Shown here piece after piece: positions 1 to 32,000 of a DNA stretch of 32,000 bases. A model generated the notes under the pieces. That model ran no database searches. It saw only the letters and a program-made list of their open reading frames with translations, and was not told the DNA's origin. The position numbers were made by a program, and so were the translations under genes. This DNA is from Dubosiella newyorkensis (lineage in GTDB: Bacteria > Bacillota_I > Bacilli_A > Erysipelotrichales > Erysipelotrichaceae), in NCBI RefSeq assembly GCF_001945605.1, contig NZ_MPKA01000034.1, positions 6,759-38,758 on the forward strand, in the 5' to 3' direction. Positions within the stretch are counted from its first letter, which is position 1. Every line of letters begins with the position of its first letter.

Positions 1-955
1 TCCCATAGGATAAGATACAATCGATCAAGATATTGTGAGCGTGCGGGGCTTTATGGGCGTGAAGCCGTCGATACACTAACGAATACGTTTGAGGACCTTG
101 CCCGAACCAAGGATGTTCTTGGATGCCGATCCAGGATGCTTTCCAAATTTTGAGGCGCGATGAAAAAGTCGACATTTGATCAAAGCGCGGTATAAGCTGC
201 GGCTTCCAGCTGATCAAAGCGGCCACGATCCCTTCTAAGAGCAAGGAGACGTAGAACCAGACTTTTTCTTTCGAAAGCAAGAAAAAGAGAGGGATGATGA
301 TCACGAAAGGCAATATAGCCGTCCTACAGCCAGTTAAATACAGCATAAACAAATTGAGGAAGCCAGTTCCAATATAAAAGGCTCGATGGATCGCTTTTTT
401 ATGAACGATAAAGCTATAGATACAAAAACAAAGGACAAATTCGATCATCGTCGCATAAAAATTCGCGTTATAAAAAGTAGCGGCGATTCGATCCTTCGGT
501 TTATTCATGACCACAAAATCAAAAAAAGGATTCCCTAGACGTTTTGATATCCCATAAAATTCAACGAGTCCATAGATCGCGCATAGCCAAGATAGAAGCA
601 AGACTTCGAGGATGATCATTTGAAAAAGTCTCATCGACAAAGCGCTTCGATAATAGGCGATAAATAAACCGATCAACAAAAAGCCAAAAACATTCAGCAA
701 GCCGATCCAATTTTGATTGACGATCGATACGATGCATTCGAGGCCCACAAAGCTATAAAGCCATAATGCGCCTGGCTGATCCTTGATCCAAGCAAAGGAG
801 CCCGTTTTGATCCATTCGTAAGCCAGGATCACTACGAGAAAAGCGCCACCGATCTGAAAGGGTAAAAACAAACAAAAAGTCGCGAACAAGATCGATCGTT
901 CTTGTTTGTTCAATTCATTCCAAGTTTTCTGAAAAGTGTGTAAAATGTTTCCCAT
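1..955 (-). CDS. O-antigen ligase / Wzy_C-like polytopic membrane protein (C-terminal part cut off by window edge)
   Basis: Not in the supplied track because it runs off the window. My minus-strand translation from ATG (955-953) gives MGNILHTFQKTWNELNKQERSILF..., with many hydrophobic spans. The family-typical stretch is present: RLKIWKASWIGIQEHPWFGQGPQTY...HAHNILIDCILSYG. Confidence 0.7.
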   Translation of the reverse strand, partial: MGNILHTFQKTWNELNKQERSILFATFCLFLPFQIGGAFLVVILAYEWIKTGSFAWIKDQPGALWLYSFVGLECIVSIVNQNWIGLLNVFGFLLIGLFIAYYRSALSMRLFQMIILEVLLLSWLCAIYGLVEFYGISKRLGNPFFDFVVMNKPKDRIAATFYNANFYATMIEFVLCFCIYSFIVHKKAIHRAFYIGTGFLNLFMLYLTGCRTAILPFVIIIPLFFLLSKEKVWFYVSLLLEGIVAALISWKPQLIPRFDQMSTFSSRLKIWKASWIGIQEHPWFGQGPQTYSLVYRRLHAHKAPHAHNILIDCILSYG

Positions 956-997
956 GTCTTTTATTATTATCAATTTATAGTAAGAATGCAACTTACG

Positions 998-1023
998 AAA
1001 AAAAGCCTTCCTCACGGAAGACT
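998..1023 (-). terminator. Rho-independent terminator downstream of tRNA-Thr
   Basis: Minus strand reads GTCTTCC-GTGA-GGAAGGC followed by TTTTTTT (A-run 998-1004 on the plus strand). Confidence 0.6.
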
Positions 1024-1035
1024 TTAACGACTTGA

Positions 1036-1111
1036 TGGTGCCGACGATAGGACTTGAACCTACGACCTACGCGTTACGAGTGCGTTGCACTACCAACTGT
1101 GCTACGTCGGC
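1036..1111 (-). tRNA. tRNA-Thr (anticodon CGU)
   Basis: The reverse complement GCCGACGTAGCACAGTTGGTAGTGCAACGCACTCGTAACGCGTAGGTCGTAGGTTCAAGTCCTATCGTCGGCACCA folds as a cloverleaf. It has a 7-bp acceptor stem, GTTCAAGTCC T-arm, CT-CGT-AA anticodon loop and an encoded CCA. Confidence 0.9.
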
Positions 1112-1122
1112 ATCTGTTAGAT

Positions 1123-1151
1123 ATTCTAGCAGATGCCGAGTATATTTTCAA
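1123..1151 (-). promoter_or_regulatory. Sigma-A type promoter for tRNA-Thr
   Basis: Minus strand has TTGAAA (1151-1146), a 17-nt spacer, then TGC-TAGAAT (-10 at 1128-1123, with an extended TGn). The -10 lies 11 nt upstream of the mature tRNA 5' end. Confidence 0.6.
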
Positions 1152-1165
1152 TGCTTAAAACAAAT

Positions 1166-2515
1166 TTATTGAATGGTGTTCAATTCATTTTGATACGCTT
1201 CAATTTGCTGCTGCAAATAAGAGATCGTTTGATTGTTCGTGTCGATCGCTGCCTGCACATCTTCTCCGGCCGCTTGATCTGCGAGCAAGGATGCGTTATA
1301 GGCTTGAGCGTCATTTAATTGCGAAGTCAGTGATTCGATTTGGGCTTCTAAATTTGCCTTGCGTTCTTCTTTAGCTGCTTGTGCTGCTTGATTGGCCGCC
1401 TCTTGATTGGCTGCGTCTTGAGTAGCGAGAAGTGTCGCGAAACTTTGTTGCGACTGTTCGATCGCGATTTGGTCGATCTTTTGTTTGAGGGCGTCCGAGA
1501 GCGCGTTATACCGATCACGATAGTTGACGATATTTGCTTTATCCGCGTCATCTTTTGTCGACCAGTTCGAAATATAGGCTACGAGCTCTTGATATTCTGG
1601 CTTCGTTTCATCCTCTTGCTGTGTCTTCAATTCTTTCATACTAGCAAGCTGACTCGTAAATGGCTGCGTCGTTTGTTCGATAAAATACTCGTTGATCTTT
1701 TTCTTTTGTTTTTCGAGCATCTCGTCATAGCTGGATTCTAGATCGATGATTTCCATTTTCTCCGCTTCTGAAAGCATGTCCCATTCATCCGCGTATTCCA
1801 CAAGTTTTTTGTAGGTCGCTTCTTGTTGCGCGTTGGTGATGTTGTTTGGATCATAAACAGCGACTTTATAGGTATAGCCTCCTAGCAACAGTACGAATAC
1901 GATCACGAACGCGAAGATCTGCTTGCGGTAAGGTTTGAGGTTCTTGATCCATTCAGGGGGTTGTTTCGCTTTTTTTGGAGCTCCCTTTTCTTCTGCTTTC
2001 TTTTGTTCTTCTTTATTTTTTTCCGTTCTAGAGCGGATCGGCTGATCCAAGGCTTTATTTCTTTCTTTTTTGGTTTTTTCCTTTTTCTTTTTAACAGGTT
2101 TGAGATGAGTTGGCTTTTTCGATTCCTCTTTGTTTTTTTGTTCATGATGTTCTATAGAAGTATAGATCGAATTGAGCGCTTCATTGTTTTGGAGAGGATC
2201 TTTTCGGATCGAAGAAGAGGTGAATTCATCGATATCCTTCTCTTCATCAAAATCGGTTTCATTAGCATATTGTTTCTCTTCCTCTTCGATAGGAAGTTGT
2301 CCTCTTTCTTGGCGAAGCAGGTCAAGAGCACTCGAAAGCGTTTTTTCCACTTGTTTTTTTTGGGTCGACGAAAGTGGGCTGCTGTTTTTATTTTCGTTCT
2401 TTTCTTCTGGATATAGAGCCATTTCTGTCTTTTTATGAAGAAGAGCTTTTGCGAAGTCGTCGATCTGCTCTTGATTGTTTTTATTTTCTGGATTAGTGTT
2501 TTTATTCATCTGCAT
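1166..2515 (-). CDS. Hypothetical bitopic membrane protein: Lys/Glu-rich N-terminal half, one TM, duplicated ~58-aa module, Ala/Gln-rich coiled-coil tail
   Basis: 449-aa ORF with a single TM (IFAFVIVFVLLLGGY, aa ~200-214). The GGAGGA SD abuts the first ATG, so the second ATG (2509) is the better-spaced start. No family recognised. Confidence 0.7.
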   Translation of the reverse strand: MQMNKNTNPENKNNQEQIDDFAKALLHKKTEMALYPEEKNENKNSSPLSSTQKKQVEKTLSSALDLLRQERGQLPIEEEEKQYANETDFDEEKDIDEFTSSSIRKDPLQNNEALNSIYTSIEHHEQKNKEESKKPTHLKPVKKKKEKTKKERNKALDQPIRSRTEKNKEEQKKAEEKGAPKKAKQPPEWIKNLKPYRKQIFAFVIVFVLLLGGYTYKVAVYDPNNITNAQQEATYKKLVEYADEWDMLSEAEKMEIIDLESSYDEMLEKQKKKINEYFIEQTTQPFTSQLASMKELKTQQEDETKPEYQELVAYISNWSTKDDADKANIVNYRDRYNALSDALKQKIDQIAIEQSQQSFATLLATQDAANQEAANQAAQAAKEERKANLEAQIESLTSQLNDAQAYNASLLADQAAGEDVQAAIDTNNQTISYLQQQIEAYQNELNTIQ

Positions 2516-2528
2516 TCCTCCGTTTTCT

Positions 2529-2537
2529 ATTCTACCA
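2529..2537 (-). promoter_or_regulatory. Extended -10 element (TGGTAGAAT) upstream of the 449-aa ORF
   Basis: Minus strand reads GAGTATGGTAGAATAGAAAACGGAGGAATG. There is no good -35, and the leader would be very short. Confidence 0.35.
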
Positions 2538-2561
2538 TACTCTCAAAACCAGAATAGAAAT

Positions 2562-2592
2562 AAAAAAACCTGAAATCGATAGACTTCAGGTT
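2562..2592 (-). terminator. Rho-independent terminator downstream of tRNA-Leu
   Basis: Minus strand has AACCTGAA, a 10-nt loop, TTCAGGTT, then TTTTTTT. Confidence 0.65.
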
Positions 2593-2602
2593 AAACTTCA
2601 AA

Positions 2603-2686
2603 TGGTGCGGGCGAAGGGACTCGAACCCCCACGCCGAAGGCGCCAGATCCTAAGTCTGGTGCGTCTGCCAATTTCGCCACGCCCGC
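2603..2686 (-). tRNA. tRNA-Leu (anticodon UAG), type II with long variable arm
   Basis: The reverse complement is GCGGGCGTGGCGAAATTGGCAGACGCACCAGACTTAGGATCTGGCGCCTTCGGCGTGGGGGTTCGAGTCCCTTCGCCCGCACCA. The anticodon stem-loop is CCAGA-CTTAGGA-TCTGG, the variable arm is CGCCTTCGGCG, the T-loop is TTCGAGT, and CCA is encoded. Confidence 0.88.
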
Positions 2687-2697
2687 GTTACTCAAAT

Positions 2698-2726
2698 ATA
2701 ATACCAACTGTTTTCTAAAAAATCAA
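2698..2726 (-). promoter_or_regulatory. Sigma-A type promoter for tRNA-Leu
   Basis: Minus strand has TTGATT (2726-2721), a 17-nt spacer, then TATTAT (2703-2698). The -10 lies ~11 nt upstream of the tRNA 5' end. Confidence 0.6.
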
Positions 2727-2729
2727 GTA

Positions 2730-2975
2730 TTAATGTAGAATTGTTGGATGCATCATATTCTCGATCTCGCATTGCAAATATTCTTCGATCTGCTTGATGT
2801 CTTCTGCGCTGATCTCGATATCCCCAACGATCATATCGTTCATTTTTGGATCGACGACCAAATGCAGCTTCGGGACTTCCATCATCATCTCATCCGATTG
2901 TTCTTCCATTTTCCTCAATATTTCTAAGATCGGCTCGGCGATCGCTCTCAATTCGTCATCTGTAAGCATGTTCAT
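2730..2975 (-). CDS. Small acidic hypothetical protein (81 aa)
   Basis: ORF in the track. The sequence is strongly acidic and Met-rich (MNMLTDDELRAIAEPILEILRKMEEQSDEMMMEV...). No family recognised, and coding status rests only on ORF length and context. Confidence 0.5.
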   Translation of the reverse strand: MNMLTDDELRAIAEPILEILRKMEEQSDEMMMEVPKLHLVVDPKMNDMIVGDIEISAEDIKQIEEYLQCEIENMMHPTILH

Positions 2976-3075
2976 ATTATATCAGGTTTTTTCCCTTCTG
3001 TAACGTCTTTGAAGCATCCTTAAAGAAAAAGAAAGAAAGAACCGTTATACTTTCTTCAAAGAAAGGAAATCTTCC

Positions 3076-3822
3076 ATGAATCCAATTATTCAACAGTGCT
3101 TATATGCCTATTTTTACTTTATCCTCTATTCGTTTGGAGGATGGGTGGTCCAAGGATTGTATGTAGGCTATAAACAACATAAATTCTTGAACACAGGTTT
3201 TTTCCACGGTCCTTACGTCCCTATTTTTGGGGTAGGCTGTCTTTTGATCATCTACATCGTCGATCCTTTGAGCCGAAATCCATTTTTAGTATTTATCAAT
3301 ACATTTTGGATCACGAGCGTGATCGAATACTGGACGAGCTGGTATTTACAGAAAAAATACCATCGTCTTTGGTGGGATTATTCCAACAAGCCATTCAATA
3401 TCCATGGGCGTGTTTGTCTTTTGAATTCAACATTGTATGGGATCGCCGGTCTTGTGATCACGTTTTTTGTCCAACCCTATGTTCAAAGAATGACGATCGA
3501 TATGCCGATCCATGTTTTGATGAGCATAGAATTGATCTGGTCTTCTGTGTTCTGGACCGATGTGATCATAACCAATCTCGAGATGCATCATCATGTGCAA
3601 GCACTCGAAGAGCTACATGAGCATGTGAAACAAGCTTTGGCGGAAAAGAACGAAAAGCTCAAGACCGAATATGTGGAAATGGCAAAACTCAACCTGGAAA
3701 AGATGAAGAAGAATTCTCGCCATCTCAAAGCGTTTGTCCATCAGCGGCTTGAAAATCAATATGAAGAAAGCATCCAGCATTTAGAAAAGCTTCGATCTGA
3801 ACTTCGTCCAAATCAAAAATAA
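3076..3822 (+). CDS. Polytopic membrane protein of the 'putative ABC-transporter type IV' family (PF06541-like) with a charged coiled-coil C-terminal tail
   Basis: Matches my recollection of PF06541: FFHGPYVPIFGVGCLLI, WWDYSNKPFNIHGRVCLLNSTLYGIAG. An AAAGGAAA SD precedes the ATG. The last ~80 aa are E/K/H-rich. Confidence 0.7.
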   Translation: MNPIIQQCLYAYFYFILYSFGGWVVQGLYVGYKQHKFLNTGFFHGPYVPIFGVGCLLIIYIVDPLSRNPFLVFINTFWITSVIEYWTSWYLQKKYHRLWWDYSNKPFNIHGRVCLLNSTLYGIAGLVITFFVQPYVQRMTIDMPIHVLMSIELIWSSVFWTDVIITNLEMHHHVQALEELHEHVKQALAEKNEKLKTEYVEMAKLNLEKMKKNSRHLKAFVHQRLENQYEESIQHLEKLRSELRPNQK

Positions 3823-3830
3823 ATCATTGT

Positions 3831-3869
3831 AAAAAGCTGTCAACAATTCGATTCCGACAGCTTTTTTTT
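3831..3869. terminator. Bidirectional rho-independent terminator between convergent genes
   Basis: AAAAAGCTGTC, a 14-nt loop, GACAGCTTTTTTTT. There is an A-run on one side and a T-run on the other. Confidence 0.65.
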
Positions 3870-3872
3870 GAT

Positions 3873-4814
3873 TCATTCATTACTTTGTTCTACAAAATAC
3901 GAGTACACGATTTCATTCATATCGCCTATGACAACTTCTCCATAATCCCCTAAGACCGTGTCGATCACGATCGCATACGGATGGGTGTTGAAATTGATTC
4001 CTGCCGCATTATACGAATAATCGTATGAGCCATACTTTTGAGGAAAATAAACATTCAAATTTCGATCTAGAAATTCTCCTGGTTTTGATTTTTTTAAATC
4101 TTTGAGCAGCTTTTCAAATTCGTCCTTGTGTGAATAAAAATATTTCAAAATATTTCCCATATTCTTTGGGGTAAATTCATTATCGTATGATATATACTTT
4201 TCATCGATTTTTTGAGTTGGATCGAATTTTTTTAACTCTTTTTTGAAAGCAGGCCATCCCCCTAAGTTCTCGTATAATATATGTGCGGCTGAATTGTCGG
4301 ATTCAATGATCATCGCCTCTAAAAGCTCTTGGATCGATATACTAGAGCCATACTCATAATCGGTTCCTATATGGCCTCCTTCTTCGTAGGTGTCTTCAAG
4401 AAAAACGAGCTCTTCATCGAGCTTGGCTTCTTGATCATTGATTTTTTCGTACCAAACCATCGCTAATGGCAGTTTATAAGTGCTGGCAGCGTAAAAATAG
4501 GTATCCTCATTCGCGCCGATGGAATCGCCTGACAATAAATCGATCACGACATAGCCTACCTCTTGGGCATCGATCTCATTTTCTTTCAAATAATCATCAA
4601 GCTTCTTTTTTAATGGTTGCAGATCTAGGGCTATTTCTTCCTCGCCTATTTTTTGATCTTCTATTTTGGACTCGTGTTCTTGTAAAGCGACCTTTTCACG
4701 GATAACGACTTCCTGTTTTTGGTCTTTTTTGTCTTTTACGAAAAAAAGGGTCAAGAAGGAAAAAAGAACGAGTATCATTAAAACAATGATTCTATTTTTT
4801 TTATTCATTTTCAT
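3873..4814 (-). CDS. Membrane-anchored serine hydrolase, class A beta-lactamase fold
   Basis: N-terminal TM/signal anchor (IIVLMILVLFSFLTLFF). SxxK motif in AASTYKLPL, SDN motif in IIESDNSAA, and a possible KTG variant in QKYGS. Confidence 0.7.
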   Translation of the reverse strand: MKMNKKNRIIVLMILVLFSFLTLFFVKDKKDQKQEVVIREKVALQEHESKIEDQKIGEEEIALDLQPLKKKLDDYLKENEIDAQEVGYVVIDLLSGDSIGANEDTYFYAASTYKLPLAMVWYEKINDQEAKLDEELVFLEDTYEEGGHIGTDYEYGSSISIQELLEAMIIESDNSAAHILYENLGGWPAFKKELKKFDPTQKIDEKYISYDNEFTPKNMGNILKYFYSHKDEFEKLLKDLKKSKPGEFLDRNLNVYFPQKYGSYDYSYNAAGINFNTHPYAIVIDTVLGDYGEVVIGDMNEIVYSYFVEQSNE

Positions 4815-4901
4815 CCCCCTTCTCTTCTTGTAATGATATGATAGTAGTACAAAATTCGTGAAAAAGGAACATTTATCTACAAATTTCTTTCTCTTTTTCT
4901 A

Positions 4902-4910
4902 TGGTATAAT
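4902..4910 (+). promoter_or_regulatory. Extended -10 element (TGGTATAAT) upstream of xpaC-like/telA-like operon
   Basis: Reads TTCTATGGTATAATGAAACAATGAAAGAGGTGAGAATATG. An AGAGGTG SD lies 6 nt before the ATG at 4934. Confidence 0.5.
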
Positions 4911-4933
4911 GAAACAATGAAAGAGGTGAGAAT

Positions 4934-6085
4934 ATGAGTTCACAGCCGGATTGGAAAGATATAGGAAGAAGCTTTTCGCACGCGATGAAAAACGCGATGA
5001 ATACTTTGGATTTCAGCGAACTGAATCAATCGATCGAAAAGACGGTAAAAGCCACCTCTTCCCTGATCAACGATAAGATCCAGTCGTATTCCAAGGCAAA
5101 GCCCAGTTCAATCAAAGCCAAATACAATGTCCAAATCATAAGCGATTTAGAAAAATCGAGCAGCCGAAAATTAAAGATCAATCAGTGGATCAAAAATTTC
5201 GGGATCTTTCTAGTCGCCTTTTCCCTGCTGCTCGTTTTATTATTGCTGGTTTCTTTAGGCCGCTATGCCCTTCCTGGTATTTTAGGCGCGATGTTCATCT
5301 TTATTCCAGGTTTGATCGCTTTGATCGGTGGTACAGGCGGAATGAGCAGCGCGCGGAAAATGATCGCGTATTTAAAAAAATTCCACTTGTATTCTTCTGT
5401 GATCGGAGATCGCTCGATGGCTTCTCTAGATTCCTTATCGGCGATCGTCCCTGAAACAAAAAAAGAAACGATCGCTACACTTAAAGAGATGATCGCGGAT
5501 CGTTTTTTTCTGCAAGGTCATATCAATGAAAAAAAGGAAACGTTTTACGTAACGAATGAAGCGTATGAAGCGAGTCTTCTGCCAAATGTGCCGAATCAAA
5601 AAAGCGCAAAAGAACTTTTTGATGAAGATCCTGAGACGATCCTGCCTCCTGAAGTACGGGAAGTTATCCGACAAGGCGAAGAATCGCTTGTGAAGATCAA
5701 ATACTACAACGAAAAAATTCCTGATCCGATCATCACGCAAAAGCTTTCTGATCTAGAAAACAACATTCGACATATTCTTGGGTATCTTGAAGAGCATCCT
5801 GAAAATGTGGATGATACCAAAAATATGACAAAATATTATCTTCCGACTATCGATAAGCTCTTGGATACGTATATCGAACTGAATGCCTATCCAAATCCGG
5901 GGGAAAATATTCGAAAGTCGAAGAAAGAGATCGAAGATACTCTTGATACGTTGAATTACGCTTTCGCCAAGCTCTACGACGATCTATTCCAAATGACTTC
6001 GATAGAAGTCGCTTCGGATATTTCGGTTTTAGAAACATTGCTTGCGAAGGAAGGATTGACAAAAGAAAAAATAAAAGTTCGATAA
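4934..6085 (+). CDS. xpaC: 5-bromo-4-chloroindolyl phosphate hydrolysis protein (XpaC-like)
   Basis: 383 aa with central TM helices (FGIFLVAFSLLLVLLLLVSL, GILGAMFIFIPGLIALIGG) and a helical C-terminal domain. It sits immediately upstream of a TelA/YaaN homologue, as in the B. subtilis xpaC-yaaN pair. Confidence 0.65.
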   Translation: MSSQPDWKDIGRSFSHAMKNAMNTLDFSELNQSIEKTVKATSSLINDKIQSYSKAKPSSIKAKYNVQIISDLEKSSSRKLKINQWIKNFGIFLVAFSLLLVLLLLVSLGRYALPGILGAMFIFIPGLIALIGGTGGMSSARKMIAYLKKFHLYSSVIGDRSMASLDSLSAIVPETKKETIATLKEMIADRFFLQGHINEKKETFYVTNEAYEASLLPNVPNQKSAKELFDEDPETILPPEVREVIRQGEESLVKIKYYNEKIPDPIITQKLSDLENNIRHILGYLEEHPENVDDTKNMTKYYLPTIDKLLDTYIELNAYPNPGENIRKSKKEIEDTLDTLNYAFAKLYDDLFQMTSIEVASDISVLETLLAKEGLTKEKIKVR

Positions 6086-6105
6086 CGAACAGAAAGGATC
6101 CTCTT

Positions 6106-7281
6106 ATGAGTGAAGAAAACAAAGAAACGATCACATTGACACTTGATCCAGAAAGCGAAGCCACTACAACCGTTTTGACAGAGCCCATTTTAACGTCTCC
6201 AAAACAAGAAATCGAAAAACCATCGGAGCCTCTTGCGGACATCAAGATCGATCCAGGCCTTTTCAATGAACAAGAAATGAAGGCGATCGACGATTTTGCG
6301 CAAAAGATCAACATCAAAGACACGAATCAAATCATTCAATATGGAAGCGCTCCGCAAAAAAAGCTGGCGGATTTCTCAGAAAAAACGTTAGAAAGCGTAA
6401 AAACGAAAGACCTTGGCGAGGTTGGCGAGCTTTTGAGTTCTGTCGTCATCGAGCTAAAAGAAACCGATATCGATGATGAAGAGAAAAAAGGCATTTTCGG
6501 CTTGTTCAATAAAGGAAAAAACAAGTTGGAAGTCATGAAGACCCGTTACGCGAAAGCGGAAACGAATGTAGAAAAAGTGGCTGAAAACTTGGAAAACCAG
6601 CAAGTCGTGCTGATCAAGGACAATGCGATGCTCGATCAAATGTACAACTTGAACGCCCAATATTTTAAAGAGCTTTCGATGTATATTTTAGCAGGAAAGA
6701 AAAAGCTCCAGGAAGTCGAAGCCAAAGATCTTCCAGAAGCAAAAGCCAAGGCGGAAAGGACCCAATTGCCAGAAGACGCCCAAGCCTATCAAGATCTTGT
6801 TTCCTTTGTCGATCGATTTGAGAAAAAACTATACGACCTTGAGCTTTCCAGAATGATCGCGATCCAGACAGCTCCACAATTAAGGATGCTTCAAAGTTCA
6901 AATTCTGTCATGATCGACAAGATCCAAACCACTCTTGTGAATACGATTCCGCTATGGAAAAATCAGCTTGTGCTCGCTTTTGGCTTGAATCACGCTAAGC
7001 AAGCTGCCAAAGCTCAACGCGAAGTTACAAATATGACCAACGAGTTGTTGAAGAAAAACGCCGATACTCTCCATCTTGCCGCCACCGAAACCGCAAAAGA
7101 AACGAATCGGGGCATCGTGGATATCGAGACGCTTCAGCATACCAATGAAAAGCTCATCCAAACCTTTGATGAAGTTCTCCAGATCCAGGCGGAAGGCAGA
7201 AAAAAACGCCAAGAAGCCGAATCTCAAATGTTGGCGATGGAACAACAGCTCAAACAAAAAATGTTGGAAATTCGTCGATAA
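6106..7281 (+). CDS. telA: Toxic anion resistance protein, TelA/YaaN family
   Basis: 391-aa soluble helical protein. The length, adjacency to xpaC, and stretches such as QIIQYGSAPQKKLADFSEKTLESVKTKDLGEVGELL and LSRMIAIQTAPQLRMLQ are typical of TelA family members. Confidence 0.75.
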   Translation: MSEENKETITLTLDPESEATTTVLTEPILTSPKQEIEKPSEPLADIKIDPGLFNEQEMKAIDDFAQKINIKDTNQIIQYGSAPQKKLADFSEKTLESVKTKDLGEVGELLSSVVIELKETDIDDEEKKGIFGLFNKGKNKLEVMKTRYAKAETNVEKVAENLENQQVVLIKDNAMLDQMYNLNAQYFKELSMYILAGKKKLQEVEAKDLPEAKAKAERTQLPEDAQAYQDLVSFVDRFEKKLYDLELSRMIAIQTAPQLRMLQSSNSVMIDKIQTTLVNTIPLWKNQLVLAFGLNHAKQAAKAQREVTNMTNELLKKNADTLHLAATETAKETNRGIVDIETLQHTNEKLIQTFDEVLQIQAEGRKKRQEAESQMLAMEQQLKQKMLEIRR

Positions 7282-7288
7282 CACGCTA

Positions 7289-7320
7289 CCGCAAAACCTT
7301 AGGTTTTGCGGTTTTATTTT
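7289..7320 (+). terminator. Rho-independent terminator after telA-like gene
   Basis: CCGCAAAACC-TTA-GGTTTTGCGG followed by TTTTATTTT. Confidence 0.75.
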
Positions 7321-7323
7321 AAT

Positions 7324-7352
7324 AAAAAAAGAGATGTCCATTGAACATCTCT
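7324..7352 (-). terminator. Rho-independent terminator after the ABC importer operon
   Basis: Minus strand has AGAGATGT, a 7-nt loop, ACATCTCT, then TTTTTTT. It overlaps the ATPase stop codon. Confidence 0.65.
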
Positions 7353-8145
7353 AAATCAAAACAGCTCGATCATCACTGAATTCCGCTCCAGAAGCTTCTT
7401 GGAACTTTTGATGGAGCATTTCAACTGTTAATTTTTTCTTCTCTTCATCACGAACGTCGAAAATGATCTTTCCGTTATACATCATGATCAAACGATTTCC
7501 GATCTGGATCGCATCCTTCATATTATGGGTGATCATGATCGTCGTTAAATTTTGTTCTTCTACGATCTCTTTTGTCAAATCAAGAACTTTCTTTGCCGTC
7601 AATGGATCGAGGGCCGCTGTGTGCTCATCCAAAAGCAGCAGTTTTGGACGCTGTAAAGTCGCCATCAGTAGCGTCAGCGCTTGACGCTGACCTCCAGAAA
7701 GAAGACCGACCTTCGTGCTCATTCGATTCTCTAAGCCCAGTCCTAAGCGCTGCAATTCCTTTTGATAATCTACGCTTTCTTCTTTTTTACATCCCCAGCG
7801 AAGCGTTCTTGGTTTTCCTCTACGCTTTGCGAGCGCAAGATTCTCTGTGATCATCATATCCGCTGCTGTTCCCATCAAAGGATCTTGGAAAACACGACCA
7901 ATTTGTTTGGCACGTTTGAATTCTGGTTGTTGCGAAAGTTCTTCGCCATCCAATAGGATATGTCCAGAATCGATCGGATAGACCCCGGCAATCATATTCA
8001 GCAAAGTCGATTTACCCGCGCCATTTCCTCCGATTACTGTCACAAAGTCGCCATCTTCCAATTTCAAAGAAAGACGATCCAAGGCCTTCTTTTCATTGAC
8101 TGTTCCTATATTGAACGTTTTCGATACATTTTTAATCTCTAGCAT
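7351..8145 (-). CDS. ABC transporter ATP-binding protein (partner of PF04392-type binding protein; KEGG 'putative tryptophan/tyrosine transport system' class)
   Basis: Walker A GGNGAGKST, signature LSGGQRQ, Walker B LLLLDEHTAALD. It overlaps the permease gene by 14 nt. Confidence 0.9.
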   Translation of the reverse strand: MLEIKNVSKTFNIGTVNEKKALDRLSLKLEDGDFVTVIGGNGAGKSTLLNMIAGVYPIDSGHILLDGEELSQQPEFKRAKQIGRVFQDPLMGTAADMMITENLALAKRRGKPRTLRWGCKKEESVDYQKELQRLGLGLENRMSTKVGLLSGGQRQALTLLMATLQRPKLLLLDEHTAALDPLTAKKVLDLTKEIVEEQNLTTIMITHNMKDAIQIGNRLIMMYNGKIIFDVRDEEKKKLTVEMLHQKFQEASGAEFSDDRAVLI

Positions 8146-9103
8146 GAAATGGCTCCTCTATCGCATCGACTTCCGCCGTTAATTTTTTATACATCTTTTT
8201 TTGTTTGGAACTTTCCATCATGATCGGAATAGATAGCGCCACCCCAACCAAGATCGCAGTGAACAATTTCAAGTTATCTGCGTTTAAACCAAGCTGCAGC
8301 ACGACGGCTACAATGATCCGGTAGCAGATCGACCCGATCACAATCGAGATCAAACGCCTAGCGAATCCGCCTTTTCTTCCAAAGAGCACTTCACCTAACA
8401 CGATGGACGCTAGCGCCATGACGATCGCGCCGATCCCCATCTTGACATCCGAATACCCTTGTTGTTGAGCGACCAAAGCCCCCGAAAAGGCGTTGAGCGC
8501 ATTTGAGAGCATCAAAGCAAGAATGATCGTGACATTCGTTGAGATCCCGTTGGCTCGAACCATATTCGCATTGTTTCCCGTCGCGCGGATAGCTGAACCG
8601 ATCTCCGTTCCAAAAAACCAATAGAGAACTCCGATCACCAGCGCCGCGATCAAGATCCCGATCAGAAGAACGACTAAATTGTTTGTTGAGATCCATACGC
8701 TCACGCTCCGTGGCAGATCGATCACATCGGCGACCTTTGAAAATATCGTTTCCGTATTCAGCAAAGGCAAATTACTCTTTTGCATGATCATCAAGTTGAT
8801 GGAATACAAACCAATCTGGGTCAATATTCCTGCTAAAATTGCTGGGATCTTGCAAATCGTATTCAAGATTCCCGTCACAGCTCCCGCTAAGGCGCCCGCG
8901 ATCAATGCAAACAGCAAAGAAAGCCATGGATCCATCCCATTGACGATCAAGATCGCGCTCACTGCGCCTCCTGTCGCAAAGCTCCCGTCGACCGTTAAAT
9001 CCGCAAAATCGAGGAGACGAAAGGTGATATAGACACCTAACGCCATGATCCCCCATAAGATCCCTTGACCGATCGCGCCCTCTATTGATAATAAAATTGA
9101 CAT
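8132..9103 (-). CDS. ABC transporter permease
   Basis: 323-aa polytopic membrane protein lying between the binding-protein and ATPase genes, with 1-nt spacing to the upstream gene. Confidence 0.85.
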   Translation of the reverse strand: MSILLSIEGAIGQGILWGIMALGVYITFRLLDFADLTVDGSFATGGAVSAILIVNGMDPWLSLLFALIAGALAGAVTGILNTICKIPAILAGILTQIGLYSINLMIMQKSNLPLLNTETIFSKVADVIDLPRSVSVWISTNNLVVLLIGILIAALVIGVLYWFFGTEIGSAIRATGNNANMVRANGISTNVTIILALMLSNALNAFSGALVAQQQGYSDVKMGIGAIVMALASIVLGEVLFGRKGGFARRLISIVIGSICYRIIVAVVLQLGLNADNLKLFTAILVGVALSIPIMMESSKQKKMYKKLTAEVDAIEEPFHARD

Positions 9104-9104
9104 A

Positions 9105-10088
9105 CTATTCGATGATTTCCGCTTCTTCTTTCAAATCACTTGGAATTTCAATACCGATTTCTTCGACTGTTTTGCCGTTGATCGTAAGTTTACATTTTTC
9201 ATTTGGCAAATATTCGATAGCCATCGTCTTTGGATCGCTTTCGCCCTTTAAAATTTCTGCGGCTTGCTTGCCCGCCATTTTTCCAAGCTCATAGTAATCC
9301 AGCCCATAAGTCGCAAGCCCTCCATTGGCAACCATTCCCTCTTCGCCAACGATCGTGGGGATCTTGTTCGCATTCGTCACTTGTGTAAGCGAAGCCATTC
9401 CTTCAGCGAGCAGGTTGTCTGTAGGAACATAGATCGCGTCGACTTTTCCAACGAGCGATTCAGTCACTTGCTGAATCTGATTGGAATCAGTAACAGTTGC
9501 TTCAACGACTTCTAGATCAAGATCTTCTGCTTTCTTCTTCGCTAGATCTGCCTGAAAGCGGGAATTATCTTCCGCGTTGCAATACATGATCGCGATCTTC
9601 TTGGCATTTGGAACCATCTGCTTGAGCAGATCGATCTGCGCGTCGATCGGATTCAAATCCGAAGTTCCTGTCACGTTCGTATCTGGCTTGTCATTTGATT
9701 TTACAAGACCGGATGTTTGAGGATCCGTCACAGCGGATACGACGATTGGAATATCTTTCGTCTCGTTGGCAGCTGCTTGGGCCGAAGGTGTCGCGATCGC
9801 ATAGATCAGATCTACATTATCATTGACAAATGTGTTCGCGATCGTTTTATTGTTAGATTGATCGCCTTGTGCGTTTTTATAATCGATCTCGACCGCATCC
9901 GTGTCGTATCCATTTTCTTTCAAGCCCTCCACAAAACCTTCATACGCTTGGTCTAAAGCAGGGTGTTCGGCATATTGAATGATCCCGATATTCGCTTTTT
10001 CGCCTTCTCCTTCCGTTTGGCCTTGAGAACAGCCGACCATAGCGAGCGCCATCGTGGCGGCTGCACACGATTTTAAAAATTTGTTCAT
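9105..10088 (-). CDS. ABC transporter substrate-binding lipoprotein (ABC_sub_bind / PF04392-like)
   Basis: Signal peptide plus lipobox (ALAMVGC-SQ). IGIIQYAEHPALDQAYEGFVEGLKENGY is typical of this family. Confidence 0.85.
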   Translation of the reverse strand: MNKFLKSCAAATMALAMVGCSQGQTEGEGEKANIGIIQYAEHPALDQAYEGFVEGLKENGYDTDAVEIDYKNAQGDQSNNKTIANTFVNDNVDLIYAIATPSAQAAANETKDIPIVVSAVTDPQTSGLVKSNDKPDTNVTGTSDLNPIDAQIDLLKQMVPNAKKIAIMYCNAEDNSRFQADLAKKKAEDLDLEVVEATVTDSNQIQQVTESLVGKVDAIYVPTDNLLAEGMASLTQVTNANKIPTIVGEEGMVANGGLATYGLDYYELGKMAGKQAAEILKGESDPKTMAIEYLPNEKCKLTINGKTVEEIGIEIPSDLKEEAEIIE

Positions 10089-10157
10089 TGTATTTCTCCT
10101 TTCGATTTTCTCTCTATTGCCTCATTTTACACTAAATATAACAGAATGAAAAGAATG

Positions 10158-10184
10158 AAAAAAAATGAAACTCAGCGAGTTTCA
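10158..10184 (-). terminator. Rho-independent terminator after the DUF4317-like/3-TM operon
   Basis: Minus strand has TGAAACTC-GCT-GAGTTTCA followed by T8. It overlaps the stop codon at 10182. Confidence 0.7.
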
Positions 10185-10730
10185 TCCTAATACATTTTCA
10201 ATCACGACTTTCATTACGTATAAAACAGTGGAAATCGTTAACAAACGAACAGCCCCATTGTACATCGCTTGCTTATAGTCGAGCTCTTTTCGAAAAGAAT
10301 CGATGACAAGACATAGATCGTCGATCATTTTTTGGGCCACTTCACTTGCAGGAAGTTTGTAAAGAGAAGGGATATTGAAACGAGTCGCATCGAGTTCATG
10401 TTCTCTTTTGGTCACTGAGATCTTGAGCGCGATAAAGGTTGTCAAAAGCATCCCAAGAAGCGAGGCGAGCGACAAGATTTGATACAACCCTGTGTGAATA
10501 AAAGCGATAAGAGAGCTTAGATCCCAACCTCGAAACATTTCCTTCCATTTCATATCATTGACGACCACGATCAATAAAGCCGCCATGAACGCGATCAAGA
10601 TCGATACTTTCGTATAAATATCATCTTCGATCTTGATCAAGCGCTTATATTGAGTATCGCATAAAAATGCGACCATCAAATAAGAAGGTTCTACTGTTGA
10701 CTGGAGAAGGTCTTCCGAATACTTATTCAT
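10182..10730 (-). CDS. Hypothetical 3-TM membrane protein
   Basis: 182 aa. Predicted TMs are VSILIAFMAALLIVVV, LIAFIHTGLYQILSLASLLGMLLTTFIAL and AVRLLTISTVLYVMKVVI. It starts 10 nt after the upstream gene. No family recognised. Confidence 0.7.
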   Translation of the reverse strand: MNKYSEDLLQSTVEPSYLMVAFLCDTQYKRLIKIEDDIYTKVSILIAFMAALLIVVVNDMKWKEMFRGWDLSSLIAFIHTGLYQILSLASLLGMLLTTFIALKISVTKREHELDATRFNIPSLYKLPASEVAQKMIDDLCLVIDSFRKELDYKQAMYNGAVRLLTISTVLYVMKVVIENVLG

Positions 10731-10740
10731 AATCTCTCCT

Positions 10741-11877
10741 TCATGGCTTCATTTCGATCCCATTGATCTCAACGGAATCATCCAGCTCGATCACTAAGCA
10801 CTTTCTGCCATTTACGATTTCAGTCTTCACTTTTGTATCTCCGCCATTTTTGACATTTACTGTAATATCCGGCACCTTGATCGCCATCTTCTGCACATTC
10901 GTCATGTTCACGGCCTTCAACTCTTGATCATCCAAGATGCTTTTATAGACGGCATCAAAATGTTCCATCGATACAGGATCGGCTCCTGAATATTCAAGAA
11001 GCTTTTTTACATCGCTTTTTGAATAGACGATCGAGCTTGGCTCTTCTTCGCTTTCTGCGATCGAATCATAAATGTTTTCATGGATATTCGTGAGGACTTC
11101 CATCGACAAGCGGTCCTCGAACATTCCGATGAGCACTTGAGCAAAACGGCTCTCTTCATCAAGTGGAGACAGCGAATAGTCTACATCTAATACATTTTCA
11201 ATAAAAAAAGGATTGATCGATTTTGTATTCTTGGCATGATAGAGCACATGATTGACATCGCTTGCTCTTTCTGAAAAACACGGATATAAAAACGCATCCA
11301 CTGGATCGGCTTTGATTTCCATATCAATATTGACTTTACGTTCTACTTGATTGTTTTCTCGATTATAATACAATCCGATCTTTGTTTGATCGACCGGACA
11401 GATCGAAACCAGCATGAAGCGATAGGTATATCCATCTTCATAGCTCGCTTCTAGATTTTTTGATTTAAGAGGAACGGAATATTCACCGAAAGCCATCGTG
11501 ATGAACACAGTATTGGAGTAATGCCCTTCCTCTATGATTTTTTGGACTAAGCTTCGAAAGGAGTCTTCATCCTCTAATTGGTTTTTTACGATCTCGTACA
11601 GTTGTTCTTGCATTGGATTTGGCTTTCCATCCACTCTAGGAAAACCAAATTCCAGCAAATTCTTGCCTAAGGTTCCGGCCAAGGATTTTTTGAAAATCTC
11701 AATATATAGATCGCCTTCCTCTTGCGATAAAAGACTAAAATCTTTCATATCATAGCTCAAGATTTTTTTTTGTTCCGAATTGATCAAGGCATACGCGCTA
11801 GCGACTTTTGAAATATAGAGCAGTTCGTTTTCCCAAGTGATTTGTCGCTTTAGTTCTGCAAGTTCTTTTTTATTCAT
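10741..11877 (-). CDS. Conserved acidic cytoplasmic protein, DUF4317-like
   Basis: 378 aa. The start MNKKELAELKRQ..., then IEIFKKSLAGTLGKNLLEFGFP, LVSICPV, and the C-terminal IVNGRKCLVIELDDSVEINGIEMKP match my recollection of DUF4317 proteins of Clostridia/Erysipelotrichia. The assignment is from memory only. Confidence 0.75.
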   Translation of the reverse strand: MNKKELAELKRQITWENELLYISKVASAYALINSEQKKILSYDMKDFSLLSQEEGDLYIEIFKKSLAGTLGKNLLEFGFPRVDGKPNPMQEQLYEIVKNQLEDEDSFRSLVQKIIEEGHYSNTVFITMAFGEYSVPLKSKNLEASYEDGYTYRFMLVSICPVDQTKIGLYYNRENNQVERKVNIDMEIKADPVDAFLYPCFSERASDVNHVLYHAKNTKSINPFFIENVLDVDYSLSPLDEESRFAQVLIGMFEDRLSMEVLTNIHENIYDSIAESEEEPSSIVYSKSDVKKLLEYSGADPVSMEHFDAVYKSILDDQELKAVNMTNVQKMAIKVPDITVNVKNGGDTKVKTEIVNGRKCLVIELDDSVEINGIEMKP

Positions 11878-11991
11878 CTCTATCCTCCATTGATCTCATT
11901 GCCTATTATACATTTTTTCTAGAAAGTTTGAGATCTAGAAAGCAGAAGCACATAACGCGTTTTCAATATAGAAGCGTGATAGGGTGAAGTT

Positions 11992-12693
11992 ATGACGATC
12001 AGTAAACAAGAATTCTTAAGACAGTGCACCGAATTCGAGAATTTGATGCGCCATAAGTACAAGCTTCAGGAAAACGAGTCTCCTTATTATGAATTTGCGC
12101 ATCTGCCTGAATTCAAAGAATATATTGACGATATTAATGTGATCCGGATCTTGCGCAACACTTATGTCCACAATAATACTTTGATCAATGGAGAAGAAGC
12201 GTTCGAGATCAAGCCTGTGATCGAAAACGCATTGAACGAGATCATGGAAAAGCTAAAAAATCCTCCGATCGTTCAAAGCATATATACTTCGAAGGTGATC
12301 AGCGCCAAACCAAATGATCGAGTCTGGACTACGATGTATACGATGAAAGAAAAAGGCATTTCTTATGTACCCGTCTTGGAAAACAAACATGTTATTGGTG
12401 TCTTCAGCAAAACAACGATCTTCGACGCCTTGATCGACCACACCGTCATCAAAAAGAACGAAACGATTGGCGACTTGCTCAGATTCTTGCCCAACGATTC
12501 TGATTCCTATCAAGAATATGATTTTATAGGGATCCACGATTCGATCGAACATGCGCGGCAAATGTTTATGAAACTGAGAAAAAAGCCGCTCGAATTGTTG
12601 TTTGTCACCCAGAATGGTTCGAAAAACGAGCCACTGATAGGGGTTCTTAGTCCGTATGATCTTTTGAAGGATCGTAGCGAAGATCAAATATAG
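11992..12693 (+). CDS. CBS-pair protein with N-terminal RNxxxH (HEPN-like) helical domain
   Basis: The C-terminal ~140 aa contain two CBS motifs (VISAKPNDRVWTTMYTMKEKGISYVPVLENKHVIGVFSKTTIFDAL; ...LELLFVTQNGSKNEPLIGVLSPYDLLK). The N-terminal ~90 aa are helical and contain INVIRILRNTYVHNN (R55-x4-H60). Confidence 0.8.
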   Translation: MTISKQEFLRQCTEFENLMRHKYKLQENESPYYEFAHLPEFKEYIDDINVIRILRNTYVHNNTLINGEEAFEIKPVIENALNEIMEKLKNPPIVQSIYTSKVISAKPNDRVWTTMYTMKEKGISYVPVLENKHVIGVFSKTTIFDALIDHTVIKKNETIGDLLRFLPNDSDSYQEYDFIGIHDSIEHARQMFMKLRKKPLELLFVTQNGSKNEPLIGVLSPYDLLKDRSEDQI

Positions 12694-13252
12694 AAGCCTC
12701 TTCATTCAAGATCCGAGTTTTATAGAGCAGAAAGCCGTTATGGAGATATTTCTGCTTTTTATGTTCTTCATCCGTTTCAATGATGCAAAGGCATCCTCTT
12801 TCCTTCGCCATTTCTTTGGCGTCTTTGAGCAAGCGGCTCATATATCCGTGATTCCACGCCTCTTGTTTGACGGCGAGCAATTCGATATGGATAAAAGACT
12901 TCCCTTCTTTCCTCAATTGGATTTCTTGCGAACTGCCTCCTCTTGAGCCAAACTCCATATTTTTATAAAGATCCTTCCATCCTAGGATCTTGATCATGCC
13001 AATCAGTAGTCGAAAATACGCGAAAATAGGCGTTACACTTTTCTCATCGGAGATCAGCATGACTGCTTGATCATCCAACGAATAAATTGCACAATATTCA
13101 AGCATAACCGATATATTCAATAAAATATATCGTTCGATCTTTTCTTTGTTTTTGAAATGATAAAAAGAGGCGCTTGGATACGGGTAGAAGGCAAATGCTT
13201 TTGCGATCCAAGCTCTCTCTTGCGTACCTAACGTTAACTTTCTTATAGCCAT
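12647..13252 (-). CDS. GNAT-family N-acetyltransferase (probable)
   Basis: 201 aa. IHIELLAVKQEAWNHGYMSRLLKDAKEMAKERG resembles the GNAT motif A region (beta4-alpha3, Q/RxxGxG/A-like). Its 3' end overlaps the convergent CBS gene. Confidence 0.6.
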   Translation of the reverse strand: MAIRKLTLGTQERAWIAKAFAFYPYPSASFYHFKNKEKIERYILLNISVMLEYCAIYSLDDQAVMLISDEKSVTPIFAYFRLLIGMIKILGWKDLYKNMEFGSRGGSSQEIQLRKEGKSFIHIELLAVKQEAWNHGYMSRLLKDAKEMAKERGCLCIIETDEEHKKQKYLHNGFLLYKTRILNEEASIFDLRYDPSKDHTD

Positions 13253-13331
13253 GCTTTAAGAATAACGAAAAATCAGCAAAAAATGTAGCACAAATGAAGC
13301 ATTTGTAGACGAAAGAAAATATAATGAAACT

Positions 13332-14402
13332 ATGAAACGATATTCCTTAAGAAAAGCAAGCGTCCTATTGATGGCGGCTATGATCGGACTAGCGCCTCAA
13401 TATCTCTATGCTGCTGAAAAAGAAAAAAGTGAGCCGACCAACACAAATGCGGCTCTATTTAAAACACTGGATGAGCAAAAAGAAGCTCTGAAAGAATACC
13501 CGATCCTTTTTTCAGCTGGATTTAACGCGTTCAAAAACCAAACCGATGATGGAACCTATATCATTCCTGGGCTACTACATACCCAAAGTCTCAGCAAAGA
13601 AGGTAAAGTGAGCGAATGCGATGAAATGACACCACAAGGTGTGGCTGTCGTGGATGATTATATTATGATCAGCGCGTATTGTTATGAGCATGAACACAAC
13701 AGCGTCATTTATGTTTTGGATCGAAAAAATCACAACTATTTAAAAACGCTCGTTTTAAATGGTATGCCGCATGCCGGAAGTATCGCCTACGATCCTTTGA
13801 ACCGTAATCTTTGGATCGCCACAAAAAATGAAAAAAGAGATCGTGGTGCATTGTCCTACATCAGTCTTGCGAAAATCGATACGTATGATTTTGCTCATGA
13901 TAAGCGTGCGATCCTATACGACTATACCCTCGAGATCCCGACTTTAAAAGATGTCTCTTTCATGACTTACTATAAAAATCAAGTTTTTTGTGGATATTTT
14001 TCAAACGATGATAAGAATTTGAAAGTTTATACCTATGATATTGATCCGATGACAGGCAATCTTGTCACCAACAAGCATCATACGGCGATCGCGAAAGGCA
14101 TCGATCATATCGGTAATTATTGCCAAGGGATCGCGATCAATGATGAATACATCGTTCTTGCTGCTTCCGACGGCCCTGATTTGCAATCAAAACTCAGTTT
14201 TTATAGTCGAAAAGAAAATTATTTGCTCCCAAATACAGCAGAAGAAGTCATCGATCTGCCTCCTCGTCTTGAACAGATCTACTTCAATGGCGGCAATACG
14301 CTAATCTTGAATTTCGAATCGGCGGCAAAACACTATCGAGATGAAGGGATCTATCATATCGATCGTCTATTGAGTTTAAATGTGGATGATTTAATGAAAT
14401 AG
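13332..14402 (+). CDS. Secreted hypothetical protein (356 aa)
   Basis: Signal peptide MKRYSLRKASVLLMAAMIGLAPQYLYA-AEKEK. Repeated beta-strand-like blocks (GVAVVDDYIMISAY, GSIAYDPLNRNLWIA, QGIAINDEYIVLAAS) suggest a repeat or propeller-like fold. No family recognised. Confidence 0.75.
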   Translation: MKRYSLRKASVLLMAAMIGLAPQYLYAAEKEKSEPTNTNAALFKTLDEQKEALKEYPILFSAGFNAFKNQTDDGTYIIPGLLHTQSLSKEGKVSECDEMTPQGVAVVDDYIMISAYCYEHEHNSVIYVLDRKNHNYLKTLVLNGMPHAGSIAYDPLNRNLWIATKNEKRDRGALSYISLAKIDTYDFAHDKRAILYDYTLEIPTLKDVSFMTYYKNQVFCGYFSNDDKNLKVYTYDIDPMTGNLVTNKHHTAIAKGIDHIGNYCQGIAINDEYIVLAASDGPDLQSKLSFYSRKENYLLPNTAEEVIDLPPRLEQIYFNGGNTLILNFESAAKHYRDEGIYHIDRLLSLNVDDLMK

Positions 14403-14462
14403 ATTTTTTGGTTCCTCTTTCCGTGTTATGATTAAGTCTAAACGGAAAGGGGAATTTTTTAT

Positions 14463-15821
14463 ATGGAACGAGAGAAACTCAGCTCCCGTTTAGGTTTTAT
14501 TTTGATTTCTGCTGGTTGTGCGATCGGGATCGGAAATGTTTGGAAATTTCCATATGTGGCTGGCCAAAATGGTGGGGCTATCTTTATTTTGATCTATTTA
14601 TTGTTTTTGATCCTTTTAGGAATTCCCATCATGACGATGGAATTTTCTATGGGGCGGGCTTCTAGACGATCTCCTGCACGGATCTACGAACAATTAGAGC
14701 GCCCAGGAACCCATTGGCATTATCATGGAAAGATTGCAGTCGCAGGTAATTATTTATTAATGATGTTTTATACGACTGTAGCTGGCTGGATGTTGAAATA
14801 TTTTTTAGATTTTACGTTTGGGTGGATCGATATGTCTTCGCCTGAATCCGTCGCAATGCATTTTGAAGCGATGAACAAAGATCCTTTCACTCTTGTATCG
14901 ATGATGGCGATCGTCGTTGTTTTAGGTTTTGGGATCTGCGCTCTAGGTCTGCAGTCAGGCTTGGAGAAATTCAGCAAATGGATGATGTCTTCTTTATTGC
15001 TGATCATGCTCGTCTTAGCGATCAATTCGATTTTTCTAGAAGGCGCGCAAGAAGGATTGCGGTTTTATTTGCTGCCTAACTTGGATCGTTTTCTTGCAGC
15101 GGGTCCTTTTCAAGTGATCGTATCTGCTATGAATCAAGCGTTCTTCACTCTCTCTTTAGGAATTGGCGCCATGGCAATCTTTGGCTCCTATATTGACAAA
15201 AAGCATACTCTGTTGAGTGAATCGATCAATGTCGCTTTTCTTGATACATTTGTTGCGATCACGGCTGGCTTGATCATCATTCCCGCTTGTTTTGCTTTCA
15301 ATATAGAGGTGGGAGCAGGTCCATCCTTGATCTTTATCACTTTGCCAAATTTATTCCACAACATGCCGTTTGGTCGGCTATGGGGCGCTTTGTTTTTTGT
15401 TTTTATGTCTTTCGCTGCTTTTTCTACCGTTTTAGCTGTCTTTGAAAATATCATCTCAAGCACGATGGACCTATTTTCGGTTTCTAGAAAAAAAGCGTGT
15501 TTATATAATGTATTCATTGTTTTTCTTTTATCGCTTCCATGCGCTCTAGGATTCAATCTTTTAGAACAGATCGCCCCTCTAGGCACTGGAACGACGATAT
15601 TGGATCTCGAGGATTTTATCGTATCCAATCTGATTCTTCCGTTAGGCAGTTTTGTTTTTGTGCTTTTCTGTACATGGAAGCTTGGCTGGGGATGGAACTC
15701 GTTTGTGCAAGAAGCCAACCAAGGAAAAGGGATCAAAGTTCAGCCATGGATGAAAAACTACTGTAAGTTCGTTTTGCCTCTTGCGATCCTCTTTATCTTT
15801 CTTGCTGGTTTTTTCGCTTGA
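14463..15821 (+). CDS. Sodium-dependent transporter, neurotransmitter:sodium symporter (NSS/SNF) family
   Basis: Has the N-terminal NSS signature GFILISAGCAIGIGNVWKFPYVAGQNGGAIF. 452 aa with ~11-12 TMs. Confidence 0.9.
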   Translation: MEREKLSSRLGFILISAGCAIGIGNVWKFPYVAGQNGGAIFILIYLLFLILLGIPIMTMEFSMGRASRRSPARIYEQLERPGTHWHYHGKIAVAGNYLLMMFYTTVAGWMLKYFLDFTFGWIDMSSPESVAMHFEAMNKDPFTLVSMMAIVVVLGFGICALGLQSGLEKFSKWMMSSLLLIMLVLAINSIFLEGAQEGLRFYLLPNLDRFLAAGPFQVIVSAMNQAFFTLSLGIGAMAIFGSYIDKKHTLLSESINVAFLDTFVAITAGLIIIPACFAFNIEVGAGPSLIFITLPNLFHNMPFGRLWGALFFVFMSFAAFSTVLAVFENIISSTMDLFSVSRKKACLYNVFIVFLLSLPCALGFNLLEQIAPLGTGTTILDLEDFIVSNLILPLGSFVFVLFCTWKLGWGWNSFVQEANQGKGIKVQPWMKNYCKFVLPLAILFIFLAGFFA

Positions 15822-15827
15822 TCTTTT

Positions 15828-15851
15828 ACTCCCGGTCTGGGAGTTTTTTTT
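15828..15851 (+). terminator. Rho-independent terminator after NSS transporter
   Basis: ACTCCC-GGTCT-GGGAGT followed by T8. Confidence 0.7.
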
Positions 15852-15853
15852 AT

Positions 15854-15878
15854 AAAAAAATACCGGAGCCCCGGTATT
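15854..15878 (-). terminator. Rho-independent terminator after gamma-CA-like gene
   Basis: Minus strand has AATACCGG-GGCT-CCGGTATT followed by TTTTTTT. Confidence 0.7.
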
Positions 15879-16362
15879 AATATTGATCCTTTTTATATGC
15901 TTTAGCGAGTTCAGCATATTCTGCGGCGCTTAAAGCGTTTGCCTCGATTTCTTCTGGCGTGAGTTTACGGATAGCTTTGGCTGGCGAGCCTAAAATAAGC
16001 ATTCCTTCCTCGTATTCTTTATTTTGTGGAACGAGAGAGCCAGCTGCGACGATCGAATTTTTTTTGATTTTCGCTCCATTCAATACGATCGCTCCCATTC
16101 CGATCAGCGTGTTTTTTTCGATCGTACAGCCATGCAAGATCGCGCCATGTCCGACCGTGCATCCTTCAGAGACGATCGTATCATACCCTTCGTCGCAGTG
16201 GATGACGCAGTGATCTTGAATATTGCTTTCTTTCTTGATCAAGATCTTTGCGTGTTCAGCTCGAAGCACGCTCTGAAACCAAATGCTTGCGTTGGCTTCG
16301 ATTTCTACATTTCCTTTAATTGTCGCATTGGGTGCGATCCATGCGTTGTCATTAATTTTCAT
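15877..16362 (-). CDS. Gamma-class carbonic anhydrase-like / hexapeptide-repeat (LbH) protein, YrdA/PaaY type
   Basis: 161 aa. WIAPNATIKGNVEIEANASIWFQSVLRAE...IQDHCVIHCDEGYDTIVSEGCTVGHGAILHGCTIEKNTLIGMGAIVLNGAKI shows left-handed beta-helix hexapeptide repeats with the conserved His residues. Confidence 0.85.
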   Translation of the reverse strand: MKINDNAWIAPNATIKGNVEIEANASIWFQSVLRAEHAKILIKKESNIQDHCVIHCDEGYDTIVSEGCTVGHGAILHGCTIEKNTLIGMGAIVLNGAKIKKNSIVAAGSLVPQNKEYEEGMLILGSPAKAIRKLTPEEIEANALSAAEYAELAKAYKKDQY

Positions 16363-16377
16363 CCTATTCTCATTCTC

Positions 16378-17079
16378 CTATATTGGCATGAGCCAAACTT
16401 GTTCGGCTTCCGTTTGGGAAAGATACCCATTTTCGACCATCGCCTCCAGAACGAGACGCTGTCTATTTTTTGCTTTATCAAAATGGGTGACTAGATCATA
16501 ATTGGCGGGCGATTGAGGGATCCCGGCTAAAATCGCGCATTGCCCTTCATTCATCTGTTGTGGATATAATCCAAAATATCCACTCGACGCTTCATAGATC
16601 CCAGTGTACCCATTTCCGTAATTGATAATATTGACATAGAGGGCAAAGATCTCTTCTTTGCTGCAAGTGTTTTCTAGATCGTTGGCTAGAAAGATTTCCG
16701 CGACCTTTCTTTGAAGAGAAAAATCGAATAATCCATACATGTTTTTTACAGTTTGTTGACTGATCGTGCTTCCTCCGCTCTCTAGCATCCCTGGAACGAA
16801 TTGGGAAGCCACTGCTCGAACGATCCCGATATAGTCAACGCCATGATGATAGAAAAACCTTCGATCCTCGATCGCGACTGTCGCGTCCACGAGAGTTTTG
16901 GGAAGCTGTTCATACGGAATAAAATCAGGGGACGCTTCGATCGTTTCGACGATTTGTGCCACGTTTTTATTCGATGTCAGATCTTTGTATTGCTTGTAGC
17001 CTGAATAGCCAAAAAAAGCACCAGCGCAAAGAAAAAACAAAAGAACACATTTTACGATGAATTTTATGAATCTTTTCAT
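16378..17079 (-). CDS. Monofunctional peptidoglycan glycosyltransferase (GT51)
   Basis: N-terminal TM, GT51 motifs EDRRFFYHHGVD and GGSTISQQTVKN, and no transpeptidase domain (233 aa). An AGGAGGAAA SD is present. Confidence 0.85.
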   Translation of the reverse strand: MKRFIKFIVKCVLLFFLCAGAFFGYSGYKQYKDLTSNKNVAQIVETIEASPDFIPYEQLPKTLVDATVAIEDRRFFYHHGVDYIGIVRAVASQFVPGMLESGGSTISQQTVKNMYGLFDFSLQRKVAEIFLANDLENTCSKEEIFALYVNIINYGNGYTGIYEASSGYFGLYPQQMNEGQCAILAGIPQSPANYDLVTHFDKAKNRQRLVLEAMVENGYLSQTEAEQVWLMPI

Positions 17080-17145
17080 ACTTTCCTCCTGGCACTTTCA
17101 CAATAGCATGAATCATGATTTCTTTCCTTTCATTCCCGTAATCTA

Positions 17146-18321
17146 CTAGACGAGCTTTGCTTCGAAAAGAAAGCGGATTTGGTCGTTGTCACAGTGTACT
17201 CGCAAATTCAAATCGTTTCGTCTGCTGATCTCTTTTGCGATCGCTAGACCTAAACCATAGCTTTCAGAATTCGTGCGCGAAGAATCTACTTTATAAAACC
17301 GTTCAAAGATCTTTTCTTGTTCCTCTTTAGACAGAGTTCCAGGATTTGCGATCGAAAAAAGCGCGTTTGAATCCGCTTTTTGCACATTGAATTCGATCCT
17401 TCCCTCTTTAGGTGTATATTTTTGAGCGTTGTCCATTAAGATCAAGACTAGATCTTCTAGATCATGCTGATTGGCTTTGATAAAGAGATGGTCTTGGATC
17501 TTCGCTTCAAGTTCGATCCCTTGCTCATACAAACCTTCTTCTTTTTCTAAAATGATTTTTTGACATAATGAAGAAAAATCAAATCGTTCTTTCTCTTCTT
17601 TCGGATTGGATTCCAATCGAGCGAGCTCTAGCAAGCGAAAGATCAAGCGTTGCATTCGATTGGTTTCTTCATAGAGCGATAAGAAGATTTCATTGTTTGG
17701 TTCTTGTTCTAGTAGAGATTGCGTATCCGCTTTTAAGATCGTTAATGGCGTTTTGAGTTCATGAGACGCGTCGGATACAAATTGTTTTTGTTTTTCCCAC
17801 GCGATCCAAACGGGTTTCAAGATCCAGCGGCTCGCGAACCATGAAGCGGTCCCAAATAACAATAAAATAAAAATAAAAGATTGAACGCATTGAAAGATGA
17901 GTGTATGGAGCTGTTCGCTCAGCATTTCCGTTTCGACAAAGCCTGTGATATATCCACGTCTTGTTTCGTGCTTCTCATAGATGAGATCATCTTTTTTTTC
18001 TCGTTGATCGATTTTGGCTTGTTCTGCTAGCTCGATCAATTGGACTTTATCGATCAAAACGTTGCGTTCATCACCAAACAAGGTGTAGCTTTCATCCCAA
18101 GCATCATAAATTAACGTATATGTTGGTACGCCCGGTGATTTATGATTTCTTAAAGGGGTAAGCTCCAAGGCCCATTCTAAACTTTGTTCGATTTCTTGTT
18201 CATTGGATCGATAGGAAGCAAAGCAGATCGAGAAAAAAATCGCGAGCATGAGAAGAGCTACAAAACCGAGTGTAAATCCAAAAAGCTTCCACCGCAATGT
18301 TTTGATGACGTTATTGTTCAA
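17146..18321 (-). CDS. Sensor histidine kinase (HisKA + HATPase_c)
   Basis: Two TMs, H-box FVSDASHELKTPLT, N-box LILMDNAQKYT, G-box SESYGLGLAIAKE. It overlaps the response-regulator gene by 11 nt. Confidence 0.9.
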   Translation of the reverse strand: MNNNVIKTLRWKLFGFTLGFVALLMLAIFFSICFASYRSNEQEIEQSLEWALELTPLRNHKSPGVPTYTLIYDAWDESYTLFGDERNVLIDKVQLIELAEQAKIDQREKKDDLIYEKHETRRGYITGFVETEMLSEQLHTLIFQCVQSFIFILLLFGTASWFASRWILKPVWIAWEKQKQFVSDASHELKTPLTILKADTQSLLEQEPNNEIFLSLYEETNRMQRLIFRLLELARLESNPKEEKERFDFSSLCQKIILEKEEGLYEQGIELEAKIQDHLFIKANQHDLEDLVLILMDNAQKYTPKEGRIEFNVQKADSNALFSIANPGTLSKEEQEKIFERFYKVDSSRTNSESYGLGLAIAKEISRRNDLNLRVHCDNDQIRFLFEAKLV

Positions 18322-18979
18322 GGCGATACCCTCGCTTGCGAAGTGTCTGGATCTTGACGTTCGAGTCTAAAAACGCGAGTTTTTTTCGAAGAAATGATAT
18401 ATACACTTCGACATTATTATCAAGGGCTTCGCTGTCCATTCCCCAAACAAAATGGAGCAGATCCTCTTTTGAGAAGATGCGTAAGGGCTCTTTAAGAAAG
18501 CGTTTCATGATTTCAAATTCTTTATACCCTAAATGAACGTTTTTTTCCTTGGTTTTCAGATTTCCGTTTTGTAGATCTAAGCTTAAATCTCCATAGCATA
18601 ATTCTTGGAGCACGACTTCCCCTTTTCTTCGAGTCAAAACTTTGATGCGGGCAAGTAGCTCGGCTGGAGCGAATGGTTTGGTCATATAATCATCCGCGCC
18701 TAGATCTAAGCCTTTAACTTTATCTTCAACTTCATCTTTGGCCGAAAGCATCAAAACAGGGGTCTCATCTTTTCTTTGCCGGATTTCTTGAAGCACTTCA
18801 TAGCCGGACCGTTTTGGGAGCATCAAATCAAGGATCACGAGATCAAATCGGCTTAATTCTAAATAGTCGAGCGCTTCTTGTCCATCATAGACGATCGTAG
18901 TCTGATAGGAGTGCTTTTTAAGGATCCTTGATATCGAGGCCGCTAAATTTTTTTCGTCTTCAACGATCAAGATCTGCAT
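18311..18979 (-). CDS. OmpR-family response regulator
   Basis: The track ORF extends to 19054. The conserved receiver domain starts at MQILIVEDEKNL (ATG 18979-18977). It has the phospho-acceptor context DLVILDLMLP and a winged-helix C-terminus ending RKRGYRLEQ. Confidence 0.88.
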   Translation of the reverse strand: MQILIVEDEKNLAASISRILKKHSYQTTIVYDGQEALDYLELSRFDLVILDLMLPKRSGYEVLQEIRQRKDETPVLMLSAKDEVEDKVKGLDLGADDYMTKPFAPAELLARIKVLTRRKGEVVLQELCYGDLSLDLQNGNLKTKEKNVHLGYKEFEIMKRFLKEPLRIFSKEDLLHFVWGMDSEALDNNVEVYISFLRKKLAFLDSNVKIQTLRKRGYRLEQ

Positions 18980-19523
18980 AATATTTTTGATATTCAGCAA
19001 TATAGGAAAGGATTTCTTCGATCGAATCCGAAATAAAATACATCCGCAAAACATCTTCCTTCATAAAACCATTCTCGACGCCTTCGATCAGCAGCGTGTT
19101 GAGAGGATCGAGGGAGTGGTCGATGTTATAAAGACAAATCGGCTTATCGAGCTGTTCGAGCTGCTTCAAAGTCAAGATCTCGAAAAACTCTTCGAAGGTT
19201 CCTATCCCTCCTGGCGTGACGATAAAACCGTCTGCCAATTGTTCCATTTTTTCTTTTCGCTCGCGCATCGTATTTGTATAAATAAATTCAGTGCAAGAGT
19301 CGGATAGCGCTTCCCATTTTTTGAAAAACGTAGGAGCGACTCCAATGCTTTTTCCATTCTTTTTATTAACGCCTTGAATAAAAGCGCCCATCATGCCTGT
19401 CGAACCGCCTCCAAAAACGAGTGTCCAGCCTTTTTCAGCTAGCGCTTCGCCTAATTGGACTCCTTTCTTGATATAGAGCGGCTTAATTTCATTGCTGCTT
19501 GCTCCGTAAATACAAACTTTCAT
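18960..19523 (-). CDS. LOG family protein (TIGR00730; nucleotide 5'-monophosphate nucleosidase, YvdD-like)
   Basis: 187 aa with GGGSTGMMG and the PGGIGTFEEFFE (PGGxGTxxE) motifs. An AAGGAGG SD lies inside the upstream gene, with an ATGA start/stop overlap. Confidence 0.85.
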   Translation of the reverse strand: MKVCIYGASSNEIKPLYIKKGVQLGEALAEKGWTLVFGGGSTGMMGAFIQGVNKKNGKSIGVAPTFFKKWEALSDSCTEFIYTNTMRERKEKMEQLADGFIVTPGGIGTFEEFFEILTLKQLEQLDKPICLYNIDHSLDPLNTLLIEGVENGFMKEDVLRMYFISDSIEEILSYIAEYQKYYADLDR

Positions 19524-20098
19524 AAATTATCCTCCTTATATGTCCATAGATTCCATAGATAAAGTGCGATGATGATCGCCCAAAATGAGCGACCAAACAA
19601 TACAAATGTCAAAAACAATTGAGTCCAAGCGATCTCGTTTCGAGCGCCTGAAAAAAAGTAGATAAACAAACCTCCGATAAGCAAGCTTCCGCAGCCGGCT
19701 AGAAAAGAATCAAGGATCAAAAACAAGGAAACGATCCATATCGTCTGTACAAGACAGATCAGCCCTTGGTCTTTGAAGCTTTTTATTTGAAATGGAGGAA
19801 TGTGAAAGGGCCAGATTGTTTGATAAACAATAGATATCCCTAGTCCATACGCTAGACAGATCGAAACTTCCATCGCTTCGGGTGCTATGCTTGCGATCAT
19901 CAAAAGCATTCCTATTCCAAACAAGGAATAGGAGCGCAAGACCTTTTCTCCGATCAACATTCCTGAACTACAATATAGAAGGATTTGTCTTAGGTCAGGA
20001 ACTTTGAGGAGATGAGGCGCGTGATTTACGAAAACGACAAAGCCCAAAATACAAAAAAGAAAAGAAAGAAACCACTGTCGGGTTCTTTGAGTTTGCAT
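19520..20098 (-). CDS. Hypothetical polytopic membrane protein (192 aa)
   Basis: Has ~6 hydrophobic spans and is the first gene of the operon. An AAGGGGA SD is present. No family recognised. Confidence 0.7.
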   Translation of the reverse strand: MQTQRTRQWFLSFLFCILGFVVFVNHAPHLLKVPDLRQILLYCSSGMLIGEKVLRSYSLFGIGMLLMIASIAPEAMEVSICLAYGLGISIVYQTIWPFHIPPFQIKSFKDQGLICLVQTIWIVSLFLILDSFLAGCGSLLIGGLFIYFFSGARNEIAWTQLFLTFVLFGRSFWAIIIALYLWNLWTYKEDNL

Positions 20099-20125
20099 AC
20101 CAATTTCCCCTTATTGAACGGAGTT

Positions 20126-20134
20126 ATTTTATCA
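20126..20134 (-). promoter_or_regulatory. Extended -10 element (TGATAAAAT) upstream of membrane protein-LOG-TCS operon
   Basis: Minus strand reads GTTCATGATAAAATAACTCCG. It lies just downstream of the lgt terminator. Confidence 0.35.
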
Positions 20135-20145
20135 TGAACTCAGAG

Positions 20146-20167
20146 AAAAAGAGGGTTTAATCCCTCT
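20146..20167 (-). terminator. Rho-independent terminator at the end of lgt
   Basis: Minus strand has AGAGGG-ATTAAA-CCCTCT followed by TTTTT. The lgt stop codon lies in the loop. Confidence 0.55.
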
Positions 20168-20921
20168 TTTCTCGCTTTTTTAATATAAACCATAAAATCA
20201 GCGCACTTGCGAACAAGAGCAACGAAATGATTTGCGATGTGGAAAAGCTTCCAATTTCCCCCCGAACAAGATCGCCTCGAAAATATTCGATGATAAATCG
20301 TCCTATACTATACGCAAACAAATACCATAGGCCAACTTCTCCATGGAACGTATTCTTTTTCTCTTTGACTAGCCAGATCAATACGAAGAAAAGCAAGAAG
20401 TCAAAAGCTGAAGAAATCAACTGCGTCGGAAATAAAGGGATTCCCGCTGGAGCGAGGGAGCCTTCTGGAAAGACAAGTCCAATCGGAAGATGGGTCTCTA
20501 CTCCATAACAGCATCCTGCAAAGAAACAGCCTAATCGGCCAAACCCTTGGGCTAAAGCGACGGAAGGGATGATCAAATCGACTTGTTCTAAAAAATTAAG
20601 ATGATACTTTTTACAATAAAGATAGCCTCCAAGCAATCCTCCAAGGATTCCTCCATATACGACCCAACCACTCACTAGATCGAACAAGATCGCTGGATCC
20701 TGCAAAACTTCTTGAAATCGTGTGATACAATAAAGCAGTTTGGCTCCGATAAACCCTGTGATCACGAAAAAGATCGCCATAGGTTCTAGATGAGATATGT
20801 CGATACCGAGTTTTTTTCCTCTTTTTTCGGTAACAAAGAATGCGGATATTATACCGATCACATAAAACAGTCCATATGTATGGGCCGTGAATGGTCCTAT
20901 CGTAAATAAATCATTATACAT
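20157..20921 (-). CDS. lgt: Prolipoprotein (phosphatidylglycerol) diacylglyceryl transferase
   Basis: Lgt features FTAHTYGLFYVIGI, GGILGG and GRLGCFFAGCCYG. The start is chosen at ATG 20921 (MYNDLF...), preceded by an AGAGGTG SD, rather than the track start at 20975. Confidence 0.9.
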   Translation of the reverse strand: MYNDLFTIGPFTAHTYGLFYVIGIISAFFVTEKRGKKLGIDISHLEPMAIFFVITGFIGAKLLYCITRFQEVLQDPAILFDLVSGWVVYGGILGGLLGGYLYCKKYHLNFLEQVDLIIPSVALAQGFGRLGCFFAGCCYGVETHLPIGLVFPEGSLAPAGIPLFPTQLISSAFDFLLFFVLIWLVKEKKNTFHGEVGLWYLFAYSIGRFIIEYFRGDLVRGEIGSFSTSQIISLLLFASALILWFILKKREKRD

Positions 20922-21029
20922 TGATTCACCTCTTTTCGATGATTCAAATTTTACAGAATTGAATTTATAAAGCAAGCAGTTTTTATTTCCTCTTCGATTT
21001 ACGTATCATTATTAGAAAGGGAGTCTATT

Positions 21030-21953
21030 ATGCATTCAAACAATCGATCGTCTATTTTATATGCTGGTATCTTTTTGTTTCTTTATTCGCTGTTCGCTTT
21101 GATCTTGATGCTTCGATCCTCGCTGTTTCCTGGTCTTACCATTTTACAAGTTTCTATCGTAGTCGTTTTAAGTGATTTTACGATCCTTCTTTTCGCCAAG
21201 AATCATAAGATCGCATGGATTTTTTATGGATTGATCCTGATCTTGATCAGTGTGTTCATTTCACGTCTTTACATTGTAGACCAAGAACTGAAAGTTTTGC
21301 AACCAAGTATAGCAAACCAATTTGAAATTCGTACGCTTTACGCAAAAACCCAAGATCCTGTATTAAATACGATTGGCTTTCTTAGCCAAGATGAGAAGGA
21401 ATTAGAGGAACGTTCTGCTCTGTTTTCAAATATTGAACGTATTTCTTTCTCTTCAAAGAAAGAGTTATTCGATGCGCTTGATCAAAATAAGATCCAGGGT
21501 GTTGTGATCGATCCTTCTCAAAGCGAAAAAGGACTTGTTGCTTTGGAGAGCTTCGCCTATTCGATCCCTGAATTTGGGCCCGTGAAAAATGTGGACCTTC
21601 TCAAGAATATATCCACGATCTTGATCAAAGATAAAAATGGATTCAGCTTGTTGCAGATCGATCCGAGTCATCATTCACTTCTAGTGAGAAAGCACTTAAG
21701 CTCTTTTGATCAAAAGAGCTGTCAAAATAGCTTAGGCTCGATGCAGGCTTGCAGCGAAGAAGAACTTGCTCTTCCGATCAATTATGCGATCGATCTTAAG
21801 ATCGAAGAGCTTGATTTTTTCCAGTGGCAAAGGATCCCGTTATTTTGGAATCCTAATCTTGATCAGGAAAACGTATTAACGAATATGAGCGCTTCTTCTA
21901 TGAAAGATCTGTTTTTATTGCCGCTCGATACGTACTCTAATATCACACGGTAA
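21030..21953 (+). CDS. Hypothetical membrane protein (3 N-terminal TMs plus ~220-aa extracytoplasmic domain)
   Basis: 307-aa ORF with an AAAGGGAG SD. Its GATC density resembles the surrounding core genes. No family recognised. Confidence 0.7.
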   Translation: MHSNNRSSILYAGIFLFLYSLFALILMLRSSLFPGLTILQVSIVVVLSDFTILLFAKNHKIAWIFYGLILILISVFISRLYIVDQELKVLQPSIANQFEIRTLYAKTQDPVLNTIGFLSQDEKELEERSALFSNIERISFSSKKELFDALDQNKIQGVVIDPSQSEKGLVALESFAYSIPEFGPVKNVDLLKNISTILIKDKNGFSLLQIDPSHHSLLVRKHLSSFDQKSCQNSLGSMQACSEEELALPINYAIDLKIEELDFFQWQRIPLFWNPNLDQENVLTNMSASSMKDLFLLPLDTYSNITR

Positions 21954-22042
21954 ATGAATCGGCGCGAAATTCGACAATTTCATAGGAACGATCTCGATGG
22001 AAGCTTGCTGTTGTTTCATTTTTAAAATTTATTTCAACAAAG

Positions 22043-22067
22043 AAAGTGGATGTGAACCACTTTTTTT
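22043..22067 (+). terminator. Rho-independent terminator
   Basis: AAAGTGG-ATGTGAA-CCACTTT with a T7 run, ~90 nt downstream of the 21030-21953 gene. Confidence 0.6.
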
Positions 22068-22201
22068 ATATTCATAATTTGAAACAATGGATTTTAGGGA
22101 TGTTTTTCTTTTATCTATAAGTTAAAGAATACATTATTATAAGATTTTATAATTGGATGCAACAGTTTAATGATATAATCGTGGAGAAGGATGGTGGTTT
22201 A

Positions 22202-23366
22202 ATGATCGATATTCCAAAAGATGAAAAAGTACAGGTTGGAAAAGCCATCGATTTTTTACGAAAGAAAGAGTTTAAGAAAAATCCTTCTTTTAAAATCGAA
22301 TGCTTTATCGAAACCATTTGTTCTAAAGCCACCTATGTCAAGCTTAGAAAAATCCCATTAAAGGAAAGTGAGATTTATGATTCTCTTTTAGCAAAATTGA
22401 ATCTTATTTATCCTTATGATCCTCGAGAGCAGACGAAGCTTTTTCATACTGAGAAACTCATGGAAGATGCATTCATCCATAGAGACCCCGACGAAAAAAA
22501 AGCTTCTAGATTCATTGATCAACTATTATTCTACTTCCCATTCGGTCTATGACCGGCTAAAGTATATTGCTTTTAAGGATTCCGCTATGTCTGTTCCTGA
22601 ATTACTGGCGATTTACGAAATTGTCCAATCGCCGATCAGAGAAGTGATCATGAACAGGATCATTGACGTTCTTGAAAGCATGCCTCCTTCTGCAATGTCT
22701 GACTATATTCAAAGCCGTCTTCATTTCCATACGATTCGCAATCAGATCGATTACCTGTTTCTGATTATTCGAAACAAGCATTATTATCAAGCTGTCGCTT
22801 TGTGCGAATCTTTATTACGTTCTGCTACTCTCCCGATCGATCGAGCAAAGATCCGGATTGCCAAACTAATTTTGCTTCACCAAATTGACCCTCGCCATTT
22901 TGATTTGGAAGCTCAAGCTCTTTCTAACGATCCTTCCTTCCCTTTGGTCAGAGAGGATTGGATCCATATTTGCGCTTTTCATGCCTACAATCAAAACGAT
23001 TATGATCGAGCCCAGCTGCTTTTTGAAGAAGAGATCAAAAACCAAAAAACTTTTTTTCCTGCTATTTTGTTTCTTGCCCATATGCATGATCCCAAAATAG
23101 AATTTAGTCAAGAAGTTTTTTGTCGTTACAACATCCAAGATTATCCAGTCGCATATCAACACTTATACACATATTTCAAAATGAAATTTTCGCACAGTTC
23201 TTTCTCTATCCTCGAAAGTTACTTATGGAACATTTGCCGAAAAGAAATCAAAGAGTTTTATCCAGAAAATATCATCATCCGATTGATTCACGATGAACTG
23301 GAATGGATCAGCGAAAATACAGGAAACAGGACAAAACTATATATGTTCCATCAACAGTTTGATTAA
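22202..23366 (+). pseudogene. RRNPP/Rgg-PlcR-like transcriptional regulator (XRE-type HTH plus TPR-like helical repeats), split by a frameshift at an A8 tract
   Basis: Track ORFs 22157-22552 (HTH-like VGKAIDFLRKKEF...ICSKATYVKLRK) and 22416-23366 (all-helical, repeat-like) overlap in different frames. They switch at A8 (22494-22501). Removing one A gives a continuous ...FIHRDPDEKKLLDSLINYYSTSHS... The start is either ATG 22157 or ATG 22202 (GGAGAAGG SD). Confidence 0.6.
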
Positions 23367-23472
23367 ACTTTTTTTATAAAATCATATAATTTATATGTTT
23401 TATTTTTTTCCGTTCAATTTTTTTCCTATTCATTTTTTTCTTTTAGAATCAAATTGTAAGGAGGAAAGAAAA

Positions 23473-23655
23473 ATGGAATTAGTTTTTATCGGCGATAGTT
23501 TAAAGACAAATATTGTTAATGTTGCTTGTCAGTATATATTTAGTAAGAAATGCCCCTTATTATATATAAAAAATCCAAACTATCGATGTAATAGAAAGAA
23601 AATGATTGATGATTTCAGTGAAATAGTGTTTGCGTTGTTTGATTCGGAGAATTAA
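23473..23655 (+). CDS. Small hypothetical protein/peptide (60 aa)
   Basis: A strong SD (AAGGAGG) lies 8 nt upstream of ATG 23473. The stop lies 2 nt before the ABC exporter ATG. Sequence: MELVFIGDSLKTNIVNVACQYIFSKKCPLLYIKNPNYRCNRKKMIDDFSEIVFALFDSEN. The track ORF start at 23395 lies in T-rich promoter-like DNA without an SD. Confidence 0.45.
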   Translation: MELVFIGDSLKTNIVNVACQYIFSKKCPLLYIKNPNYRCNRKKMIDDFSEIVFALFDSEN

Positions 23656-23657
23656 AC

Positions 23658-25253
23658 ATGAAAGTGCTTAATATTCGGAGAATACAAATATTCACCTTGT
23701 TTTTTTCTATTCTAGATTTGCTGTGTTTATACGGATTCATCCAGGCGATCCAGATCTTTATGGATCGTTTGATCGCAGGCCATCGAATTGACCAAAAAGA
23801 CCTACTAATTTTTTTAAGTTTACTGAGCGGAATGATACTTTGTGGTTTGTGCTCTCAATATGGATTTAATTTGCTACCCGTACTAGGCAAGAAAAAGCTG
23901 ATCATTCAATATGAAACTCAGCTTATGAAAGAGGATCATTCTTTCTTCGACCAGCACTCTACAGCCTTTCTAATGTCACTATTTCAAAATGAAATCAGTC
24001 TTCTAGGTCAACAAAAAGCGATATTTCCGGTCGTTTTTCTCTATCAAAGCATTGCGCTGACGGTTGGTACTGCTTTTTTGCTGATTAACGAATGGAGACT
24101 AGCCCTTGTCCTATTCGCCATTATTGGATTTTGTTTTGTGCTCACTCGTATATTGTCAAAAAAAATCGCAGACAATACCCAGAAAGTTTATAAAGAAAAG
24201 AACAATCTCTTTCAGGTTCTCCACGAAGATATCACAATGCATCGGCTAATCCGTTTTTTAAATAAAGAAGATTATTTCTCTTTGCGTTTTAGAAAGGTAC
24301 TAAATGATCGACTGATCCCGATTGAAAAGAAACAAGCAAATCTTTCTACACAGTATATCACGATCTATTCTGTCCTTTCTCGAGCTCTTCCTCTTTTAGG
24401 CGCTGGAATCGGATTGATCTTCATGTCGTTAGAGGGGATGGAGCCCGGAAAAATTCTTTCCACTTACGCGCTGATTTCTTTGATTCAGGAACCGATCATG
24501 CAGCTGGCAGAAACAAGGACCCAAAAAAATACGATCAATACTCTTCAAGAAGCGATCAAACAAGTTTTTATACAACATCAAAAAGACAGGAGAGTTGTTG
24601 ATTCGTTCGGATCTATCCAAAAAACCGATATCCAGATCGAACAGTTTCAATATCCTGATTCTTCAGTGATTCTGACTGGTCTTTGTTTTTCGATCCTGCG
24701 TGGTCAACATACAAAAATTGCCGGACCTAGCGGGGTAGGAAAAAGTACATTGATGGAGTTGTTGATGGGAGTCCAAGGTGGAAGAAATACCCATATCTTG
24801 TTCAATGAAACAGAAAACTCAATGTTTTCCCGAAAATGGTATTCACAACACATTTTGATGGTTGACCAAAAACCGAAGATTTTCAAAATGTCTATTCTTG
24901 AAAATATCACATTGGGAGATACGTTTTCCAAAATCGATCTTGATGAGATCTTGTATACTTGTATCCTTCAGAACATTATTGATGAACATCAAGATCAGAT
25001 TGTCGATGATGAAAATGGATTAAGTCTTGGGCAGGCTCAACGAGTATCGATCGCCCGAATGCTTATTCGTAAGCCTGATGTTCTGATACTTGACGAACCG
25101 GTAAGCGCCCTCGATGAAGTCACGACATCTTTGATGATTGATCGTCTCAAACAATTTATTGAACGTTATCATATCACTTTGATCATCTCATCCCATAATC
25201 CAGCTATAAACACTCTATGTCTACAAACGATCGACTTGAAGAAAAACAACTGA
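23658..25253 (+). CDS. ABC exporter, fused permease plus ATPase half-transporter (ABCB/type I exporter fold), no peptidase domain
   Basis: 531 aa. The N-terminal ~300 aa have ~6 TMs. Walker A GPSGVGKST, signature LSLGQAQR, Walker B VLILDEPVSALD, H-loop SSHN. Confidence 0.85.
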   Translation: MKVLNIRRIQIFTLFFSILDLLCLYGFIQAIQIFMDRLIAGHRIDQKDLLIFLSLLSGMILCGLCSQYGFNLLPVLGKKKLIIQYETQLMKEDHSFFDQHSTAFLMSLFQNEISLLGQQKAIFPVVFLYQSIALTVGTAFLLINEWRLALVLFAIIGFCFVLTRILSKKIADNTQKVYKEKNNLFQVLHEDITMHRLIRFLNKEDYFSLRFRKVLNDRLIPIEKKQANLSTQYITIYSVLSRALPLLGAGIGLIFMSLEGMEPGKILSTYALISLIQEPIMQLAETRTQKNTINTLQEAIKQVFIQHQKDRRVVDSFGSIQKTDIQIEQFQYPDSSVILTGLCFSILRGQHTKIAGPSGVGKSTLMELLMGVQGGRNTHILFNETENSMFSRKWYSQHILMVDQKPKIFKMSILENITLGDTFSKIDLDEILYTCILQNIIDEHQDQIVDDENGLSLGQAQRVSIARMLIRKPDVLILDEPVSALDEVTTSLMIDRLKQFIERYHITLIISSHNPAINTLCLQTIDLKKNN

Positions 25254-25274
25254 TAGCGAACTATGCCTATACTA

Positions 25275-25298
25275 AGCAGAGAATTTCTCTGCTTTTTT
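25275..25298 (+). terminator. Rho-independent terminator after ABC exporter
   Basis: AGCAGAGA-ATT-TCTCTGCT followed by TTTTT. Confidence 0.65.
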
Positions 25299-25374
25299 AA
25301 ATAATATCTGCGCATGATCGCTTAAAAATATGATTATCTTAGGTATCTATAGATTAGACCTTAAAACTCGAAAC

Positions 25375-25398
25375 AAAAAAAGAAGTGTTTCCACTTCT
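25375..25398 (-). terminator. Rho-independent terminator after yneF-like gene (end of parE-parC operon)
   Basis: Minus strand has AGAAGTG-GAAA-CACTTCT followed by TTTTTTT. Confidence 0.7.
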
Positions 25399-25411
25399 AA
25401 AGCTGATTGTT

Positions 25412-25633
25412 TTATCGTTTCGAATTTGCATTCACGGATTTCATGATCTGACGAATCTGCGCCTCGCTTGGTTTACGTCCCATCTGCAGGAACATAGCGC
25501 GAATCATCTTTTCATTGATCGGAGGGTTTTCCTTTAATTCTTTTTCGAATTTTTTACGAGTGAAATAGAATGTAAGGATCCCACCAATAAGTGCTCCCAC
25601 GAGCGTGAATCCTACTGAAGACCAGAAATTCAT
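25412..25633 (-). CDS. yneF: UPF0154 family small membrane protein (YneF-like)
   Basis: One N-terminal TM followed by NPPINEKMIRAMFLQMGRKPSEAQIRQIMKSV, the hallmark of UPF0154. The start is taken at ATG 25633 (MNFWSS...). The track start at 25654 is a GTG. Confidence 0.8.
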   Translation of the reverse strand: MNFWSSVGFTLVGALIGGILTFYFTRKKFEKELKENPPINEKMIRAMFLQMGRKPSEAQIRQIMKSVNANSKR

Positions 25634-25637
25634 ATAG

Positions 25638-26543
25638 TTACCCCATTTCTTCACTCGATATTTTACTCTTTTTTAAAGGGTTTGACAACCGCAAACCTTT
25701 CGCTTCCACAAGAAGAATCGATACGAAAATCAAGCCTCCGCCAAGATACATCGTCCACGTTTTAACCTCATGGAAGACTAAGATCGCAAAAAAATTCGCG
25801 AAAAGACATTCTGTCGACAACAATAAGCTCGCACTCGAGGCGTCCGTATACTTTTGCGCCCACGTCTGCAAGAAATAAGCCACACCCGTCGCAAAAAGAA
25901 TGCTGTAGGCCATGCTTAAAACCGCCTTGATCGAAACGATTTCCGGCCATGAATCCACCATCAAAGCGCATGGGATCGAAAGAAGCGCGGCTACACTCAT
26001 TTGACAAGCATTCACAGCGATCGGATCCGCCTCTTTGGAAGCTTTATCGTTCGCGATGATTTGAAACGCGAAGAAAAAAGCACATCCTAACGAAAACCAA
26101 TCGCCATTTCGAAAACGAAGGCCTTGTTCGGAACAAGACATCAATAAAATCCCAGCTAGACAAAGGAAGCTGGCAAGACATTGAATCCCTCTTGGCTTTT
26201 TATGAAAGAGCATCCACATTAAATACGGAACCAATACGACATTGACAGACGTTAGAAACGCATTGGTTCCTGCATCAGAATTTTTAAGTCCGATCGTCTG
26301 CAATGTGAATGCCATAAAAAGAAAGAAGCCAGAAATCACGCTATAACACAATCCCTTTTTAGAGATCGATGGCTTAAAGAACCAAAAGATCATCCAATAC
26401 AAAAGAGAAGCTCCCGAAAAGCGGAGCGCTAAAGTCGTGAAAAAAGGAAAGGTTTCTAAGGCGCTTGCCGTTGCGATAAAACCAAATCCCCAAATCATCG
26501 CTGTCAACAAACAGGCAATATTTGCCCACTCTTTCTTATTCAT
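25638..26543 (-). CDS. DMT-superfamily transporter (EamA domain pair)
   Basis: 10-TM protein. The start is chosen at [26 protein letters not shown] (ATG 26543), which overlaps the parC stop (ATGAATAA). The track ORF extends upstream into parC. Confidence 0.8.
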   Translation of the reverse strand: MNKKEWANIACLLTAMIWGFGFIATASALETFPFFTTLALRFSGASLLYWMIFWFFKPSISKKGLCYSVISGFFLFMAFTLQTIGLKNSDAGTNAFLTSVNVVLVPYLMWMLFHKKPRGIQCLASFLCLAGILLMSCSEQGLRFRNGDWFSLGCAFFFAFQIIANDKASKEADPIAVNACQMSVAALLSIPCALMVDSWPEIVSIKAVLSMAYSILFATGVAYFLQTWAQKYTDASSASLLLSTECLFANFFAILVFHEVKTWTMYLGGGLIFVSILLVEAKGLRLSNPLKKSKISSEEMG

Positions 26544-29025
26544 CTTTAAAAAGTAACTCCTGAATATATGGATCTTTCTTTTCCCATAACCCTTCTTTGA
26601 TTTTCGGCATTTCCTTGATCCATTGTTCTCCTTGAAGAGGACCATATGGCAAAGAATACGTTTGACTCGCGTTCATGATCGGAACTTCGTGACTTTTGAT
26701 CACTTTCTTCTCATCTTCTTCATAAAGAATATGGTCCTTTTCGCAGTCAAGAAGCGTCAAAATATGGCCAGGATTGGATTTGATCGCTTTATAAAGTCGA
26801 TTCCCTTTTGCTGGTCTTGAAGCTTTCGCAAATTCATCCACATGCATTCGCTTCATTTTTCCCTCTTTCAAAAAGACGATCCATTGCTGGGCAATAGGAG
26901 AAAGCGCAAAAGCGGCTAATTGATCTTGGCTTGCAAAATTTATTCCCTTGACCCCTTTTGTCTTCAATCCTGTTTCTGGAATATCTAAGATCGAATACTG
27001 CAAGCCAAAGCCTTGAAGACTAGCAAGATACACTTGATCGACATCCGAATACGAGATCTCAGCTTGGATGAGAGCATCTTCGCTTCCTACTTTCATGCAT
27101 ACCATTTCCTTATTCATCCGATTGACTTCGAAAGAAGATAAGCAAGAGCGCTTGATAAATCCAGAACGAGTCGCCATCACGATCTGTACATCCTCTCTAA
27201 AGACATCCACAATATAGGCGGATATGATCTTTTCATTGGCTTCTATACGAAGATAGTTCGAAAGATGGGTTCCGATATCTTTCCATTTTTTCTCCTCGAT
27301 TTGATGGATCGGAATATATCCATAGGTCCCTCGGTCGGTGAAAAACAACAACGTTTCCCGTGTATTCGCTTCCCCCTGGCTGACGATGATATCTTCTTCT
27401 TTATGTCCAGAAAGCGGTTCTGTGCTTGCGTTGTAGGAACGCATCGAACTTCGCTTCACATACCCATCTTGGCTGATCGAGACCATCACTTGTTCGCTTG
27501 GAATCATCGCAAGCGGATCGATCACGATCTCTTCCACTTCTTTTTCAATGATCGAACGGCGCTTCGTTGGAAAAAGAGTGTTGATCTCTTTAAATTCTGC
27601 GATCAAAACTTGATCTCTGACCTTTTTATCGGTAATGATCATATGGAGCCGATCCACTTCTTTTTTTAGCTCTTTGAGTTCATTTTTTAATTCCAGGACA
27701 TCTGTGTTCGTTAAACGATACAAACGCATCGATACGATGGCTTCTGCTTGCGCCTCGCTAAACGCAAAACGATCGATCAAATTTTGTTTCGCGTCTTTTT
27801 TATCTTTACTCTTTCGAATGATGTGGATCACTTCATCAAGCACAGATAAAGCTTTGATCAAACCCTCTAAAATATGTTGCCGGTCGCTTTTCTTTTTCCA
27901 GTCATATTTACTTCTTCGAAGAACGACTTCTTCGCGATGATCTAAGAAGGCATCCAACGCTTGGATCAATGACAATTGAACAGGTGATTTATGAACGATC
28001 GCGATCATATTGTAGTTGAAGGAAATCTGCAGATCCGTATTTTTCAATAAATAATTCAAGACGAGTTGTTCATTTTGATCATTTTTGAGATCGATCACGA
28101 TTTTAAGACCATTTCGATCGCTTTCATCCCGAACATCTAAGATCCCATCGATGCTTTTGTTGATCCGGATCTCGTCGATTTTTTTTACAAGCGACGATTT
28201 AATCACATCATATGGGATCTCGGTGACAACGATTTGCTTGATCGTTTTCGTCTTCGCAAAATGCGTCTTAGAACGAATGATCACCTTTCCTTTCCCACTT
28301 GAAAAAGCTTGATGGATCCCATCGATCCCCATCACGATCCCGCCTGTAGGAAAATCCGGACCTTTAACGATTTTCATCAAAGAATCCAGATCGCAATCTG
28401 GATGCTGTAAACGATAGATACAGGCTTCAACGATTTCATTGAGGTTATGTGGTGGGATATTCGTCGCATATCCTGCCGCAATTCCTGCGATCCCATTGAT
28501 CAAAAGATTAGGAAAGCGGGCTGGCAAGACGGTCGGTTCCATTTTCTCATCCGAAAAATTGGGCGTCCATTCTACCGTGTCCTTATCGATATCTTCCAAT
28601 AAAAAATTGGCTAGATGCGACAAACGAGCTTCTGTATATCGCATAGCCGCTGCTGGATCATCGTCGATCGAACCATTGTTTCCTTGCATATCGACAAGAG
28701 GGATCGTCGTCTTCCAATTTTGCGAAAGCCTCACCATCGCATCGTATACCGAACCATCCCCATGCGGATGATAGTTACCAATAACGTTTCCGACCGTCTT
28801 AGCAGACTTATGATACGAACGATCGTACGTATTTTTGCTTTCGTTCATGGCGAATAAAATACGCCGTTGAACCGGTTTTAGACCATCTCGAGCATCCGGA
28901 AGCGCCCGCTCTTGAATGATATATTTAGAATATCGCGCGAATCGCTCCGCCATGATGTCTTCTAGCGTATTTTGACGGATTCCTTTGATTTCTTGAGAAA
29001 ATGCTTCATCTTTCGTTTTGCTCAC
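26536..29025 (-). CDS. parC: DNA topoisomerase IV subunit A
   Basis: ParC-type N-terminus [32 protein letters not shown] (PVQRR rather than the GyrA PVHRR). [34 protein letters not shown]. It sits downstream of parE and near plsY and yneF, as in Bacillus/Streptococcus. Confidence 0.9.
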
Positions 29026-30956
29026 GCTTGACTGACCTCCTTGCTGTAGTCATCTTCAAGAGTAAAAGTGACGTTTTCTTCGATCCAAGTCCTTCTTAGA
29101 TCCGCTCGATCCCCCATGAGCTCGCTTACTCGTTTTTCGGCGGTTCGCGCGTTATCGATCGTCACTTGGATCAATGTTCTTGTTTGTGGATTCATCGTCG
29201 TCTCCCACAATTGATTGGCATTCATTTCGCCAAGTCCCTTGTATCGAGTCAGAGTATATCCATTTTCATATTCTTTCTTTTTCTCTTCCAATTCTTCGTT
29301 GGTATACAAATATTCTTCCTGTTTACCTTTTGCGATCCGATAAAGAGGAGGAAGCGCAATATACAGCATTCCTTCTTCGATCAAAGGACGCATATAGCGA
29401 TAAAAGAATGTCAGCAGCAAGTTCTGGATATGAGCGCCATCGTCATCGGCATCCGTCATGATGATTACTTTATAATAGCTTGAATCTTGTGGCGAGAAAG
29501 CAGAGCCGACTCCCGCCCCTAAAGCGTGGATGATCGTATTGAGCTCTTCATTTTTCTCGACCGCATCCAATTTCGCTTTTTCCGTGTTAAGAACTTTCCC
29601 ACGAAGAGGAAGGATCGCCTGGTATTTTGAATCCCGTCCTTGCTTGGCGCTTCCTCCCGCCGAGTCCCCTTCCACTAAATACAATTCTTTTTTTCGTGCG
29701 TCTTTTGATTGAGCACTCGCGAGCTTGCCGCTCAATATTTTCTCGCTTCTTCCTTTCCCTTTCCCTTTTCGCGCTTCATCGCGCGCTTTCCTTGCCGCTA
29801 ATCTTGCTTGAGAAGCGCGTTGGATTTTTGCGCAAAGCACATTGGCTAATTCACGATTTTCTTCAAGAAAGTAGCGAAGATATTCAGTCACGACCGCTTC
29901 GGTGGCGTTTTTCGCTTCAGGACTTCCTAATTTTTCTTTTGTCTGCCCCTCAAATTGGAGCAGTTCTTCTGGTATGGTCAAATTCAATACTAGAGTGAGC
30001 CCCTCTCGAACATCGCTGCCATCAAAACCTTTTTCTTTCTCTTTCAAAAAACCATTTTTACGGGCATATTCGTTAAAGGCTTTTGTAAAGGCAAGCTTAG
30101 CTCCCGTTTCATGAGAACCCCCATCTTTGGTCCGAACCATATTCGCAAACGAAAAAATGTTTTCTTGATAATGGTCTGTATATTGAAAGGCGCCCTCGAC
30201 TTTGATCTTGTTGTAGATCTTGCTGAAGGATACGGTCGGATGCATCCCTTCCATATCTTTATCTACTTCCTCAACAAAAGCTTTCAATCCGTCTTCGTAT
30301 TGGTAAACATGTTCGCGCAGCTCGCTGCCTCGTTCGTCTTTAACGACCATTTTGAGCCCTTTTAATAAAAAAGCATCTTCTTGGGCTCGTTCCGCAATTT
30401 TTGAAAAGGAAAAGTGCGTCTGCTTGAAAATTTTGGGATCGGGTTTGAAACGAACTGTGCTTCCTGTTTTTTTTCTCGTGCCGATTTTTTCTAGAGGACC
30501 GATCACTTTGCCTCCGTCCTCGAATCGCATTTGCCAAATCGAGGATCCATCATGAACAGTCACGATACACCATTCACAAAGCGCGTTGACGACACTGGCG
30601 CCGACCCCATGCAGCCCTCCCGCATTGTGATAGCCACCTTGAGAACTGAATTTTCCACCAGCATGGAGCACCGTAAAAATAACAGCGAGCGTGCTGATCC
30701 CTGTTTTATGCATTCCAACAGGCATTCCACGACCATGATCTTCGACTTCAACGCTCCCGTCGTTTTTTAATGTGATCGAGATTTCATGTCCATACCCATT
30801 GAGCGCTTCATCGATCGCATTATCGACGATTTCCCACACCAAATGATGAAGACCTTTGGAATCCGTAGATCCGATATACATTCCTGGTCTTTTACGGACC
30901 GCATCCAGTCCTTCCAAGACAACGATGCTTTCTTCGTTATATTGATTTTGTGCCAT
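29022..30956 (-). CDS. parE: DNA topoisomerase IV subunit B
   Basis: GHKL ATPase motifs (VLEGLDAVRKRPGMYIGST, LHHLVWEIVDNAIDE) and Toprim (LYLVEGDSAGGSAKQGRD, IMTDADDDGAHI). There is a 4-nt overlap with parC. The gene is divergent from plsY. Confidence 0.9.
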   Translation of the reverse strand: MAQNQYNEESIVVLEGLDAVRKRPGMYIGSTDSKGLHHLVWEIVDNAIDEALNGYGHEISITLKNDGSVEVEDHGRGMPVGMHKTGISTLAVIFTVLHAGGKFSSQGGYHNAGGLHGVGASVVNALCEWCIVTVHDGSSIWQMRFEDGGKVIGPLEKIGTRKKTGSTVRFKPDPKIFKQTHFSFSKIAERAQEDAFLLKGLKMVVKDERGSELREHVYQYEDGLKAFVEEVDKDMEGMHPTVSFSKIYNKIKVEGAFQYTDHYQENIFSFANMVRTKDGGSHETGAKLAFTKAFNEYARKNGFLKEKEKGFDGSDVREGLTLVLNLTIPEELLQFEGQTKEKLGSPEAKNATEAVVTEYLRYFLEENRELANVLCAKIQRASQARLAARKARDEARKGKGKGRSEKILSGKLASAQSKDARKKELYLVEGDSAGGSAKQGRDSKYQAILPLRGKVLNTEKAKLDAVEKNEELNTIIHALGAGVGSAFSPQDSSYYKVIIMTDADDDGAHIQNLLLTFFYRYMRPLIEEGMLYIALPPLYRIAKGKQEEYLYTNEELEEKKKEYENGYTLTRYKGLGEMNANQLWETTMNPQTRTLIQVTIDNARTAEKRVSELMGDRADLRRTWIEENVTFTLEDDYSKEVSQA

Positions 30957-31128
30957 ATCTTTTCCTTCCTAAACTTCGCCCATTATAGAATAGACATTCT
31001 GAAAAATTCAAATATTTCCAGTGAATATTCCAATTATACACTATTTTTTATCTTATAAAGAATAGAATTACAGAATTTTTGGTTTTTTCAATTTATCTAG
31101 CGCTTCTTACTTTTCTCTAAAGCGAATA

Positions 31129-31137
31129 TGCTAAAAT
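31129..31137 (+). promoter_or_regulatory. Extended -10 element (TGCTAAAAT) upstream of plsY
   Basis: Reads GAATATGCTAAAATAAATGCGAGGTGAATTTAATG. No clear -35. Confidence 0.4.
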
Positions 31138-31155
31138 AAATGCGAGGTGAATTTA

Positions 31156-31779
31156 ATGTTGATTTTATATACGATCTTATGTTTATTATTGGGATACCTT
31201 CTAGGATCGATCCCATTTGCCTTGATTATCGGCAAAATTTTCTACCATACAGATATTCGCAATCATGGTTCTGGCAATCTTGGGGGAACCAATGCTGGAC
31301 GGGTTTTAGGAAAAAAAGCGGGGATCGCCGTGATCGTATGCGATGTTTTAAAAGTCGTGCTCGCTGTTGGTATTGCGAGCTTGATTTCGCCAGCTGCCGC
31401 GACATGGACAGGATTCATGTGCTGTATTGGCCATTGTTATCCGATCTTTGCACACTTCCATGGCGGAAAAGCGGTCAGTACCGTTTTTGGTTTCTTGTTG
31501 GGAACAAGTATTTTTGTCTTCAAAGACACATTTTATTTTTTAGTTCCATTTTTGATGTTTTTTATCGTTCTTTATTTATTCAAATTCGTTTCGCTCGCCA
31601 GTATTTGCGGTATAGTCTGTGGTACCCTTTTTATTACCGCCACATTGTGGTCAATGAATGTTCAGAACATTTTAGTCATTATCGCCTGCTGGCTCATGGC
31701 GATCTTAGTGATCTATCGGCATTTAAAAAATATCCGAGCGATCCAAAATGGAGAAGAAAGAAAGATCACCTGGATGTAA
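31156..31779 (+). CDS. plsY: Glycerol-3-phosphate acyltransferase PlsY
   Basis: GSIPFALIIGKIFYHTDIRNHGSGNLGGTNAGRVLGKKAG is the PlsY signature. The track ORF starts at GTG 31147, but ATG 31156 has a GAGGTG SD 6 nt upstream. Confidence 0.9.
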   Translation: MLILYTILCLLLGYLLGSIPFALIIGKIFYHTDIRNHGSGNLGGTNAGRVLGKKAGIAVIVCDVLKVVLAVGIASLISPAAATWTGFMCCIGHCYPIFAHFHGGKAVSTVFGFLLGTSIFVFKDTFYFLVPFLMFFIVLYLFKFVSLASICGIVCGTLFITATLWSMNVQNILVIIACWLMAILVIYRHLKNIRAIQNGEERKITWM

Positions 31780-31819
31780 ACAATGATCAGCACCCTGTCA
31801 AGTAGACACGGGAAATAAT

Positions 31820-32000
31820 TTACTGGAGATCCGCCTCTTTAATAGCACTTGCTATTAAAGAGGCCTTTTTTTTATCTATACCTTCCCAGTATTTTTTGAT
31901 TCGTTTATTCTCTTTGATTGGATACAGTACCGGTTCATCGGTTGCTTTTGCAGCTTCTCTTACTTCAGATGCAGTAAGTCCGTGAAAACGTTCCTGTGGA
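31820..32000 (-). CDS. Possible 3' end of a minus-strand gene entering from the right window edge (product unknown)
   Basis: My translation of the minus strand is open from 32000 to TAA at 31822-31820: ...PQERFHGLTASEVREAAKATDEPVLYPIKENKRIKKYWEGIDKKKASLIASAIKEADLQ*. It is not in the track and runs through the plsY terminator hairpin. Confidence 0.25.
   Translation of the reverse strand, partial: PQERFHGLTASEVREAAKATDEPVLYPIKENKRIKKYWEGIDKKKASLIASAIKEADLQ
31833..31873 (+). terminator. Rho-independent terminator after plsY
   Basis: GCCTCTTTAATAGC-ACTT-GCTATTAAAGAGGC followed by CTTTTTTTT. Confidence 0.7.

What the first reader, a model, noticed from the sequence alone, without database searches (positions are those of the whole stretch)
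21954..25411. Compositionally distinct three-gene insertion: RRNPP/Rgg-like regulator, SD-driven 60-aa ORF and coupled ABC exporter
Between the core membrane-protein gene (ends 21953) and the yneF/parC operon terminator lies a self-contained plus-strand block with its own terminators at 22043-22067 and 25275-25298.

- **Content:** an HTH plus helical-repeat regulator of the RRNPP/Rgg/PlcR type, a 106-nt T-rich promoter-like spacer, a 60-aa ORF with a consensus AAGGAGG SD, and 2 nt later a 531-aa TMD-NBD ABC exporter.
- **Precedent:** regulator plus small peptide gene plus exporter is the canonical layout of Gram-positive peptide quorum-sensing and bacteriocin/RiPP export loci. Here there is no C39 peptidase domain, no modification enzyme and no double-glycine leader, so it does not fit a described class.
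- **Composition:** the block looks AT-richer by eye. My hand counts give GATC about 1 per 105 nt (22021-23700) and 1 per 68 nt (23701-25260), against about 1 per 45 nt in sampled core stretches. That is consistent with horizontal acquisition.
Basis: partly seen in the sequence, partly recalled or inferred. Interest (0 to 1): 0.7.

Follow-up and report, generated by a model that had tools for sequence, protein, structure and literature searches.

The report
Decayed radical-SAM peptide gene cluster
The "three-gene insertion" is the broken remains of a peptide natural-product (RiPP) gene cluster in the mouse-gut bacterium Dubosiella newyorkensis: the 60-aa ORF is a deletion scar that fuses a 22-aa precursor-peptide gene to the tail of a lost radical-SAM enzyme gene, and the regulator is frameshifted.

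Summary
The regulator is split by an A8 run at 22494-22501. A 106-nt T-rich spacer follows, then an AAGGAGG-driven 60-aa ORF (23473-23655) and a 531-aa ABC exporter (23658-25253).

Other Dubosiella newyorkensis strains carry, at the same locus, an intact regulator, a 22-aa ORF (MELVFIGDSLKTNIVNVVCQIK), a terminator-like hairpin, a 421-aa radical SAM/SPASM peptide maturase and the ABC gene. The window has 12 nt where those strains have 1227 nt. Its 60-aa ORF is therefore precursor codons 1-20, four junction codons and maturase codons 386-421. It is a scar, not a new peptide gene.

The regulator belongs to a small family with no Pfam or NCBIfam model. It has an XRE-like HTH followed by a TPR-like superhelix. 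It sat next to an ABCB-type exporter in all nine pairs examined, with no conserved peptide gene.

Only the precursor/maturase cassette looks foreign (27% GC, 1 GATC in 1266 nt). The regulator and ABC genes are close to host composition. The A-run is A6, A7 or A8 in different strains.

Verdict: a degenerate radical-SAM RiPP cluster with a non-Rgg, RRNPP-like regulator.

The parts
22043..22063 (.). Hairpin followed by a T-run. It is the terminator of the upstream 307-aa gene, so it is flank and not part of the cluster.
   Evidence: terminator scan. Homology with IS-bearing strains continues through it to 22109.
22202..22552 (+). 5' fragment of the regulator gene. It encodes 116 aa: native residues 1-100, including the XRE-like HTH, then 16 out-of-frame residues.
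   Evidence: called as 116 aa in six independent assemblies. The intact 387-aa form is P0001, 99% identical.
22494..22501 (+). A8 homopolymer, the frameshift site. It is A7 in intact alleles and A6 in one further strain.
   Evidence: An A7 tract is conserved at this position in four lineages.
22502..23366 (+). Rest of the regulator (TPR-like superhelix domain), in the +1 frame relative to the 5' fragment. Gene callers report a 259-aa ORF from 22587.
   Evidence: AF2 model with pLDDT 94. One canonical TPR motif at residues ~252-280.
23367..23472 (+). 106-nt T-rich promoter region. It contains a 15-nt palindrome CATATAATTTATATG (23383-23397), the box CCGTTCAATTTTT (23410-23422), whose core is conserved across species, a -10-like TAGAAT (23444-23449) and the SD AAGGAGG (23458-23464).
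   Evidence: Alignment A3 of seven loci; coordinates; no Rfam family.
23473..23531 (+). Remnant of the RiPP precursor gene: codons 1-20 of the 22-aa MELVFIGDSLKTNIVNVVCQIK. The window has A at residue 18.
   Evidence: Homology to L028/L032 ends at 23531. Sequences read.
23532..23543 (+). 12 nt at the deletion junction that match nothing. They stand in place of 1227 nt in the rSAM allele.
   Evidence: No match with up to 4 mismatches in or near the deleted segment.
23545..23655 (+). 3' remnant of the radical SAM/SPASM maturase gene: codons 386-421 plus the stop.
   Evidence: Matches the C-terminus of the 421-aa rSAM protein of L028 at 35 of 36 residues (K33 for N394). Family-model and C. tetani alignments of that protein reach residues 401-408.
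23658..25253 (+). ABCB-type (type IV) TMD-NBD half-transporter, 531 aa, apparently intact.
   Evidence: PF00664 and PF00005. Generic ABCB/MsbA/PCAT1-like matches. Orthologues 59-81% identical sit next to every Dubosiella regulator homologue.
25274..25294 (+). Intrinsic terminator of the operon. The convergent yneF terminator is at 25381-25398 on the minus strand.

Best explanation
The block is a degenerate copy of a radical-SAM RiPP biosynthetic operon of Dubosiella newyorkensis.

The version that keeps the maturase (other strains, same locus) reads, in order:
- a 387-aa regulator with an XRE-like HTH and a TPR-like superhelix;
- a T-rich promoter;
- a strong SD and a 22-aa precursor, MELVFIGDSLKTNIVNVVCQIK;
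- a leaky terminator hairpin;
- a 421-aa radical SAM/SPASM maturase;
- an ABC half-transporter.

Inferred mechanism:
- The regulator binds the promoter region and controls the operon in response to a ligand bound by its TPR domain, probably a peptide and possibly the product itself.
- The maturase cross-links the precursor, most likely through its single Cys19. The N16-x-x-C19 motif suggests a thioether.
- The ABC dimer exports the product.

Shown for the window strain:
- A deletion of about 1.2 kb removed the end of the precursor gene, the hairpin and maturase codons 1-385. What remains is an in-frame 60-aa fusion ORF that inherited the precursor's SD and the maturase's close junction with the ABC gene (stop and ABC ATG 2 nt apart).
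- An extra A (A8 instead of A7) truncates the regulator after its HTH.
- This strain therefore cannot make the modified peptide.

Shown more widely: regulator plus ABC is an older two-gene module. The low-GC precursor/maturase cassette sits between its SD and the ABC start codon.
For: Deletion scar:
- Window and L028/L032 are 99.4-99.6% identical over 21000-23531 and 23544-26000. L028 has 1227 nt where the window has 12 nt.
- L028 reads SD, ATG, 22-aa ORF, stop, hairpin, then a 421-aa ORF ending ...KKCPLLYINNPNYRCNRKKMIDDFSEIVFALFDSEN, then TAAAC and the ABC ATG. The hairpin is called terminator-like.

Maturase identity:
- CX3CX2C at residues 87-94 and nine C-terminal cysteines.
- NCBIfam matches to CefB (8e-45), TIGR04463, PapB, FlmE/OhkG and SCIFF maturase models. 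All are radical SAM/SPASM peptide maturases and all matches are below the equivalog cut-offs.
- Pfam Radical_SAM.
- A 33%-identical homologue on C. tetani plasmids lies beside an ABC transporter and a peptidase.

Regulator:
- Eight close homologues, all 386-388 aa except one 304-aa fragment.
- Only 40 representatives among 1.84 billion proteins.
- AF2 model with pLDDT 94 and pTM 0.88, all-helical.
- The best bacterial Foldseek matches are AimR, NprR and Rap, with TM 0.4-0.47.
- A TPR motif is detected by profile.
- The N-terminus aligns in register with the PlcR HTH (E 0.0025).

Regulator-ABC linkage:
- Found in 9 of 9 pairs examined: six Dubosiella lineages in different genomic contexts, L027, and two divergent pairs in L025.

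Frameshift is real:
- A8 occurs in an NCBI assembly and five Logan assemblies (from at least two studies, by accession) that are 100% identical.
- 259-aa fragments are on about 63 contigs, including RefSeq entries.
- A7 is found in nine other loci and A6 in L031.

Composition:
- The cassette has GC 0.27 and 1 GATC in 1266 nt, against 0.37-0.38 for the regulator and ABC genes.

Layout precedent:
- Streptococcal RaS-RiPP operons have a QS regulator, precursor, RaS enzyme and transporter. NxxcB makes a Cys-Asn beta-thioether (PMC9389541).
Against: - No expression, DNA-binding or chemistry data exist for any allele.
- The HTH assignment rests on weak statistics: hhalign probability 12%, Pfam HTH_31 at E 0.003 in one member, and a PDB profile search with E 0.7.
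- Structural similarity to RRNPP proteins is no better than to generic TPR proteins.
- The 22-aa ORF is called a precursor from position and SD only.
- The NxxC motif could be chance.
- Every rSAM-bearing allele sequenced (L028, L032, L034) has a 1-nt deletion that truncates the ABC gene. No fully intact haplotype was seen, so the cluster may be non-functional in the whole species.
- Whether the cassette was inserted into the two-gene module, or lost cleanly from the other lineages, is not resolved.
Confidence: 0.8

Rival explanations
1. This is a functional, novel three-gene module in which the 60-aa protein is the exported signal or bacteriocin. The RRNPP-like regulator controls it, and the coupled ABC transporter secretes it without modification.
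For: - Strong SD, and the stop lies 2 nt before the ABC ATG.
- The 129-nt species-specific part of the ORF is open only in this frame; 1.2% of shuffles are open.
- The ORF is called as a gene and is conserved in many assemblies, with only a V/A difference at residue 18.
Against: - The ORF is a chimera of two different genes joined by a deletion. That explains the SD, the close junction with the ABC gene and the open frame without any selection.
- It is absent from all other lineages. Four have the SD leading straight into the ABC gene, and L010 has only a 23-aa remnant of the maturase tail.
- It has no signal or leader features.
- The regulator is frameshifted in this strain.
Confidence: 0.05
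2. The regulator/ABC pair is a substrate-sensing efflux or immunity module that works independently of the RiPP. On this view it is the ancestral function and the only selected one here. The TPR domain senses an incoming peptide or small molecule, and the regulator induces the exporter that pumps it out. Strains that lost the maturase keep the pair as immunity-only loci.
For: - The pair is conserved without any precursor or maturase in L007, L009, L012, L013/L019, L027 and L025, including in divergent orientation, which is typical of sensor/efflux pairs.
- The maturase was lost twice independently, in the window allele and in L010, while the ABC gene stayed intact.
- ABC differences between strains are conservative (5 synonymous, 4 non-synonymous).
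Against: - The regulator is itself frameshifted in about a third of D. newyorkensis contigs. The window copy also has A at the invariant E317.
- The ABC gene is frameshifted in the rSAM alleles.
- No substrate is known.
- This view is compatible with the main explanation rather than exclusive of it.
Confidence: 0.3
3. The A-run in the regulator is a phase-variable (contingency) switch that turns the operon on and off within populations. It would then not be a one-off pseudogenising mutation.
For: - Three tract lengths (A6, A7, A8) occur in different strains at the same site. These are two independent out-of-frame alleles on different backgrounds.
- An A7 tract is conserved in four diverged lineages although the codons could vary.
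Against: - The A8 lineage is a fixed clone, 100% identical over 7 kb in six assemblies.
- That clone also carries E317A at an otherwise invariant residue.
- A tract of 7-8 nt is short for efficient slippage.
- No within-sample heterogeneity data were available.
Confidence: 0.2
4. The small ORF is a regulatory leader peptide (uORF). It would control ABC expression by ribosome-mediated attenuation or translational coupling, as bmrB does for bmrCD in Bacillus subtilis (comparison recalled from memory, not checked here).
For: - The ORF is closely followed by an ABC exporter gene, and the strongest SD sits on the upstream ORF.
Against: - There is no terminator or anti-terminator structure between the ORF and the ABC gene in the window.
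- The 2-nt junction with the ABC gene is inherited from the maturase-ABC gene boundary.
- Other lineages have no uORF.
- Rfam finds nothing.
Confidence: 0.05

Closest known systems
Streptococcal RaS-RiPP operons under shp/rgg quorum sensing (streptide str, tryglysin wgk, the NxxC cluster; PMC9389541)
   Same: - Same gene order in the rSAM allele: a cytoplasmic HTH plus helical-repeat regulator, a short precursor, one radical SAM/SPASM enzyme and a transporter.
- The precursor carries an N-x-x-C motif like the NxxcA substrates.
   Different: - The regulator is not an Rgg. It has no Rgg/MutR model hit, is about 100 aa longer, and belongs to a family with no model.
- No shp-like gene was found.
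- The transporter has no peptidase domain.
- The host is an Erysipelotrichaceae gut commensal.
- The window copy lacks the enzyme and has a truncated regulator.
Radical SAM/SPASM thioether maturases (CefB, TIGR04463 family, PapB ranthipeptide maturase, SCIFF maturase)
   Same: - CX3CX2C motif and a cysteine-rich SPASM C-terminus.
- Full-length alignments to these models at E 1e-15 to 8e-45.
   Different: - All scores are far below the equivalog cut-offs (153 against 600 bits for CefB).
- The precursor has one cysteine, not many.
- The chemistry is untested.
RRNPP receptors (NprR, AimR, PlcR, Rap)
   Same: - N-terminal XRE-like HTH followed by a TPR-like superhelix, about 390 aa, similar in size to the solved AimR chains (382-390 residues).
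- These are the best bacterial Foldseek matches (TM 0.40-0.47).
- The N-terminus aligns in register with the PlcR HTH.
   Different: - E-values are not significant, and generic TPR proteins score equally well.
- No adjacent secreted-peptide gene is conserved in the family.
- The conserved partner is an ABC exporter, which is not a feature of classical RRNPP loci.
ABCB-type half-transporters (MsbA, PglK, the core of PCAT1)
   Same: - TMD-NBD order, with PF00664 and PF00005.
- Intact Walker A, an LSGGQ-like signature (LSLGQ), Walker B and H-loop motifs, read directly from the sequence.
   Different: - No C39 peptidase domain.
- No equivalog (best 139 bits against cut-offs of 600-875).
- Substrate unknown.

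Membership tests
Radical-SAM RiPP (RaS-RiPP) biosynthetic cluster | A radical SAM enzyme with CX3CX2C and a SPASM/twitch auxiliary-cluster domain is encoded in the cluster. | tested here: not met
   In the window only codons 386-421 survive, at 23545-23655. The feature is met in the sister allele at the same locus (L028/L032/L034: 421 aa, CX3CX2C at 87-94, nine C-terminal Cys, rSAM/SPASM maturase models at E down to 8e-45).
Radical-SAM RiPP (RaS-RiPP) biosynthetic cluster | A short precursor-peptide ORF lies immediately upstream of the maturase. | tested here: inconclusive
   A 22-aa ORF with the strongest SD in the locus, followed by a terminator-like hairpin, directly precedes the rSAM gene in L028. 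In the window its first 20 codons are fused to the maturase tail. No evidence of modification is available.
Radical-SAM RiPP (RaS-RiPP) biosynthetic cluster | A dedicated transporter sits in the same operon. | tested here: met
   The ABC gene starts 2 nt after the maturase (or remnant) stop and has PF00664 and PF00005.
Rgg/MutR/GadR regulators with an SHP pheromone | Match to Rgg family models, plus an adjacent shp gene. | tested here: not met
   No Pfam or NCBIfam hit for the regulator at E up to 0.1-1. No conserved small ORF in the spacers of the family loci read, on either strand where checked.
RRNPP peptide receptors | A C-terminal TPR-like peptide-binding superhelix homologous to NprR, PlcR, Rap or AimR. 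| tested here: inconclusive
RRNPP peptide receptors | An N-terminal XRE-type HTH DNA-binding domain. | tested here: inconclusive
   hhalign aligns family positions 17-77 to PlcR residues 5-59 in register, with E 0.0025 but probability 12%. One member hits HTH_31 at E 0.0034. The N-terminal profile against PDB gives an HTH cro/C1 protein at E 0.74.
RRNPP peptide receptors | A cognate secreted signalling peptide is encoded next to the receptor. | tested here: not met
   Eight of nine regulator-ABC pairs have no small ORF. The only adjacent peptide gene, in D. newyorkensis, is the RiPP precursor or its remnant.
RRNPP peptide receptors | The peptide binds in the TPR groove after re-import by Opp. 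| not testable with these tools
   This needs biochemistry and genetics.
Peptidase-containing ABC transporters (PCAT, C39 type) | An N-terminal C39 peptidase domain, with a double-glycine leader on the substrate. | tested here: not met
   The protein starts directly with the TMD. The most complete alignment to a peptidase-containing transporter model starts at model position 148, and the others at 173 or later. There is no GG motif in the precursor.
Phase-variable contingency locus | A homopolymer inside the ORF whose length varies among strains. | tested here: met
   A6, A7 and A8 at the same site.
Phase-variable contingency locus | Reversible switching within a clonal population. | not testable with these tools
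   This needs read-level or amplicon data. The A8 lineage looks like a fixed clone.

The most novel reading that the evidence does not exclude
The HTH-TPR protein and its ABC partner form a previously undescribed, self-contained peptide-sensing and export module, a new RRNPP-like branch with about 40 representatives and no model in Pfam or NCBIfam. In D. newyorkensis this module captured a foreign precursor/radical-SAM cassette between its SD and the ABC start codon. The modified peptide became both the exported product and the regulator's ligand. The A6/A7/A8 tract, the maturase deletion and the ABC frameshift would then give producer, immune-only and silent strains that coexist in the mouse gut.
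Probability: 0.2. Interest if true: 0.7.

Novelty: new variant of a known kind. Interest (0 to 1): 0.45.

Why it matters
- It turns an apparent 'new class' of peptide locus into a testable one: a short thioether-type RiPP candidate from Dubosiella newyorkensis, a mouse-gut commensal, with a defined 22-aa precursor and a single maturase.
- It shows that a well-formed ORF with a strong SD can be a deletion scar. That is a caution for small-protein discovery.
- It exposes a small regulator family with no existing model that always sits next to an ABC exporter.
- It documents several natural knock-out alleles (maturase deletion, regulator A6/A8, ABC -1) in public assemblies. These could be used as natural genetics for the cluster's function.

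Tried and rejected
- Pfam and NCBIfam scans of the regulator and the 60-aa ORF found nothing.
- Rfam on 21900-25500 found nothing.
- Foldseek against PDB, with both the pLDDT-80 and the pLDDT-94 model, gave no hit at E of 1e-3 or better. Foldseek against viral structures gave nothing useful.
- The N-terminal profile against PDB gave only an E 0.74 HTH hit.
- I looked for a donor of the 129-nt 'insertion' within the window and the loci fetched by then, and found none. The explanation came only from the allele look-up.
- I looked for conserved small ORFs in the spacers of L007, L009 and L025. There were none; one 23-aa ORF in L025 is just the complement of the ABC start.
- I considered a leader-peptide/attenuation model, a leaderless bacteriocin and a GDSL-hydrolase fragment (because of 'VFIGDS'). 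All were dropped once the ORF proved to be a precursor-maturase fusion.
- Family-wide locus scans with broad alignments failed for lack of conserved words. Narrower scans gave only four extra loci.
- An empty-site test was not possible, because the left-flank 307-aa gene is species-specific.
- tblastn of the regulator family against plasmids and phages found no match.

Full report
**What is in the window**

- A regulator-like gene is split between two frames, 22202-22552 and then on to 23366.
- A 106-nt T-rich spacer follows (23367-23472).
- AAGGAGG lies at 23458-23464, and a 60-aa ORF runs from 23473 to 23655.
- Two nucleotides later a 531-aa ABC half-transporter begins (23658-25253). It has PF00664 and PF00005 and no C39 domain.
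- A plus-strand terminator lies at 25274-25294.
- The two regulator frames join if one A is removed from the A8 run at 22494-22501.

The hairpin at 22043-22063 terminates the upstream 307-aa gene. It lies in flank sequence, so it is not a boundary of the block.

**Composition**

The 'core' figure of 1 per 45 nt is not: the flanks have 1/61 and 1/70.
- Per-kb counts across the window range from 9 to 27, and the block's 10-13 per kb fall inside that range.
- GC is 0.354 in the block against 0.41-0.42 in the flanks. The only strong outlier is 23367-23657 (GC 0.24, no GATC).
- The regulator (GC 0.366, GATC 1/76) and ABC gene (GC 0.380, GATC 1/69) look like host DNA.
- In every other host examined, the regulator-ABC module is up to 11 GC points below its flanks (except L010's 492-nt left flank) and tracks host GC from 0.22 to 0.50. 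That points to an intrinsic bias rather than recent transfer.

**Organism and population**

- The flanking 307-aa protein is named Dubosiella newyorkensis in public sources. No homologue below 93% identity was found, and the named hits are D. newyorkensis.
- The window sequence from 20000 to 27000 is 100% identical to an NCBI assembly (GCA_041448535.1) and to several independent Logan assemblies, all with A8. The frameshift is therefore real and not a sequencing error.
- Other strains carry A7 and an intact 387-aa protein (P0001, 99% identical) at the same locus. One strain carries A6 (L031).
- In the 90% cluster, intact forms are on about 108 contigs and 259-aa fragments on about 63.
- The window allele also has Ala at Glu317, a residue invariant in all eight close homologues.

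**The regulator family**

- A word-indexed search found eight proteins, all from Dubosiella-like sources.
- An exhaustive HMM search of 1.84 billion representatives found only 40 at E of 1e-3 or better.
- Pfam and NCBIfam give nothing for the window protein.
- With a 28-sequence alignment, AlphaFold gives a confident all-helical model (pLDDT 94, pTM 0.88).
- Foldseek against PDB gives no hit at E of 1e-3 or better. AimR, NprR and Rap are the best bacterial matches (TM 0.40-0.47), but generic TPR proteins score equally well.
- The family profile hits consensus TPR proteins through one motif, at residues ~252-280. One member hits Pfam TPR_1 at 6e-8 and another HTH_31 at 3e-3.
- hhalign places the conserved N-terminus (G..I...RK...F.I..FI.GICSK.TY.KL.KG..KESEIYD.LL.KLGL) in register with the HTH of PlcR (2qfc). 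The E-value is 0.0025 and the probability 12%.

So the architecture, an XRE-like HTH followed by a TPR-like superhelix, is supported. Membership of Rgg is rejected, and membership of RRNPP is unproven.

**The conserved partner is the ABC exporter, not a peptide gene**

- In the divergent Dubosiella homologues, the regulator is followed about 105 nt later by an ABC_membrane/ABC_tran gene 59-81% identical to the window's. These are P0002 (78% identical), P0003/P0005/M10-2 (about 60%), P0006 (61%) and P0007/D. muris (52%).
- Counting the window, the pair occupies five different genomic contexts.
- A distant member (L027) has the same layout, with an 86-nt spacer.
- A 25%-GC contig (L025) has two tandem pairs in divergent orientation.
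- Aligning the spacers shows a conserved T-rich core (TTTTT[CT][CG]GTT[CT]A[AC]TTTT), a -10-like TA[GAT]AAT and the SD.
- In L007, L009, L012 and L013 that SD leads straight into the ABC start codon.
- Only L010 has an extra 23-aa ORF, and only D. newyorkensis has the 60-aa ORF.

**The decisive result**

Looking up the window's YneF protein returned the same locus from other D. newyorkensis strains.
- Eleven of the 25 contigs read (L028, L032 and nine similar) have, between the 307-aa gene and yneF, a regulator, a 421-aa Radical_SAM protein and an ABC gene. L034, fetched later, has the same layout.
- Reading L028 gives this order after the regulator stop: the same 106-nt spacer and SD; ATG and a 22-aa ORF, MELVFIGDSLKTNIVNVVCQIK, with its stop; a terminator-like hairpin; then the rSAM ORF.
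- The rSAM ORF ends ...CEDKKCPLLYINNPNYRCNRKKMIDDFSEIVFALFDSEN, followed by TAAAC and the ABC ATG.
- The window is 99.4-99.6% identical to L028/L032 on both sides. It has 12 nt (23532-23543) where they have 1227 nt.

The 60-aa ORF is therefore precursor codons 1-20, four junction codons (YIFS) and maturase codons 386-421. This accounts for three of its features without invoking function:
- its strong SD, which is the precursor's;
- its 2-nt junction with the ABC gene, which is the maturase-ABC boundary;
- its improbably open frame (1.2% of shuffles), because it is built from two coding fragments.

L010's 23-aa ORF (MIDDFAEILFVLFDSEN...) corresponds to maturase codons 405-421. It is a second, independent and larger deletion in another species.

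**Direction of the event**

The shared 36 codons belong to the maturase.
- Family-model alignments reach residues 401-404, and the C. tetani homologue aligns to residue 408.
- Two of the C-terminal cysteines, Cys388 and Cys400, fall inside the shared segment.

The full-length gene is therefore ancestral to the 60-aa ORF.

**The maturase**

- It has CX3CX2C at residues 87-94 and nine C-terminal cysteines.
- Pfam assigns Radical_SAM.
- NCBIfam matches are all radical SAM/SPASM peptide maturases: CefB (8e-45), TIGR04463, PapB, FlmE/OhkG, geopeptide, Clo7bot and SCIFF. All are well below the equivalog cut-offs.
- A 33%-identical homologue on Clostridium tetani plasmids sits beside an ABC transporter and an S41 peptidase.
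- The precursor has a single Cys, in an N16-V-V-C19 context. In streptococcal NxxC clusters, NxxcB makes a Cys-Asn beta-thioether (PMC9389541). This is a lead, not a test.
- The layout of regulator, precursor, RaS enzyme and transporter is that of streptococcal RaS-RiPP operons under shp/rgg (same paper), with a different kind of regulator.

**Origin of the pieces**

- The precursor/maturase cassette has GC 0.27 and one GATC in 1266 nt, in a genome where GATC occurs about every 64 nt.
- The regulator (GC 0.368) and ABC gene (GC 0.379) are host-like.
- The SD in front of the precursor is homologous to the SD in front of the ABC gene in cassette-free lineages.
- The simplest reading is that a foreign cassette was inserted between the SD and the ABC start of an older regulator-ABC module, before D. 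newyorkensis and the L010 organism split.
- Clean loss in the other lineages is not excluded.

**State of the cluster in the species**

Every haplotype seen carries at least one lesion.
- The rSAM alleles (L028, L032, L034) have a 1-nt deletion (CATCCAGG to CATCAGG). It truncates the ABC gene to a 37-aa stub plus a 497-aa ORF that lacks the start of TM1.
- The deletion alleles have an intact ABC gene and a regulator with A7, A8 (the window) or A6.

The window strain cannot make the modified peptide. Its regulator retains only the HTH region.

**Mechanism: shown and inferred**

Shown:
- the gene content and its lesions;
- the origin of the 60-aa ORF as a deletion scar;
- the family-wide regulator-ABC linkage;
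- the foreign composition of the cassette.

Inferred:
- the regulator binds the conserved promoter region and controls the operon in response to a ligand in its TPR domain;
- the rSAM enzyme cross-links the 22-aa peptide at Cys19;
- the ABC dimer exports the product;
- the hairpin sets the ratio of precursor to enzyme.

**Verdict**

This is a degenerate member of a known kind, a radical-SAM RiPP cluster. It has an unusual regulator from a family with no existing model, and informative natural knock-out alleles.

Noticed in passing
whole window 1-32000; L028 7944-9209: GATC is strongly over-represented across the window: 497 observed against 116 expected from base composition. It is also the most over-represented of all 256 tetramers against a second-order expectation (ratio 1.47). 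The rSAM cassette of the sister allele has only 1 GATC in 1266 nt. GATC density may be a useful native-versus-foreign marker in this genome. The cause of the enrichment is unexplained.
   Followed up: partly
window 22109/22110; L021-L023 from 8081 to the contig ends: In the commonest D. newyorkensis lineage (flank protein P0051, 522 collection blocks), homology to the window stops at 22109. New sequence follows (GAGAGTGTAAAATATTTTGTGTAAATAGG...), and all 24 contigs read end within about 30-120 nt. This looks like a multi-copy element (IS) inserted just upstream of the regulator promoter.
   Followed up: partly
L028 7828-7941, L032, L034 (corresponds to window ~23740): All three sequenced rSAM-bearing alleles carry the same 1-nt deletion in ABC codon 29. 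All maturase-deleted alleles have an intact ABC gene. No haplotype with everything intact was seen, and the lesions are reciprocal.
   Followed up: partly
window 22494-22501; L031: The regulator's A-tract is A8 in the window clone, A7 in most strains and A6 in L031. These are two independent frameshift alleles at one homopolymer, and the tract is conserved as A7 in four diverged lineages.
   Followed up: partly
window 23383-23397: A perfect 7-1-7 palindrome, CATATAATTTATATG, lies in the promoter spacer about 50 nt upstream of the -10-like element. It is a candidate operator. It is present in the D. newyorkensis alleles read (window, L016, L028) but not conserved in other species.
   Followed up: partly
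L025 635-7287: A 25%-GC metagenomic contig carries two tandem paralogous pairs, ABC on the minus strand and regulator on the plus strand. The regulators are 60% identical to each other and the ABCs 64%. This shows duplication of the two-gene module as a unit.
   Followed up: partly
window 21030-21953: The left-flank 307-aa predicted membrane protein has no Pfam or NCBIfam family. Every homologue found was at least 93% identical, and the named ones are D. newyorkensis. It is a species-specific orphan next to the cluster.
   Followed up: no
window regulator codon 317 (~23153): The window's regulator has Ala where all eight close homologues have Glu (P[IV]EYQH). This is consistent with relaxed constraint after the frameshift.
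   Followed up: partly
L036 (C. tetani plasmid NZ_CP115449.1, 25258-34508): The closest plasmid-borne homologue of the maturase (33% identity) sits beside an ABC transporter, an S41 peptidase and two small hypothetical ORFs (77 and 49 aa). It is probably an uncharacterised RiPP cluster on C. tetani plasmids.
   Followed up: no
L001 18163-20465 (downstream of plsY; may lie beyond the window's end): An IS3-type element (HTH_Tnp_1 plus rve) and a weak ComK-like ORF lie a few kb beyond parE/plsY in the window's genome.
   Followed up: no
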